Virus record (IMG/VR): IMGVR_UViG_3300027833_000016 | Strand: one strand, 5' to 3' | DNA from: a virus | Length of the DNA: 64,000 nt | Notes under the pieces: generated by a model | Seen by the model: the letters and a program-made list of their open reading frames with translations, nothing else | What the model was told of the DNA's origin: nothing | The model's database searches: none | Part shown: positions 1 to 64,000 of the stretch, in pieces | How positions within the stretch are numbered: the first letter of the stretch is position 1 | How the letters are laid out: the number at the start of each line of letters is the position of its first letter | Program-made: the position numbers and the translations under genes

Positions 1-3000
1 ACAACTATTATCCCTCGTAAGGGATATACGATGCAAGACATCAACAAGTTGGAAGAGAAACTTGATCGTCTAGAAGAGATGACTACACTTTCATTACTTG
101 AGTTGAACACTAAGTTCTTGCAGGTATTAGATAGTTCTGGTGTTGATCGTTCTAAGGCAGGTTTCTTTGTAGATAACTTCTCTAACCATTCCCACACTTC
201 GATAGGGACTCATGTTGGTGGCGGTGGTAAGTCTTCGATTGATCCCCATGCTAAATTGATGCGTCCTACTTACTCAGAAGATGCTATCGATATGTACTAT
301 GATAGTAATCACTCTCTACAGTTAAACACTGTTAAGAAGGGTGACTTCGTTACACTAGATTACTCTACGGTTGGATACCAATCACAAGAACTTGCATCTA
401 ATACAGAGAACCTTGCACCATTCTATGTGCAGACTTCTATTGGCGCATTGTCAATATCTCCTGAAACTGATAACTGGTTTGATACACAGAAAATCGGTGA
501 GACTGTTGTGGGTACTGCAACCGAACTAGACTTAACCCATGCTTTATCTTGGAACAACTCTGAGAACTCTTGGTATGGTGTTGATCCTAGTGAACTGGAT
601 GTTGGTGATGCTTCTAACTCATTCGTCTCTGGTACTTCTACTCAGGTTACTCACAATTCATTAGACCCAATCCTCATTGGTACTCAGGTGAGTGAAAAAC
701 TAGGTGAGTGGGTTAAAGTTGGTAACGTAACTGATGTCGAAACACTGTATACCGAGACAGTAGAAATCTCTAGGGAACGTGAAGAAGAAATCTCACGAAC
801 TGTTATCGATTCATATTGGCAATCAATCGTGGACGGCACTTGGGAAGATTACTGGGGCGACTGGGAAGGTCACTGGGATGGCGCGAACTGGGATGGCGCG
901 TATGGCGTAGGCACTGAGTTTTGGTATGGCGATTTCGGTCTAGGTGGAAATAGTTACGGTGGCGGTGGTCTTTATGGTTGGGGTGCTTTCGACTGGTCAT
1001 TCGAAGAAATCACTACAGATATGTGGGATGTTATTACTTCCGAAACAAGAGAGACTGTACGAACTGCTAACACTTCTACATACGAAGCAACTCGAACAAT
1101 CAATACAGAGAATACCTACGAAGGTACTGTAGAGACAACTACTGCCACAAGCACTTCAAGCACAGTAAACCGTGTTGCAAGTGAGTCAACTATTCGAGAC
1201 ATTATTGGTACTCGAATCGTAGATGTTGCAGTTATACCATTCATGCGTCCTATTAGAATCAACTTCAAAGCAGAAGGACTTCGTGCTAACACACAGTACT
1301 ACCCATTCTTTGACGGTGAGAACGTATCTACTTTCTGTAGAGAAGAGACTGTATACCAAACTTATGGTGACAAGTCTTATACTCTTGCACAAGGTGTTGA
1401 AGATGATGAGGGGACTCAACGTCCTACACAGGATCACTCACAGGGCAAGACTAACTTAGTCGCCAATGCAGACGGTGAGATCATAGGTTCTTTCGAAGTT
1501 CCTAACGGTACTCACATGAGATTCAAGACTGGTAGTCGAACCTTTGCACTGTATGATATTAATGCTTCGGATCGTCACTCTGCTATGTCTTTTGCTGAGA
1601 CAGTATTTACTTCGTCAGGTGTTTTGAATAAGACCGAAGATAACGTACAAGTAACTCGCATACTCAAGATTGTTGGTGGTTCGACTGTTTCAGTTGAAAC
1701 CTCTACGGCAGTTGAGAATACAGTATGGACAGAGAGTGTTGTAACTACCGAGGTTGCCACCGATGTTAAATCAACATCTACTACCACTGTAATTGCAGGG
1801 GATCAGTCAACTACGCGTGAACACGTCGATCAGACTGTTGTAGTGGACTACGGTTGGGGAACTTATCCAGTAGATCATACTACTGACACAGTAACTCCTC
1901 CCGGAGGTTCTGGTACACCAGAAACTCAACCACCAGAGCAAGTTCCTAACAGAAATAGAAGTAAAGGCAACCGAGGAATGCAACAATCGGGAGCAAGATA
2001 TGTCGATCCTATTGCACAGACTTTCCAAGTACTAGAAGCAGGTGGTATCTTCATGCCTAGTGCTGAAGTATACTTTGCAACTAAGGGTAGCACTTCGGTA
2101 AGATGTGAGATTCGTCCTGCTGTTCAGGGAAGACCTTCTTCTACTTCTATCTTGGCATTCAAGGTTCTTAAAGCAAGTGAAGTTAACTTGGTACCGGCAG
2201 GTTCTACAAACAAAGAGATGCTACAAAACTCTACTAAGTTTATATTTGACAATCCTCTGTTCCTTGCTCCGGGAGAATACTCAATTGTATTAATTCCTAC
2301 AGACAACAACCCAGACTATAATGTCTATGTTGGTACTGTTGGTGAGTTCCAGTTGGGATCATCTACTGCGTTTATCTCACAACAACCAACTCTGGGTGGA
2401 TTCTTTAAATCTCAGAACGGTAAGTTATGGGAACCATCTAGTGACATTGACTTATGTTACAGACTTAACTGTTGTCAGTTTGTTAGTAGCGGTAATGCGA
2501 TATTTGAGAACAGTAATGTATCACCACAAGCACTAGGCAAAGACCCATTACTTGTTGACTCAGGCAGTAACGTTCGAGTAATGTTACAGGGTCATGGTTT
2601 ACGCGCAGGTGATATGACTTGGATTCGTGGTATTGACTCCGCAACTAACTTTGGTAATGGTCTTACTGGTGCTGATGTAATTGGCCCTAGAACAGTCATC
2701 CAAGCAGATAACTCTGGTTACACATATGCCGCAGATGCTAACGTAACTTCTCGTAAGTGGTTCGGTGGTTCTTCTGTGACTTCACAACGTAACATTAACT
2801 TTGACAGACTCAAACCAATAATGAACTTAACTCAACCTTCTTCGACTAACATTACGTTGTCTATGAAGACTACTAGTCAATCTGCTCTGGCAGGTGATCA
2901 GATTAGGTTCGTAAAAGATAGTAAGTTTAATATTGTTGAGAACAACAAATGGATTGAGTTTGCTCAACCAAAAGCAATCTACAATAGACGTACCGAGAAC

Positions 3001-3564
3001 TTGACTGGTGCCGGTAAGTTAGCAGGTAATAGATCTGCTACTCTACAGGTTACTATGGCAACGACTAACCCATTCCTATCTCCAGTACTTGATCTGGAAG
3101 GAATGAGTCTGAATGCTTGTGCTAACTTGATATCTAAACAAGACTCTGCCGCAACTGTCGGTTACAATGTTCCGTTAACTTATGTATCAGAGAGATCACC
3201 TCTCAATGGTACCGAATCTGCGAAGCATATAACTAAGGTTACTACTCTAACAGATGCCGCAGTTGGTCTCAAGATATTACTTGCCGCTAACCGTCCTCCT
3301 GAGTCTGACTTCCAGATTTACTGGAGAGTGGCGAGTGCTTCAGATCCTATCCAGAAGATGGCATGGACTATTGCAGATGCAGAAGTATCCCCACAACCAG
3401 ATACGAACAAGAACGTGTTCCGTGAGTATCGTTACCTAGTAGGTGGTGAAGGTGGTACTATGAGTCCATTCACGCAGTTCCAAGTCAAGATTGTTATGCG
3501 ATCTACTAACAGTGCGAAATGTCCTACCTTCCGTGACTTACGCATAATGGCATTGGCAGTATAA
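1..3564 (+). CDS. Large virion structural protein (VrlC-like/DUF4815-type baseplate-tail protein), 5' end outside window
   Basis: Frame is open from base 1 (TTIIPRKGYTMQDINKLEEKLDRLE), so the ATG at 31 is internal. Motifs GFFVDNF, PFMR, YVDPIAQTF, GGFFKSQNG and the C-terminal FQVKIVMRS...FRDLRIMALA are typical of this marine T4-like family. Confidence 0.75.
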   Translation, partial: TTIIPRKGYTMQDINKLEEKLDRLEEMTTLSLLELNTKFLQVLDSSGVDRSKAGFFVDNFSNHSHTSIGTHVGGGGKSSIDPHAKLMRPTYSEDAIDMYYDSNHSLQLNTVKKGDFVTLDYSTVGYQSQELASNTENLAPFYVQTSIGALSISPETDNWFDTQKIGETVVGTATELDLTHALSWNNSENSWYGVDPSELDVGDASNSFVSGTSTQVTHNSLDPILIGTQVSEKLGEWVKVGNVTDVETLYTETVEISREREEEISRTVIDSYWQSIVDGTWEDYWGDWEGHWDGANWDGAYGVGTEFWYGDFGLGGNSYGGGGLYGWGAFDWSFEEITTDMWDVITSETRETVRTANTSTYEATRTINTENTYEGTVETTTATSTSSTVNRVASESTIRDIIGTRIVDVAVIPFMRPIRINFKAEGLRANTQYYPFFDGENVSTFCREETVYQTYGDKSYTLAQGVEDDEGTQRPTQDHSQGKTNLVANADGEIIGSFEVPNGTHMRFKTGSRTFALYDINASDRHSAMSFAETVFTSSGVLNKTEDNVQVTRILKIVGGSTVSVETSTAVENTVWTESVVTTEVATDVKSTSTTTVIAGDQSTTREHVDQTVVVDYGWGTYPVDHTTDTVTPPGGSGTPETQPPEQVPNRNRSKGNRGMQQSGARYVDPIAQTFQVLEAGGIFMPSAEVYFATKGSTSVRCEIRPAVQGRPSSTSILAFKVLKASEVNLVPAGSTNKEMLQNSTKFIFDNPLFLAPGEYSIVLIPTDNNPDYNVYVGTVGEFQLGSSTAFISQQPTLGGFFKSQNGKLWEPSSDIDLCYRLNCCQFVSSGNAIFENSNVSPQALGKDPLLVDSGSNVRVMLQGHGLRAGDMTWIRGIDSATNFGNGLTGADVIGPRTVIQADNSGYTYAADANVTSRKWFGGSSVTSQRNINFDRLKPIMNLTQPSSTNITLSMKTTSQSALAGDQIRFVKDSKFNIVENNKWIEFAQPKAIYNRRTENLTGAGKLAGNRSATLQVTMATTNPFLSPVLDLEGMSLNACANLISKQDSAATVGYNVPLTYVSERSPLNGTESAKHITKVTTLTDAAVGLKILLAANRPPESDFQIYWRVASASDPIQKMAWTIADAEVSPQPDTNKNVFREYRYLVGGEGGTMSPFTQFQVKIVMRSTNSAKCPTFRDLRIMALAV

Positions 3565-3794
3565 TGAAACGCACATTGACTGCTGTAAAAGATGAACCCG
3601 ATTTTGCCAGAGATGGTGAGTCGGGTGGCATTATTAATATAAATAGAACTGAGATACAGAATGCTAAAGAACGGAAGAAGAACCGCCAAGCAAAACTTGC
3701 GGATGAAAAGAATCTGAAGGATAAGGTAAGTAATCTCGAAAATGATATGCGAGATATTAAATCCTTACTTTCACAACTAGTAGAGAAACTATAG
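3564..3794 (+). CDS. Small conserved hypothetical protein (RDxxSGGIIN motif, C-terminal coiled coil)
   Basis: TAATG coupling to the upstream gene; usual neighbour of the VrlC-like gene. Confidence 0.65.
   Translation: MKRTLTAVKDEPDFARDGESGGIININRTEIQNAKERKKNRQAKLADEKNLKDKVSNLENDMRDIKSLLSQLVEKL
3638..3645 (+). promoter_or_regulatory. gp55 late promoter
   Basis: TATAAATA upstream of 3795. Confidence 0.6.
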
Positions 3795-6590
3795 ATGTCA
3801 AGACCATTTACTAAATTATCAGACTCGTTTAAGATATTACGAGACAACCTGAATACGACATCGTATAACGTTGGCGATCCAGATAACTTACTTACTTATG
3901 GTGACAGTGATGTTGTCATGGCGATCAACGAGATCGAAAGAGTCTTTGATGCTTCGGCAGGTGAAATATTATATCCTACTGGTAATGCCCTACAAGGCGA
4001 GACTGCAACTCGACTATTGATTAGTACTGCACAAGCAAGTGGTACTGATATTCAAATGAATGTCGGAGCAAACTTCAACGTCAATGCAGTAGGTGATATT
4101 AACCTAGATGCAGGTGGAGCGAACATCAACTTCCTTGATGATTCGGTTGCACGTTTCAACTTTACATTGGGTGGAACTAACGTAGTAGACGTTACTGGTA
4201 TCCTTGACCTTAATATTTCAAGTGACCTAGATGCAGATATTGCAGGTAACTCAATACTTACAACTACTGGATCTCAAACTCAAGAGGGTACATCCCTTAA
4301 CTTAGACTTCTCTGGTGATATCACCTTAGATGCTGATGGTCAAAACATCATCTTTAAGAATGGCGTAGGCGGTGATACAGTAACGCATACTCTTCTCGAC
4401 AATGCAAAGTACACTATTGCCGCACCTGATGACTACACTATTGATGCTGTAGGAGATATAGTACTTGATGCGGGTGGAGACAATATAACACTGAAGGATT
4501 CAGGTACTACTCGTATCGGTTATACCCTTGGTGCTACAAATACTATTACGACTACTGGCAACTTAACAAACAATACGTCTGGTGCAGTAGTTGATTCTGC
4601 CGCATCATACACAGGTACATTCACTGGTGCATATGCTACTACCGCAGGTGGTAATCAAACTGCCACAGTGGGTGGTAACTATGTCCTAGATGCAAACGGT
4701 GACATAACCCTAGACGCGAACGGTAATGATATTATCCTTCGTGATGGTGCAGATGATCGAATCAAACACACACTTGGTGCTACTAACACTACTGCCGTGA
4801 CAGGTAACTATACTGTCGATGCGTCTGGAGACATTGTTCTCGATGCAGGTGGTAATGACTTAGACATTAAAGGTGCAGGTACTACTCGTTTCGCATATGG
4901 TCTTGGTACTAGTAACACAATAGATGTTACAGGAAACTTAACACAGACTATTGCAGGTGCTTATTCAGATAGTGCTACTGGTGCTTATCATATTGGTGCT
5001 ACTGGCGCACTTGACATTGTTAGCGCGTCAACTTTAGTAACTAGTTCTAAGGCACAGACTCACACATCTAACGGTGCATATAACGTCAATGTAACAGGTG
5101 CCGCTAAGATTGCCGCATCAACTACTATCACATTAGACGCGGCAGGGGATATTATCCTTGACGCGGCAGGTGATGACGTAATCCTTAAAGATGCAGGGAC
5201 AGAGTACGGAAGATTCAAACACGCAGGTGCCAATCAATTAGGTATCTACTCTAATGGTATCCTGACTGCAACACTGAATGACTCAGACATTGTATTCAAC
5301 AACGATGTTAACATTGAGAATGATCTTGATGTAGACCGTGACTTGAATGTTGATCGTAACACTACCTTAAATGGTAATGTTGATCTGGGTAATGCTACTG
5401 GAGATACTATCTCTTTCCTTGGTCGTGTTGATACAAACATCGTACCAAGCACAGACGGTACTCGTGACCTTGGTTCTGCCTCACTAGAGATGCGACATGG
5501 TTTCTTCGATGGAACAGTAACTACTGATAGTCTTGTCACAGACAGTGCAGACATTGCTAACTTTAATGTTGTTTCCAATACAATAAGTAATCCTAATGCA
5601 GTGACCCTAGATGGTGGTAATGCCATTAATCTAGACACTCATACTGGTTCGTTGACAATGAAGAAAGCAGGGACTACTCGTCTTGCATATACGCTTGCCG
5701 CGAACAACGTATTAAATGCGACTGGTAGTTTGACTACTAATGCTACTACCCTGATAAAGGACTCTGCTACTACTAGTCACACAACTGTAGCAGGTACTTC
5801 GATAGTACATACCGCAGGTACCACACTGACTAATACGTCTGGTGGTGCAATGCAACAAACGTCTGGTGGAAACTGGACTGCGACTGTAACAGGTGCCGCT
5901 AAGATAGATGCGTCAACTACCATCACATTAGATGCGAATACAGACATTGTTCTTGATGCAAATGGTGGTGACGTATATCTCAAAGACAACGGAACACAGT
6001 TTGGTCGATTCCAAAACAGTAGCAACCAGTTAGATATATACTCTGGGACTACACTTGCAGTAGCAATGGACGCAAGCAAAGTAGAGATTCATGGTCGCGC
6101 ATTCTTCGTAGACAGTGGCGTGAATACTGTTGCACAGAACATAGCAGGTTCTATCAATGAGATACATACCCAGTTAGATTCGGCAGTATCAGAGATCCTT
6201 GTTAACAAGGGAAACATTGCTACCAATGATGCAGAACTTGCAGATCATCTTTCAAGACTTGATTCTGATAGTACTCAGTTGGCAGTTAACATTGGAAGAC
6301 TCGATTCTGATAGTACTCAGTTGGCAGTTAACATTGGAAGACTTGATTCTGATGCTACTTTCTTGCAGTCTAACCTTGGTAAGATAGACACTAATACAGC
6401 AAACATAGCGACTAACGTAAGTAACATTACTGCTGTCAATACTTTGGTAGGAACTCTGAATACATTAGATTCTTCTGCTCCGGGCGGTTTCTTCAAAGGT
6501 ATAAATAATGATAGTATCGTTAAAGCGTTAAATGAACTGGCAACTAGAACTGTCCTTATCTATGACGAAAGCGGTACTCTTCTAAACTAA
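3795..6590 (+). CDS. Tail fibre-like structural protein with repeated DAxGDIxLDAxGxDxxLKD modules and C-terminal coiled coil
   Basis: G/T/D/N-rich; about 6 copies of the module; heptads near the C-terminus; ends IYDESGTLLN, like the 19212 gene (VYNSSGSLLN); late promoter at 3638. Confidence 0.7.
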   Translation: MSRPFTKLSDSFKILRDNLNTTSYNVGDPDNLLTYGDSDVVMAINEIERVFDASAGEILYPTGNALQGETATRLLISTAQASGTDIQMNVGANFNVNAVGDINLDAGGANINFLDDSVARFNFTLGGTNVVDVTGILDLNISSDLDADIAGNSILTTTGSQTQEGTSLNLDFSGDITLDADGQNIIFKNGVGGDTVTHTLLDNAKYTIAAPDDYTIDAVGDIVLDAGGDNITLKDSGTTRIGYTLGATNTITTTGNLTNNTSGAVVDSAASYTGTFTGAYATTAGGNQTATVGGNYVLDANGDITLDANGNDIILRDGADDRIKHTLGATNTTAVTGNYTVDASGDIVLDAGGNDLDIKGAGTTRFAYGLGTSNTIDVTGNLTQTIAGAYSDSATGAYHIGATGALDIVSASTLVTSSKAQTHTSNGAYNVNVTGAAKIAASTTITLDAAGDIILDAAGDDVILKDAGTEYGRFKHAGANQLGIYSNGILTATLNDSDIVFNNDVNIENDLDVDRDLNVDRNTTLNGNVDLGNATGDTISFLGRVDTNIVPSTDGTRDLGSASLEMRHGFFDGTVTTDSLVTDSADIANFNVVSNTISNPNAVTLDGGNAINLDTHTGSLTMKKAGTTRLAYTLAANNVLNATGSLTTNATTLIKDSATTSHTTVAGTSIVHTAGTTLTNTSGGAMQQTSGGNWTATVTGAAKIDASTTITLDANTDIVLDANGGDVYLKDNGTQFGRFQNSSNQLDIYSGTTLAVAMDASKVEIHGRAFFVDSGVNTVAQNIAGSINEIHTQLDSAVSEILVNKGNIATNDAELADHLSRLDSDSTQLAVNIGRLDSDSTQLAVNIGRLDSDATFLQSNLGKIDTNTANIATNVSNITAVNTLVGTLNTLDSSAPGGFFKGINNDSIVKALNELATRTVLIYDESGTLLN
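6254..6353 (+). repeat. 42-bp tandem repeat x2.4 encoding RLDSDSTQLAVNIG (two heptads)
   Basis: aagact(t/c)gattctgatagtactcagttggcagttaacattgg starts at 6254 and 6296, with a partial copy at 6338. Confidence 0.9.
6500..6507 (+). promoter_or_regulatory. gp55 late promoter
   Basis: TATAAATA upstream of 6603. Confidence 0.65.
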
Positions 6591-6602
6591 GTAGGAAAGA
6601 GA

Positions 6603-9600
6603 ATGTCGAATAATAAGACATTACCGTTAAAGTTAAAAGACAGTGATGGTAATCTCCAACAGATCAGTGCAACGGAGAAGAACTATGTTGCCTACCTTGC
6701 AGGACTACAGAACGCGCAAGCGGATAGTAGTGATGTAGGTCTTCTCACGCTTGCCTCTAGTGGAAACCGAGGAATCGGTTCCACCCTAGACACCTACTAC
6801 CCAGAACCAGTAGGTACGCATCCTTACGACCAAGTTTCGGTAATCAGTAGCACAAAGAACCTGTTCCAGATTAATGGTACGGCAAGCGAAGCAGATAGTG
6901 ACTTCCGTCTACCCATTGCTCATTTCGGGGCGCACGTTTACGAACAACCTGCTTCGAACTTCAATGCCTTTAGTGATGAGATCAATGCTCGTATTGCTCT
7001 ATCGGACTATCCGGGATCTTTAAAGTTATCTCCAACTGCTCCTAGTTCTGACTATAGCATACTAGTACCTTCTGTCCTGTTAGATAAACGTGCCGACTCC
7101 GCAGGTAATGCGATTATCATTAACGATTACTCTATCTGGCGTAGAGATACAATGACTGCACCTAGTGCTATCCTTGATAGTAAAGGTGGCATATCAAGTC
7201 TTGCAGGTATTAAGAGATCCAATGGAGACTCTGGTACATTCCAAGGTATACAGAAATTAACTGACAGGCAGATCCAAGTATCTGTTGGTCAACGCGCAAA
7301 GACTAGACGTGCTATCAGTGGCAACGTTGGTTCATACGAACTTCGTACTGCTTCGCAAGGTGCCCCTGCCACAGGTACTTGGGCATCTAAGGGTACTGCA
7401 ACAAACACTATTCGACTGGTCAATGAAGTTGCGTACACAAGAACTAGTACTCGATCTCGTGGTTCGGCATATGCAAGAACTCGTGTAGGTAACTATACAA
7501 GAAATTCTACTCGTAATGACCCACAGAACTTTGCAGGTAATTATGGAAATACCTATGTAGGTAACTACACCCGAACATTTGCAGGTAACTACACTGGTGA
7601 CTTCACTGGTGACTATACTCGTGACTTTGTAGGTAACTACACTCGTGACTTTGCAGGTAACTATGTTGGTGATTACACTGGTAATTATACTGGCGATTAT
7701 TCTCGTAACTTCACACGCAACCGCGCATCTACGTTTAACCGCACTAGGGCAAGTACTTACGCAGGTAATTATACAGGCAACTATTCCAGAAACTTTGCGC
7801 GTACTCGCGTCTCAAACTATATTCGTGGTCGTGTATCAACCTATCAACGTGGGTTCGCAGGAAACTATACTCGTATAATAGCAGACCAATACGCAGGTAA
7901 CTTCGTTGGTAACTATGCTCGTACTGGTATTGTTTCTAGAATAAGTACCTATACACGAACTCGTATTCAAAATAGAGTATCAAACTACGCTCGTGCTTTC
8001 TTAGGCAACTATGTTGGTGGTTCTGATGGTGGTACTACATATGGTAGCAACACTGCATACGGCAGAACTAGAATCGCTATAAGTACTCGTGACTTCGAAG
8101 GTAACTACGCAAGAAACTTTGAACGTACTCGTGAATCTAACTATGCTCGTAACTTTGCAGGAGAGTATGCAAGAGACTACTTCCGTACATTCGTAGGTAA
8201 CTATGCTCGTGACTTCGCAGGTAACTATATAGGAAACTATGTTGGTGCTGATGGTGGCGGCACTGTTTATGGCACTAACAGAGCATTTGGTCGAACTCGT
8301 ATACAGAACAGAATAAGTACTTACATAGGCAACTATACACAGATTCGTACATCTTCCTATTCAGGTAACTTTACGAGAGGCACTTATTTTATAGGAAACT
8401 ATATTGGAACTGGTTGGCCAACAAGTGAAGTAAATCGATATGTCGGTAACTATAGTGTGGGATATACTCGCATATATGCCGCAAATGCACAAAACTTCCA
8501 AGGTAACTACGCAGGTGATCCATCAAATACTGAGTATGGTGGTTTCTACACTGGTATCGAAAGTACTGCAACATTCACTGGTGACTTTCAGAGAACTAGG
8601 GTGGCACTGGGGGCATTTCATAGGGCATCTAATGTCGGTGATGGAAATTATCTTAGAAATAGTGCCACTGGATACACTAGAACCAAAGCATCTACTATAA
8701 TCTCAGTAAGGGAAAGAGCAAGTACGAATATTTATTATGCCAGAGATGGTTACCCGAAAGGCGGCAATCCGCTATACTATTCTGGTTCAGGTTTCTATAC
8801 AGGTAACTACACAGGCACCGCTAATTTTACTGGCAACTTCCTTAGATTGTTTGTGGGCAACTACGTCCGTACCTTCAATCGAGTATCTAGTCAATCGTTC
8901 AGTAGTGTAACGATTGATACAAGGAACGTAACCTTTACTGGAAACTATCTTGGTAACTATGCTCGTGCCTATGCAGGTACCTATATTGGTAACTATGTAG
9001 GTGCTGATGGTGGTGGCACTGTTTATGGATCTAACACTGCATTTGGTCGAAACAGAAACTCAGGTTACGCAAGAAACTTTGAACGTACTCGTGAATCTAA
9101 CTATGCTCGTAACTTTGAGGGTAATTACTCAAGAGACTTTGCAGGAATACGCAGTAGTTCTTACACAGGAAACTATGTCGGCAACTATGCTCGTACCTTT
9201 GTAGGTGACTATTCTAGAAACTATACGAGAACATTCGTAGGTAATTACACTGGTAACTATCAGAGATTGTTTACTGGTAACTATACAAGAGACTATAACA
9301 GAACTTCTACGCGAACAAGTATCGTTAACAGAACCTCTGCATATAATAGAACTCGTGTATCAAACTATTCTCGTTCTTTCACTGGTGACTACACAAGAAA
9401 CTTTGCAGGTAACTATGCAAGAAACTATTCGGCAGACTATACTAGAATAAGAGCATCATCTTTTTCTAGGACTAGAACTTCTAACTTTACTAGAAACCGT
9501 GGTTCGGCATATGCAGGAGATTACACAAGAACTCGTGTTACTGATTCTGTTGGCGAATATAGTAGAGCATATAGTCGTACCCGAACAAGTAACTACACTA

Positions 9601-9845
9601 GAAACTCTACTAGAGATTCGACCAGAAACCGTGATTCGGCATATGCAAGAACTCGTGGTTCTACTTTTACTAGGTCAAGAACAAGTGCGTATACTGGTGA
9701 CTTCACTGGAGATTACACAAGAAACTTCGAAGGTAACTACTCACGGAACTTTGCAGGTAATTATGTCGGTAACTATGTTGGACAGACTATCGGTAATAGT
9801 ATATTCAACGTGGAGACTTATACCTTATATGTAAGAACTGCATAG
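6603..9845 (+). CDS. Self-complementary repeat protein A (predicted giant beta-hairpin virion fibre)
   Basis: About 278-aa N-terminal domain paralogous to the 9899 gene; xGNY/xRxR/xRxF/xSxY tetrapeptide array; C-terminal ETYTLYVRTA; late promoter at 6500. Confidence 0.8.
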   Translation: MSNNKTLPLKLKDSDGNLQQISATEKNYVAYLAGLQNAQADSSDVGLLTLASSGNRGIGSTLDTYYPEPVGTHPYDQVSVISSTKNLFQINGTASEADSDFRLPIAHFGAHVYEQPASNFNAFSDEINARIALSDYPGSLKLSPTAPSSDYSILVPSVLLDKRADSAGNAIIINDYSIWRRDTMTAPSAILDSKGGISSLAGIKRSNGDSGTFQGIQKLTDRQIQVSVGQRAKTRRAISGNVGSYELRTASQGAPATGTWASKGTATNTIRLVNEVAYTRTSTRSRGSAYARTRVGNYTRNSTRNDPQNFAGNYGNTYVGNYTRTFAGNYTGDFTGDYTRDFVGNYTRDFAGNYVGDYTGNYTGDYSRNFTRNRASTFNRTRASTYAGNYTGNYSRNFARTRVSNYIRGRVSTYQRGFAGNYTRIIADQYAGNFVGNYARTGIVSRISTYTRTRIQNRVSNYARAFLGNYVGGSDGGTTYGSNTAYGRTRIAISTRDFEGNYARNFERTRESNYARNFAGEYARDYFRTFVGNYARDFAGNYIGNYVGADGGGTVYGTNRAFGRTRIQNRISTYIGNYTQIRTSSYSGNFTRGTYFIGNYIGTGWPTSEVNRYVGNYSVGYTRIYAANAQNFQGNYAGDPSNTEYGGFYTGIESTATFTGDFQRTRVALGAFHRASNVGDGNYLRNSATGYTRTKASTIISVRERASTNIYYARDGYPKGGNPLYYSGSGFYTGNYTGTANFTGNFLRLFVGNYVRTFNRVSSQSFSSVTIDTRNVTFTGNYLGNYARAYAGTYIGNYVGADGGGTVYGSNTAFGRNRNSGYARNFERTRESNYARNFEGNYSRDFAGIRSSSYTGNYVGNYARTFVGDYSRNYTRTFVGNYTGNYQRLFTGNYTRDYNRTSTRTSIVNRTSAYNRTRVSNYSRSFTGDYTRNFAGNYARNYSADYTRIRASSFSRTRTSNFTRNRGSAYAGDYTRTRVTDSVGEYSRAYSRTRTSNYTRNSTRDSTRNRDSAYARTRGSTFTRSRTSAYTGDFTGDYTRNFEGNYSRNFAGNYVGNYVGQTIGNSIFNVETYTLYVRTA
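7437..9776 (+). repeat. Coding 12-nt-unit repeat array of protein A
   Basis: Many ggtaacta(c/t) and actcgt units in 4-codon register. Confidence 0.9.
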
Positions 9846-9854
9846 TATAATTCT

Positions 9855-9862
9855 TATAAATA
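9855..9862 (+). promoter_or_regulatory. gp55 late promoter
   Basis: Intergenic TATAAATA upstream of 9899. Confidence 0.85.
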
Positions 9863-9898
9863 AAGATAAGTTAAATTGAACTGATAGAGAATTAATCT

Positions 9899-12800
9899 GT
9901 GGCAAAGTCGAACATACCGCTAAAGGCAGAAGGAACAAATGGTGATCTGAAGGAGTTAACTCCTACGGAAGAGCATTACCTCGCCTATCAAGCAGGACTG
10001 CAATTAGCGGCAGGTACCACAGACGCAGGTACTCTACATAAAACTACTGGTACCACTATCGGTACGTTCGTTGATACTTACTACAATGAGGCAGACGGCA
10101 CACACCCTGCCTCTGCCATAACTTCTGGTAGTACATCTACTCCCCTAAAGCAAATACAAGGTACTGCTAACTACACTGGTGCGAACTATCGCAGACCAGT
10201 AGGGTATCTGAACAGTGGTGCCGAAGGTCTATATGAATTCCCCGACTCTGATATGTCTATTCTTACGACTAGACTTAATGCTCGTATTGCTCTATCAGAT
10301 TATCCCGGAACATATAAACTAGGAACCTCTGCTCCGTCAAGTGACTATAGTGCCTTACTGTCAAACGTATACACCGATACATTAGGTAACGGAACAAGCA
10401 CAGTATACAACATCTACAAACGAAATACAATGTCTGCCCCCTCAACTATCAGACCTATGGGTTTGGTTGGTTCTGATTCGGCAGGGTCGTTTAGTGGTAT
10501 TCGTGAACTAAATGATAACGAGATCAAGCATACGTTTGGTCAACACGCCAAGACAGAACGTGCAGTAGTAGGTAACATTGGTTCTTATCAGTTAAGATCT
10601 GCTACCCAAGGTGTTCCTTCTGCTTCTGGTACATGGGCGGCAAAGGGTACTGCTACTAATACAAAGAGAACAACTTCGGAAGTTGCGTACACAAGAACTC
10701 GCGCATCCGCATATACTCGTACTCGTGGTTCTGCTTATGCAAGAACTCGTACTTCGGCATACACAAGAAATTCTCTTCAGACCTTTACTGGTACTTACGC
10801 AGGTGACTTTGTAGGTAACTACACTCGTGCCTTTGCAGGTAACTATGCAAGAAACTTTGCAGGAAACTACGTTGGAGACTTCATTGGTAACTATCAACGT
10901 ACTCGTGTGTCTCAGTACACAACTAATTTCACAGACGTATTTACTAGAAACTTCGTAGGCAACTATCAGCGTATTCGAGTATCAAATTATACTCGTGACC
11001 GTATTACTGTATTTACTGGTAACTTCATAGGAAACTATGTTCGTACTCGTATCTCTGCATATGCTAGAACAAGTACTCGAACAAGAAATAGTAACTACAT
11101 TAGAACTCGAACCTCTGCATACACGACTGTCTTTGCAGGTAACTATGTTGGAGACTTTGTAGGCAACTACTCACGAACTCGTGTGTCTGGTTACTCTGGT
11201 GCTTACACTAGAATAAGAAACTCTGCCTATATTAGAACTCGTACTTCAACATATACGCGTGATCGTGTTACAAACTTTACTGGTGACTTCATTGGTAACT
11301 ACTCAAGGACTCGTAGTTCTGCATATATCCGTGATAGACTAGTAACCTTTACTGGTGACTATGTTGGTAACTATAGCAGAACATTCGTAGGCAACTATGC
11401 CCGAACGTTTGTTGGTAACTATGCTCGTGCCTTTGCAGGTAACTATGTTGGCAACTATGCGAGGATCTCAACAAGAACTCGCGCATCCAACTACACTGGT
11501 AACTACAGTAGATCATTTGCAGGAAATTACATAGGCAACTATGCTCGTGCCTTTGCAGGGGACTACATAGGCAACTACAGTAGAACTTTCGTAGGTGACT
11601 TCATTGGTAACTTTACTGGCAACTATGCTCGTGGGTTTGCAGGAAATTACATAGGCAACTATGCTCGTGGATTTACTGGTGATTTCATTGGTAACTTCAC
11701 TGGCAACTATGCTCGTGGGTTTGCAGGTGACTATGTTGGTAACTATGCTCGTGGATTCTTAGGCAACTATGGTCGTACCAGATACTCTGCATACATTCGA
11801 AACAGTACTAGAATCTCTACTCGTATTCTTAACTATACCAGAATATCGACTCGTACCTCTACTCGCATTCTAGACTATCAGCGTACATCCACAAGAACTA
11901 GCACACCTACCGAAACGTACACACGAATTGGTTACTATGCAGGTGACTTCATTGGTAACTATACGCGTATCAGTACAAACACTGGTACCTATATTCGTAT
12001 CAGAACTGCGACAGGAACGTACACAAGAGATCGTACTGCTACAGGAACATACATTAGAATTCGTATTCCTACTAGCACAAACACTGGAACGTACACACGA
12101 AACCGTATTGCCGCATACCTTGGTAACTATAATAGACTCCGAATTGCTATCAGTACAAACACTGGTACATATATTAGAACTCGTATTGCCTCATACATTG
12201 GTAACTACGGAAGACTTCGTATTGCAATCAGTACAAACACTGGTACTTATATCCGTATCCGTACTGCCGCGTACCTTGGTAACTATACTCGTACATTATA
12301 CTACGCAGGTAACTTCGCAGGTAACTACACTCGTACTCTATACTATACTGGTAACTATACTCGTACCTTATACTATATCGGTAACTTCACTGGTAACTAT
12401 ACTCGTACATTGTATTACACAGGTAACTATACTCGTACTCTTTATTACATTGGTAACTACACTGGTAACTACACGAGAAACCTTGCATACCTTGGTAACT
12501 ATGCCAGAACTCGCACCGCTACTGGCACATACATTAGAATTCGCACCGCTACTGGCACATACATTAGAATTCGTACTATTATTGGTACATACATTCGTAC
12601 CTCGACCAGATCACGTCTTTCGCAACCGTCATACACAAGAACATCGACTCGTACTTCTACTCGCAGTGTTGCATATACGCGAATAGGGGGTAAAGGTGGT
12701 ACTACCACTTTTTACTACATTGGTACTGGTTACTACGCAGGTAACTTCACTGGTAACTACGCAAGAAACCTATACTACGCAGGTAACTTCACTGGTAACT

Positions 12801-14773
12801 ATGCCAGAACATTGTACTACACTGGTAACTATACCAGAACATTGTACTACACTGGTAACTATGCCAGAACATTGTATTACATTGGTAACTATTCTCGTAA
12901 CCGTATTGCTATTGGCACATACATTAGAATTCGTGTTCCTACTCGCACCGCTACTGGTACTTACATTAGAATCCGTGCCGCTACTGGTACATACATTCGT
13001 ATACGACTAACCAACCGTATTGCTACTGGCACATACATTAGAATTCGTACTGCGACTGGTACATACATTCGTACCTCTACAAGAACTAGTACTCCTACAG
13101 GAACTTATACTAGGAACCGTATTGGTTCGTACACAGGTAACTATACTCGTACATTGTATTATACTGGTAACTATACTGGAGATTACTCTAGAAACCGTAT
13201 TGGTTCATATGCAGGTAACTATCAGCGTACTTTATATTATACTGGTAATTATCTTGGTAACTATACTAGAAACCGTATTGCCGCATACCTTGGTAACTAT
13301 CAGCGTACTCTGTATTATATCGGAAACTATACTGGTAATTACACTAGAACATTGTACTATATCGGAAACTATACCCGAACTCTATATTACACTGGTAACT
13401 ATCAGCGTACCTTATATTATACTGGTGACTACACTAGAAACTCTACTCGTACCTCTACTCGTATCCTTGGGTACACTAGAATCGGTTCATACGCAGGTGA
13501 CTTCGTAGGTAACTATACGCGTATTGGTTTCTATGCAGGTAACTATACTGGTGACTATGTTCGAACAGGATACTATACTGGTGACTTTATAGGTAACTAT
13601 GCTCGTGCGTTTGTTGGTGACTATTCACGGAATCGTATATCTACCTATAATAGAACATCAACACGGAATCGTATCTCGACTTACATTAGAACTCGTGTTA
13701 CTAACTATACTCGTAACCGTATCTCGACTTATACTCGCGACTCAACTCGTAACCGTATCTCTACTTATATTAGAACTCGTGTTACTAACTATACTCGTAA
13801 CCGTATCTCTGCGTATGCAAGAACCAGTACGCGTAGTCGTATCTCTGCATATGCTAGGACTAGTACTCGTGCAAGATCTTCTGCTTATATTAGAATCCGT
13901 GCGTCAACCTTTGCAGGTAACTATACTGGCGAATATTTAAGAACCTCGACTCGTACTCGTAACAGTTCTTATATCCGTAACCGCATATCAACCTACACTA
14001 GAAACCGTGTGTCTGCATATGCTCGTACTCGTATCACAGATTATGTTGCAAACTATGTCGGCAACTACTCACGAACGTTTGTGGGAGAGTACACGCGTAA
14101 CAGTATTCAAGTCTTTGCAGGTAACTTCGTAGGCAACTATGCAAGAAACTTTGTGGGTAACTATTCTCGTTCATTCGAAGGTAACTACACAGGAACATAC
14201 AGTAGGAACTTTGCAGGAGAATACACAAGAACTCGTGTTACTGATTCTGTTGGCGAATACACAGGAAACTTTACTCGTAACTTCGTAGGTGACTATACTC
14301 GTAACTTCGCAGGAGATTACGTTGGAAACTACACTCGTGGGTTTGTCGGAGAATATACTCGTGACAGTATAGCAACCTTTGCAGGTAACTTTGTCGGTAA
14401 CTACTCAAGAGACTTTGCAGGAGAGTATGCAAGAACTCGTGTAAGTAACTACACTGGGGACTTCGTTGGTAACTTCACTAGAAACTTCGTTGGAGAATAT
14501 AGCAGAAACTCAGTAAGAACTTCAACACGAACTCGTGCATCTACTTTCACTCGTAGTCGTATCTCTGCGTATGCAAGAACATCCACAAGAGTTAGTGCTG
14601 ATGATTTCGTAGGAGATTTCACAGGAAACTTTACTCGCGACTTCGCAGGTAACTATTCTAGAGCGTTTACAGGTAATTATAGTAGGAACTTCGCAGGTAA
14701 CTATGTTGGTACTACAGTTAATTCAGGAACAGAAGTAATAGAGACGTATACATTGTATGTAAGAGTCGCATAA
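9899..14773 (+). CDS. Self-complementary repeat protein B (predicted giant beta-hairpin virion fibre)
   Basis: GTG start; late promoter at 9855; shares an N-terminal domain (ARIALSDYPG, GSYxLR, GTWAxKGTATNT) with the 6603 gene; 1338-aa repeat array; C-terminal ETYTLYVRVA. Confidence 0.85.
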   Translation: MAKSNIPLKAEGTNGDLKELTPTEEHYLAYQAGLQLAAGTTDAGTLHKTTGTTIGTFVDTYYNEADGTHPASAITSGSTSTPLKQIQGTANYTGANYRRPVGYLNSGAEGLYEFPDSDMSILTTRLNARIALSDYPGTYKLGTSAPSSDYSALLSNVYTDTLGNGTSTVYNIYKRNTMSAPSTIRPMGLVGSDSAGSFSGIRELNDNEIKHTFGQHAKTERAVVGNIGSYQLRSATQGVPSASGTWAAKGTATNTKRTTSEVAYTRTRASAYTRTRGSAYARTRTSAYTRNSLQTFTGTYAGDFVGNYTRAFAGNYARNFAGNYVGDFIGNYQRTRVSQYTTNFTDVFTRNFVGNYQRIRVSNYTRDRITVFTGNFIGNYVRTRISAYARTSTRTRNSNYIRTRTSAYTTVFAGNYVGDFVGNYSRTRVSGYSGAYTRIRNSAYIRTRTSTYTRDRVTNFTGDFIGNYSRTRSSAYIRDRLVTFTGDYVGNYSRTFVGNYARTFVGNYARAFAGNYVGNYARISTRTRASNYTGNYSRSFAGNYIGNYARAFAGDYIGNYSRTFVGDFIGNFTGNYARGFAGNYIGNYARGFTGDFIGNFTGNYARGFAGDYVGNYARGFLGNYGRTRYSAYIRNSTRISTRILNYTRISTRTSTRILDYQRTSTRTSTPTETYTRIGYYAGDFIGNYTRISTNTGTYIRIRTATGTYTRDRTATGTYIRIRIPTSTNTGTYTRNRIAAYLGNYNRLRIAISTNTGTYIRTRIASYIGNYGRLRIAISTNTGTYIRIRTAAYLGNYTRTLYYAGNFAGNYTRTLYYTGNYTRTLYYIGNFTGNYTRTLYYTGNYTRTLYYIGNYTGNYTRNLAYLGNYARTRTATGTYIRIRTATGTYIRIRTIIGTYIRTSTRSRLSQPSYTRTSTRTSTRSVAYTRIGGKGGTTTFYYIGTGYYAGNFTGNYARNLYYAGNFTGNYARTLYYTGNYTRTLYYTGNYARTLYYIGNYSRNRIAIGTYIRIRVPTRTATGTYIRIRAATGTYIRIRLTNRIATGTYIRIRTATGTYIRTSTRTSTPTGTYTRNRIGSYTGNYTRTLYYTGNYTGDYSRNRIGSYAGNYQRTLYYTGNYLGNYTRNRIAAYLGNYQRTLYYIGNYTGNYTRTLYYIGNYTRTLYYTGNYQRTLYYTGDYTRNSTRTSTRILGYTRIGSYAGDFVGNYTRIGFYAGNYTGDYVRTGYYTGDFIGNYARAFVGDYSRNRISTYNRTSTRNRISTYIRTRVTNYTRNRISTYTRDSTRNRISTYIRTRVTNYTRNRISAYARTSTRSRISAYARTSTRARSSAYIRIRASTFAGNYTGEYLRTSTRTRNSSYIRNRISTYTRNRVSAYARTRITDYVANYVGNYSRTFVGEYTRNSIQVFAGNFVGNYARNFVGNYSRSFEGNYTGTYSRNFAGEYTRTRVTDSVGEYTGNFTRNFVGDYTRNFAGDYVGNYTRGFVGEYTRDSIATFAGNFVGNYSRDFAGEYARTRVSNYTGDFVGNFTRNFVGEYSRNSVRTSTRTRASTFTRSRISAYARTSTRVSADDFVGDFTGNFTRDFAGNYSRAFTGNYSRNFAGNYVGTTVNSGTEVIETYTLYVRVA
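10691..14704 (+). repeat. Coding 12/18-nt-unit repeat array of protein B (two 1986-nt arms around a 42-nt tip)
   Basis: Arms 10691-12676 and 12719-14704; 134 tetrapeptides and 21 hexapeptides each. Confidence 0.9.
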
Positions 14774-14778
14774 AAGAC

Positions 14779-14808
14779 TTGACATACCATGATGATATAT
14801 AGTATAAT
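14779..14808 (+). promoter_or_regulatory. sigma70-type early promoter
   Basis: TTGACA-N18-TATAAT. Confidence 0.8.
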
Positions 14809-14840
14809 GGTAATTGAATTTTAATCGGAGATGAAGTAAG

Positions 14841-15305
14841 ATGAGTTATAAAAGATGGATGGATAATGCATTCTGGGAAGATGATACTAAAGAGAAGTTG
14901 AATTGTATCCTAGAGATAATGGATGACGTGGAACGCGAGACACGACAAGTAATGTTGTTGCAACGCACTAACAAAGACGGAACGCCAAACGAACTGTTCA
15001 ATGAAGTTATTGATGATCTAGGTGTAGAGTCGGTTGATCGAAACACCGAAGACCGTAAGGTACGCAAGGCGGCAGAGAAGGAAGAAGGTCAACAAAGAGA
15101 TGTTGAGTTTGCTCGTGCGCGGAAGTTGGAAGAACTGTTCAACTACAAGTTGGAGATCTTTGAGACCGAAGAGATTAAGAACTCTAAGAATCGTAAACTC
15201 AAAGGTAAGTTGAGACGCGCCAAGTCTAAGATTGAAGTAAACTTATATGCAATGATGTTGTTGCAAGAGGTTCTTGAACCAACGGAAGTAGTTGCTGATG
15301 AGTGA
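14841..15305 (+). CDS. Hypothetical acidic/basic helical protein
   Basis: GGAG RBS; sigma70-type promoter at 14779; first gene of a 3-gene operon. Confidence 0.75.
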   Translation: MSYKRWMDNAFWEDDTKEKLNCILEIMDDVERETRQVMLLQRTNKDGTPNELFNEVIDDLGVESVDRNTEDRKVRKAAEKEEGQQRDVEFARARKLEELFNYKLEIFETEEIKNSKNRKLKGKLRRAKSKIEVNLYAMMLLQEVLEPTEVVADE

Positions 15306-16035
15306 TAAGACTGAAGGATATGTACTGGTTGCATCCAATAAGATTAACTTCTATAGGTATGCAATCAATCTAGCAGAGTCTATCTTAGACTTCTATCCTG
15401 ATGCCAAGATTACTTTGTTCTGCGAAGAATGGATGTTCGAAGAACTTCATCGTGATCTCTTTGATAATGTTGAATGGTGTACTGGACACTACCGTGCCAA
15501 GTTAGAAGGTATGGCAAGATCTCCTTATGACCTAACCATGTACCTTGATGTTGATATGGAAGTAGAACACGAAGACATTAGTACTTGTTTCCAAATCTTG
15601 AGAGATAGCGAACACGATATGTTGTTCTCTGCATTGACCGATGATAGATCATATGTCTATGCTGAACGAGACTTTGACACCCCCGAAGGTAAGGCAAAGT
15701 TTACTCTATGTGGTGGTATATGTTTGTATGATATGACAGTACCTATCATCAAAGAGTTTGTTGCAGAATGGGAAGACTTGACCAAGAGACAAATGGATAA
15801 GGAATGGTGGCCAGAAGGTTACATCGATTCCCTGAAGTCTTGGGATCAGTTCTCTCTATGGTGGTTGACAGAGAAGGAAGATAAGTACAAAGATTTAAAC
15901 TATGGCATCATCTATGATGATCTGCGATGGAACTATTACAACGCTTTTAATTGGCATAAGACCAAACCAGAGTCAGGGCCAGTTATTGTACGGCACTACT
16001 CGTGCGGATTAGATAAGGACGGACACATATTATGA
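15298..16035 (+). CDS. GT-A fold glycosyltransferase-like protein
   Basis: SPYDLTMYLDVD (DxD), GGICLY, WDQFSL, VRHY; ATG at 15298 preferred over TTG at 15292. Confidence 0.7.
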   Translation: MSDKTEGYVLVASNKINFYRYAINLAESILDFYPDAKITLFCEEWMFEELHRDLFDNVEWCTGHYRAKLEGMARSPYDLTMYLDVDMEVEHEDISTCFQILRDSEHDMLFSALTDDRSYVYAERDFDTPEGKAKFTLCGGICLYDMTVPIIKEFVAEWEDLTKRQMDKEWWPEGYIDSLKSWDQFSLWWLTEKEDKYKDLNYGIIYDDLRWNYYNAFNWHKTKPESGPVIVRHYSCGLDKDGHIL

Positions 16036-16727
16036 GTTATATGCAAGACATACCAATTAAAAACAGAGAACTGTTGCAGAGATTAGACGCATACAGAGAC
16101 TTTCTCTTGGATGATAAAGAACAGTTCCAGAAGGACTTCCATCTTTCGTGTTCACAAGAGGCAAGTCAACGTCACTTCTGGGCAGGTAAAGATCATCTAG
16201 AAGAGATCCAAGCACAGGGAAGCAGACACGAAGGTTTCCCCGATAAGATGTATGGATATGAGATGAGTATTGGTCGCAAAGACCATGAGTTCTTTGAGGG
16301 AGACACCCATCCATCTATACGAACTAAACGAACGGCAGACATTGCCTTTATGAACAAAGATATTATGCAATGGTTGGGCACTCGTTGTAATGCTCTTACT
16401 GCATGGTATCCTCCCGGTGGTTTCATCTCTTGGCACAACAATGCTAACGCGGCCGCATACAATCTAATATTCTCATGGTCTGAAACTGGAGACGGACAAT
16501 TTGAGTATGTAGATCCTGTATCGAAAGAAATTGTCGTTATGAAGGATAAGCAGGGTTGGAACTGTAAGGCGGCATACTTTGGTCACTATGGTGAACCAGA
16601 GAACCTATTCTATCATGCGGCAAAGACCGACTGTTGGAGATGCACAGTATCATTCACATTTGATATCTCACAAGCATCTGTAGACTACAGAGACGATTTA
16701 ATAGAAGAAATCACCTCAGAAATCTAA
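16032..16727 (+). CDS. 2OG-Fe(II) oxygenase-like (DSBH) protein
   Basis: YPPGGFISWHNN...FYHAA...R motif pattern; paralogue of the 36720 gene. Confidence 0.65.
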   Translation: MSYMQDIPIKNRELLQRLDAYRDFLLDDKEQFQKDFHLSCSQEASQRHFWAGKDHLEEIQAQGSRHEGFPDKMYGYEMSIGRKDHEFFEGDTHPSIRTKRTADIAFMNKDIMQWLGTRCNALTAWYPPGGFISWHNNANAAAYNLIFSWSETGDGQFEYVDPVSKEIVVMKDKQGWNCKAAYFGHYGEPENLFYHAAKTDCWRCTVSFTFDISQASVDYRDDLIEEITSEI

Positions 16728-16755
16728 GTTTGTTGGAACTCCAGTTTCCAAAACA

Positions 16756-16763
16756 TATAAATA
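16756..16763 (+). promoter_or_regulatory. gp55 late promoter
   Basis: Intergenic TATAAATA upstream of 16800. Confidence 0.85.
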
Positions 16764-16799
16764 AAACCATACACATATAATAAGGTTTGAGAGACTGGA

Positions 16800-17159
16800 A
16801 TGGCAGATTACGAAGATTTTACTATCGACCAAGGTGCGGATGTAGCAATTGAACTACACCTGCAAGAACAGGATGGTTCTGTTAAGAACCTCACTGGTCA
16901 CACACTTGCGGCAAAGATGAAGCGGAGTTATAACTCTGTGGACTCTGATGAAATAGTATCCTTTACAGCAACTATCGCAGATCCCGCTTCTGATGGGATA
17001 GGCATCTTGGCACTCACAAATACTCAATCTGGCGCATTAAACGCAAGACTTAGATATGTCTATGACGTAGAACTGTCCTTTATAGACAGCGGATCTAACA
17101 CAATCATCGAACGAATACTGGAAGGAAAGATTAAAGTCAATCCTTCGGTAACAAGGTAA
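16800..17159 (+). CDS. Small virion structural protein (IDQGAD...YVYDVEL...RILEG family)
   Basis: Late promoter at 16756; motif common in myophage baseplate/fibre adaptor proteins. Confidence 0.65.
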   Translation: MADYEDFTIDQGADVAIELHLQEQDGSVKNLTGHTLAAKMKRSYNSVDSDEIVSFTATIADPASDGIGILALTNTQSGALNARLRYVYDVELSFIDSGSNTIIERILEGKIKVNPSVTR

Positions 17160-17164
17160 CCAAT

Positions 17165-17389
17165 ATGGCAACTACTGTATCCCTTCGGGGCAAGACTAAA
17201 GTAAAGAGAGTCATAGTAGGGAAACCTGTTAGACGTGTTATTGAAGCAGGTAATAGCATCAACGCGATAACTGGTGTTAACACAGATGGTGCAGTTGAAG
17301 GATCAATATTGGTTTATAATGCATCAACTACAGCATGGGAAGCAACGACAACTTTAGATCAACAAGAACTTAACGGAGGCCAATACTAA
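17165..17389 (+). CDS. Small fibre-associated structural protein
   Basis: GSILVYNASTTAW and C-terminal LNGGQY; coupled to the next gene. Confidence 0.6.
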   Translation: MATTVSLRGKTKVKRVIVGKPVRRVIEAGNSINAITGVNTDGAVEGSILVYNASTTAWEATTTLDQQELNGGQY

Positions 17390-19164
17390 TGGCATCATTA
17401 CTAAGAATTAAAAGAAGTGCGACTTCGGGAAATCCGTCTGCACTTGGTCAAGGTGAATTAGCATATTCATACTTGGCAGACAACGGAAGCAATGGTGGTG
17501 ATAGACTATACATTGGTACTGGCAGTGAAATCGCAGGTAATGCGGTCAATCACGAAATCATTGGTGGTAAGTATTTCACAGCGAAACTGGATCATGCATT
17601 AGGTACACTGACCCCGAACAGTGCTATCCTAGTAGACGCAAACAGTAAGATTGATATACTTAACGTTGATAACCTAACTCTCAACGGCAACACGATTAGT
17701 ACTACCGATACAAACGGTAACCTAATAGTATCTCCTCATGGGTCAGGTGTTGTATCTGTAGCAGGGAGCAGAATTTCCCACCTACTTACTCCAACCGCAG
17801 ATTCCGATGCAACAACTAAAGCATATGTTGATGGTAAGTTTGCCGCAGTTGATGTCGTATTCTCTCTAGCAGGTGATGGTGGTACAGACACATTCAACGC
17901 AGGTACAGGAACATTAACGTTCGATGGTGGAACTGGTCTTACTAGTGCCGTCACAGACGATCAAGTATCTTATGCACTAGACAATACTGCCGTAACCGCA
18001 GGGTCATATGGATCAGCAAGTGCTATTCCTACCTTCACAGTAGACGCACAAGGTCGATTGACTGCCGCAGGTACCGCAAGTATCTCTACTGAGTTGACTG
18101 TTAACGGTGCCCCAATCTCATTAGCAGACTCCGCATTATCCTTTGCCGCATCTGGTAATGGTATTGCGATGGGTTTCAACCATGCTACTAACACAGTAAC
18201 ATACACAACCTCCGATGCTACTACATCTGGCAAGGGTGTTGCACAGTTCCTAGATTCTGACTTTGCAGTCGCTTCTGGTATTGTTAGTCTCAAGGGTAAT
18301 GTGTTATCTCATGTAACCACTGATACTGGTGCCATGACTCTACCTAACCATAGTATCTCTATACTTGGTGGTGAGGGCATGAATGTCACTCACGCAGATC
18401 AAAGTATTGCGATCACTGGTGAAGACGCTACTACAACCAACAAAGGTATTGCATCTTTTGCTTCGGCAGACTTTGATGTATCCTCTGGTGCAGTTAGTCT
18501 TAAAGCAGGTTCGGTTGCTAACGGTGACCTCGCGAATGACGGTATTACTATTGGTGATACTGATACTTCTTTGGGTGGAACAGTTACAGATCTTACTGGT
18601 CTGACTGGCGCAACTATTGACACTATCCGTATTAACGGAAACACCATTAGCACAAACGGTTCTACTAATGAGTTGATCTTAGATCCATTAGGTGGTGACA
18701 GTGTTACTGGTAAGGTTGTCATTCTTGGTGACCTCCAAGTCAACGGTACACAAACTATAATTAACTCAGTCAATATGTCGGTTAACGATAAGACATTGAC
18801 TCTGGCAGACAGTGCCGCAGACGCAGCCGCGGCAAACGGTGCAGGTATCGTAATCGCAGGGGCAAGTGCTAACCTAGTATATGCCGCATCTGGTGATAAG
18901 TGGACTGCCAACAAAACGTTTGATGCACCTGAGATCATGCGTAACGGTGTTGCACTAGAAGAGTATATTGAAGACATCATGGGTGCATCTATTGCAGTCG
19001 GTGAAGGTCTTGACTTTGCTTACAATGATACCGCAGGTACACATACATTCACTGCGGAGATAGCAACAATTACAAACAAAGGTGTTGCGTCATATGATAG
19101 TGACGTATTTACTGTAACATCTGGTGCGGTAACTGTAACCTCACTTGATGGCGGTACATACTAA
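17389..19164 (+). CDS. Tail fibre-like protein
   Basis: N-terminal IKRS..P..L.QGELAY; VTAGSYGS...VDAQGRLTAA; repeated ATxxxKGVAxFxSxDFxVxSGxV; C-terminal LDGGTY. Confidence 0.75.
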   Translation: MASLLRIKRSATSGNPSALGQGELAYSYLADNGSNGGDRLYIGTGSEIAGNAVNHEIIGGKYFTAKLDHALGTLTPNSAILVDANSKIDILNVDNLTLNGNTISTTDTNGNLIVSPHGSGVVSVAGSRISHLLTPTADSDATTKAYVDGKFAAVDVVFSLAGDGGTDTFNAGTGTLTFDGGTGLTSAVTDDQVSYALDNTAVTAGSYGSASAIPTFTVDAQGRLTAAGTASISTELTVNGAPISLADSALSFAASGNGIAMGFNHATNTVTYTTSDATTSGKGVAQFLDSDFAVASGIVSLKGNVLSHVTTDTGAMTLPNHSISILGGEGMNVTHADQSIAITGEDATTTNKGIASFASADFDVSSGAVSLKAGSVANGDLANDGITIGDTDTSLGGTVTDLTGLTGATIDTIRINGNTISTNGSTNELILDPLGGDSVTGKVVILGDLQVNGTQTIINSVNMSVNDKTLTLADSAADAAAANGAGIVIAGASANLVYAASGDKWTANKTFDAPEIMRNGVALEEYIEDIMGASIAVGEGLDFAYNDTAGTHTFTAEIATITNKGVASYDSDVFTVTSGAVTVTSLDGGTY

Positions 19165-19175
19165 GAAACAATAAT

Positions 19176-19193
19176 CCCCCTTATATAAGGGGG
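19176..19193. other. Perfect 18-bp intergenic palindrome
   Basis: cccccttatataaggggg between two fibre genes. Confidence 0.8.
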
Positions 19194-19211
19194 TTAATAT
19201 AAAGGTGACAT

Positions 19212-20987
19212 ATGTCTACGACTTTACTTAAAGTCAAAAGAAGTGCGGTAAAGGGCAAGACTCCTGCCGTTGGTAATGTTGAACTTGGCGAGATCGCAAT
19301 CAACACCAATGATGGAAGACTGTTCTTTAAGAGAACTGACTCCGCAGGAAACAACTCGATTAAGACACTCACAGAGATTGTTGGTGGTACTGGTATTACT
19401 AATACCGCAGGTACTCTATCAATAACTAACTCTGGTGTGACTGCCGCAACCTATGGATCTTCCACACAAGTTCCTGTATTCTCCGTTAATGCACAGGGTC
19501 AGATTGACTCTGCTACTTATCGTACAGTTGCAGGTGTGAGTGGTGTCACCTTTGATTCGTCCGAAGCAACAATAAATGTATCTACCGCAGACGGTGGATC
19601 TTTCAATGCTCGTATTGGACTAACGTCATTCTCTACCTCAGATCTATCCGAAGGTACTAATCTATACTATACTACTGCTCGTGCAGACTCCGATGCAAAG
19701 AATGCGATTGGTGTCTCTGGTGCAGGACTTTCATACAATGCATCTAATGGCACGATAACAATTGCTGAGACTACCTATGGTGGTTTCGACTCAGACTTCA
19801 CAGAGAAGTCAACCTCAGATCTATCCGAAGGAACCAACCTTTACCATACCACTGCAAGAGCAAGGGCGGCAATTAGCGTCACTGATGCCGCAGGAGACGG
19901 TACTCTTGCATATAACGCAAGTACTGGTGTAATTACATACAACGGTATTACAGACGCACAGGTTCGTGGTAAGTTATCTGGTGGAACTGGTATCACATAT
20001 AATAGTGGTACAGGTGCTATAACTACGACTGATGGGGATATCGTTCACGATAACCTAAGTGGATTCGTAGCAAACGAACACATTGATCACACTAGTGTAT
20101 CAGTAACCGCAGGTACAGGTTTGACAGGTGGTGGTACTATTGCCGCGACTCGAACTCTGAATGTAATCGGTGGCAAGGGTATCATTGCAAACGCAAACGA
20201 TATCCAAGTTGACTCTGGTAACATTAAGGGAATGTTCTCTGGTGGTACTGGTGTTACATACAGTAACGGTGCAATCAGTATTGGTCAGGCAGTCGCAACT
20301 ACGGATGACGTAGTATTCAATGACTTGGTTGTATCTGGTAACTTAACAATCACTGGTTCACTGACAGACATTGCAACTACTAATCTGACAGTAACCGATA
20401 AGAACATTGTCATTGCAGACAGTGCTACTACTAGTGCATTGACAGACGGAGCAGGTATAACATTCGGTGCTTGGAGTTCGGGTACTAAACCTCTACTCAA
20501 GTGGGATCACGGTAATACTCGTTTTGATTTTAACAAACCATTAGCGGCATCTAGTTTTGCAGGTAATATTACAGGTAACGTAACTGGTACAGTATCAGAT
20601 ATATCTAACCACACTACTGCTGATCTAAGCGAGAACACTAACCTCTACCACACTACTGCAAGAGCAAGAGGTGCCATAAGCGGCACAACTTCTGGCACTG
20701 GGTTTGGTGGACTATCGTATAACAGTACTAGTGGTGCAATGACCTATGCAAAGGTCACAACTGCCAATATACGAAATCAGATTAATGTGGCAGGTGACCT
20801 CGCATATGATAGTGCGTCTGGTCAGTTGTCATTCAGTGAGACATACTCAAGTGCCGCAGAACTACTGACCGCACTAAAGACAGTTGATACAAACTCAAGT
20901 GGACTGAACGCAGATACACTTGATGGAGAACAGGGATCACATTACAGAATTAATGTCTACAATTCCAGTGGATCATTATTAAACTAA
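19212..20987 (+). CDS. Tail fibre-like protein
   Basis: N-terminal KRS...GEIAINTNDG; three STSDLSEGTNLYxTTARA repeats; C-terminal GLNADTLDG. Confidence 0.75.
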   Translation: MSTTLLKVKRSAVKGKTPAVGNVELGEIAINTNDGRLFFKRTDSAGNNSIKTLTEIVGGTGITNTAGTLSITNSGVTAATYGSSTQVPVFSVNAQGQIDSATYRTVAGVSGVTFDSSEATINVSTADGGSFNARIGLTSFSTSDLSEGTNLYYTTARADSDAKNAIGVSGAGLSYNASNGTITIAETTYGGFDSDFTEKSTSDLSEGTNLYHTTARARAAISVTDAAGDGTLAYNASTGVITYNGITDAQVRGKLSGGTGITYNSGTGAITTTDGDIVHDNLSGFVANEHIDHTSVSVTAGTGLTGGGTIAATRTLNVIGGKGIIANANDIQVDSGNIKGMFSGGTGVTYSNGAISIGQAVATTDDVVFNDLVVSGNLTITGSLTDIATTNLTVTDKNIVIADSATTSALTDGAGITFGAWSSGTKPLLKWDHGNTRFDFNKPLAASSFAGNITGNVTGTVSDISNHTTADLSENTNLYHTTARARGAISGTTSGTGFGGLSYNSTSGAMTYAKVTTANIRNQINVAGDLAYDSASGQLSFSETYSSAAELLTALKTVDTNSSGLNADTLDGEQGSHYRINVYNSSGSLLN

Positions 20988-20997
20988 GGTAAAGAAC

Positions 20998-21759
20998 ATG
21001 GCATCACCAGACACTAGAGACGAACTAATCGACTACTGCTTTCGATCATTGGGTGCGCCCGTACTCGAAATCAACGTGGCAGACGAACAAGTCGAAGATC
21101 GCGTAGACGAAGCATTACAGTGGTTCCGTGAAATGCATCCTGATGGAAAGAGACGATTCTACATTAAGCACCAGATCACACAGGCAAACCTTGACAACAA
21201 ATACATCGACCTAACCGAAGATGTGATATCTGTTATCCGTATGTTCCGTGTTAACAGTGCCCACGCGTCTACTAACTTCTTTGACATCAAATATCAAATG
21301 CGAGTGAATGATATACATATGTTAGGATCTGCTACCGCAGACCTTGGTTACTACGAACAAATGGAACAACATCTATCATTACTTGATATGAAACTAAGTG
21401 GGGAACCACAGATCACCTTTGATAGACAAGCAGACCGTGTACATATTCATCACGATATGTCAGAGTTCCTTCTTGGTAACTATGTGATACTAGAAGTCTA
21501 TGGTGATCGAGATCCCGGAGTTGCCGCGAACTCTCCCTTGAATTCTTTATGGAATCATAAGTTTCTCAAAGCATACACTATTGCATTGATCAAGAGACAG
21601 TGGGGACAGAATATGTCTAAGTTCGAAGGTATGCAACTTCCCGGTGGTGTTGTTATCAACGGCAGACAGATATACGATGATGCCTCGGCAGAGATCGAAC
21701 AATTAATGGTCAAGTTTAGAGAAGAAGAAGACGTTGGCCCAATGTTCTTCATAGGATAA
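20998..21759 (+). CDS. gp13: Neck protein gp13
   Basis: LGAPVLEINV, KRQWGQNMSKFEGMQLPGGVVING; synteny. Confidence 0.92.
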   Translation: MASPDTRDELIDYCFRSLGAPVLEINVADEQVEDRVDEALQWFREMHPDGKRRFYIKHQITQANLDNKYIDLTEDVISVIRMFRVNSAHASTNFFDIKYQMRVNDIHMLGSATADLGYYEQMEQHLSLLDMKLSGEPQITFDRQADRVHIHHDMSEFLLGNYVILEVYGDRDPGVAANSPLNSLWNHKFLKAYTIALIKRQWGQNMSKFEGMQLPGGVVINGRQIYDDASAEIEQLMVKFREEEDVGPMFFIG

Positions 21760-21763
21760 ATTA

Positions 21764-23521
21764 ATGGCAACTAACCCTTGGGTATCATCTGGTGGATTCC
21801 GTCCTGAACAGAACTTGTATGAAGATCTCGTAATTGAGTCTTTAAAGTTCTATGGTCAGGATGTCTATTATTTACCTCGTGAACTAGTCAATGTAGATAA
21901 AGTCTTCATGGACGATGTGCCGTCACACTTTAGTGATGCGTATAAGATAGAGATGTATGTTGAGAACGTTGATGGGTTTGGGGGTGAGGGAGATCTCTTC
22001 TCTAAGTTCGGTGTTGAACTTCGTGACCAAGCAACCTTCGTTACTGCTCGTAGACGTTGGAAGTCTCTGATCGGTGACAAACTAGATTCATATAACTTCC
22101 GTCCTAGAGAGGGTGATGTAATATACATTCCATTCTCTAAGTCTATGTTCGAGATCTTTAAGGTCGAGACAGAAACTCCGTTCTATCAATTGAACCAGTT
22201 ACCTACCTTCCGACTACAATGTGAGTTGTTCGAATACAATGACGAAGACTTTGATGTTGGTATCGATGAGATCGATGACATTGAACTAGAAGGTGCCTAT
22301 CAGTACAAACTGAATATGGCAAGTGCTGTGAATGCTAATGCCACTGCCTCATCATTAATAGATGATAACGGTAGAGTATATGGATTAACTCTGGAAAATC
22401 GTGGTATTGGTTATAACACTGCTCCTACTGTTACAATAGCATCTCCACCCGGAAACAACAAGAAGTTTGGTACAGGTTCTTTGGACGTAACCAAAGGTCG
22501 TGGTGTTGAAGCATCATACACACAGACCCACGTCAATGGTAGTGTCGAAGCATGGGTGTATATAAATACATTACCTGCTTCAGGTACCCAAGCAATCTTC
22601 TTTGAGACTGGTGGTAGTGGTCAAGATGACAAGACATACTTCTGGGGTGTTGGTAGCACAGGACAGTTAGTATACTCTCGTGGTAATAATAACGGTGGTG
22701 GTATTGATACACTCACCAATAATGATATCTTGTTTGAAGCAGGAACGTGGCACCATATTCTTATTGGAGCATCTGGCACAAACAACCTAGTAATCTACTT
22801 TGACTTTGTTAAGAAGTACGATGCCAATGTCGCAGGTGTTACTTGGAATTGGGTATCTGCTAATGGATTCTCGGTGGGTGCCGATGCCGCACGAACAGTC
22901 GATGGTGTTGATTGGAAAGCACTACAAGGTTTCGTTGATGAGTATCGAGTAAGAGTTGGTACCAAGGCACAGATCATCGAAACACGATATGACTCCGCAG
23001 GTACTACTAATCTGGCAACTCAGACTGCCGCATGGACATCTGATAGTGCAACTGCATACCTCAATAACTTTGATCCTATCGGTGCTACTGGATCCTCTGT
23101 TTTAGATTCGTCTGGTACGGTCAATTCTATACTACAGATCGAGCAAGGTTTATATTATGATGTTGCCCCTGCCGTAACTATTTCTCCTCCATACACTGGT
23201 GGACAATACAAACGTGGTGAAATAGTAACTCAGACTAATAGTTCTTATACGATCAAGGGAGAAGTTGTTGCTTGGTCAGATAGTGATAATACCCTATACC
23301 TTGCACACGTTGGTGCGACAGACGGCAAATTACACACCTTCTCGAAGACCCAACAAGTGATTGGTGCGAGTGCGGCATACGCACCGACTTTGGTATCTGA
23401 ACTGATGGAAATCAACGTTTCTCCTACATTAGGTGGAACTACACAGAATAATTTCTTTGATGACTTTGAATCAGACTTCTTAGACTTCTCTGAAGGTAAC
23501 CCATTCGGAGACATGGAATAA
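21764..23521 (+). CDS. gp14: Neck protein gp14 with internal LamG-like insertion
   Basis: EQNLYEDLVIESLKFYGQDVYYLPR, RPREGDVIY, C-terminal DFSEGNPFG. Confidence 0.9.
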   Translation: MATNPWVSSGGFRPEQNLYEDLVIESLKFYGQDVYYLPRELVNVDKVFMDDVPSHFSDAYKIEMYVENVDGFGGEGDLFSKFGVELRDQATFVTARRRWKSLIGDKLDSYNFRPREGDVIYIPFSKSMFEIFKVETETPFYQLNQLPTFRLQCELFEYNDEDFDVGIDEIDDIELEGAYQYKLNMASAVNANATASSLIDDNGRVYGLTLENRGIGYNTAPTVTIASPPGNNKKFGTGSLDVTKGRGVEASYTQTHVNGSVEAWVYINTLPASGTQAIFFETGGSGQDDKTYFWGVGSTGQLVYSRGNNNGGGIDTLTNNDILFEAGTWHHILIGASGTNNLVIYFDFVKKYDANVAGVTWNWVSANGFSVGADAARTVDGVDWKALQGFVDEYRVRVGTKAQIIETRYDSAGTTNLATQTAAWTSDSATAYLNNFDPIGATGSSVLDSSGTVNSILQIEQGLYYDVAPAVTISPPYTGGQYKRGEIVTQTNSSYTIKGEVVAWSDSDNTLYLAHVGATDGKLHTFSKTQQVIGASAAYAPTLVSELMEINVSPTLGGTTQNNFFDDFESDFLDFSEGNPFGDME

Positions 23522-24297
23522 TGTTTGGAACACACTTCTATCACAAACGAGTCAGGACTGCCGTATCGGTATTCGGTTCTTTGTTCAATAACATATATGT
23601 TTTGAGAACAAATAAAGACGGAGAAGTTATCTCCCAAGTTAAGTGTCCTCTGTCATATGCACCCAAGAGATCTTTCATACAAAGACTCGAAGAGATGAGA
23701 TCTGGCGAAGAGTCAGAACGTAGGGTCGCAATGAAGTTACCTCGTATGTCATTTGAGATTACCTCTATGTCATATGATGCCCAAAGACAATTACCTAAGA
23801 CTAATAATTTCTCTACCGCAGTAGCAGGTAGTACTACGCAACGCGCTCAGTTCTTTACCTCCGTACCATATGATATGACATTCGATGTCAACATCTATGC
23901 TAAGAGTCAGGATGATGCATTGCAAATGGTTGAGCAGATCTTACCTTACTTTAACCCACAGTACACAGTGACGGTTAAACCATTCTCTGCCGACTACCCA
24001 GAGATCAAAGAAGATATCCCTGTAACGTTACAGTCAGTATCTTTCTCGGATGACTTCGAAGGATCGGTAGGTGACCGTAGAACAATCATCTACACACTTG
24101 CGTTTGGCATGAAGATATCCTTCATGGGGCCACAGACCAATAAGAGCATTATTCGTGAAGTTAACAATAACCTATATAATATAGGAGCAGACAGTGATGT
24201 CTTCCTTACGCGCTTGCAGACTACGCCCACACCTAATGGGATATCTGTTGATAGCGACTATGGGTTTAATTTAACATACCTTGACAGTGCTAGTTGA
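23521..24297 (+). CDS. gp15: Tail sheath stabiliser/terminator gp15
   Basis: FGSLFNNI, LPRMSFE, EQILPYFNP. Confidence 0.92.
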   Translation: MFGTHFYHKRVRTAVSVFGSLFNNIYVLRTNKDGEVISQVKCPLSYAPKRSFIQRLEEMRSGEESERRVAMKLPRMSFEITSMSYDAQRQLPKTNNFSTAVAGSTTQRAQFFTSVPYDMTFDVNIYAKSQDDALQMVEQILPYFNPQYTVTVKPFSADYPEIKEDIPVTLQSVSFSDDFEGSVGDRRTIIYTLAFGMKISFMGPQTNKSIIREVNNNLYNIGADSDVFLTRLQTTPTPNGISVDSDYGFNLTYLDSAS

Positions 24298-24386
24298 TGA
24301 CCGTTAAGAACTATGCTCGTTACCTAAGATACAAGTATGGTTATAGACAGTCTAGAAAAGGTACATTGGTAAATATATTAGTATGA
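24297..24386 (+). CDS. 29-aa basic peptide bridging gp15 and gp16 (not in ORF track)
   Basis: TGATG overlap with the gp15 stop and ATGA overlap with the gp16 start; MTVKNYARYLRYKYGYRQSRKGTLVNILV. Confidence 0.55.
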   Translation: MTVKNYARYLRYKYGYRQSRKGTLVNILV

Positions 24387-24730
24387 CAGAAGAAGAAAAG
24401 ATTGCACAAGACTATGAACAGTCCAGAGATACTTACTACGACCTTATAGAGAAGGGACGTGAGTCTTTGGAGTTGATGATCGAGGTCGCTCGTGAGAGTG
24501 AACATCCTCGTGCCTTTGAGGTTCTGTCTGGTATGATTAAGAACATATCTGATGTCAACGACAAGTTGATGGATCTCAATAAGAAGCACAAAGAGATCAA
24601 CAAGGCAGACCTACCTGCTCTTCCGCAAGGAGGAACAACCAACAATAACGTATTCCTTGGATCAACTACTGAACTTCAACGTTTTCTACAGAATGAAAAG
24701 AATGTGATCCCCCATGACGATACAGACTAA
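24383..24730 (+). CDS. gp16: Terminase small subunit gp16
   Basis: DYEQSR, HPRAFEV, NNNVFLGSTTELQ. Confidence 0.92.
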   Translation: MTEEEKIAQDYEQSRDTYYDLIEKGRESLELMIEVARESEHPRAFEVLSGMIKNISDVNDKLMDLNKKHKEINKADLPALPQGGTTNNNVFLGSTTELQRFLQNEKNVIPHDDTD

Positions 24731-26327
24731 AGACTCATATCTCGGCAACCCTCAAGTAAAGAGAGATGGGGTCGAAGAACAGTGGGACAAACATAAGTTA
24801 AGAGAATATCAAAAATGCATGAACGACCCTGTATACTTTTGCAAGACCTATGTGAAGGTGATACATCTTGATCGCGGTCTGGTGCATTTCGATCTATACC
24901 CATATCAAGAAGATATGTTCAAGCACTTTGACGAGAATAGGTTCTCTATTGTCCTTGCTTGTCGGCAGTCTGGTAAGTCTATTAGTAGTGTGGGTTATCT
25001 ACTATGGTACGCACTCTTCAACCCAGAGAAAACAATCGCAATCCTCGCAAACAAAGGTGCCACTGCACGAGAGATGCTTGCGCGAGTTACGCTCATGTTG
25101 GAGAACCTTCCGTTCTTCCTTCAACCGGGATGCAAAGCACTCAACAAAGGATCAATCGAATTTAGTAATAACTCTAGAATTATTGCCGCGGCTACTTCTG
25201 GTTCTTCTATTCGTGGTATGTCTGTTAATCTACTCTTTCTTGATGAGTTTGCTTTTGTTGAAAAGGCTGCTGAGTTCTATACTTCAACGTATCCGGTTGT
25301 CTCTTCGGGTGTTGATACAAAGGTAATCATTACCTCTACTGCTAATGGCGTGGGTAATCAGTTCGAGAAGATCTGGACAGGTGCCGTACAAGGTGTCAAT
25401 GAATACAAACCATTCCGTGTGGACTGGTGGGATGTTCCCGGACGTGACGATGAATGGAAGAAGCAAACTATTGCTAACACATCTTCATTGCAGTTCGATC
25501 AAGAATTTGGTAATACCTTCTTTGGTACTGGAGATACCCTGATCAATGCAGAGACACTGATGGGTTTACGCGGTCAGGCACCTCATCTTGTTTTAGAGTC
25601 GGGTGACTGTTTAATCTATAGCGAACCACAACCCGAACATGAATATATTATGACGGTAGATGTGAGTAAGGGAAGAGGGCAGGATTATTCGACATTTAAT
25701 GTCATAGATATTTCCGAAAGACCGTTCAAACAAGTTGCGGTCTATAGAAACAATAGTATCTCTCCATTGCTCTTTCCTAATATTATATATAAGTATGCGA
25801 ATCTCTACAATGAGGCATGGGTAGTAGTTGAGGCAAATGATCAAGGTGGTGTGGTCTGTAATGGATTATACTACGAACTAGAGTATGAGAACCTCCATGT
25901 ATCCAGTGCAACTAAGGCAAACGCACTAGGCATTGAGATGAACCGCAAGGTTAAGAGATTGGGTTGTTCTGCTATCAAAGATATCATCGAAGAGCAGAAA
26001 CTACAAGTCTATGACGAGAACACCATACTAGAGATGTCTACCTTCGTGGGTAAAGGTCAGTCATACGAAGCATCTGATAACAACCATGATGACTTGATGA
26101 TGAACCTAGTGATGTTTGGTTACTTTGTGTCCACTCAGTTCTTTGCAGACATGACAGACATCAACCTTAAACAAATGATGTTCCAAGAGAGAACACAAGC
26201 AATCAGCGATGACGTGGTTCCCTTCGGATTTATAGATGACGGATCTTCCTATATAGAAGAGACAGATAATACTTGGCAAGGTGGATGGCACGATATAGGC
26301 GATACCACAGGTGACCGCGATTGGTAA
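24714..26327 (+). CDS. gp17: Terminase large subunit gp17
   Basis: RQSGKS Walker A, LLFLDEFAF Walker B, HDDLMM nuclease motif. Confidence 0.97.
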   Translation: MTIQTKDSYLGNPQVKRDGVEEQWDKHKLREYQKCMNDPVYFCKTYVKVIHLDRGLVHFDLYPYQEDMFKHFDENRFSIVLACRQSGKSISSVGYLLWYALFNPEKTIAILANKGATAREMLARVTLMLENLPFFLQPGCKALNKGSIEFSNNSRIIAAATSGSSIRGMSVNLLFLDEFAFVEKAAEFYTSTYPVVSSGVDTKVIITSTANGVGNQFEKIWTGAVQGVNEYKPFRVDWWDVPGRDDEWKKQTIANTSSLQFDQEFGNTFFGTGDTLINAETLMGLRGQAPHLVLESGDCLIYSEPQPEHEYIMTVDVSKGRGQDYSTFNVIDISERPFKQVAVYRNNSISPLLFPNIIYKYANLYNEAWVVVEANDQGGVVCNGLYYELEYENLHVSSATKANALGIEMNRKVKRLGCSAIKDIIEEQKLQVYDENTILEMSTFVGKGQSYEASDNNHDDLMMNLVMFGYFVSTQFFADMTDINLKQMMFQERTQAISDDVVPFGFIDDGSSYIEETDNTWQGGWHDIGDTTGDRDW

Positions 26328-26340
26328 TTAAAGGAATATT

Positions 26341-27000
26341 ATGAGAAATATTATACTACAACACTTCACAGGCAAACTAAGACCACTAGATAAACTCTCT
26401 GTAGAAAACATCTCCGCATATGCTGAACGCATAGGTGTCGAGTATCAGTTCGTGGAAGGTCAGGTCTTTAGGGAACATCTTACACCCCCCTGTCAGAAAG
26501 TACATATCCTAGATGAGAAGTGGGACGAATACGATGACGTATTGATGTTGGACATTGATATGTTTGTTACAAAGAACCTCAGACTCAATGTCTTTAAGGC
26601 AGAAGGAGTAGGGTTCGCGGCAGGTGTAGTACAGAGAGGTCTAAAGAGAAAACTTATAAATGAAGGTCGCATTGATGAGAACACTGGTTACTGGGGTGGA
26701 GCATTTTATAAACTGACTCGCGAACAGAGACAGAAACTTCGGTCTGCAATCCCAGACAATGATGAGTGGATGGATAGATACAATCAACCTTACAAGTATG
26801 AGGATGAGGGTATTATATCAGAGTTGTTCTATAGAAGCAAGTGTGAATGGAAAGATGCTGATCCTATGTGGCAACAAGATAGTTATCTACCTAACCACCA
26901 AGCAGGGATGATTCATGTCCGTACCAAGATAACACCCGAAGGGCCAAAGCGAGAGAAGATAGAGAACTACTATAGTATGCACATGGCAGGAATTCTTTGA
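26341..27000 (+). CDS. Glycosyltransferase-like protein
   Basis: NIILQHF, YAERIGVEY, QKVHIL, MLDID (DxD), EDEG; paralogue of the 26997 and 52191 genes. Confidence 0.65.
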   Translation: MRNIILQHFTGKLRPLDKLSVENISAYAERIGVEYQFVEGQVFREHLTPPCQKVHILDEKWDEYDDVLMLDIDMFVTKNLRLNVFKAEGVGFAAGVVQRGLKRKLINEGRIDENTGYWGGAFYKLTREQRQKLRSAIPDNDEWMDRYNQPYKYEDEGIISELFYRSKCEWKDADPMWQQDSYLPNHQAGMIHVRTKITPEGPKREKIENYYSMHMAGIL

Positions 27001-27737
27001 ACATAATACTACAACACTTTGCAGGTACAATGCCAGAGTGGGCAAACCAAGCAGAGAAGACGATGCGCAAGTATGCCCATGCCACAGGCGCAGAGTATGA
27101 ACTAGTCCTTGACTTTCCTATGGGAGAGGAGTTGGGGTTCACACCACAGAAACTTTGTATGCTTCAAGAGAAGTATGACAAGTACGATCAAGTGTGTATG
27201 ATTGATATGGACACTATTGCCACACCCGAACATGAAAGTTTCTGGGACAGACCAGAGATTGGTGTACTACATGACAGGGCAATGGGTGGACATAATGCAC
27301 TCAATGCCGTGACAGGAGAACCACACCGTAGTAGAACATACAATGCCGCACCTGCATTATACAAAGAAGGGGCGCATATATTCTTTGGTAACTGGATCAA
27401 GTTGAACCGTGAACAGAGAGTAGAGTTAAGAAAACACTGGGATCATAACTTGTTTGTATTGTCGCTCAAGGATAAACATCCCGGAGATGAGATCATCCTA
27501 CACTACCTCCTACATAGATCAGGTATACTTGACGGCAAGACTGTCGAAGAGATCTGTATGCGATGCGAGGGAGATGACCTTTCTAAACTAAAGTTTCGAG
27601 AGCATGACAGACACGACAAGAAGTTCTGCAACCAACCCGAAGACTCACTACCTAATGCCTCTATCATGCACTTCTGCGCAGGTAGGAAACGAAATATTAT
27701 ACCAACAATCAGACAAATGTATCCAGAGGGAATATGA
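26997..27737 (+). CDS. Glycosyltransferase-like protein
   Basis: NIILQHF, YAHATGAEY, QKLCML, MIDMD (DxD), GDE, MHF. Confidence 0.65.
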   Translation: MNIILQHFAGTMPEWANQAEKTMRKYAHATGAEYELVLDFPMGEELGFTPQKLCMLQEKYDKYDQVCMIDMDTIATPEHESFWDRPEIGVLHDRAMGGHNALNAVTGEPHRSRTYNAAPALYKEGAHIFFGNWIKLNREQRVELRKHWDHNLFVLSLKDKHPGDEIILHYLLHRSGILDGKTVEEICMRCEGDDLSKLKFREHDRHDKKFCNQPEDSLPNASIMHFCAGRKRNIIPTIRQMYPEGI

Positions 27738-28105
27738 GTGACGATCTATTAATACCCAAAGATAAGATAGACCCTAAGTACCTAGAAGAGAACGGAGACC
27801 TCTGGACAGAAGATAAACTAGAGGAGTATGCCAAGAAACATAGTCATGGTGTGGCGAACAGACCTCGTGGCAACTATACTATATGCGACATACACCGATT
27901 AATATATCACAAGATCTTATCTAAACCAGAGACTCTGGTAGAGAAAGATGTTCAGGCAGAAGTAATACAACTACTAGAGCAAGCGTTTGTGATTGCTAAG
28001 AAGACCGATGCTCGACTGAGGATGTATAAACACGACTTTGATGAGGGTTGGTGGGAAGAAGAGAAGAAGAAACATGAGGACTGGATGAAGGAGTTGAGGA
28101 AATAA
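27734..28105 (+). CDS. Hypothetical protein
   Basis: ATGA-coupled ORF; YTICDIHRLIY...KKTDARL motif. Confidence 0.65.
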   Translation: MSDDLLIPKDKIDPKYLEENGDLWTEDKLEEYAKKHSHGVANRPRGNYTICDIHRLIYHKILSKPETLVEKDVQAEVIQLLEQAFVIAKKTDARLRMYKHDFDEGWWEEEKKKHEDWMKELRK

Positions 28106-28133
28106 GTACGCTTATTCTGTAAATAACAATTCT

Positions 28134-28141
28134 TATAAATA
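28134..28141 (+). promoter_or_regulatory. gp55 late promoter
   Basis: Intergenic TATAAATA upstream of gp18. Confidence 0.88.
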
Positions 28142-28207
28142 AAACTATTGAACATAAACGTATTATGATAACCGTATTATTCGTTAACGAAACTAAAGGA
28201 AAATGTT

Positions 28208-30004
28208 ATGGCTGTTAAACCATCATCTCCTGCAATCAATATCAGTGAAATCGACAAAACGGCAATCGTGCCCGCAGTTGGTTCTTCTGGTGGTGGATTC
28301 GTAGGAAACTTCCGTTGGGGCCCCGTACACCAAAGAACACTAATTGCTGATGAAACAGGATTAGTTAGTACTTTTGCGGCACCTGACGACGCGAACTCGG
28401 TAGATTTTCACTCTGCCGCGTACTTTCTTAAATACTCACAAACACTACAAGTCGTTCGAGAGAACAACGGTGGATCTAACGCACACAGTGCATTAGTACC
28501 ATTGACCTCTGACTCTGCTACTGTGAACAACCTTTCTCATTGGACGAACACTGTATCGTCTGCTGTCGGTGAAGGTGGATCAAAGATCTCTACTGGTACT
28601 TGGGTTGCAAAATATCCCGGAGAATTAGGTAATGCATTGACAGTATCTTACTGTCCCGCAGGAGATTCCGCAAGTGCCGATCACTTTACAGGTTGGGGAT
28701 ATGCTTCTCAGTTTGATGGAAAACCGGGAACTTCTTCTTACGCAACTTCAAATGGCGCATCTAACGATGAAGTCCACGTTGCTGTAATTGACCGTACTGG
28801 TGCTATCTCTGGAACTCCCGGATCTGTACTAGAGAAGTTTGAATACCTCTCTGTTGCTAAAGGTGCTACGACTTCTGATAATTCACCTAACTATATCTCA
28901 GACGTATTGAATGGACAATCTCAATATATCTGGAATGGTTACTTCGGTGATGACTCTGCATTCGGTGCTTCTTATAGTAACCTTGGTAGCAACTGGGGAA
29001 ATACTCCAGTAGTCGGTACCGCAACTAACTTCGGTTTAAGTACCGCACTTAGTGATGCTATGCGTACCAACAACCTTGGTTCTGGCGACGAAAGTGCCGC
29101 ATTAGGTACTGGAGATCTACAGGGTGGTTATGATCTGTTTGAAGATAAACTTCAGACTGAAATTGACTTCTTGATTGCTCCACAACATGGTTCTGCCGGA
29201 GACGGTGCAACTGTTGTGAATGATCTAGTATCAATCGCAGAAGCAAGAAAAGACTGTGTAGTAGTAACATCTGTCGATAAGACAGGTATCGTGGGTAAGA
29301 CAGATGCACAAGCAACAACTAATGCTGTAACATTTGCTAACTCGTTAACGAAGTCATCTTACTTAATCTTAGACAACAACTTTATTAAAGTCTTCGATAA
29401 GTATAATGACAAATATATCAACCTCCCTGCCGCGTCAAGCACCGCAGGACTAATGGCGGCAACTGATATTATTGCTGATCCTTGGTATTCACCCGCAGGT
29501 CAAAGGCGTGGTAACTATCGTGGTATCACTGATATCCTCACTAACCCCAACCAGACTCAACGTGACTCACTATATAAAGCAGGTGTTAACCCTATCGCGA
29601 ACATTCCCGGTACTGGTTTGATCTTGTTTGGTGATAAGACTCTTCTGGGTAGACCTTCTGCCTTTGACCGTATCAACGTGCGTAGATTGTTTATCGCAAT
29701 TGAGAAGTCTATTGGAGAAGCGGCAAAGTCTGTAATGTTTGAATTCAACGACGAGTTTACTCGTGCAGAGTTCGTGAACATTGTAGAACCCTTCTTGCGT
29801 AGAGTTAAAGGTCGTAGAGGTATAACTGACTTCCGTGTAGTTTGTGATGAAACAAACAACAATCAGGAAGTTGTGGACAATAACCAATTCGTAGCGTCAA
29901 TCTTCGTCAAACCTGCACGTTCTATCAACTTTGTTCAATTGAACTTTGTTGCTGTTAGAACAGGTGTGGACTTTGAAGAAGTTGTCGGTTCGGTAGGAGC
30001 ATAA
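28208..30004 (+). CDS. gp18: Tail sheath protein gp18
   Basis: SPAINISEID, FRWGP, WYSPAG, FDRINVRRLF, KPARSINFVQLNF. Confidence 0.97.
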   Translation: MAVKPSSPAINISEIDKTAIVPAVGSSGGGFVGNFRWGPVHQRTLIADETGLVSTFAAPDDANSVDFHSAAYFLKYSQTLQVVRENNGGSNAHSALVPLTSDSATVNNLSHWTNTVSSAVGEGGSKISTGTWVAKYPGELGNALTVSYCPAGDSASADHFTGWGYASQFDGKPGTSSYATSNGASNDEVHVAVIDRTGAISGTPGSVLEKFEYLSVAKGATTSDNSPNYISDVLNGQSQYIWNGYFGDDSAFGASYSNLGSNWGNTPVVGTATNFGLSTALSDAMRTNNLGSGDESAALGTGDLQGGYDLFEDKLQTEIDFLIAPQHGSAGDGATVVNDLVSIAEARKDCVVVTSVDKTGIVGKTDAQATTNAVTFANSLTKSSYLILDNNFIKVFDKYNDKYINLPAASSTAGLMAATDIIADPWYSPAGQRRGNYRGITDILTNPNQTQRDSLYKAGVNPIANIPGTGLILFGDKTLLGRPSAFDRINVRRLFIAIEKSIGEAAKSVMFEFNDEFTRAEFVNIVEPFLRRVKGRRGITDFRVVCDETNNNQEVVDNNQFVASIFVKPARSINFVQLNFVAVRTGVDFEEVVGSVGA

Positions 30005-30007
30005 GAC

Positions 30008-30538
30008 ATGGCGATTTTAGGTGTAGATGACTTCAAGTCAAAACTAAAAGGTGGTGGTGCCCGTCCTAACCTCTTTAACTGTAAAGTTAACTTTCCTGCC
30101 TTTGCTATCGGTGATGCTGAATTAACATCATTTATGGCAAAAGGTGCGCAGTTACCTGCTTCCGTAATCAACCCAATCGTTGTTCCATTCCGTGGGCGAC
30201 AGTTGAAGATTGCAGGAGACCGAACTTTTGAAGATTGGACTGTAACTATTATAAATGATACTGGATTCGAAATTCGTGACGCTATGGAACGATGGATGAA
30301 TGGTATCAATTCACACAACGCAAACACTGGTTTCAACGATCCTGCTGAATACCAAACTGACCTTGCTGTTGAGCAACTGGACAAAGATGGACAGAAGTTG
30401 AAAGTATATCACTTCCGTTCTTGTTTCCCAGTCAACATCTCAGCAATTGACTTGAACTATGATACTGTCGATACTATCGAAGAGTTTCAGGTAACGTTCA
30501 ACGTTCAATACTGGGAAGCAGATGGCGTAACTTCATAG
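30008..30538 (+). CDS. gp19: Tail tube protein gp19
   Basis: GGGARPNLF, FRGRQLKIAGDRTFEDW. Confidence 0.96.
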   Translation: MAILGVDDFKSKLKGGGARPNLFNCKVNFPAFAIGDAELTSFMAKGAQLPASVINPIVVPFRGRQLKIAGDRTFEDWTVTIINDTGFEIRDAMERWMNGINSHNANTGFNDPAEYQTDLAVEQLDKDGQKLKVYHFRSCFPVNISAIDLNYDTVDTIEEFQVTFNVQYWEADGVTS

Positions 30539-30560
30539 TTACGACAGGACTAAATATATG

Positions 30561-30585
30561 CGAAGGGGGGACTTTCTCCCCTTCG
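30561..30585 (+). other. Stem-loop between gp19 and gp20 (attenuator or processing signal)
   Basis: cgaagggg...ccccttcg without a U tract. Confidence 0.6.
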
Positions 30586-30607
30586 TACTATATCTAAAGG
30601 ATAGGAA

Positions 30608-32131
30608 ATGGCAGACGATAACAACAACATTATTAAACTATTCGGTTTCGAACTTTCTCGTACTAAGAAGAGAGAGCAAGGAAAAGAAAATGATAAACTT
30701 CCCAGTATCGTTCCGAAGACGGATGACGATGGGGCAGGATATGTTACCGCGTCTGGTTCACACTACGGACAGTACATTGATATCAATGGTGACAATGCGA
30801 AGGATAACGCAGAACTCATTATGAAGTATCGCGGAGTTGCTCAACATCCCGAAGTGGATGCGGCAATCGAAGACATAGTGAACGAGAGTATCTCTGGTTC
30901 AGAGAACGAATCACCGGTTACGATCAACCTAGATGGTGTTGAAACATCTGATAAGATCAAGAAATTAATTAATGAAGAGTTCGATAATGTCACAAGTATG
31001 TTGAACTTTTCAGATCTAGGACATGATATATTCAGGTCTTGGTATGTGGATGGACGATTAGTTCACCACTTAATTGTTAACGAATCTAACCTCAAGGCAG
31101 GTATCCAAGAGATACGTCCTATTGATGCTGTTAAGGTTCGCAAAGTTAAAGAAGTTAAGTATAAGAAAGACGATAAGACTGGTGCAAAGATTGTAGACAA
31201 GACAGAAGAGTTCTATGTCTTCCAAGAGAAGAACCAGACTCAGAGTGCAGTCAAGTTAACACCAGACTCCGTGTCGTATGTTACCTCTGGTATCACTGAC
31301 CCGACTAAGAAACGTGTCGTATCTTTCTTACACAAAGCAATCAAACCTATCAACCAACTGCGTATGATGGAAGACAGTCTAGTAATATACAGACTTGCTC
31401 GTGCGCCCGAACGTAGAATCTTTTACATAGACGTGGGTAACCTTCCTGCTAACAAAGCAGAGCAACACATGAAGGAGATCCAGACTCGTTATCGTAACAA
31501 GTTAGTATACGATGCAAGTACTGGTAACCTCAAAGATGATCGTAAACATATGTCTATGCTCGAAGACTTCTGGTTACCTCGTAGAGAAGGTGGTCGTGGT
31601 ACTGAGATCAGCACACTTCCCGGTGGTGAGAACCTTGGGCAGATTGATGACATTGTATACTTCCAGAAGAGATTGTATCGTTCATTGAACGTGCCTATTG
31701 GTAGGTTGGAGCAGGAATCACAGTTCAGTCTAGGAAGATCTACAGAGATCTCTAGAGATGAAGTGAAGTTCCAGAAGTTTATTGACCGTCTGAGACGTAG
31801 GTTCTCTGGACTGTTCACAACTATCTTGAAGAAGCAGTTGATCCTTAAACAGATCATCACCCCCGAAGACTGGGAGCAATTCAAGAACGACATACAGATT
31901 GACTTTGTTAGAGATAATCACTTTACAGAGTTGAAAGATTCTGAGATACTTAGAGAAAGACTAAGTACTATGGATCAGTTATCACAATACGTTGGAGAGT
32001 ACTTCTCGCGTGAATGGGTAATGAAGAGTGTAATGATGATGTCTGATGAAGACATTGAACAAATGGCAAAACAAGTCGAAGCAGAGAATAGTAAGGGTGG
32101 AGACGATGACACAGGTAATGAGGAATATTAA
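30608..32131 (+). CDS. gp20: Portal protein gp20
   Basis: IYRLARAPERRIFYIDVGN, MLEDFWLPRREGGRGTEI. Confidence 0.97.
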   Translation: MADDNNNIIKLFGFELSRTKKREQGKENDKLPSIVPKTDDDGAGYVTASGSHYGQYIDINGDNAKDNAELIMKYRGVAQHPEVDAAIEDIVNESISGSENESPVTINLDGVETSDKIKKLINEEFDNVTSMLNFSDLGHDIFRSWYVDGRLVHHLIVNESNLKAGIQEIRPIDAVKVRKVKEVKYKKDDKTGAKIVDKTEEFYVFQEKNQTQSAVKLTPDSVSYVTSGITDPTKKRVVSFLHKAIKPINQLRMMEDSLVIYRLARAPERRIFYIDVGNLPANKAEQHMKEIQTRYRNKLVYDASTGNLKDDRKHMSMLEDFWLPRREGGRGTEISTLPGGENLGQIDDIVYFQKRLYRSLNVPIGRLEQESQFSLGRSTEISRDEVKFQKFIDRLRRRFSGLFTTILKKQLILKQIITPEDWEQFKNDIQIDFVRDNHFTELKDSEILRERLSTMDQLSQYVGEYFSREWVMKSVMMMSDEDIEQMAKQVEAENSKGGDDDTGNEEY

Positions 32132-32421
32132 TGGAAATTGATTTAGAAACAAACCAACAACAGATCGCAGACCTTATCGATCAGATACAGGCACAGAACT
32201 TTAATCAAGCAAAGGAACACTTCGATTCTTTACTGAATGATAAAATGTCCGATGCGGCAGAAGCAGAGAAGATTAATATTGCTGATACTATCTTTAACGG
32301 TGCCGAAGACGAGTCTCACGATGATGATAGCACAGTGGACGATGACCTAACGGATGACCCTGATGAGGTAGAGATCCTCGACCAAGAAGGGGAAGTTATC
32401 CCTGATGAAGACGAAGACTAA
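32131..32421 (+). CDS. Acidic prohead core protein (gp67-like by position)
   Basis: Very acidic small ORF directly after the portal gene. Confidence 0.55.
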   Translation: MEIDLETNQQQIADLIDQIQAQNFNQAKEHFDSLLNDKMSDAAEAEKINIADTIFNGAEDESHDDDSTVDDDLTDDPDEVEILDQEGEVIPDEDED

Positions 32422-32448
32422 TTAGTTTCATCTTAAAGATCTTATTTG

Positions 32449-32456
32449 TATAAATA
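32449..32456 (+). promoter_or_regulatory. gp55 late promoter
   Basis: Intergenic TATAAATA. Confidence 0.85.
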
Positions 32457-32481
32457 AATACATCTAACACGGAAACTTAGT

Positions 32482-32673
32482 ATGAAAACATTTCAACAGA
32501 TCAGAGAGGGTGCCAAAGTTGTCTTTAATAAGAAGATAGATAAGGTGCCAGTTAAGATCGTTAAAGAACCAAAAGGTTTCTGTGTGTATATAGACGGTGA
32601 TAAACTTGACGTGTTCAAGTCACAAGCAGAGGCAGAGAAGACAGCGAAGACTGTCATAAAGGAACTTAAATGA
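32482..32673 (+). CDS. Small late protein (MKTFxQIRE N-terminus; likely prohead core/internal protein)
   Basis: Late promoter at 32449; N-terminus resembles a T4 capsid-targeting sequence. Confidence 0.6.
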   Translation: MKTFQQIREGAKVVFNKKIDKVPVKIVKEPKGFCVYIDGDKLDVFKSQAEAEKTAKTVIKELK

Positions 32674-33332
32674 AACTGATTAGTGAATTCACTGAAACAG
32701 GTCTGCAATGTATAACAGAGGCAAAGAAGGATGGTAGTGGTAAGAACTATATCATCGAAGGTGTCTTTGCACAGGCAGATCAAAAGAATAGAAACGGACG
32801 TATTTATCCGCGACCCATTATGGAGAACGCAGTAAACAAATACGTCACGGAACAAGTTAGCAAGAAGAGGGCAGTCGGTGAGTTGAATCACCCCGAAGGC
32901 CCAACTGTTAACTTGGACAAGGTTTCGCACCTCATCACAGATCTCCGTTTGGAAGGAAATGATGTGGTCGGAAAAGCACAAATATTGGATACTCCAATGG
33001 GTAAGATTGTTAAAGGTCTCCTTGAAGGTGGTGTACAACTAGGCGTGTCAACTCGTGGAATGGGAAGCATTGAGAACCGAAATGGTGTCGCATATGTTAA
33101 GGATGATTTTATCCTTGCAACTGTAGACATAGTACAAGACCCTTCAGCACCAGACGCATTTGTTAATGGGATCATGGAAGGTGTAGACTGGGTTTGGAAT
33201 AACGGCATTTTGGAACAAAGTGTAATTGAAGATATGGAGACTGAGATCAAGAACGCACCGAAAGCGTATAGCAGTGCTGTACAAATTCGAGAGTTTAAAA
33301 ATTTCCTCTCGTTAATCAAATCTAATATGTAA
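32670..33332 (+). CDS. gp21: Prohead protease gp21
   Basis: NRNGRIY, GELNHP, LGVSTRGMGS, DPSAPDAFV. Confidence 0.96.
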   Translation: MKLISEFTETGLQCITEAKKDGSGKNYIIEGVFAQADQKNRNGRIYPRPIMENAVNKYVTEQVSKKRAVGELNHPEGPTVNLDKVSHLITDLRLEGNDVVGKAQILDTPMGKIVKGLLEGGVQLGVSTRGMGSIENRNGVAYVKDDFILATVDIVQDPSAPDAFVNGIMEGVDWVWNNGILEQSVIEDMETEIKNAPKAYSSAVQIREFKNFLSLIKSNM

Positions 33333-33342
33333 GGAGTCAATT

Positions 33343-34371
33343 ATGACTGAAGAAAGTAAAGTCGAAGTTGAACTTCACGATGATATTAACGAAATCGTGG
33401 AGGAAACTCTCGAAGAAAAAGCACCTACTGCTAAAGGCATTAGTACAGACGGTCAGGAAGTATCTGAACCAGAAAGTATTGCGTCTGTAGACAAGGCGGC
33501 TAACGCAACCACACAAGCGGCAGTCCCTAAGACTAAAGCAGGTATGGTTAATGCTATGTACCAGAAGATGAACAAGTTAGACAAGAAGAGTCTTCAGGCG
33601 GCATACGGTAAAATGATGGGCGAAGAAGTAGTAGTAGATCAAGAAGTTGTTGCTGAGACTAGCACGACTGCTGAGTTAGATGCACTAGTCGAATCAGAGG
33701 CAACTCTGTCAGACGAGTTCAAGACTAAGACTCAAGCAATCTTTGAATCTGCTGTTAAGTCACAACTCTCCGAAGAAGTTGCTCGGTTAGAAGAGCAATA
33801 TAAAGGTGAACTTGCTGAAGAAGTACAGACTATTAAGTCTGATCTTGTTGAGAAAGTTGACTCATACTTAAACTACGTTGTTGAGTCTTGGATGGAAGAC
33901 AATAAAGTTGCTGTACAGAACGGTCTCCGTACTGAAATCGCAGAGAACTTTATGGAGAAAATGAAGGACTTGTTTGTTGAGTCTCACATTACTGTTCCAG
34001 AATCTAAGGTTGACCTAGTTGATGAACTCGCAAGTCAAGTTGAAGAACTTGAAGAGAAGTTAAATTCTCAGACTGGTGAGAGCATCAAACTGTCCGAAGA
34101 ACTTGAAGTACTGAAGCGTGATCAAATCATTGCTGAAGCGGCACGAGGACTGGCAGACACCCAAGTTGAGAAGTTAAAAGGTCTTGCAGAGAAAGTAGAG
34201 TTTGATGCTGATTATGCATCAAAAGTTGCCAAACTGAAAGAGCAGTACTTCTCCAAAGAAATCACTGAAGAAATGATCACCGATGAGGAACCTGAAGCAC
34301 TAGTTGAAGTTTCTGATTCTATGAGCAGGTATGTCGGTAAACTTCAACAAATGTCCAAGACTGCATTTTAG
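33343..34371 (+). CDS. gp22: Prohead scaffold gp22
   Basis: Acidic coiled coil, VDSYLNYVVESW; synteny. Confidence 0.92.
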   Translation: MTEESKVEVELHDDINEIVEETLEEKAPTAKGISTDGQEVSEPESIASVDKAANATTQAAVPKTKAGMVNAMYQKMNKLDKKSLQAAYGKMMGEEVVVDQEVVAETSTTAELDALVESEATLSDEFKTKTQAIFESAVKSQLSEEVARLEEQYKGELAEEVQTIKSDLVEKVDSYLNYVVESWMEDNKVAVQNGLRTEIAENFMEKMKDLFVESHITVPESKVDLVDELASQVEELEEKLNSQTGESIKLSEELEVLKRDQIIAEAARGLADTQVEKLKGLAEKVEFDADYASKVAKLKEQYFSKEITEEMITDEEPEALVEVSDSMSRYVGKLQQMSKTAF

Positions 34372-34411
34372 TAGTCAGACTATAATAAATCTTATTTAAG
34401 GAAACAAAGAT

Positions 34412-35764
34412 ATGAACTCATATGATACTCTCGTTGAAAAATGGGCACCGGTACTGAACGAAAATAGTTCTGGTGAAATTAAAGACGCACATCGTCGAAG
34501 CGTAACTGCCGCTATCTTGGAAAACCAAGAGATCGCAATGAACGCTGAACGCGCACAATCACAAGGTTTCGGTGGATTGAACGAAGCCGCTCCCGGTAAC
34601 TCTACAACATCTGCAAGCAACTGGGATCCAGTTTTGATCTCTCTTGTTCGTCGTGCTATGCCTAATCTTATGGCATATGACGTTTGTGGTGTACAACCAA
34701 TGTCTGGCCCAACTGGTCTCATCTTCGCGATGAAGGCACGTTATGGCGCAGGTGCAACTGGATCTCGTGAAGCATTGTTCAACGAAGCAGAGACTCAATT
34801 CTCTGGTGATCGTTCTACTAGTCACGATTCAGACAACGCTTCTGGTTTCAGTGGTATTTCTGATGACTCGGTAACTGGTACTCGTACTGTCGATAGTTCT
34901 GTAGATGATTCTCGTCTAACTAGCACTTTCGGTTCTGGTATGACTACTGCCGCGGCTGAAGCACTGGGTGACGGTGTTGGCGCACCATTCGCTGAGATGG
35001 GATTCACCATCGAAAAAGCAACTGTGACTGCTAAGTCTCGTGCATTGAAAGCAGAATACTCGCTTGAACTTGCTCAAGATCTTAAAGCAATCCACGGTTT
35101 GGACGCTGAAACTGAACTTGCTAACATTCTTAGCACAGAGATCCTTGCGGAAATTAACCGTGAAGTTATCCGTACTATCAACAGTCAAGCAAAAACTGGT
35201 GCTTTACAATCTAACGTTGCTACTCGTGGTATCTTCAATCTCAGCACTGATGCTGATGGTCGTTGGTCTGCTGAGAAGTTCAAAGGTTTAGTTGTACAGA
35301 TTGATCGTGAATGTAACGTGATCGCTAAAGAAACTCGTCGTGGTAAAGGTAACGTAGTAATCTGTTCTTCAGATGTTGCTACTGCTCTTTCTGCTTCTGG
35401 TATGCTTGATTACAGTCCCGGTCTTGCTACTTCTTTGCAAGTAGATGATACTGGTAACACCTTTGCAGGTACTTTGAATGGTCGCATTAAAGTCTACATC
35501 GATCCATACGCCACTGCTGATTATATCACAGTTGGTTATAAAGGAACTAACGCTTATGACGCAGGTGTATTCTACTGCCCATATGTGCCTTTACAAATGG
35601 TTAAAGCAGTTGGCGAAGATAACTTCCAACCGAAGATCGGTTTCAAGACTCGTTACGGAATGGCATCTAACCCATATGTAGGAACTACTCCTGCTGATGG
35701 ACTTGCTACTGTTAAGACTAACTCCTACTACAGAATCTTCCGCGTAGACAACATCCTCGCGTAG
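34412..35764 (+). CDS. gp23: Major capsid protein gp23
   Basis: GVQPMSGPTGLIFAM, SRALKAEYSLELAQDLKAIHGLDAE, FQPKIGFKTRYG. Confidence 0.98.
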   Translation: MNSYDTLVEKWAPVLNENSSGEIKDAHRRSVTAAILENQEIAMNAERAQSQGFGGLNEAAPGNSTTSASNWDPVLISLVRRAMPNLMAYDVCGVQPMSGPTGLIFAMKARYGAGATGSREALFNEAETQFSGDRSTSHDSDNASGFSGISDDSVTGTRTVDSSVDDSRLTSTFGSGMTTAAAEALGDGVGAPFAEMGFTIEKATVTAKSRALKAEYSLELAQDLKAIHGLDAETELANILSTEILAEINREVIRTINSQAKTGALQSNVATRGIFNLSTDADGRWSAEKFKGLVVQIDRECNVIAKETRRGKGNVVICSSDVATALSASGMLDYSPGLATSLQVDDTGNTFAGTLNGRIKVYIDPYATADYITVGYKGTNAYDAGVFYCPYVPLQMVKAVGEDNFQPKIGFKTRYGMASNPYVGTTPADGLATVKTNSYYRIFRVDNILA

Positions 35765-35824
35765 TGGTAGTATAAAAATAAGAGTAGGATCCTCACGGGA
35801 AGTGAGACAACCTACCTTCTTTAT

Positions 35825-35849
35825 GGGACTCTTCGGAGTCCCTTTTTTT
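35825..35849 (+). terminator. Rho-independent terminator after gp23
   Basis: gggactc-TTCG-gagtccc followed by T7. Confidence 0.92.
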
Positions 35850-35854
35850 ATGCG

Positions 35855-35862
35855 TATAAATA
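35855..35862 (+). promoter_or_regulatory. gp55 late promoter
   Basis: TATAAATA right after the gp23 terminator. Confidence 0.85.
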
Positions 35863-35952
35863 CAGACAAGGATTAAGTTCTGCGTATCAAGTGGTACGCA
35901 CCGCAGTTGTGGAAAGGAAACCACAGTCGGAAGTACAAGATAGGAGATTACT

Positions 35953-36162
35953 ATGCGTATTATTGCAATTGCGTTCGCATTGGTTCTGTCTGCTTGTTCA
36001 ACTGTCGATGCAACTATCGATGGTACTGGTGGTGTTATTAAAGGTGTCGGTTCCGATGTCTTTGGTGTAACTGCCGGTGTATTGGACGTAACATCTAACT
36101 TGATTAAAGATGTTGCTACCAAGACTGGCACAGATGCAACTGCACCAACCGAAGAAGAATAG
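35953..36162 (+). CDS. Small lipoprotein
   Basis: Signal peptide with lipobox LSA-C; AGGAG RBS; own late promoter at 35855. Confidence 0.8.
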   Translation: MRIIAIAFALVLSACSTVDATIDGTGGVIKGVGSDVFGVTAGVLDVTSNLIKDVATKTGTDATAPTEEE

Positions 36163-36195
36163 GAGTGCGCTGGCCAAGGATGGCACTATTACTTG

Positions 36196-36203
36196 TATAA
36201 ATA
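36196..36203 (+). promoter_or_regulatory. gp55 late promoter
   Basis: Intergenic TATAAATA upstream of gp3. Confidence 0.85.
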
Positions 36204-36227
36204 GAACTATACAACACAGAGGTCAAC

Positions 36228-36719
36228 ATGGCATTAACAGAGAATAAAAACTACCTACAACCCACAGGGTTTAGGTTAATCATAGCAGGTGAAGAGTACA
36301 AGAACCTAGAGTACTTTATACAGTCTGTTATCCATCCCGGTTCTAGCGTTACTCCATTGGAGATGCCAGTTGCGCGAATCACGTCTGTCCCTTTGGCAGG
36401 TGATAAGATCCAGTATGGTGAGTTACAAGTAGAAGTAATATGCGATGAAGACATGACTGCATACAAAGAGATGCAGGGTTGGTTGGAACGTATTGTTACG
36501 GACGGACAGGTTGATGGTAATGAAGGTGGGAAGGTTAATACCTATTCTGATATTACTCTTGTTATACTAACAAGTCACAACAATAAGAACGTGACCTTTA
36601 AGTACAATGATTGCTTGCCTACTAACGTGGGGCAGATCTCAATGAACTCTAATGTCGCAGACGTAGTTTATCCTACATTCAATGTATCATTCAGGTTCAG
36701 TTCTTTCGAGTTAAAGTAA
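36228..36719 (+). CDS. gp3: Tail tube terminator/completion protein gp3-like
   Basis: NYLQPTGF, GDKIQYGEL, DEDMTAYKEMQGW; synteny. Confidence 0.85.
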   Translation: MALTENKNYLQPTGFRLIIAGEEYKNLEYFIQSVIHPGSSVTPLEMPVARITSVPLAGDKIQYGELQVEVICDEDMTAYKEMQGWLERIVTDGQVDGNEGGKVNTYSDITLVILTSHNNKNVTFKYNDCLPTNVGQISMNSNVADVVYPTFNVSFRFSSFELK

Positions 36720-37343
36720 ATGCAGAAAGTCTATATTATGAATGAGAGGTTACTCTCTATCCTTGATAGATGGGTACTGTTCGTTGACAAGTATGATGTT
36801 ATGTCTAACAACACAATGTTAGATGGTAAAGACAGAGATCACTATGTTAGCAATGAGTACTTGGAATCAATACAAGCAGATCATATAGGTCATCCTGAGA
36901 CCGCAAGATCATATTGTATCAAACCTCCTCACTACAAGGGGGTTGACAAGAACTACCAACTAGAGTATAATATACTCGACTCAGAGATGAGAACAGAGTT
37001 GGGTGTCAGACAATCAGCACTATCACAGTTGTACCCCGAAGATGGATTCATTGCTTGGCATTCTAATGCCGATGCATCATCATTCAATCTTATATTCACA
37101 TGGAGTGAGAAGGGAGACGGTTACTTCAAGTACGTTGATCCTATCACAAAGAACCATACATGGATGGTAGACAAGAAGGGTTGGCAGTGCAAGGCAGGTT
37201 ACTTTGGTTCTAACGATGAACCAGATAAGGTAATGTACCATTGTGCCGCAACCAACTGTAAGAGAATCACATTGAGTTACACGTTAGGTTTCGATGAGTC
37301 CTATTGGAAGGACGCTATTGAACATATAAATACAAAGGTATGA
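36720..37343 (+). CDS. 2OG-Fe(II) oxygenase-like protein
   Basis: YPEDGFIAWHSN...MYHCA...R; paralogue of the 16032 gene. Confidence 0.65.
   Translation: MQKVYIMNERLLSILDRWVLFVDKYDVMSNNTMLDGKDRDHYVSNEYLESIQADHIGHPETARSYCIKPPHYKGVDKNYQLEYNILDSEMRTELGVRQSALSQLYPEDGFIAWHSNADASSFNLIFTWSEKGDGYFKYVDPITKNHTWMVDKKGWQCKAGYFGSNDEPDKVMYHCAATNCKRITLSYTLGFDESYWKDAIEHINTKV
37325..37332 (+). promoter_or_regulatory. gp55 late promoter
   Basis: TATAAATA upstream of uvsY. Confidence 0.7.
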
Positions 37344-37435
37344 TAGAGTATCATGGGGCGTGATGCTTAATATAGACCACCCACTAAAGTCGGTTATAGT
37401 CTATCATACGCTATTATAATTAGAGAGAGAATATT

Positions 37436-37885
37436 ATGTTGTTAGACCTTGAAAGTATTATGGAAGAGTGGAAGAAGGATGCAGAGATCCCTACACACAA
37501 ATTAGATGATACATCTAGACAGACCCCATCCTTACACGCAAAGTATTTGCAGTACCTATCCTTGACTAAGTTGCAGTTGAAACGCACAGAGCATTCACAG
37601 GCAATCTTGTTGAAGGACAAGTGGGCGTATTACAATGGCAAGATGTCTCGCGAAGAGATAGAAGCAACTGGATGGAACCCAGATCCGTTTAACGGACTGA
37701 AGATCCTGAAGGGCGAGTTAGAATACTATTACAATGCTGATCCAGAACTTCAAAGAAGCGAAGAGAAGATCGCATACCTTAACACTATTATAAGTACACT
37801 TACAGAGATTGTTGATAGTTTGAAGTGGAGACACCAAACGATTGGCAATATTATTAAGTGGCGAGCATTTGAAGCAGGTGGTTAA
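37436..37885 (+). CDS. uvsY: Recombination mediator UvsY
   Basis: LHAKYL, YYNGK, IGNIIKWRAFEAG; position before uvsW. Confidence 0.88.
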   Translation: MLLDLESIMEEWKKDAEIPTHKLDDTSRQTPSLHAKYLQYLSLTKLQLKRTEHSQAILLKDKWAYYNGKMSREEIEATGWNPDPFNGLKILKGELEYYYNADPELQRSEEKIAYLNTIISTLTEIVDSLKWRHQTIGNIIKWRAFEAGG

Positions 37886-39387
37886 TGGAAGATAATACTA
37901 TACGCGTAGGTATGATGTCACACTCATACATAGCGATAGATGCTAATGCGGCACAGGATCAGGAACTCCGTGAGTTCTTTGCATTCTTTGCTCCCGGTTA
38001 CCAGTATATGCCAGCCTATAAAAGGAAGGTGTGGGATGGTCGGGTGAAGTTGTACAACCAAGTGACCAAGCAAATGAACGTTGGTCTCTATCATCACTTA
38101 CGAAAGTTCTGTGCTGATCGGTTCTATCCCTTACAGATCATTGAGCATGAAGAGTATGGTATTCCGTCTGCCAAGGATGAGGTTGATCATCCGTCACTGA
38201 TTAAGACTATGAGTTCATGGCAGATGCCGTTCGAAGCATATGATTATCAGTACAAAGCAATCAGTCATGGTATTGAAAACAAGAGGTGTTTGCTACTCTC
38301 TCCAACTGGGTCAGGGAAGAGTTTCATTATATACAATTTGATGCGGTTTGTCAAGGAAAATAAAGATGTATCTAAAACTTTAATCATTGTGCCTACCACA
38401 AGTCTGGTAGAGCAGATGTACAAAGACTTTGCCGACTATGGGTATGACGTGGATGAGAACGTCCATATGATCTACTCAGGTAAAGATAAGGTGACGGACA
38501 AACCTGTCATCATATCTACATGGCAGTCGATCTATAAGTTTGGTGTGGAATGGTTTGAGCAGTTCGATGCAGTGTTTGGTGATGAGGTACACCTGTTTAA
38601 GGCAAAGTCTCTATCTACTATGATGGACAAGTGTATCAATGCAAGGTATAGATTCGGTACTACAGGAACGTTGGATGGTACTGAGACGAACAAACTTGTG
38701 CTAGAAGGTTTATTCGGGCCAGTGTTTACGGTGACTAGCACCGCACAATTGCAGAAAGATAAACAACTAGCAGACCTTGACATCTCTATTCTGCTGTTGC
38801 GTTACCACAATGACAAGTGTCATTGGATGAAGGACAAGACCTATCAGGAGGAGATAGACTTCATTGTTACTAACAAAGCACGGAACAACTTCATTACTAA
38901 GTTGACAGTAGACCAGACAGGTAATACCTTGGTCATGTTCCAGTTCGTAGAGAAGCACGGCAAGATACTATTTGAACTTATCAAGGATGCAGTATCCGAT
39001 GACCGTAAGGTGTTCTATGTGTCTGGTGAGGTTGGCGCACAAGATCGCGAGAAGATCCGTGGTATAGTAGAGGGAGAAGACAATGCTATTATCGTTGCCT
39101 CTCTAGGTACCTTTAGTACAGGTATAAATATAAAGAACCTGCACAACATTGTATTTGCTACACCCAGTAAGTCTCAGGTTAAAGTATTACAGAGTATTGG
39201 ACGAGGACTAAGGAAGTCAGACAATGGTGTTGCAACTAAGTTGTTTGATATTGCTGATGACTTCCATGTAGATAAACATAAGAACTTTACTCTACGTCAC
39301 AGTGCCGAAAGGATTAAGATATACACGAAGGAAGGATTTAAGTACAGTATTTACCCTATTAACTTAAAGGAGCAAACCGATGACTGA
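37885..39387 (+). CDS. uvsW: Helicase UvsW
   Basis: SPTGSGKS, DEVH, QSIGRGLR. Confidence 0.95.
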   Translation: MEDNTIRVGMMSHSYIAIDANAAQDQELREFFAFFAPGYQYMPAYKRKVWDGRVKLYNQVTKQMNVGLYHHLRKFCADRFYPLQIIEHEEYGIPSAKDEVDHPSLIKTMSSWQMPFEAYDYQYKAISHGIENKRCLLLSPTGSGKSFIIYNLMRFVKENKDVSKTLIIVPTTSLVEQMYKDFADYGYDVDENVHMIYSGKDKVTDKPVIISTWQSIYKFGVEWFEQFDAVFGDEVHLFKAKSLSTMMDKCINARYRFGTTGTLDGTETNKLVLEGLFGPVFTVTSTAQLQKDKQLADLDISILLLRYHNDKCHWMKDKTYQEEIDFIVTNKARNNFITKLTVDQTGNTLVMFQFVEKHGKILFELIKDAVSDDRKVFYVSGEVGAQDREKIRGIVEGEDNAIIVASLGTFSTGINIKNLHNIVFATPSKSQVKVLQSIGRGLRKSDNGVATKLFDIADDFHVDKHKNFTLRHSAERIKIYTKEGFKYSIYPINLKEQTDD

Positions 39388-39757
39388 TAATATAAAGCAA
39401 CTGAAGTTGGTTACTGGTGAAGAGATAATCTGTGAAATCATTGAAGAGGATGATCAAGATCTAATCATAAGAAATCCACTTGCCTTTGAATATAAAGTTA
39501 CACCCGAAGGAGATCGAATGTGGTCGTATCGTCTGTTCATGTGTTACCAAGACGATCCTGATAAATTGATTCTAATTAAGATCGATAAGATTGTGGCAAT
39601 TGCTAACCCAGTCCCATCGATAGTGAATCAATATATAAAGGGTGTAGAATCAATTATGGATTATAATGGTGATGACTATGATGAAGAAGAAGATCTTGAA
39701 TACGATAGTGATGAAACATCAAAAGACAACGTTCTTCTGTTCCCAACCATCCACTAA
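39380..39757 (+). CDS. Conserved hypothetical protein (Sm-like, LKLVTGEEIIC)
   Basis: Typical ORF between uvsW and gp55 in marine T4-like phages. Confidence 0.7.
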   Translation: MTDNIKQLKLVTGEEIICEIIEEDDQDLIIRNPLAFEYKVTPEGDRMWSYRLFMCYQDDPDKLILIKIDKIVAIANPVPSIVNQYIKGVESIMDYNGDDYDEEEDLEYDSDETSKDNVLLFPTIH

Positions 39758-39792
39758 ACATAGTGTATTGGCTGTGGGCAGACGACTGTCTT

Positions 39793-39821
39793 ATTATAGC
39801 ACAGGAATGACCTCCTGTCAA
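39793..39821 (-). promoter_or_regulatory. sigma70-type promoter on the minus strand (antisense)
   Basis: Reverse complement reads TTGACA-N17-TATAAT with an extended TGn. Confidence 0.75.
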
Positions 39822-39832
39822 GGAATATATTA

Positions 39833-40288
39833 ATGAAAACCGGAATAACTGCAAGTACCTTTGATCTGCTCCATTCAGGGCATATTGCGATGCTAAGAGA
39901 AGCAAAGTCTCAGTGTGACTATCTTATATGTGCCCTTCAGGTTGATCCATCTAGAGATCGATCCGAGAAGAATGCTCCTATCCAATCCCTAGTCGAGAGA
40001 CAAGCACAACTATCTGCTGTCAAGTATGTTGATGAGATTATGGTGTACGAGTCTGAAGCAGACCTAGAAGACCTACTCGCCATGTGCCAGATTGATATTA
40101 AGATCATGGGTGAAGAGTATCGTGACATTGACTTCACTGGTAAGGACATATGTAAGAAGAGAGGTATAGAGTTATACTTCAACAAGAGAGATCATAGATT
40201 CTCTTCGTCTGAACTACGACATAGGATATGTCACGAGGCATTATCAAAGGAAGAAGAAGTTTACCTTGACAAAAGACTGTCACTATAG
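39833..40288 (+). CDS. Cytidylyltransferase (TagD/glycerol-3-phosphate CT-like)
   Basis: FDLLHSGH (HxGH), KYVDEI, RDHRFSSSELR. Confidence 0.88.
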   Translation: MKTGITASTFDLLHSGHIAMLREAKSQCDYLICALQVDPSRDRSEKNAPIQSLVERQAQLSAVKYVDEIMVYESEADLEDLLAMCQIDIKIMGEEYRDIDFTGKDICKKRGIELYFNKRDHRFSSSELRHRICHEALSKEEEVYLDKRLSL

Positions 40289-40294
40289 TATAAT
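40266..40294 (+). promoter_or_regulatory. sigma70-type early promoter (gp55)
   Basis: TTGACA-N17-TATAAT. Confidence 0.85.
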
Positions 40295-40322
40295 AGTTAT
40301 TAAACAAATGGAACTATAAATA

Positions 40323-40916
40323 ATGAAACCTAAAGACAAACCACATTACGTTAACAATAGAGACTTCAGCAATGCGGTGTTTGAGTATTGCAAAGATGCT
40401 ATGCGTTGTAAGGAAGAGGGTATCACTAAACCTATAGTTACTACCTACATTGCTACTTGCTTCCTTCGAATTGCCGAGGGACTATCTCACAAGTCTAACT
40501 TCGTTCGCTATACCTATCGTGAAGAGATGGTGATGGATGCTGTGGAGAACTGCCTCAAGGCAATTGAGAACTATGACATTGAGACGGCAACCAGATCAAA
40601 GAACCCTAATGCATTCTCCTACTTCACTACTATCTCGTGGTATGCGTTCCTAAGACGTATCCAGAAAGAGAAGAAGCAACAAGACATTAAGATGAAGTAT
40701 ATGTCCGAAGCAGATGTTGGTCAGTTCGTTGTGGGACAAGACTATGATGGGAATACTCAAGATCAACGAGTCATTGAGTCTTTGCGTATGCGTATTGATA
40801 CAGTTAAGGATGCAGACACTCAGTTCAAAGAGTATATGAAAGCAGAGAAGAAGCAACGTAAGAGACGTGCAGTCAATGTTGACTCCGACCTATCAGACTT
40901 CTTAGTTGACGATTAA
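40323..40916 (+). CDS. gp55: Late-transcription sigma factor gp55
   Basis: HYVNN, IAEGLSHKSNF, NAFSYFT, AFLRRIQKEKKQ. Confidence 0.95.
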   Translation: MKPKDKPHYVNNRDFSNAVFEYCKDAMRCKEEGITKPIVTTYIATCFLRIAEGLSHKSNFVRYTYREEMVMDAVENCLKAIENYDIETATRSKNPNAFSYFTTISWYAFLRRIQKEKKQQDIKMKYMSEADVGQFVVGQDYDGNTQDQRVIESLRMRIDTVKDADTQFKEYMKAEKKQRKRRAVNVDSDLSDFLVDD

Positions 40917-41479
40917 TGTATAAGCATTTAGATGATGATCGTTATCTAGATATTACTGTCCCTAAGTACGAGATGAGTTTACTTAGGGAAGAGATCTTTG
41001 GTGACCAGATACACGAAGACTTCCGACACAAACTTGCAGGTAACCAGTCAGAAGGTAAACTATTGAGTTGGTATTGCCATGAACAGTTAGGTGATTACTT
41101 GTGTCCTATTGCCAAAGAATTCAAAGGTTTTGAGTATCAACTAGAATCTATGTGGTTCAATGTTTCGTATGCAGGTGACTTCAACCCTCCCCACGCGCAC
41201 GGAGGTGATCTATCATTCGTCATATTTGTAGAGATTCCATATACTATGATAGATCAAATCGACAAGTATAACGCCAATGGTAGCAATCTTGCGGCACACT
41301 TCTCGTTCTATTACAACAATATATTTGGTAATCAATGCGACCTACCTCTACCAGTAGACGTGACATACGAGAATACTATGTTCATGTTCCCTGCTAAACT
41401 TCGACATGGAGTGTACCCCTTCCACGGCACAGAATCTCCCAGAGTTACAGTATCAGGAAACTTAGTAAAAAAGACTTGA
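40916..41479 (+). CDS. Putative 2OG-Fe(II) oxygenase
   Basis: WFN...FNPPHAH...LSFV...FPAKLRHGVYP...RVTVSGN. Confidence 0.8.
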   Translation: MYKHLDDDRYLDITVPKYEMSLLREEIFGDQIHEDFRHKLAGNQSEGKLLSWYCHEQLGDYLCPIAKEFKGFEYQLESMWFNVSYAGDFNPPHAHGGDLSFVIFVEIPYTMIDQIDKYNANGSNLAAHFSFYYNNIFGNQCDLPLPVDVTYENTMFMFPAKLRHGVYPFHGTESPRVTVSGNLVKKT

Positions 41480-41504
41480 CACCCCCTCTATAACCTGTTA
41501 TACT
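41476..41504 (+). promoter_or_regulatory. sigma70-type early promoter (gp47)
   Basis: TTGACA-N17-TATACT with TGn. Confidence 0.8.
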
Positions 41505-41528
41505 GTACACTGATAACTGGAACTATAT

Positions 41529-42587
41529 ATGAAAATAGCAATACTAAATGATACCCATGCAGGGTGTCGAAACTCGTCCGATATATTCATGGACTATCAA
41601 GAACGTTTCTATAGTGAAGTGTTCTTCCCATATCTATTAGAGAACAACATCACTCAGATACTTCACCTTGGGGATTACTACGACAATCGAAAGACTGTCA
41701 ACTTTAAAGCACTGGCACACAACCGTAAGATCTTCCTAGAGAAGTTACGCGAGTATGGCATTACTATGGATATCATTCCGGGCAACCACGATGTGTACTA
41801 CAAGAACACTAACGAACTTAATGCATTGAAGGAGTTGCAGGGTCACTACATGAATGAGGTTAACCTTATCATGGAACCTACCGAGATGAACTATGATGGT
41901 CTCTGTGTAGGACTAGTACCTTGGATCAATCCGCAGAACGAAGAAGCATCACTTGAGTTTCTTTCCAACACAAAAGCAACTCTTATAGGCGCACACTTGG
42001 AACTACAAGGTTTCGAGATGGCACGAGGTCAGGTGTGTATGTCAGGTATGAGCAAGTCTCACTTCGATAGATTCGAGACTGTTCTTACTGGACACTTCCA
42101 TGCCAAGTCTTCGCAGGGTAACATCCATTATCTTGGGGCACAGTATGAGTTCTTCTGGAATGATTGTGGTGATCCAAAACACTTTCATGTACTTGATACA
42201 GAAACAAGAGACGTAATGGCTGTCCGTAATCCTCTCACTATCTATGAGAAGATCTACTATGACCACGAAAAGATGAATAAGTTCCAAGACTTGTCTCATC
42301 TAGATGAAAAGTTTGTCAAGATCATTGTGGTCAACAAGGGTAATACTCTAGAGTTCGAACGGTTCGTTGATAGAGTACAACAACAGAACATCCATGAACT
42401 GAAGATTGCCGAAGACTTCAAAGACTTCCTTGGCGAGAACGTAGGTGACGATAACATCAAACTTGAGGACACAACCACACTGGTAAATTCTTATGTTGAT
42501 AACGTGACTACTGACTTAGACAAGGATCGAATCAAGCAGGAAATCTCTGCGTTAATGACAGAAGCACAGTCAATGGAAATAATGTAA
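41529..42587 (+). CDS. gp47: Recombination nuclease gp47 (Mre11/SbcD-like)
   Basis: DTH, GDYYD, GNHD, GHFH. Confidence 0.95.
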   Translation: MKIAILNDTHAGCRNSSDIFMDYQERFYSEVFFPYLLENNITQILHLGDYYDNRKTVNFKALAHNRKIFLEKLREYGITMDIIPGNHDVYYKNTNELNALKELQGHYMNEVNLIMEPTEMNYDGLCVGLVPWINPQNEEASLEFLSNTKATLIGAHLELQGFEMARGQVCMSGMSKSHFDRFETVLTGHFHAKSSQGNIHYLGAQYEFFWNDCGDPKHFHVLDTETRDVMAVRNPLTIYEKIYYDHEKMNKFQDLSHLDEKFVKIIVVNKGNTLEFERFVDRVQQQNIHELKIAEDFKDFLGENVGDDNIKLEDTTTLVNSYVDNVTTDLDKDRIKQEISALMTEAQSMEIM

Positions 42588-42588
42588 C

Positions 42589-43110
42589 TTGAAGAGTCAT
42601 TATGGTGTTCGAGAGATAACCATGAACCAAGGGGCAGATTGTATTAAGAGGTACCATTATCTTGGTAACCCATACATGGATGCACCAACCAATAAGGTTT
42701 ATGGTTTGATCTACGGTGAGGATGTCGTGGGGGTGGTTCAGTTCAGTGAAGGGCATTGTCATCCGTCTTTCGTTCCAATCTACTTTGGAGTGGACTCCCC
42801 CACGACCGGACTCTGGGACATAACCAGACTGGTCGTATCAACCAAGCACCAAGGCGAACATAACATTACCTCGTGGTTTCTATCACGAGCATTGAAGATG
42901 TTGAAACCTAAGTATGTGGTGACAATGGCAGACCATAGGATGCACGATGGTACTATCTATGCGGCAGTTGGGTTCGACTACTATGGACTACTGAAGGACA
43001 GAGGCGTTCCGGGATTAGAGGACGTGGAGTTTCATGTGTTCACTAAGTCATATGACCCTTCTATTAAATGTGTGTGGGAGAAAATAAAGTTTGACAAGAC
43101 TGACTATTAA
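42589..43110 (+). CDS. Mom-like GNAT-fold protein (putative DNA modification)
   Basis: HYLG, ITRLV, SWFLSRALK, MAD...HDGTIYAAVGFDYYG pattern; start uncertain (TTG 42589 or ATG 42622). Confidence 0.6.
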   Translation: MKSHYGVREITMNQGADCIKRYHYLGNPYMDAPTNKVYGLIYGEDVVGVVQFSEGHCHPSFVPIYFGVDSPTTGLWDITRLVVSTKHQGEHNITSWFLSRALKMLKPKYVVTMADHRMHDGTIYAAVGFDYYGLLKDRGVPGLEDVEFHVFTKSYDPSIKCVWEKIKFDKTDY

Positions 43111-43119
43111 TGGTATAAT
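43091..43119 (+). promoter_or_regulatory. sigma70-type early promoter (gp46)
   Basis: TTGACA-N17-TATAAT with TGn. Confidence 0.85.
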
Positions 43120-43125
43120 ACCTGT

Positions 43126-44844
43126 ATGATAAAATTTACTAAACTTCGTTATAAGAACTTCCTGTCTTCAGGTAATGCATTCACTGCTATCGACTTCGAT
43201 GCGGCACCTACCACTTTGGTGATAGGTCATAATGGTTCGGGTAAGTCCACCATGTTGGATGCCTTATCGTTTGGTCTGTTCGGCAAACCTCACCGTAAGA
43301 TCTCTAAACCACAACTCGTGAACTCTATCAACCAGAAGGGTACTGAAGTTGAGGTAGAGTTTAATATAGGTAAGGCACAATATAAGATCGTGCGTGGTAT
43401 CAAACCTAACATCTTTGAGATCTGGGTAGACGGTAACATGGTCAACCAAGACTCTCATGCCAAAGAGTATCAGGCAATGTTAGAGAAGAACATTCTCAAG
43501 TTGTCTCACAAGTCATTCCACCAGATTGTTGTTCTTGGATCAAGTTCCTTTGTTCCGTTCATGCAGATGGCAGGGGGTGCAAGACGTGAGGTGATCGAGG
43601 ATCTACTCGACATTAACATCTTCTCTAAGATGAACTCTCTATTAAAGGAGAAGTCTTCTATACTGAAGGATGCTATCAGTAGTAACTCTCATTCGATAGA
43701 ACTGGTCAAGACTAAGATCAACGCACAGAAGAAGTATCTGCGTGACCTGAGTGCTGTTAACGAACAACACAAGGCAACCAAGGAAGACGAGATACAGACA
43801 TTGTTTGATGAGATTCATTCCCTTGAGGCACAGAATACAGGACTAAATGTCAACCTTGATACGGATGCGATATGTACATCATTGGACAAACTTAAACCAC
43901 AACGTACACAGTTGATGGACTATCAAGCACAGTTCAAGACTCAGATCAAGTCTGTTGTCAAGGAAGCAAAGTTCTTCGATGAGAATGAACACTGTCCTAC
44001 TTGTGATCAGGGTATCGACTCAGACCTCCGTGACTCCAAGAAGGAAGGTGCGAATGCTCGTGCCAAGGAACTGTCTACGGCAATGACCAAAGCGACAGAG
44101 CAGTTAACTTCTTTTGATAATGAGATAAATGGACTAGAGGTACAACTCAAAGAACAACAAAGTACCATCAATACAATACAAAGTAACACCCAGTTGATTA
44201 CTCGACTAACGCGTAACATTGATCGTATCCGTCAAGACATATCAGAGATGGAAGGAACTACAGGTGACCTACAAGGTGCCAACGCAGAACTGAACAAGTT
44301 GAATGAGTTTAGTATTGCTAAGAACGAAGAGAAGTTCACACTAGGTGAGCAGTACTCATACAATCAAGTGGCAAGTGAGTTGCTACGCGACACAGGTATT
44401 AAGACCAAGATCATTAAGCAGTATGTACCAGTTATCAATCAGTTGACTAACCAGTACCTACAGATACTAGACTTCTTTGTCCACTTCGATCTGGATGAGA
44501 ACTTCTCCGAGACTATTCGTTCACGTCACCGTGACAACTTCTCGTATGATTCGTTCTCTGAGGGAGAGAAGCAACGTATCGATCTATCCTTGTTGTTTAC
44601 ATGGAGACAGATTGCTAAGATGAAGAACAGTGTTGCCACCAACCTATTGATCCTTGATGAGACATTTGATTCATCTTTGGATGATGATGGGGTTGACAAC
44701 CTGATGAAGATCCTGTATAGTCTAGGGGAAGAGACCAATGTATTTGTTATCTCTCACAAGGCAGAACTGGAAGACGCACAGTTCCAAAGAAGACTGGAGT
44801 TCGTTAAGGACAAAAACTTCTCTAAACTAAAGATTTCCGCTTGA
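43126..44844 (+). CDS. gp46: Recombination ATPase gp46 (Rad50/SbcC-like)
   Basis: GHNGSGKS, CPTC hook, FSEGEK, LILDE. Confidence 0.96.
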   Translation: MIKFTKLRYKNFLSSGNAFTAIDFDAAPTTLVIGHNGSGKSTMLDALSFGLFGKPHRKISKPQLVNSINQKGTEVEVEFNIGKAQYKIVRGIKPNIFEIWVDGNMVNQDSHAKEYQAMLEKNILKLSHKSFHQIVVLGSSSFVPFMQMAGGARREVIEDLLDINIFSKMNSLLKEKSSILKDAISSNSHSIELVKTKINAQKKYLRDLSAVNEQHKATKEDEIQTLFDEIHSLEAQNTGLNVNLDTDAICTSLDKLKPQRTQLMDYQAQFKTQIKSVVKEAKFFDENEHCPTCDQGIDSDLRDSKKEGANARAKELSTAMTKATEQLTSFDNEINGLEVQLKEQQSTINTIQSNTQLITRLTRNIDRIRQDISEMEGTTGDLQGANAELNKLNEFSIAKNEEKFTLGEQYSYNQVASELLRDTGIKTKIIKQYVPVINQLTNQYLQILDFFVHFDLDENFSETIRSRHRDNFSYDSFSEGEKQRIDLSLLFTWRQIAKMKNSVATNLLILDETFDSSLDDDGVDNLMKILYSLGEETNVFVISHKAELEDAQFQRRLEFVKDKNFSKLKISA

Positions 44845-44869
44845 CAAGATCAAATGAGTGTGTTATAAT
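44841..44869 (+). promoter_or_regulatory. sigma70-type early promoter (gp45)
   Basis: TTGACA-N17-TATAAT with TGn. Confidence 0.85.
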
Positions 44870-44904
44870 AACCGTATTAAACAATAAACTAAATGAGATG
44901 TATT

Positions 44905-45582
44905 ATGGAATTATCTGATCGTACCTTGAATGTACTTAAAAACTTCGCAAACATTAACAGTAACATCGTGTTCCGTGAGGGCAACGTACTGAAGACTATC
45001 AGTGTTGCAAAGAACATCCTTGCGAAAGTGACACTAGACGAGACTATCGATGCTGAGTTCGGCATCTATGATCTTAATGAATTCTTGAGTGTGATGGGTC
45101 TGGTTGAGAAACCTACTCTATCATTCAAAGATAAGCACGTTATCGTATCTGACTCAACTGGTCTGCGTGGTAACCGATACTTCTACTCTGACATTGATAT
45201 GTTGTCTGCTCCTACTAAGGATGTAGTAATGCCAGAACCAGAGGTTAAGTTTACCCTAGATACAGACACACTGAGCAGATTGAAACGTGCTTCGGCAGTA
45301 CTTGGTCACGACAATATCTCTATCACTAATGATGGTAAGGGTATTAAACTGACTGTAGTAGACAATGACGATGCCACCTCTAACAGTTTCTTCTGTTATG
45401 TCGAAGGTGAGTTTGAAGAAGGAGTTGATTTCAACTTCATTATGAACGTCAATAACCTGAAGATTGTGAACGAAGACTTTGATGTTGGTATCAGTTCTAA
45501 ACTGATCTCTAACTTCGTAAGTAAGCAGTCCCCAATCGAATACTTTATAGCACTTGAAAAATCATCAACTTATGGGAAATAG
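44905..45582 (+). CDS. gp45: Sliding clamp gp45
   Basis: LKNFANIN, FGIYDLNEFL, YFIALE. Confidence 0.93.
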   Translation: MELSDRTLNVLKNFANINSNIVFREGNVLKTISVAKNILAKVTLDETIDAEFGIYDLNEFLSVMGLVEKPTLSFKDKHVIVSDSTGLRGNRYFYSDIDMLSAPTKDVVMPEPEVKFTLDTDTLSRLKRASAVLGHDNISITNDGKGIKLTVVDNDDATSNSFFCYVEGEFEEGVDFNFIMNVNNLKIVNEDFDVGISSKLISNFVSKQSPIEYFIALEKSSTYGK

Positions 45583-45586
45583 TAAT

Positions 45587-45832
45587 ATGTCAGAATCAAA
45601 GAACAAAGATGCGAATGGCATCACATTAGAAGCAAAAGAATCAGTAATGGACGAACGTTACGTTGTATTGGCAGACCTTGCCAACCGCGTGTCACGATCA
45701 ACTGTTGCAGTAATCGACACCGTTGTACAACGTGGTGGGTTTAAGGGCGAAGAGTTGTCTACTATCGGGCAGTTGAGAGACCAAGCAATTGAGTCTATCC
45801 AATTGGTCGAAAACATTCAGAATGATGCCTAA
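45587..45832 (+). CDS. Conserved hypothetical protein
   Basis: IDTVVQRGGFKGEELSTIGQLRD; ATG at 45587. Confidence 0.7.
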   Translation: MSESKNKDANGITLEAKESVMDERYVVLADLANRVSRSTVAVIDTVVQRGGFKGEELSTIGQLRDQAIESIQLVENIQNDA

Positions 45833-45849
45833 CCTTGTTGGAGGAATAT

Positions 45850-46383
45850 ATGTTTAAGAATTACATACCAGACGTTGTATTCCATCTTCGTGAACCTGAT
45901 CTATCTGCGACAATGGATGTCGCTAACCCATTCAAGTGGGTTCGTAAGACTACTGCTGAATTGATGGGAGGTAAGAAGGTATTGATCTTTGGACTTCCCG
46001 GTGCATTCACACCGACTTGTTCCAACGAACAGTTGCCGTCTTATGAAGAGATGTATGAAGAGTTCATGGAACTAGGTATCGATGAGATCTATTGTACCTC
46101 TGTTAACGATGCGTTTGCTATGTTCCAATGGGCAAAGCAACTAGGCATTATGAACGTCAAGATGTTACCAGACGGTAACGGAGAGTTTGCAGATGGACTT
46201 GGGTATCTTGTAAATAAGAACAACCTTGGTTTCGGTAAACGCTCATGGAGATATGCGTTGATCGTAGAAGATCTAAGCATTGAGCGATGGTTTGAGGAAG
46301 AGGGTATCAGTGAGAACTGTCCGTCAGATCCATACATGACCTCAAGACCCGAAGTGGTATTGGATGCCCTTCGAGGCAACTAA
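45850..46383 (+). CDS. Peroxiredoxin (Prx5/redoxin family)
   Basis: PGAFTPTCS, VNDAF, DGNGEF, RSWRY; GAGGA RBS before ATG 45850. Confidence 0.93.
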   Translation: MFKNYIPDVVFHLREPDLSATMDVANPFKWVRKTTAELMGGKKVLIFGLPGAFTPTCSNEQLPSYEEMYEEFMELGIDEIYCTSVNDAFAMFQWAKQLGIMNVKMLPDGNGEFADGLGYLVNKNNLGFGKRSWRYALIVEDLSIERWFEEEGISENCPSDPYMTSRPEVVLDALRGN

Positions 46384-46390
46384 CTAAAGC

Positions 46391-46415
46391 ACCCCCGAAA
46401 GGGGGTTCTTTCTTT
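46391..46415 (+). terminator. Rho-independent terminator
   Basis: accccc-GAAA-gggggt followed by a T-rich tail. Confidence 0.8.
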
Positions 46416-46426
46416 CTGGATATATT

Positions 46427-46804
46427 ATGAATACTTATTTAAAGAGCAAGTTGCATGGAGCAACTGTCACCAATGCAGAACTACACTATGATGGTTCTAT
46501 TGCAATAGACGAAACCCTACTGAACCTTGCAGACATTGCAGAGTTCGAACAAATAGATGCATACAATGTGACCAATGGTCAACGTTGGACAACATATGCT
46601 TTAAAGGCAGAACCTAACTCTGGTATCATTTCTGTGAATGGTGCAGGGGCACGTCTATGTCAGGTAGGAGATACTGTGATCATATGTTGCTATGAGATTG
46701 GCAGTATGCCGTTTTCTATGCCCAAACTAATCTACCTAACAGGGGAGAATAAGATCGATAGAGTTACGAATACCATTGACAAACAGATGTCGGATGTGGT
46801 ATAA
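46427..46804 (+). CDS. panD: Aspartate 1-decarboxylase proenzyme
   Basis: KSKLHGATVT, YDG/SIAID self-cleavage site, NGQRWTTY, NGAGAR, GDTVII. Confidence 0.92.
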   Translation: MNTYLKSKLHGATVTNAELHYDGSIAIDETLLNLADIAEFEQIDAYNVTNGQRWTTYALKAEPNSGIISVNGAGARLCQVGDTVIICCYEIGSMPFSMPKLIYLTGENKIDRVTNTIDKQMSDVV

Positions 46805-46805
46805 T
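46776..46805 (+). promoter_or_regulatory. sigma70-type early promoter (gp44)
   Basis: TTGACA-N18-TATAAT with TGn. Confidence 0.8.
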
Positions 46806-46831
46806 ACCTTATATTAATGATGGAGTACTAA

Positions 46832-47770
46832 ATGAGTAATGAATTCCTCTGGGTCGAGAAGTACAGACCCCAACGTGTAGCAGACACTATTCTGCCATCC
46901 GAACTAAAGAATACATTCCAGAAGATCGTAGATGGTGGAGAGATCCCCAATATGTTATTCTCTGGTACCGCAGGTACAGGCAAGACTACTGTCGCACGAG
47001 CAATCTGTGAAGAGTTAGGTCTTGACTATATCGTCATCAACGGATCCGAAGAAGGTAACATTGATACCCTTCGTGGCAAGATCAAACAGTTTGCTTCGTC
47101 CGTCTCCCTCTCTGGCGGTTACAAGGTAGTAATCCTTGACGAAGCAGACTACCTTAATCCTCAATCAACTCAACCTGCTCTTCGTGGATTCATCGAAGAG
47201 TTTAGTAACAACTGTCGATTTATCCTCACTTGTAACTTCAAGAACCGAGTGATCGAACCACTTCACTCTCGTTGTTCTAATTACGAGTTTAATTTCTCTA
47301 AGACTGTCTTGTCGCAATTGTGCGGTGACTTCATGGGTCGTATGCAGACCATTCTCACTGGAGAGGGCGTATCATTCAATCCCCAGACACTAGCAAGTCT
47401 GATTATGAAACACGCTCCTGATTGGAGACGTGTCCTTAATGAATGTCAACGTTACTCTATCTCAGGTCAATTGGAAACTACAGTTATCATAACTGACGCA
47501 AATGAGAACTACAGTCTCCTCTTCAAAGCATTGAAGGGCAAGGACTTTAAGAAGATGCGGAGTTGGGTTGTTAATAATATGGATGTGGAACCTGCTTCCG
47601 TGTTCCGTGGTATCTATGATGCCATGAATGAGTTTGTACAACCACAGAGTATCCCTCAGTTGGTTCTCATTCTCGCAGACTATCAGTACAAGAACTCGTT
47701 CGTGGCAGATCACGAACTTAACTTAGTTGCCTGTATGACTGAGATCATGGCAAACGTAGAGGTAATATAA
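46832..47770 (+). CDS. gp44: Clamp loader large subunit gp44
   Basis: LWVEKYRP, GTGKTT, DEAD, SRC. Confidence 0.96.
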   Translation: MSNEFLWVEKYRPQRVADTILPSELKNTFQKIVDGGEIPNMLFSGTAGTGKTTVARAICEELGLDYIVINGSEEGNIDTLRGKIKQFASSVSLSGGYKVVILDEADYLNPQSTQPALRGFIEEFSNNCRFILTCNFKNRVIEPLHSRCSNYEFNFSKTVLSQLCGDFMGRMQTILTGEGVSFNPQTLASLIMKHAPDWRRVLNECQRYSISGQLETTVIITDANENYSLLFKALKGKDFKKMRSWVVNNMDVEPASVFRGIYDAMNEFVQPQSIPQLVLILADYQYKNSFVADHELNLVACMTEIMANVEVI

Positions 47771-48162
47771 TGTATCAAGATGACGTAGAATTATTTATGA
47801 AACAAGGGTTGCAGGACTACCCAGTAGTATCGTGTTTGGATGTCCCTACAATAACAGATGATGTTGACCCACAGATCGAACTGTATATGGACTTGATCAC
47901 CGAAGAGTACCACGAGTTGCAAGAAGCATATAAGGAACAAGATGTTGTTGAAGTTGCAGACGCACTTGCAGACATGGTGTGGGTGATCATGGGAATGGCA
48001 TCAACTCTAGGTATGGACTTCAATGACATCTGGGAAGAAGTCAAGCGTTCTAATATGTCTAAGTTCACTAACAACATTATCATCCGTGATGGTAAGACTG
48101 GTAAGATCCTCAAACCATCTACCTTCAGTGAACCTGATCTGGCACCTATCCTTGGTCTCTAA
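47770..48162 (+). CDS. MazG-like all-alpha NTP pyrophosphatase
   Basis: LITEEYHEL, EVADALADM, VKRSNMSK, GKILKP. Confidence 0.85.
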   Translation: MYQDDVELFMKQGLQDYPVVSCLDVPTITDDVDPQIELYMDLITEEYHELQEAYKEQDVVEVADALADMVWVIMGMASTLGMDFNDIWEEVKRSNMSKFTNNIIIRDGKTGKILKPSTFSEPDLAPILGL

Positions 48163-49228
48163 GATATCACACTCGCCTGTACAACAGGACGAGATAACCA
48201 AGTCACTATCCGAGGCATTCGAATATGCCTTTGATGGTGTCTCTGAGTTTACCGTTCCTGATATGCCTAACATATGTGGATCCTTTAACATAGGACTCAT
48301 AGTCGGGCCATCTGGTTCGGGCAAGTCTACATTGCTCAAGAGGTTTGGTGAAGAGAAGTTTCCAGAGTGGGTGGCAGATAAATGCATTGCCTCTCATTTT
48401 GATAACGAGGATGATGCAACTACATTGATGGGTGCGGTTGGACTCAACTCAGTTCCTACATGGTTTAGACCTTATCATGTATTGTCTGTTGGTGAGCAAT
48501 ACCGTGCTAACCTTTCGCGTAGACTAGTGAATGATGCAGTGATCGATGAGTTCACTTCGGTGGTCAATAGATCGGTTGCCAAGTCATGTGCTAATTCGGT
48601 TGCCAAACATATTCGTAGAGAAGGTATTAAGAACGTGGTCTTCTCTTCTTGTCACTATGACATCGAAGAATGGTTACAACCCGATTGGGTATTTGATACT
48701 GCGACAGGTGAACTCACCTATAGGGGGTCACTTCATCGACCAATTAGGAGACCCGAAATCAAGTTGGACATTGTTCCATGTGGGGTCGAAGCGTGGACAG
48801 CGTTCAAAGACCATCATTATTTAACACAAGATATAAACAGTTCTGCCAAACATTGGTTATGTTGGTGGGGAGATACAGTAGTAGGGTTTGCTTCTGCCAT
48901 ACCGTTCCCCAGTGGAACAGTTAAGAATGCATTCCGAGGACACAGGACAGTAGTTCTACCTGACTACCAAGGATTAGGTATTGGTGTTAGACTCAGTGAT
49001 GCTATCGCAGAGTTGCACCGCGAAGAAGGTAAGAGATACTTTAGCAAGACTGCCCATCCTCGTATGGGTAAGTATAGGAATGAGTCTAGTCTTTGGAAAC
49101 CGACTAGTAAGAATATGAGTGAGAGGGCAGACATACCCTCTGACAACCTTGAAGACAGGAAGTGGATAGCACGAAAGTGCTTCTCCTACTCACATGAGTA
49201 TATTGGCAATGTATCAACAACAACTTAA
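48023..49228 (+). CDS. ABC-type ATPase fused to a GNAT acetyltransferase
   Basis: GPSGSGKS, LSVGEQYR, IDEFTS; C-terminal HHYL and RTVVLPDYQGLGIG; true start probably 48128 or 48152. Confidence 0.82.
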   Translation: MTSGKKSSVLICLSSLTTLSSVMVRLVRSSNHLPSVNLIWHLSLVSKISHSPVQQDEITKSLSEAFEYAFDGVSEFTVPDMPNICGSFNIGLIVGPSGSGKSTLLKRFGEEKFPEWVADKCIASHFDNEDDATTLMGAVGLNSVPTWFRPYHVLSVGEQYRANLSRRLVNDAVIDEFTSVVNRSVAKSCANSVAKHIRREGIKNVVFSSCHYDIEEWLQPDWVFDTATGELTYRGSLHRPIRRPEIKLDIVPCGVEAWTAFKDHHYLTQDINSSAKHWLCWWGDTVVGFASAIPFPSGTVKNAFRGHRTVVLPDYQGLGIGVRLSDAIAELHREEGKRYFSKTAHPRMGKYRNESSLWKPTSKNMSERADIPSDNLEDRKWIARKCFSYSHEYIGNVSTTT

Positions 49229-49490
49229 TTTACAATTTCCGCTTACACAACAACTAAGTCTTGACTTAGATGTTCCTGAGAATGTGTTACGCGAGTTGCG
49301 TACTCCGTACACAGGGTTCGTACTAGACGCTGTTTGGGCAGGTGAAACTGTGAATTCATATATTACTGTGAATAATTCAGACGGTGATGAGGCGGCAAGG
49401 ATAGACGATACGGGTATCAGTCTTAGAATGGAAAACAAATCTTGGATAAAAACTAAGGTTGCTAATTGGTTAGGAGTTAAGTACTTATGA
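49194..49490 (+). CDS. Hypothetical protein
   Basis: Fills the gap and is ATGA-coupled to the next gene. Confidence 0.55.
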   Translation: MSILAMYQQQLNLQFPLTQQLSLDLDVPENVLRELRTPYTGFVLDAVWAGETVNSYITVNNSDGDEAARIDDTGISLRMENKSWIKTKVANWLGVKYL

Positions 49491-49915
49491 CTAAATGGAA
49501 TGAAGCACATATGCGAACCGCAGAGAACTATGCAAGTCTCTCTTCGGCAAAGCGACTAAAGGTTGGATGTGTTATTGTGAAGGACAACCGCATCATCTCA
49601 ATAGGATACAATGGTATGCCTAGTGGATGGGACAACAACTGCGAACATGAAGTAGAGACGTGGCCACGCGGCAGGAAACTAGTCACTAAAGACGAAGTTC
49701 TACACGCAGAAGCAAATGCAATAACAAAGGTTGCAATGTCCTCTGAATCATGTTATAATGGAGACATATATACAACTACTGCCCCTTGCTTAGAGTGTGC
49801 TAAGTTGATATATCAAAGCGGTATTAGTAATGTGTTCTATCGTACTCCGCACTTGCGCAGTGAAGATGGTATTAAGTTCCTTGACAAATGTGATATAAAT
49901 GTGATACAATTATGA
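49487..49915 (+). CDS. cd: dCMP deaminase
   Basis: KVGCVIV, GYNG, HAEANA, PCLEC. Confidence 0.93.
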   Translation: MTKWNEAHMRTAENYASLSSAKRLKVGCVIVKDNRIISIGYNGMPSGWDNNCEHEVETWPRGRKLVTKDEVLHAEANAITKVAMSSESCYNGDIYTTTAPCLECAKLIYQSGISNVFYRTPHLRSEDGIKFLDKCDINVIQL

Positions 49916-50571
49916 CTACTAAGAATATGAACGGCAGTATTGAGATGGGGCGAGAGGATAATATCCTATACTTTCCTAATAATATTGATGTTCGTATGTG
50001 TTGCAAGAATGGAATGTCTACTCTAAAGGAAGCATACCGAAGGGTCAAGGATCTTCCGACAGACGAGAAACTTGATTCTAGGATAGAAAATGTATCTAAG
50101 AAATCTGATATGTTCGACATCCCTTTCCGCAGGGGTTCTTATCGTATTGCAGTAAGGCGTGATCCGATTGATAGGTTCAAGTCTGCGTGTGAGTTTATCA
50201 TGGACGCACGAGCATACTATATCAAGGAAGGTAGGTTTCTTCCTGATATTGCTATAGAGTTAGATCAAGTGATTGATGATCTAGAACAAGGTAAGTATAG
50301 AGACAACCACTTCTATACTCAGACCTACTATATGGGACTACCTCAAGATTATGATATGGTCTATCATATTGACGAGTTACCCAAGTTACTTGCATTCCTA
50401 CAAGATGCAACTGAGACTGACAGAGAGATAATACATATACATGAGAACAAGACCAAATTGAAGTTATACAACGGTGCGATTGACCCCGAACATATGACTA
50501 AACTTCGTAATTTTTATTTAAAGGACTTCATCAATGGTTGGTGCAAACAAGACGACTTTATCCCCTTTTGA
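49912..50571 (+). CDS. Sulfotransferase-family protein
   Basis: KNGMSTLK (5'-PSB-like), RRDPIDRFKSA (3'-PB-like), NHFYTQ. Confidence 0.7.
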   Translation: MTTKNMNGSIEMGREDNILYFPNNIDVRMCCKNGMSTLKEAYRRVKDLPTDEKLDSRIENVSKKSDMFDIPFRRGSYRIAVRRDPIDRFKSACEFIMDARAYYIKEGRFLPDIAIELDQVIDDLEQGKYRDNHFYTQTYYMGLPQDYDMVYHIDELPKLLAFLQDATETDREIIHIHENKTKLKLYNGAIDPEHMTKLRNFYLKDFINGWCKQDDFIPF

Positions 50572-50935
50572 CTTTCTCAAGAGTATCAATGATACTAAGA
50601 AGAATATCATGGAGTTACCCGAACACGAAAAGATGTATGTACCATTTGTTACAAACAGAAGTCTCTCATACTTCCCAGACACAGTATTACTGGCAAATGA
50701 GATGAACCGATACCACCATATCGACAGTAAGTTACAATATCAGTTTCTTATAAATATAGTTAGGAAGCGCAAACGCTTCTCTAAATGGGTGAAACCTGAA
50801 ATAGAGAATGATATTGAATCGGTGAAAGAATACTATGGATATAGTAATGACAAAGCACGTCAAGTACTCAGTCTTCTTTCTTCCGAACAACTAACTATAA
50901 TAAGAGATAAGGTGAGCAAAGGTGGAAGAAAATAA
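50534..50935 (+). CDS. gp62: Clamp loader small subunit gp62
   Basis: PFDFLKSIN, NRSLSYF, RKRKRFSKW, YYGYS. Confidence 0.92.
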   Translation: MVGANKTTLSPFDFLKSINDTKKNIMELPEHEKMYVPFVTNRSLSYFPDTVLLANEMNRYHHIDSKLQYQFLINIVRKRKRFSKWVKPEIENDIESVKEYYGYSNDKARQVLSLLSSEQLTIIRDKVSKGGRK

Positions 50936-51332
50936 TTTAGTAGAATGGAACTCTGGACTCATGTTAGAGATTACTCTAGCAGAACCCGATGACTTCTTAA
51001 AGGTCAAAGAGACACTAACAAGGATTGGTATCGCATCTAGACGTGATAACAAACTCTTTCAATCGTGTCATATCCTACACAAGCAAGGTCGGTACTTCAT
51101 AGTACACTTCAAAGAATTGTTTATGTTGGATGGAAAGAAGTCTAATCTAGAGGTAGGTGACGTGCAACGTAGAAATACAATTGCAACCTTACTACAGGAC
51201 TGGGGTCTAGTTGAGATACAGAATGGTGAGACTGCCAAAGATTGCGCACCTATGCGTACAATCAAGATCATAGGTTTCAAAGAGAAAGATCAGTGGGAGT
51301 TATGTCCCAAGTATAATATTGGCAACAAGTGA
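50922..51332 (+). CDS. regA: Translational repressor RegA
   Basis: DDFLKVKETLTRIG, QSCHILHKQGRYFIVHFKELF. Confidence 0.97.
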   Translation: MEENNLVEWNSGLMLEITLAEPDDFLKVKETLTRIGIASRRDNKLFQSCHILHKQGRYFIVHFKELFMLDGKKSNLEVGDVQRRNTIATLLQDWGLVEIQNGETAKDCAPMRTIKIIGFKEKDQWELCPKYNIGNK

Positions 51333-51339
51333 GACGTTT

Positions 51340-51879
51340 ATGTACGATATATTTAAAGATAGAGAAGACGATCTAGCAGATAAGCAATTCTTCTTTGGGA
51401 AACTTCCTTTCGAAGTAAGTGATGTGTATGACTGGAACAAACATATGGAGTTGCTTAATACGCACCCCGATAAGTTGATTGATTCCAATACCAACAAGTT
51501 TAGGATAGGGTTGAATTGCTTTCACGAGAGACCCTCTGCTCCTGACTTCGCACGTCATATCGAAAGCGAGATGCAAGAAGTATTCTCTATGCACAACGAG
51601 AACGGTGGATCAATTACCAACATTGCCTTTACTGGCATAGGTAAGAACTCTGACTCATACCCTTGGCACAACGATACAATGGACGTATTTTTAGTTCAGG
51701 TTTTGGCAAGCGTGGAGATGAGAGTAGAAGGGCACAACGATGACAAACCGTTCTGGTTCAATCCCGGAGATTATGTGTGGTTACCTCGTGGCACACACCA
51801 CCAGATAATACCGCACGACAGTAGAGTCTCGTTTAGTTTTGGCGTTGAAGGTTCACCTGACCCTGCGACTTACTTCTAA
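51340..51879 (+). CDS. Cupin/JmjC-like oxygenase
   Basis: WHNDTMDVF (HxD), PGDYVWLPRGTHH, RVSFSFG. Confidence 0.75.
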   Translation: MYDIFKDREDDLADKQFFFGKLPFEVSDVYDWNKHMELLNTHPDKLIDSNTNKFRIGLNCFHERPSAPDFARHIESEMQEVFSMHNENGGSITNIAFTGIGKNSDSYPWHNDTMDVFLVQVLASVEMRVEGHNDDKPFWFNPGDYVWLPRGTHHQIIPHDSRVSFSFGVEGSPDPATYF

Positions 51880-51980
51880 CACACAACTATATGTATTAAC
51901 TAGTTATAAGAGTTAGGTGCCATTCCGGTATTACATTTAGTTATATGCGGTATCAGTTACATACCAAAGACGTTATGCGG

Positions 51981-51988
51981 TATAAATA
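51981..51988 (+). promoter_or_regulatory. gp55 late promoter
   Basis: Intergenic TATAAATA upstream of the peptide and GT genes. Confidence 0.8.
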
Positions 51989-52034
51989 ATGACGTAAGCA
52001 GAATGGTCTGCTTACTAATTGAGAGAACAAAAGC

Positions 52035-52136
52035 ATGAACAGCAAGATTGATCGCAGAGTCGAGAGATTCAGCACACCTATAGTAACAGTTATATTTTTC
52101 TACACAATGGTATTGGCACTGATACCACTAGTATAA
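52035..52136 (+). CDS. 33-aa single-pass membrane peptide (not in ORF track)
   Basis: MNSKIDRRVERFSTPIVTVIFFYTMVLALIPLV; GAGAG RBS; late promoter at 51981. Confidence 0.6.
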   Translation: MNSKIDRRVERFSTPIVTVIFFYTMVLALIPLV

Positions 52137-52190
52137 GTAGTATTGAATGGAGGGGCAGTCTATGTCCCTCAAACCTTTAAGGAATTTGTA

Positions 52191-53000
52191 ATGAACCTCA
52201 TATACCAGTACTGGGATGGCCCAGTTAGAGAATCCTGCCAAGCAGGTGTTAATGCAATGAAGAAGTATGCCAAGTCTATTGGTGCTGAGTACCTCTTCGA
52301 AGAGAATCCCAATTGGTTGCGTTCCACTTTCAAGTACGACTTCGGTAACTACTCCCCTCACTACGGTGCATTCAAACCAGTCTATGACGAGTCCTTCGAC
52401 AAGTATGATAAGATCATGTTTGTGGATACGGACGTATTTCCTGTGGATGGTCTAAAAGAAAACATCTTTGATGAGTTCACTGGTGAGATTGGTATCTGCA
52501 CAGAACCCGAACAGTCTCGTATCCGTACCATTACTCGTGGACGTATCACACATGATACGGACGAACGATGGGGCGAGATGCTGAAGAATATGTTCAACAC
52601 ACAAGTACCTCGTGATCGGTATGGTATTATCGCATACAACACTGGAGTTGTCTTGTATTCAAAAGAAGGACGAGTCAAGGCACGAGAGAAGTTTCAAGAC
52701 TTCAAACAATATGTCGATACTGTAAGACGTATGGGATTGGATAGTTTCTATACTTGTGACCAACCTTACCTTCATGCCCAGATGTTTATCCATGATATGG
52801 ATGTACAAGATATGGACAATGGATGGAACTCCTATGTACACTATGCTAAGATCAAGGGTAACCCTGAACTAGACTTGTGTGACTGGAGAACCAAAGATAC
52901 TAAGATGGTACACGTTCAGTTGATGGGTGCTGATAGTAAAGATACAGCATGGCATTGGAACATAGTCAATATGCCTCAGAATATGTGGAACCTAGATTAG
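52191..53000 (+). CDS. Glycosyltransferase-like protein
   Basis: YAKSIGAEY, FVDTD (DxD), NTGVV, DQPYL, WN; AAGGA RBS before ATG 52191. Confidence 0.72.
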   Translation: MNLIYQYWDGPVRESCQAGVNAMKKYAKSIGAEYLFEENPNWLRSTFKYDFGNYSPHYGAFKPVYDESFDKYDKIMFVDTDVFPVDGLKENIFDEFTGEIGICTEPEQSRIRTITRGRITHDTDERWGEMLKNMFNTQVPRDRYGIIAYNTGVVLYSKEGRVKAREKFQDFKQYVDTVRRMGLDSFYTCDQPYLHAQMFIHDMDVQDMDNGWNSYVHYAKIKGNPELDLCDWRTKDTKMVHVQLMGADSKDTAWHWNIVNMPQNMWNLD

Positions 53001-53791
53001 TGATAGCATACCAGATTGTAATCAAGGGAAATGAAATCTCCGAGGCATATGCCAAGATCTCTCTAGAGTCGTTTCAACCTCTCCTAGACGCAGGTGTTAT
53101 TTCTGAAATAAGAACCTTTGATGCGATAACCCCTGAGTCTGATAACTACCAAGAACACTTGGATAGGTACACTTGGGCAAAGTCACTTATGAGAGCAGAT
53201 GTTCTGAGTGAAAACACCAAGGAGATGCATTCCCCCACAGAGATGGCAGGGATGTGTTCTCATTGGGAACTTATGCGTATGGCAAGCGAGGCAGACGAAG
53301 ACTTCCTTGTACTAGAACACGACTCATACTTCAATGGGAATGTAGGACAGTTTAGACAACTATGCGATATGGATGTTCTCTATCGCAACATAGGATTGTT
53401 CATGGGGTGTTATAGTCTAGAGAGTAAAACCGCAGGGTGGATGTATAACGCATTGACTAATGCTGAGTTTCCTATCAACTGTGGCCCGTACTGTACTCTT
53501 CAGAGATTGTTTGCCACATACACAACTAATGTGTTGAAACCTCAAAACTACCGAGGACGTGCTACTACTGTCATCCATCCTTGGTCGAGTTGTACCACTC
53601 TATACTTTGGTCGTAACGTACAGAGACCATTCAATAAACCAGATAAGAACGAAGACACTAACGAGTGGAGACTACCAAGCACTCAGGTGGTGTCTAAGTC
53701 TATGAAGGTTACCCAAGACCATCATGGTTACAAAGAAGGATATATAGAAGAACCTTGGACTAAGAACAAGAATCTCTTAGTTATTGAATAA
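53000..53791 (+). CDS. Glycosyltransferase family 25-like protein
   Basis: FDAITP, EMAGMCSHWELM, LVLEHD; GTG start overlaps the upstream stop. Confidence 0.68.
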   Translation: MIAYQIVIKGNEISEAYAKISLESFQPLLDAGVISEIRTFDAITPESDNYQEHLDRYTWAKSLMRADVLSENTKEMHSPTEMAGMCSHWELMRMASEADEDFLVLEHDSYFNGNVGQFRQLCDMDVLYRNIGLFMGCYSLESKTAGWMYNALTNAEFPINCGPYCTLQRLFATYTTNVLKPQNYRGRATTVIHPWSSCTTLYFGRNVQRPFNKPDKNEDTNEWRLPSTQVVSKSMKVTQDHHGYKEGYIEEPWTKNKNLLVIE

Positions 53792-53796
53792 AGTAC

Positions 53797-53825
53797 TTGC
53801 ATTATCAGATTACCTATGGTATAAT
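53797..53825 (+). promoter_or_regulatory. sigma70-type early promoter (dam)
   Basis: TTGCAT-N17-TATAAT with TGn. Confidence 0.7.
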
Positions 53826-53854
53826 GGTACCCTATTGAGCAATAGAGTTATATT

Positions 53855-54739
53855 ATGAAGTACAAAGATCTAAAGACTCCTCTGAGATATCCCGGTGGTA
53901 AGACTCGTGCAATCAAGTTTCTATTTGACGAGCAACAGATGCCTACTCGCGAGATCAAAGAATACCGTGAACCATTCCTTGGGGGTGGTTCTCCTGCCAT
54001 CGCCTTCTCCAAAGCAAACCCAGACACACCAGTGTGGGTCAACGACAAGTACTACAACCTGTACTGCTTCTGGATTACCTTACAGAAAGAAGGTCAGAGA
54101 CTTGCAGACAAGTTAACTGATGTTAAGAACGAGTTGATGGATACCGAAGATCCCCTTCAGTCTCACCTTGGTTACTATAAGGTTATGCGTGAAGGTCTTG
54201 CCACAGCAACAGATCCATTCGAGATCGCGTGGATGTTCTATATTATGAATAGGTGTTCGTTCTCTGGTCTAGGTGAGTCTACTGGTTCGTTCAGTAAACT
54301 TGCGTGTTTCGATAAGTTCAAGCACAGTATGATCAGCAAACTACCAATGTATGCCGCTATAATGAAGAACTGGAAGATCACCAACCTAGACTATGCTGAA
54401 GTACTAGAGGGTGCCGACCAAGATACATTCATCTTCGCAGATCCTCCATATGATATCAAGTCATTTATCTATGGCAATGGTGGAGATATGCACGACTCTT
54501 TCTGTCACAAAAGATTCCATGATGATATGACCGCATCTGGTGGAATGACTATGATTACCTACAACAGTAACGATCAACTTAAAGAGGCATATTGTGAGTG
54601 GGATCAACTTGACTGGGACTTGACCTATAGTATGAACTCAACTGCTAAGTACGTTAAGGAACAAGCAAAGCGCAAAGAACTTCTGCTTCGCAACTACTCC
54701 TATCCTAACGCCATTACCTTGGATGGATTCTTTAGTTGA
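53855..54739 (+). CDS. dam: DNA adenine methyltransferase (D12 class)
   Basis: PLRYPGGK, EPFLGGGS, DPPY. Confidence 0.9.
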   Translation: MKYKDLKTPLRYPGGKTRAIKFLFDEQQMPTREIKEYREPFLGGGSPAIAFSKANPDTPVWVNDKYYNLYCFWITLQKEGQRLADKLTDVKNELMDTEDPLQSHLGYYKVMREGLATATDPFEIAWMFYIMNRCSFSGLGESTGSFSKLACFDKFKHSMISKLPMYAAIMKNWKITNLDYAEVLEGADQDTFIFADPPYDIKSFIYGNGGDMHDSFCHKRFHDDMTASGGMTMITYNSNDQLKEAYCEWDQLDWDLTYSMNSTAKYVKEQAKRKELLLRNYSYPNAITLDGFFS

Positions 54740-54764
54740 CAAGACCTCTGCTTCGTGGTATAAT
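54736..54764 (+). promoter_or_regulatory. sigma70-type early promoter (gp43)
   Basis: TTGACA-N17-TATAAT with TGn. Confidence 0.85.
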
Positions 54765-54797
54765 ACCTACATATAACATCAAACACCGAGCGAGAAT

Positions 54798-57269
54798 ATG
54801 ACAGAATTTTATACATCCGTGAATCGTGCAGGTAACTCTATCCTGTACCGTGGATACAAAGACGGCAAGTCCGTCAAGGTGAAAGTACCTTTCAAACCCA
54901 CAATGTATGTTACCTCCCAGACCGCACCTAAGTCTGGGTGGACTGCATTGGATGGCACACCTGTAGAACCAGTGACCTTCGACACCATGAAGGAAGCAAC
55001 CGAGTTCAACAAGATGTACGATAACATTGCCAACTTCAAGGTCTATGGTAATGCCAACTATCAAGCACAGTTCATTGCCGAGGTCTTTCCTAACAAGGTT
55101 CCTTATGATGTTTCCCTAATCAAGACTTGCACCATCGATATCGAGGTGGCATCCGATGAAGGATTCCCCGAACCTCGCGAAGCAAAGTATCCTGTCATCT
55201 CTATTGCTATGTCAACCAACGATGGTGACTACTTCGTATGGGGACTCAATGACTATACAGTCACACGCGATGATGTTGTTTTCATTAAATGTTCCTCCGA
55301 AGAAGATCTACTGATGAAGTGGATAGACCACTGGCAACACCATTACCCAGATGTCATCACTGGTTGGAACAGTATGGGATTCGATATACCTTATATGGTC
55401 AATCGTATCAGATCTAAGTTCGGTGAGACTACGGTCAAGCGTCTGTCTCCGTGGGGCATGATTGGCGAACGCAACCATACTAACTTCGGTCAACCGACCC
55501 AGACTTATATCCTCAACGGTATCGAGCATCTTGATTACATGGAGATATACAAGAAGTTCACCTACAAGTTGCAGGAGTCTTACCGTCTTGACCACATTGC
55601 CTTTGTGGAACTTGGTGAGAACAAACTCTCCTATGAAGAGCATGGCAACCTCCATACTCTGTACAAAGAAGACTACCAGAAGTTCATCGACTACAACATC
55701 AAAGATGTGGAGTTGGTTGAGAACCTCGACAAGAAGTTAGATCTGATCTCCCTAGTGTTGACTATGGCATATCGTGGCGGTTGTAACTTTACCGAGACGT
55801 TAGGTACCGTGGCAATCTGGGACTCGATCATCTTCCGTCTGCTGAACAAGCGGAAGGTTGCCGTACCCCCGAAGGTAGAGAAACCCAAGACCTCATTTCC
55901 CGGTGGTTATGTTAAAGAACCACAGGTTGGATCTCACGACTGGGTAACATCCTTTGACTTGAACTCTCTGTATCCTATGATCATTGTCCAGAACAATATG
56001 TCACCCGAAACTGTGATCGATGGTATCGAGCATGGCGTGTCCGTGGATAGTTTCCTTGATGGAGACACCAAGGTTAATAAGGGTGGTTACTGTTTGGCAC
56101 CGACTGGTGTTAGGTTCGCCCATGATAAGGTTGGTGTGATCCCGACTATCATTAGCGAGTACTATGCCGAGCGTAGATTGATCAAGCAAGAGATGCTCAA
56201 GACCGAGCAGTTGCACCAAGACAATCCTAGCAAGGAACTTGAGTACAAGATCACGTCCCTCAACAACCAACAGATGGCAATCAAGATTCTTATGAACTCC
56301 CTCTATGGTGCGTTGGGTAACCGATGGTTCCGTTACTTTGATCAACGTGTTGCCGAGTCTATTACACTCGCAGGTCAGTTGGCAATCAAGTGGGCAGAAC
56401 GTGCCGTCAACAACGAGATGCAGAAACTTCTCAAGACAGACGAGGACTACGTTGTCGCGATTGATACTGACTCCGTGTATATCCGTATGGGTGCATTGGT
56501 TGATCAGTTCGCCCCCAAGGATCCAGTCAAGTTCCTAGACAAGATCTGCTCCGAACACTTCGAGAAGATCCTCGTGTCTGCATACTCTGATATGGCAGAT
56601 GTGACTGGTGCTTACGTCAACCGCATGGAGATGGGTCGAGAGGTTATTGCCTCGCGTGGTATCTGGACTGCAAAGAAACGTTACATCTTATCCGTCCACA
56701 ATAACGAGGGTGTCCAGTACGCAGAACCCAAACTCAAGATGATGGGTATCGAAGCAATCAAGTCTTCGACTCCTATGGTCTGCCGCGACAACTTCAAGGA
56801 TATCTTCAAGTTGATCATCGAAGGATCCGAACTCGACATCCAGAACTTTATCAAGGACTTCAGGTCTAGGTTCCGACAGTTGCCGCCCGAAGACGTATCG
56901 TTCCCTCGTGGTATCAATGATATCAAGAAGTGGTATGACCGCAAGACTGTGTTCAAGAAGTCTACCCCGATCCATTGTCGAGGTGCGTTGTTCTTCAACA
57001 AGGCAATCAAAGACGCAGGTTTAGATAAGAAGTACGAACCTATCAAGAATGGCGAGAAGATCAAGTTCGCGTACATGAAGATGCCCAACCCGATGAAGTC
57101 TAACGTGTTCGCATTCCCTATGCGACTGCCACCTGAGTTAGGTATGCACAAGTATGTTGACTATGACTTTATGTTCGACAAGACATTCCTTGATCCATTG
57201 ACCCCTATCCTAGATGCCGTTGGATGGGATGCCGAACCGCAAGCATCACTAGAGGAGTTCTTCGGATAA
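54798..57269 (+). CDS. gp43: Family B DNA polymerase gp43 (unsplit)
   Basis: DIEV exonuclease motif, [24 protein letters not shown]. Confidence 0.98.
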
Positions 57270-57724
57270 TGTTTAGATGGTCATCCGAACAGACTTGTGA
57301 AGTCAGTGAGACTGCGGTCATGTTAGATATAATGATGAAGGGGTGGATATGCTCTAAGTGGTCTCGTGACTCTATTGTGGATATTGTGATAGACAAGGGA
57401 AATTCTGTCTATGAGTCTTTGCAAGTAAAGTCCTTTACAGGTAATACTATACCTACTATTACTCGTAACGAACCTAATGGTAAACGTGCTACCTCTCTAT
57501 ATAAAGATCATGGTGTTACTTGGATTGCAGGGTACAAGAAAGATACCCATGAGATATATTATTATCATATCGATAACTATAGTAAGTTAAAAGACGGCAA
57601 ACCTATCAACATAAAGAAGATGTCCCAAGATGTTTTCCCGACCCATGAACCACCTATGCACAACGAATCAACGAGAAATAAGAAGGTCGTTATCGACCAA
57701 GGATTGGGGGAGTTCTTCGGATGA
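57269..57724 (+). CDS. PD-(D/E)xK-like endonuclease
   Basis: SE...GW.....D..VDIVID...LQVKS pattern; TAATG-coupled start at 57269. Confidence 0.6.
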   Translation: MFRWSSEQTCEVSETAVMLDIMMKGWICSKWSRDSIVDIVIDKGNSVYESLQVKSFTGNTIPTITRNEPNGKRATSLYKDHGVTWIAGYKKDTHEIYYYHIDNYSKLKDGKPINIKKMSQDVFPTHEPPMHNESTRNKKVVIDQGLGEFFG

Positions 57725-57912
57725 GAACGTATACAAAGTCGTATAAAGTACCAAAGTCAGGAAACTTTGAAGACAATAAACACGTTATTAAAGGTAAAGG
57801 AAACAAGATAACATTCGGATCTAAAAGAAAGACTCCATTATCCGAGATGGAGACTCGCTCCACAAACAAGTGGGATAGCATGGTAGATAGATGGATAGAA
57901 GATAATGAGTAA
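57721..57912 (+). CDS. Small basic hypothetical protein
   Basis: ATGA-coupled ORF. Confidence 0.55.
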   Translation: MRTYTKSYKVPKSGNFEDNKHVIKGKGNKITFGSKRKTPLSEMETRSTNKWDSMVDRWIEDNE

Positions 57913-58405
57913 ACACAACACTTACGATAGTATGAAGACACCAGATTTGTCCAGTCAAGACAAGAAAGCAATGAAGTCTCTAGATTCACAATGGTTAGAA
58001 ACTAAAGCACATAGAGATCACTGGGAAGGTGTTGTGAAGAGATATAAGGATAGAGGGCAGCCTGATTTCTTAATAGAACACGCAGAACGTATAGCAAAAC
58101 TCACCCATTGGGAATATCGGTTAGAGTGTAATGAAAATACACGACTATGGGAAGAAGAGAGGGACGAGTATGTTAGAGGAAATCCTATGAAGGAATCCGT
58201 GGTAGAGGAATTATATCGCAGATTCGATAAGATTATGGACGAATTCTGTGAAGAGAGTGACTCCGCATTGTGCTATGGTAGTAGTGTTCTTTGGTTAAGG
58301 GAATTACACCCTTTAGATATTATGAATAATAGTGATCTGGCGTTTGTGTATACTCCACTTATAAACTCACTTCACGGACAGTTCTTGAAGAAGCACGGAA
58401 AATGA
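57905..58405 (+). CDS. Hypothetical protein
   Basis: Overlap-coupled ORF. Confidence 0.6.
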   Translation: MSKHNTYDSMKTPDLSSQDKKAMKSLDSQWLETKAHRDHWEGVVKRYKDRGQPDFLIEHAERIAKLTHWEYRLECNENTRLWEEERDEYVRGNPMKESVVEELYRRFDKIMDEFCEESDSALCYGSSVLWLRELHPLDIMNNSDLAFVYTPLINSLHGQFLKKHGK

Positions 58406-58411
58406 TAACCC

Positions 58412-58441
58412 TTGACAAGGGCACACTTAGTGTGTTATAAT
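58412..58441 (+). promoter_or_regulatory. sigma70-type early promoter
   Basis: TTGACA-N18-TATAAT with TGn. Confidence 0.8.
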
Positions 58442-58448
58442 AGTACCT

Positions 58449-59396
58449 ATGATTAAATACGAACTAACAATATTTCAGTCTCAGTTTGACAACAAGACTC
58501 ATCGCAAGGTTGCTGTACAATCTTGGGGTGAGTTCGTGGGTCTGCTAGAAGGACTGTCTAGGAACAAAGGTGAGAAAGGTGGTAGAAATTCTAGTCCTCT
58601 TATTACTCCTGCTGTGTTTACCACTGGTACCACGCGTAGTAATGCTAATACTTTACGTTGGGGTGGTTGGTGCGCTGTTGACGTGGATCAGCATGATTTT
58701 GATACTGATGTTGAGGTATTAAAGAATGAACTCATTGATAGATTTCGCGATGTGGACTTCGTGTGTTACAGTACTGCTTCTTCTAGGGATACACACCTTA
58801 AATTTCGTCTGGTCTTCAGACTTGATGAGACTGTTGAAACTGATAGAATCAAACCCTTCTGGTTCGCATTTAATACTGCCATTGGCGAACTTGGTGATCC
58901 ACAGACAAAGGATCTTGCTCGAATGTACTACATACCTGCAATATACCCTGATGCTAATAATTTCTTCTTTAGTCACTTGGGGGGCAGTCCAGTTAATGTA
59001 TCTGAGGTGATTGCTAAGTATCCTTATGTGGAGAAGACTGGCAACTCATTCTTTGATCGGATGCCACCAGAGATGCAGAAGCAGGTAATAGAGCATCGTA
59101 AGAATGGACTAAATAATACTGACTTCAATTGGAACTCATACAGAGATTGTCCATTCTGGCCTAAACGATTAGGCATTGAGTACCAAACGATTAGCGGTGA
59201 GGGATGGTACTATAAGATGTATCAGATCATGGTCGCGGTTGCAGGTAGTGCGGTGTCTCGTGGATACCCTATCTCTGCTACACAGATTGCTGATCTCTGC
59301 AAAGAGTTTGACAATGAAACAGGTAAGTGGTACGAGAATCGTCCTCTCGCAAGAGAAGCAGATCGTGCCCTAGAATACGTCTACAGGAACGGATAA
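58449..59396 (+). CDS. Primase-polymerase-like (AEP/VirE-N type) protein
   Basis: AVDVD, YSTASS, KFRLVF, DPQTKDLARMYY; helical C-terminal domain. Confidence 0.65.
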   Translation: MIKYELTIFQSQFDNKTHRKVAVQSWGEFVGLLEGLSRNKGEKGGRNSSPLITPAVFTTGTTRSNANTLRWGGWCAVDVDQHDFDTDVEVLKNELIDRFRDVDFVCYSTASSRDTHLKFRLVFRLDETVETDRIKPFWFAFNTAIGELGDPQTKDLARMYYIPAIYPDANNFFFSHLGGSPVNVSEVIAKYPYVEKTGNSFFDRMPPEMQKQVIEHRKNGLNNTDFNWNSYRDCPFWPKRLGIEYQTISGEGWYYKMYQIMVAVAGSAVSRGYPISATQIADLCKEFDNETGKWYENRPLAREADRALEYVYRNG

Positions 59397-60337
59397 TGAA
59401 AATACTAGTAACAGGTGCGGCAGGATTTATTGGATCACAATTGACCGCACGTCTTCGTGATCAAGGTTATACAGTCAAAGGATTAGACAACTACAACAAC
59501 CATCTATACGAACCAGACCTCAAAGTCAAACGTGTTGATCACTTCGATATCGATGTGGTGCCATGTGACTTGAGGATGATTCCCGGTTCGGGGATTGCTC
59601 TGGATAAGTTGTTGATAGACTTTGCACCTACTCATATCATTCACCTTGGGGCACACGCAGGTGTTCGTGACTCGTTCGGTAAAGAGAAGCAGTACCACGC
59701 GAACAACATTGATGCTACCCAAAACCTCATTGATATATGTAAGGAACATTTACCAGACGTGCGTATCATCTATGCGTCAACCTCATGTGTCTATGCAGGT
59801 AGTGAACTACCGTGGACAGAGGGTAGGGAGACAGGTAAGCAGTTGAACCCATATGGTTGGACTAAGTGGTCTAACGAATGTCAGATGCAGGGATCAGGAC
59901 TCAATACAACTGGTCTAAGATTCTTCACAGTGTATGGCCCTTGGGGCAGACCCGACATGGCATTGTTTGACTTCACAAAGAATATACTTGCAGGTAACAT
60001 GATAACCGTGTATAATTATGGTAATATGAGGCGCGACTTTACCTACATTGATGATATCCTTGGTGGTATTGAATGCGTTCTATTTGCTGATTTACCGGCA
60101 GGTGAGATCTTTAACATTGGACGAGGACAACCAGTTGAACTTATGGACTTCGTTAGAGAGATCGAGAAGAACACTGGATGCGAAGCAAAGATCAACTATG
60201 TTCCACAACATCCTGCTGATACGTTAGAGACTTGGAGTAACTCCAGTAAACTAATGGCACTAGGTTACACCCCCACGACTAGCATTGCGGAAGGTGTGGC
60301 AAACTTTTATGAATGGTATAAAGAGTACATGAACTAA
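59396..60337 (+). CDS. NAD-dependent epimerase (UDP-glucuronate 4-epimerase-like)
   Basis: VTGAAGFIG, AHAGVR, YGWTK, RFFTVYGPWGRPDMA; start at 59396. Confidence 0.88.
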   Translation: MKILVTGAAGFIGSQLTARLRDQGYTVKGLDNYNNHLYEPDLKVKRVDHFDIDVVPCDLRMIPGSGIALDKLLIDFAPTHIIHLGAHAGVRDSFGKEKQYHANNIDATQNLIDICKEHLPDVRIIYASTSCVYAGSELPWTEGRETGKQLNPYGWTKWSNECQMQGSGLNTTGLRFFTVYGPWGRPDMALFDFTKNILAGNMITVYNYGNMRRDFTYIDDILGGIECVLFADLPAGEIFNIGRGQPVELMDFVREIEKNTGCEAKINYVPQHPADTLETWSNSSKLMALGYTPTTSIAEGVANFYEWYKEYMN

Positions 60338-61350
60338 TGGCAGATGATTTTGATAAGTACGCACCTGTTAAACCAGATGTGAATGAAGCACCACCAACAT
60401 CGATCAGCAAGACCAACAAACTCAAGGTGGGTATTGTTGGTCATGGTTTCGTTGGTAAGGCAGTAGAGTATGCATTCTACCACGACTTGATAGAGTTCGT
60501 TATTGTAGATCCAAACTATGGCACGACTATTGATGACTTGGTTAAGGCACAACCTACCATCTCATTCATCACCGCACCAACACCACAGAACTCCGACACT
60601 GGATTCGTGGATGCGTCTATCGTAGAAGATGCGGTACTGAAGTTGATGAACCATACTGACTCACTTGTTATTGTGAAATCAACAGTAACACCTGATATCA
60701 TTGATCGGTTGTACAACTCTATACCCGAAGGATCCTTTGATAGGTTCGCATACAATCCTGAGTTCCTGACTGAGAAGTCTGCCAACGAAGACTTTGTTAA
60801 TGCCGAACATCATGTGGTTGGTGGAACACCTGCCGCGTGTAAGGATGTCATGGACTTCTATGAGTTCTTCAGTGGATGTAAGTCTACAAAGTTCTACCAG
60901 ATGTCAGGGCCAGAGGCATCGTTCGTGAAGTACGCGTCCAATGCATACCTCGCAACCAAGTTGACCTTCTTCAATCAGTTGAAGGATCTGGTCAGTTCAT
61001 TTGATTGTAGTTACAATGTGGTGTCTCGTGCATTAGGTGCGGATGATCGTATCGGTATCAAGCACACCAGAGTACCGGGCCCTGATAAGAAGAAGGGGTT
61101 TGGTGGTGCGTGTCTACCCAAAGACACAATGGCATTATACAAGTTTAGTCAGGCAAGAGGGGCAGAGTTCAGTTTGTTAAATAATGTCTTGACAATCAAC
61201 AACAAATACCGTATAATGTATGACTTAGATGATAGAGAATTAGTAAATAATATAACGTTCGGAGAGAATGATAATGAGTATAATGGACAAAATGAAGAAG
61301 AACAGCAAGATCAAGACAACGGAAGTACTGTCGAAGTCGGTGTTCTATAA
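60337..61350 (+). CDS. ugd: UDP-glucose/GDP-mannose dehydrogenase family protein
   Basis: GHGFVG, KSTV, NPEFL, KYASNAYLA, GFGGACLPKD. Confidence 0.85.
   Translation: MADDFDKYAPVKPDVNEAPPTSISKTNKLKVGIVGHGFVGKAVEYAFYHDLIEFVIVDPNYGTTIDDLVKAQPTISFITAPTPQNSDTGFVDASIVEDAVLKLMNHTDSLVIVKSTVTPDIIDRLYNSIPEGSFDRFAYNPEFLTEKSANEDFVNAEHHVVGGTPAACKDVMDFYEFFSGCKSTKFYQMSGPEASFVKYASNAYLATKLTFFNQLKDLVSSFDCSYNVVSRALGADDRIGIKHTRVPGPDKKKGFGGACLPKDTMALYKFSQARGAEFSLLNNVLTINNKYRIMYDLDDRELVNNITFGENDNEYNGQNEEEQQDQDNGSTVEVGVL
61189..61217 (+). promoter_or_regulatory. sigma70-type early promoter (uvsX), inside ugd
   Basis: TTGACA-N17-TATAAT. Confidence 0.75.
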
Positions 61351-62323
61351 CGAGAAAGATCATGTAAAGACTGATACCCACATGGTAAATGTGGCACTCA
61401 GTGGATCTATGGACGGAGGTATTACTCCGGGAATGACGGTTCTAGCAGGCCCTAGTAAACACTTTAAAACATCGTTCGCATTGCTTATGGCAGGTGCGTA
61501 CCTAAAGGAGTACAAAGATGCGATTATTCTATTCTACGATAGTGAGTTCGGTTCACCCCAGTCTTATTTCGAGCAGTTTGGAATTGACCCTGATAGGGTT
61601 CTTCACACTCCTATTGCTAATATAGAAGAGTTGAAGTTTGACCTTGTGTCGCAGTTAGAGAACATCGAACGTAAAGACAACGTGATCATTGTAATCGATT
61701 CTATCGGTAACCTTGCATCTAAGAAAGAACTAGACGATACTCTCGCAGAGAAAGGTGTGGCAGATATGTCTCGTGCCAAGTCTCTCAAGAGTCTGTTCCG
61801 TATGACTACACCATACTTGACCATGAAGAACATTCCTCTTGTTGCAGTCAACCATACCTACAAAGAGATCGGTCTGTTCCCTAAAGACATCGTGGGTGGT
61901 GGTACTGGTATTACATACAGTGCGGATAACATTTGGATCATTGGTCGTAGACAGACTAAGACTGGTACCGAGGTTACAGGGTATGACTTTATCATCAACG
62001 TAGAGAAGTCTCGTTATGTTAAAGAGAAGTCCAAGATCCCAATCTCTGTCTCATGGGACGGTGGTGTTGAGAAGAACTCTGGTCTACTAGAGGTTGCACT
62101 GGCAGGTGGATATGTTATCAAACCAAGTAATGGTTGGTATAGTCGATGTCACGGCACCGAAGCAGAAGATCAGAAGTTCCGTACCAAGGCAACTCTGACC
62201 GATGAGTTCTGGGCACCTATCTTCGAAGAGAGCGACTTCAAAGAATTTGTTCGAAAACAATATCAAATAGGGTTGCCAACCCAGTTAGATTGTGATATAA
62301 TAGTGGATAGTAACAATGATTAA
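61268..62323 (+). CDS. uvsX: RecA-like recombinase UvsX
   Basis: AGPSKHFKT, YDSEFG, DSIGNLAS, GGTG. Confidence 0.96.
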   Translation: MIMSIMDKMKKNSKIKTTEVLSKSVFYNEKDHVKTDTHMVNVALSGSMDGGITPGMTVLAGPSKHFKTSFALLMAGAYLKEYKDAIILFYDSEFGSPQSYFEQFGIDPDRVLHTPIANIEELKFDLVSQLENIERKDNVIIVIDSIGNLASKKELDDTLAEKGVADMSRAKSLKSLFRMTTPYLTMKNIPLVAVNHTYKEIGLFPKDIVGGGTGITYSADNIWIIGRRQTKTGTEVTGYDFIINVEKSRYVKEKSKIPISVSWDGGVEKNSGLLEVALAGGYVIKPSNGWYSRCHGTEAEDQKFRTKATLTDEFWAPIFEESDFKEFVRKQYQIGLPTQLDCDIIVDSNND

Positions 62324-62684
62324 TGTAGACAAGGTATCAGAAGATATACATTATGAATTGATACCAGTTGAGTATGTTGATAACGATGCCGCGTGGGATG
62401 TAAGAATCCTGCGTGGTGAGTTCACCGAGACCGTGATACGGTTTGGAACTATCTCGTTTGATGGTGAGAGTGAGAACTTGAGGTTTGACTTCAGGGTTGT
62501 TGATTCACCGAGTGATGCCACCTCCGAGGTTGTAGAGTTACAGGAGTTCGCGGCAGACATACTGGAAGATATAATTGAGAATGGCATTCGTGATGGCAAG
62601 GTAGTCACACGAGACAGAGATAATGGAGAACAAATTGCAAGAGATACATCTGGAACAAACGATACTGAGGAACTTACTGACTAA
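62316..62684 (+). CDS. Acidic hypothetical protein (gp40 position)
   Basis: Lies between uvsX and gp41. Confidence 0.65.
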   Translation: MINVDKVSEDIHYELIPVEYVDNDAAWDVRILRGEFTETVIRFGTISFDGESENLRFDFRVVDSPSDATSEVVELQEFAADILEDIIENGIRDGKVVTRDRDNGEQIARDTSGTNDTEELTD

Positions 62685-64000
62685 TGATGAGTACGCGAGG
62701 AAGGTTGCCGCTTTCCTCGATACTGATTACTTTGAAGGTGTCTACAAAGGACTCTTCTCTGAGTTCACTAAGTTCATTGCTAAGTACAACAAACTTCCTA
62801 CTATGGAAGCATTTAAGATTGAGGTCGATGAAGGTGATCGACTCAACGATGAACAATACCGCCATGCCATTGAGATCCTTCCTAACATCTTTGAGAATAA
62901 GGAAGAGAATCTTGAGTGGTTGCTCGAACGTACCGAGAAGTGGTGTCAAGACCGTGCGGTCTATAACTCTATCATGGAATCTATTCAGATCATTGATGGT
63001 AAGCACCAGACTCTATCCAAGAATGCCATACCTGAGATCCTAAGTAAAGCACTAGGTGTTACCTTTGATACTAACATTGGTCACGACTACCTAGAGAACA
63101 TTGACGAACGATGGGATTACTACACACGAGACGAAGAACACATACCGTTCGATCTGGATATGTTCAATCAGATCACCAAGGGTGGTTTGGTCAAGAAGTC
63201 TCTGAACATTGCACTGGCAGGTACAGGTGTTGGTAAGTCTCTGTTCATGTGTCACTGTGCCGCAGGTAACCTATCTATGGGTAAGAACGTACTCTATATC
63301 ACTATGGAGATGTCCGAAGAGAAGGTCGCAGAACGTATTGATGCTAACTTACTTAATGTTGCAATCGATCAGTTAGAGAACCTGTCCAAGAATGTGTTTA
63401 CCTCTAAGGTTCAGGCAGTTGCCAAGAAGACCCAAGGTAAGTTGATCATTAAAGAATACCCGACTGGTCAGGCAAACGCGTCTCACTTCCGTGCGCTATT
63501 GAATGAGATGAAGTTGAAGAAGAACTTTATACCAGACGTGATATATATTGATTACCTGAACATATGTTCGTCTGCAAGGATGAAAGCAATGGGTGGTGCT
63601 ATCAACTCTTATACATACATTAAGAGTATTGCCGAAGAGATCCGTGGTCTGGCAGTAGAGTTTAATCTACCGATCATGTCTGCGACTCAGACCACTCGTG
63701 GTGGTTATGGTAATGATGATGTTGGTCTAGAGGATACTTCCGAATCGTTTGGTCTACCTGCAACGGCAGATCTAATGTTCGCACTGATATCTAATGAAGA
63801 ACTGGCAAACAACAATCAGATCCTTGTTAAACAGTTGAAGAATCGTTACAATGATGCGACTGGTATTAATCAGAGATTTGTTGTGGGTGTTGATCGTAAC
63901 AAGATGCGTCTATATGATGTTGACCAGAACGACAACCCTATGAACAGAGAAGAGGATACTGGCCCGGTCTTCGATAATAGTAACTCAGGACAACGTATGA
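62623..64000 (+). CDS. gp41: Replicative helicase gp41 (3' truncated; absent from ORF track)
   Basis: MENKLQEIHLEQTILRNLL..., AGTGVGKS, IDYLNI, ATQTTR, SESFGLPATAD, KNRY; no stop before the window end. Confidence 0.95.
   Translation, partial: MENKLQEIHLEQTILRNLLTNDEYARKVAAFLDTDYFEGVYKGLFSEFTKFIAKYNKLPTMEAFKIEVDEGDRLNDEQYRHAIEILPNIFENKEENLEWLLERTEKWCQDRAVYNSIMESIQIIDGKHQTLSKNAIPEILSKALGVTFDTNIGHDYLENIDERWDYYTRDEEHIPFDLDMFNQITKGGLVKKSLNIALAGTGVGKSLFMCHCAAGNLSMGKNVLYITMEMSEEKVAERIDANLLNVAIDQLENLSKNVFTSKVQAVAKKTQGKLIIKEYPTGQANASHFRALLNEMKLKKNFIPDVIYIDYLNICSSARMKAMGGAINSYTYIKSIAEEIRGLAVEFNLPIMSATQTTRGGYGNDDVGLEDTSESFGLPATADLMFALISNEELANNNQILVKQLKNRYNDATGINQRFVVGVDRNKMRLYDVDQNDNPMNREEDTGPVFDNSNSGQRM

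Follow-up and report, generated by a model that had tools for sequence, protein, structure and literature searches.

The gene for protein B lies within a 64,000-nucleotide stretch of viral DNA (IMG/VR record IMGVR_UViG_3300027833_000016; the window, meaning this whole stretch), and most of its product consists of short peptide repeats arranged as two arms of equal length. An initial annotation proposed that the arms are complementary to one another when one of them is read backwards, which raises the question of whether the order of these repeats specifies a fold or is a by-product of the way in which repeats arise. Very probably, the protein is a structural fibre that an uncultured marine T4-like phage expresses late and that is built as one fold-back paired stalk.

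Table 1. Features of the protein B locus, in window coordinates.
Feature	Position	Strand	Details
Protein A, tandem paralogue	6603..9845	+	1080 aa; protein B-type N-domain; end motif ETYTLYVRTA; complementary outer arms
T4-type late promoter motif TATAAATA	9855..9862	+	37 nt 5' of protein B start codon
Protein B, whole gene	9899..14773	+	1624 aa; GTG start; stop included
N-terminal anchor domain, conserved	9899..10690	+	aa 1-264; from homologue alignments
Arm 1, outgoing	10691..12676	+	aa 265-926; 134 tetramers + 21 hexamers
84-nt tandem array, arm 1	11534..11757	+	Partner 13658-13846
78-nt tandem array, arm 1	12077..12287	+	Partner 13105-13349
30-nt tandem array, arm 1	12506..12595	+	Partner 12786-12892
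Tip	12677..12718	+	aa 927-940; hexamer TRIGGK + GG + hexamer TTTFYY
Arm 2, returning	12719..14704	+	aa 941-1602; 134 tetramers + 21 hexamers; complements reversed arm 1
30-nt tandem array, arm 2	12786..12892	+	Partner 12506-12595
78-nt tandem array, arm 2	13105..13349	+	Partner 12077-12287
84-nt tandem array, arm 2	13658..13846	+	Partner 11534-11757
C-terminal tail, conserved	14705..14770	+	22 aa; ends in ETYTLYVRVA

The repeat region was parsed by a single criterion, in which a module is a tetramer if its fourth residue is Y, F, R, or S and is otherwise a hexamer. This mechanical parse returns the two equal arms that had been claimed, each of 662 aa (1986 nt) and 155 modules with the same tally of tetramers and hexamers, and between them the 14-aa tip as it had been described. 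When arm 1 is reversed and set without gaps against arm 2, the length classes agree in 155/155 module pairs, as against 118.7±2.9 (maximum 131) in 20,000 shuffles of module order. All 89 modules ending in R or S are opposite an xGx(Y/F) module, all 26 xRxF modules are opposite x(S/T/A..)x(Y/F), and all 21 hexamers are opposite hexamers, 18 of these being xRxxxY facing a hexamer that has no R. The three pairing rules that had been put forward thus hold without exception, but they do not account for the whole of the arms, as 22/155 pairs, mostly small-Y:G or small-Y:small-Y, fall under none of them.

Overall, 133/155 pairs are complementary, where shuffled order gives 36.0±4.8 (maximum 56), and the mutual information between facing modules is 1.74 bits versus 0.13±0.03. 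RS:RS and RF:RF pairs are both absent from the 155, and all of the module classes are present on both arms in similar numbers. The register is also unique, as the initial annotation had held: the complementary fraction is 0.86 at the true register and 0.43 at the next best, with no shifted antiparallel register above this. It is the aperiodic order of the modules, together with the requirement that hexamers face hexamers, that leaves a single register possible. Parallel registers over most of the arms reach a complementarity of at most about 0.41, with identical classes at 0.52 or below over short overlaps.

Residue-level antidiagonal scans missed the true diagonal, both with a 20x20 log-odds matrix, in which pseudocount artefacts swamped the signal, and with an 8-class log-odds matrix, the latter failure being explained by the little information that directly opposed residues carry in the module-aligned register. 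Stems were instead scored by module-level Smith-Waterman alignment and the register by register-resolved mutual information. In protein B, residue mutual information is highest at i+j=1866 (1.21), nearly as high at 1868 (1.18), and lower at 1867 (1.00), over a background of ~0.75, and the best offset is -1 from the module register in 5/5 proteins, these being protein B and the homologues C48C1, P0081, P0003, and P0064. An information peak one residue off the module register would mean that Arg, Gly, Ser, Tyr, and Phe share one face and the small residues the other. The even-face pairs at i+j=1866 are G:R (102), Y:Y (52), F:R (33), R:S (26), and R:Y (24), and the odd face is made up of N, T, I, A, V, and D, along with 15 Thr:Tyr pairs contributed by the hexamers. 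The proposed Arg:Gly, Arg:Phe/Tyr, Ser:Arg, and large:small cross-strand pairs emerge with the register that is favoured in all five proteins. Side-chain-volume anticorrelation picked out no register. Within R/S:G pairs there is residual covariation (x3:y1 z=10.8; x1:y3 z=6.5) that is repeated in the pooled homologues (z=6.6 and z=4.3, respectively), part of which is module grammar and not contact. The simplest view of the complementarity is that side chains on one face of a beta ribbon match in size and charge; the beta conformation of the arms and the assignment of residues to faces are suggested by sequence pattern and by analogy. The symmetry sum of i+j=1866–1867 puts the centre at G933/G934 (nt 12695-12700), which would place the turn in GGKGG.

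At the DNA level, the mirror relationship is absent, in agreement with the earlier reading. Arm 1 is 31% identical to the reverse complement of arm 2 at offset 0 and 37% at best, and just four inverted repeats were found, all short and imperfect. Three tandem arrays on arm 1 each have a partner on arm 2, at coordinates derived from i+j=1867, and the partnered arrays have equal periods (84/84, 78/78, and 30/30 nt) and unrelated sequences.

The near-identical phage G001 carries an orthologue of protein B with blocks that are 88–99% identical, and the differences in length between the two are paired. The G001 protein has an additional 92 aa after aa 469 and an additional 92 aa after aa 1384 of protein B. 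It also has 32 extra residues after aa 530 and, facing them at the partner site (530/531 pairs with 1336/1337), a 262-aa insertion after aa 1334 that comprises 32 aa and a 230-aa domain. This brings the arms of the orthologue to 776 aa and to 776+230 aa; complementary pairs number 155/185, and the tip differs from that of protein B but is of the same length class. The homologue in phage C48C1, at 3347 aa, has four nested stems (268-331:3261-3324, 340-411:3054-3125, 532-831:2129-2404, and 865-1264:1401-1800) with globular domains as bulges. The Kyanoviridae label comes from the C48C1 record alone. Complementary arms are also present in P0081 (score 61.9 versus 9.7 in shuffles), P0003 (47.6 versus 7.6), P0066 (42.4 versus 9.7), and P0064 (34.2 versus 6.4; arms of 209/209 aa), and in these four the arms are equal, anchored at the N-domain and the C-terminal tail, and placed around a globular centre. 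Among 63 homologues, 29 have pairing at z>=4, which in 19 of the 29 is symmetric about the N-domain and the C-tail. The expectation that the arms co-vary in relatives is borne out by the paired insertions of G001. In 34/63 homologues, significant pairing was not detected with these module classes. Many members use an Arg-poor dialect outside the module classes scored here.

The family is a large and uncharacterised one, recognised from sequence by an N-terminal anchor domain of ~260 aa and a C-terminal strand ending in ...ETYTLYVR(V/I)(A/S). In a phmmer search, aa 1-264 match 340 clusters at E<=1e-3, of which 159 are at E<=1e-30, and the N-terminus of protein B aligns with homologues starting at residue 1-7. 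The N-domain is 98% identical to that of protein B in the G001 orthologue and 43.8% in C48C1. The end motif (E/D/N)TYTLYVR(V/I)(A/S) is found in protein B, protein A, and 67 complete homologues. There were no Pfam or PHROG matches for protein B, protein A, or the three downstream ORFs, no PDB chain matching the sequence of protein B at E<=1 was found, and neither this protein family nor such a pairing code was found described in the literature searched.

The complementarity, its uniqueness, and the co-variation of the arms are observed directly, and that they could have arisen as a structurally meaningless by-product of repeat origin, through ancient inverted duplication or biased turnover of repeats, is barely conceivable. 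It is true that both arms are made of tandem DNA repeats that expand easily. However, the DNA is not an inverted repeat, partners are complementary and not identical, and the matched arrays have a period in common but no sequence. In addition, the equal-length insertions in the G001 orthologue are independent events at partner sites 2.6 kb apart, and the rule recurs in homologues with N-domains that are only ~40% identical. The fact that the arms match when one is reversed, and that relatives change both together, makes a fold-back paired stalk very probable. The same conclusion, which is that of the initial annotation, is supported by the matched arrays, the nested stems of C48C1, and the end-anchored equal arms of distant homologues.

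Structure prediction bears on the two ends of the stalk. In the AlphaFold2 model of the homologue P0120 (476 aa), the N-domain has a pLDDT >90, and the last ~30 residues, at 79–97, adjoin the strand 240-270, with the C-terminal 20 residues at 95–97. The strands 240-270 and 442-474 are the sole long strands in the model, from which it can be inferred that they pair with one another. The predicted model therefore has a closed base, in which the C-terminal strand returns to the N-domain as had been anticipated, and it suggests that the last strand of the N-domain (aa ~243-264) would already be part of the paired stalk, with the C-terminal tail paired to it. The stem itself was folded with confidence neither by AlphaFold2 in P0120, where residues 272-446 have a pLDDT of ~30 and no secondary structure, nor by ESMFold2, run without an alignment on three copies of aa 844-1023, which gave a score of 0.00 and an own-fold pLDDT <50. 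The P0120 model has no Foldseek matches in the PDB at E<=1e-3. In a wide VIA-align search, the MABP/beta-prism-like C-terminal domains of MACPF proteins scored best, with a Z of 7.3 that lies inside the noise band, and T4 gp11 was a weak match (Z 2.7 over 49 residues).

The architecture that would combine these features has residues ~243-932 running outward from the N-domain, a reversal of the chain at the GGKGG tip, and residues ~935-1624 returning antiparallel and in register with the outgoing arm, so that the C-terminus would land on the N-domain. Both arms would be strictly alternating beta-type sequence made of even-length modules. In the favoured register, the even module positions of both arms would share one face as knobs into holes, with one Arg at position 2 facing Gly or Ser and the Tyr or Phe at position 4 facing Arg, Ser, or Tyr, and the odd positions (Thr, Ala, Val, Ile, Asn, and Asp) would be on the opposite face. 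Such a stalk would lengthen or shorten through insertions or duplications that match between the arms, and in relatives globular domains would sit at its tip or bulge from the returning arm.

How many chains make up the stalk is a separate matter. Two strands suffice for complementarity and the centre of the tip fits a tight Gly turn, so a strictly monomeric two-stranded ribbon of ~220 nm, which is the model of the initial annotation taken literally and would be a lone hairpin with both faces exposed to solvent, would explain the pairing. This is nonetheless unlikely, since a lone ribbon would bury hardly any surface along its 668 or so pairs, one face is almost all small and aliphatic residues, which suggests that it packs onto something, and the isolated stem was stabilised by neither predictor. 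Phage fibres are, moreover, typically trimers (PMC12143355, PMC6957217). By analogy with the T4 gp37 needle, it can be suggested tentatively that three chains form a six-stranded tube, with the small residues turned inward and the Arg/Tyr face turned outward. Complementarity alone fits antiparallel neighbours between chains as well as within one, and arm 1 could instead pair with arm 2 of another subunit, as a domain swap or head-to-tail polymer in which the tip is a linker. In a trimeric six-stranded tube every arm 1 would be in contact with two strands of the arm 2 type, and this could account for information peaking at both 1866 and 1868. Pairing of this kind in place of a fold-back is very unlikely, however, given that the symmetry centre coincides with GGKGG, that homologues have nested stems for which a single chain supplies both anchors, the N-domain and the C-tail, and that the AlphaFold2 monomer sets the C-terminal strand on its own N-domain with high confidence.

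The fibre role predicted for protein B from its sequence fits with its genomic setting. The gene is between baseplate-type genes and the genes for neck, sheath, portal, and capsid, in T4 order, which agrees with the tail-gene position given in the initial annotation, as does the motif TATAAATA with the late promoter placed there upstream of the gene. The window has this motif 14 times, always on the + strand, where 3.7±1.7 copies would be expected. By T4 gene order, the location corresponds to the T4 gp9-gp12/wac interval, which also encodes whiskers. There is some small chance that the stalk is real but serves in something other than host recognition, whether as a whisker, as a decoration of the neck, as a scaffold for tail length or assembly, or as a rod that binds polyanions by means of its charge. 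The stalk has a pI of 10.5, with 192 Arg+Lys versus 43 Asp+Glu and a net charge of about +149, and protein B itself has neither a globular binding domain nor a globular tip. Against this, the stalks of relatives display globular domains, jelly-roll and CBM-like ones among them, along their length or at the tip, as receptor-binding fibres do, and annotated fibre-assembly chaperones adjoin the C48C1 copy. In the case of the 230-aa lateral domain of the G001 orthologue, the AlphaFold2 model (pLDDT 78.6, pTM 0.80) is a jelly roll (beta-sandwich) with 35 Foldseek matches in the PDB at E<=1e-3, the top ones being CBM16, CBM4-2, and CBM22 (target TM ~0.6, E~1e-4), with weaker matches to phage fibre or baseplate chains. 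By its predicted fold this insert is carbohydrate-binding-module-like or ConA-like; it has no Pfam matches, and neither do the central inserts of four homologues or the bulge domains of C48C1. A CBM-like jelly roll on the stalk of a relative makes host-surface adhesion the most likely role of the family.

A near known counterpart to a fold-back fibre is the needle at the tip of the T4 long tail fibre protein gp37 (domains D10-D11; PDB 2XGF), reportedly described by Bartual et al. in 2010. As proposed for protein B, the chain of this T4-type fibre runs out to a tip and back, the N-side and C-side segments form the proximal domain, the structure is elongated and antiparallel beta, and small residues and glycines are critical in the stem. 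The D10 domain is composed of residues 811-881 plus 1010-1026 (PMC6957217), and the packing of the C-terminal strand with the N-domain in the P0120 model, at pLDDT 95–97, has the same out-and-back topology. The gp37 needle, however, has ~60 residue pairs in comparison with about 668, and it is a trimer held by seven His-coordinated iron ions, whereas the arms of protein B have no His, Cys, Met, or Trp and hence no His-x-His iron-binding sites in aa 265-1602. Nor does gp37 have a modular pairing code, where protein B has 4- and 6-residue modules with matched indels, and no sequence similarity of protein B to T4 gp37, gp12, gp10, or gp11 was detected (PDB at E<=1, Pfam, PHROG).

Other long fibres and rods resemble protein B in part. 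Triple beta-helices and beta-solenoids, such as the T4 gp5 C-terminal beta-helix and the gp12 shaft, are long rigid phage fibres with short repeats rich in Gly, Thr, Asn, and aromatics, but these repeats stack in parallel and are similar to one another, while those of protein B are complementary and antiparallel about one centre. A parallel or triple beta-helix was considered for protein B and rejected, the best long parallel shift being ~0.41 complementary. The central sheet of Borrelia OspA and the E-G5 repeats of staphylococcal SasG are beta-ribbon rods which, like the proposed stalk, act as stiff spacers and have hardly any conventional hydrophobic core, or none, in their extended beta structure; their strands are, however, tens of residues long or divided among many small tandem domains, with no global hairpin and no register code. 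A further parallel is one of principle and not of homology, with RNA and DNA stem-loops. These have complementary antiparallel arms with a single fitting register and, as in this family, compensatory evolution, nested stems, bulges, and terminal loops. The units in protein B are, unlike bases, peptide modules of 4 or 6 residues, and the "loops" of the family are folded protein domains.

It seems reasonably probable, then, that this family has a genetically encoded code for pairing protein strands. One chain, alone or in a trimer, would use complementary modules of 4 and 6 residues to specify a single antiparallel register hundreds of residues long, with RNA-stem-like compensatory insertions and with nested stems that carry folded binding domains as loops or bulges, giving rigid fibres of 100-270 nm that can be tuned in length and decoration module by module. 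If so, this would be a new principle of protein architecture, in which an aperiodic complementarity code specifies the register of two beta strands over about 670 pairs and is maintained by compensatory evolution. It would explain the very long fibres and the swapped-in binding domains of abundant uncultured marine T4-like phages, and would provide structural biology with a natural system in which to test how strands pair across a sheet, and protein design with a template for rods of programmable length.

Complementary outer arms are also present in the tandem paralogue, protein A. The G001 copy of protein A is 48% identical to the N-domain of protein B, and the stem 283-534:815-1046 of protein A has 40/56 pairs complementary, with a score of 21 versus 11.6 in shuffles.

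When the two arms of protein B (aa 265-926 and aa 941-1602) are parsed by a single criterion, under which Y, F, R, or S at residue 4 makes a 4-mer and anything else a 6-mer, each resolves mechanically into 155 modules, 134 tetramers and 21 hexamers, as the initial annotation had it. With arm 1 reversed against arm 2 and zero gaps, the length class agrees at 155/155 positions (shuffles 118.7±2.9, max 131), which bears out the antiparallel pairing claimed for them. The proposed pairing rules also hold, with R/S-ending modules opposite xGx(Y/F) in 89/89 cases, xRxF modules opposite small-residue xxx(Y/F) modules in 26/26, and hexamers opposite hexamers without exception. Since the 14-aa tip reads hexamer + GG + hexamer, the symmetry runs on to G933/G934.

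There are 133 complementary pairs among the 155, against 36.0±4.8 in 20,000 shuffles of module order (max 56), and the modules share 1.74 bits of mutual information where shuffling leaves 0.13. The complementary fraction is 0.86 in the true register and at most 0.43 at any shifted register. Nothing comparable is seen when the arms are compared in parallel, and the antiparallel signal rules out a parallel beta-helix fibre. As had been stated, the DNA is not an inverted repeat: arm 1 and reverse-complemented arm 2 agree at 31% of positions, with just four short imperfect inverted repeats present.

At the DNA level arm 1 contains tandem arrays that repeat every 84, 78, and 30 nt, and exactly opposite these on arm 2 are arrays of equal period and unrelated sequence. 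The orthologue in the near-identical phage record G001 is 2101 aa, with an N-domain (the conserved N-terminal anchor) 98% identical to that of protein B, and global alignment of the two gives blocks of 88–99% identity and four length differences. G001 has 92 additional aa at each of two places, following aa 469 and aa 1384; it is also longer by 32 aa behind aa 530 and by 262 aa behind aa 1334, the partner of 530/531 at i+j=1867, the module-aligned register, being 1336/1337. The 262-aa addition is made up of 32 aa of modules and a 230-aa globular domain, which means that, this lateral domain aside, the G001 arms are equal (776 and 776(+230) aa); 155/185 of their pairs are complementary. Changes of equal length are therefore seen 2.6 kb apart at sites that are partners or nearly so: the 32-aa pair matches exactly, and the 92-aa pair is displaced by ~13 residues. 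Such matched changes are to a protein what compensatory base changes are to a nucleic-acid stem.

Clustered at 50% identity, the N-domain (aa 1-264) family amounts to 340 clusters, nearly all of them drawn from marine metagenomic data (TARA and others), and Phage C48C1, filed under Kyanoviridae, is its sole record in the phage collection. All 67 complete members, 422 aa upward, terminate in ...TYTLYVR(V/I)(A/S), and the 3347-aa C48C1 copy has the identical type of ending. This protein can be parsed into four nested stems (268-331:3261-3324, 340-411:3054-3125, 532-831:2129-2404, and 865-1264:1401-1800), the last scoring 138 against a shuffle score of 13, with non-repeat, apparently globular segments at the tip and as bulges on the returning arm. 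Homologues that share just ~40% identity in the N-domain have complementary arms of equal length around a 225–630-aa centre, beginning ~10–40 aa from the N-domain and stopping 0–30 aa from the conserved C-terminal tail. The best stem is symmetric about both ends in 19 of the 29 homologues with z≥4, the remainder resembling local stem-loops. With Arg-based module classes no pairing is detected in 34/63; many of these 34 are of an Arg-poor dialect, and the exact code may hold for only part of the family. Fold-back pairing is supported at the sequence level, because several independent kinds of co-variation, namely the matched G001 indels, the same-period arrays, the nested stems of C48C1, and the equal arms of homologues, point to it.

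Residue mutual information in protein B is 1.21 at i+j=1866, 1.18 at 1868, and 1.00 at 1867, over a background of ~0.75, so that residues directly opposite in the module-aligned register are not the most informative; the minus-one offset is also the maximum in C48C1 and in the homologues P0081, P0003, and P0064. In the 89 R/S:G pairs the strongest residual covariation is of x3 with y1 (z=10.8) and x1 with y3 (z=6.5), which are directly opposite only at 1866, and the signal is repeated when 87 pairs are pooled from C48C1 and those three homologues (z=6.6 and 4.3), part of the covariation being within-arm grammar. At 1866 all even module positions would share one face (G:R 102, Y:Y 52, F:R 33, R:S 26, R:Y 24, S:Y 21), and the odd-position face holds N, T, I, A, V, D, and S, with 15 Thr:Tyr pairs from hexamers. 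Most simply, the code would be read as two rungs, with one Arg each opposite Gly or Ser at position 2, and an aromatic opposite Arg, Ser, or a second aromatic at position 4; the register could also be 1868. It is speculation that the two information peaks could correspond to intra-chain and inter-chain neighbours, were the stalk a trimer forming a six-stranded tube.

AlphaFold2 was applied to P0120, a natural short member of 476 aa with 19 module pairs, using a 47-sequence alignment. In the model pLDDT is >90 for the N-domain, 79–97 for the C-terminal strand, and ~30 for the stem (272-446), the only long strands being 240-270 and 442-474. The confident N-domain and C-terminal strand support, in this model, the proposal that the C-terminal end comes back onto the N-domain. 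Foldseek of the modelled N-domain against the PDB gave no match, and the VIA-align results, the best being MABP/beta-prism-like domains of MACPF/perforin-like proteins (Z 5.8–7.3), with T4 gp11 at Z 2.7, are within noise, and the fold is thus possibly new.

At 0.33–0.34 nm per residue, the 668 pairs would give a calculated 220–227 nm if extended, and for a tilted six-stranded tube the estimate is lower, roughly 175 nm. Among known designs the T4 gp37 needle, reportedly described by Bartual in 2010, comes nearest. Its chain runs out to a tip and then returns, as that of protein B probably does. The protein B stalk is ~10 times longer and without His; Cys, Met, and Trp are also absent from it, and with 14% Arg, 13.5% Tyr, and 17% Thr it has a pI of 10.5 and a net charge of ~+149. 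In the needle, where the chain goes to the tip and back, proximal domain D10 consists of residues 811-881 and 1010-1026, and seven iron ions hold the trimer (PMC6957217). Neither a modular complementarity code nor compensatory evolution, as seen for protein B, is described for gp37. Protein B resembles no chain of solved structure in sequence, and the literature search turned up no paper on the N-domain family or such a pairing code.

Protein B is without a distal globular domain; its relatives have such domains. The closest homologues of the 230-aa G001 insert (40–58% identical) are LamG_3-containing proteins and prepilin-type (N_methyl) proteins of Candidatus Saccharibacteria. It is a predicted jelly roll (pLDDT 78.6, pTM 0.80) whose best matches are the carbohydrate-binding modules CBM16, CBM4-2, and CBM22; chains from phage fibres and baseplates match it less well. 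C48C1 has a related domain at aa ~1800-2050. The homologues found for the insert suggest one adhesin module common to marine phage fibres and to type IV pilins in bacteria of the candidate phyla radiation (CPR).

The late promoter and tail-gene position initially assigned to protein B are confirmed. The window has 14 copies of TATAAATA where 3.7 would be expected, and every one is on the + strand (for example at 3638, 6500, 9855, 16756, 28134, and 36196), a distribution consistent with a T4-type late promoter system for the whole structural block. Large baseplate-region proteins lie upstream, followed after the baseplate region by head-closure (neck) protein, tail-sheath stabiliser, large terminase, sheath, portal, scaffold, and major capsid protein, and beyond the capsid gene by helicase, SbcCD-like nuclease, clamp loader, DNA polymerase, and UvsX. 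As these surrounding genes keep T4 order, the protein B gene occupies the position of gp9-gp12/wac in T4. Given the globular domains of its relatives, late expression, and tail-module position, protein B is most likely a host-adhesion fibre.

Features of the probable fibre locus, and complementary arms in five homologues
Feature	Coordinates	Strand	Size	Remarks
Protein B ORF	9899-14773	+	1624 aa	GTG start
T4-type late promoter motif TATAAATA	9855-9862			37 nt upstream of protein B ORF
Protein A	6603-9845		1080 aa	Paralogue directly upstream of protein B; same N-domain, C-terminal motif ETYTLYVRTA
Three small overlapping ORFs	14841-16727		154, 247, 231 aa	Directly 3' of fibre gene
G001 orthologue insert	aa 1458-1719 (L005 9327-10112)		230-aa domain	CBM-like jelly roll, bulge in returning arm
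P0081			arms 181/180 aa	Score 61.9, shuffle 9.7
P0003			arms 161/160 aa	Score 47.6, shuffle 7.6
P0066			arms 218/211 aa	Score 42.4, shuffle 9.7
P0064			arms 209/209 aa	Score 34.2, shuffle 6.4
P0097			arms 158/156 aa	Score 30.6, shuffle 8.7

The outer arms of protein A also pair (283-534:815-1046, 40/56 complementary), and its stalk is interrupted or branched, since non-repeat stretches and three Gly-rich inserts of 12 aa, almost identical to one another, occupy the middle. The three small ORFs, candidate fibre maturation or chaperone genes, have no Pfam match (E≤0.01) and no PHROG match (E≤1e-3); the C48C1 homologue is also trailed by three ORFs (L002 10250-12130) of nearly equal sizes. Adjoining UvsX, at 59327-61350, are an NAD-dependent epimerase/dehydratase (GDP-mannose 4,6-dehydratase-like) and a UDP-glucose/GDP-mannose dehydrogenase, both enzymes of sugar-nucleotide metabolism and possibly for modification of host surface, DNA, or virion. 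Among the replication genes there are also a redoxin/AhpC-type peroxiredoxin (45835-46383) and a GNAT acetyltransferase-domain protein (48023-49228).
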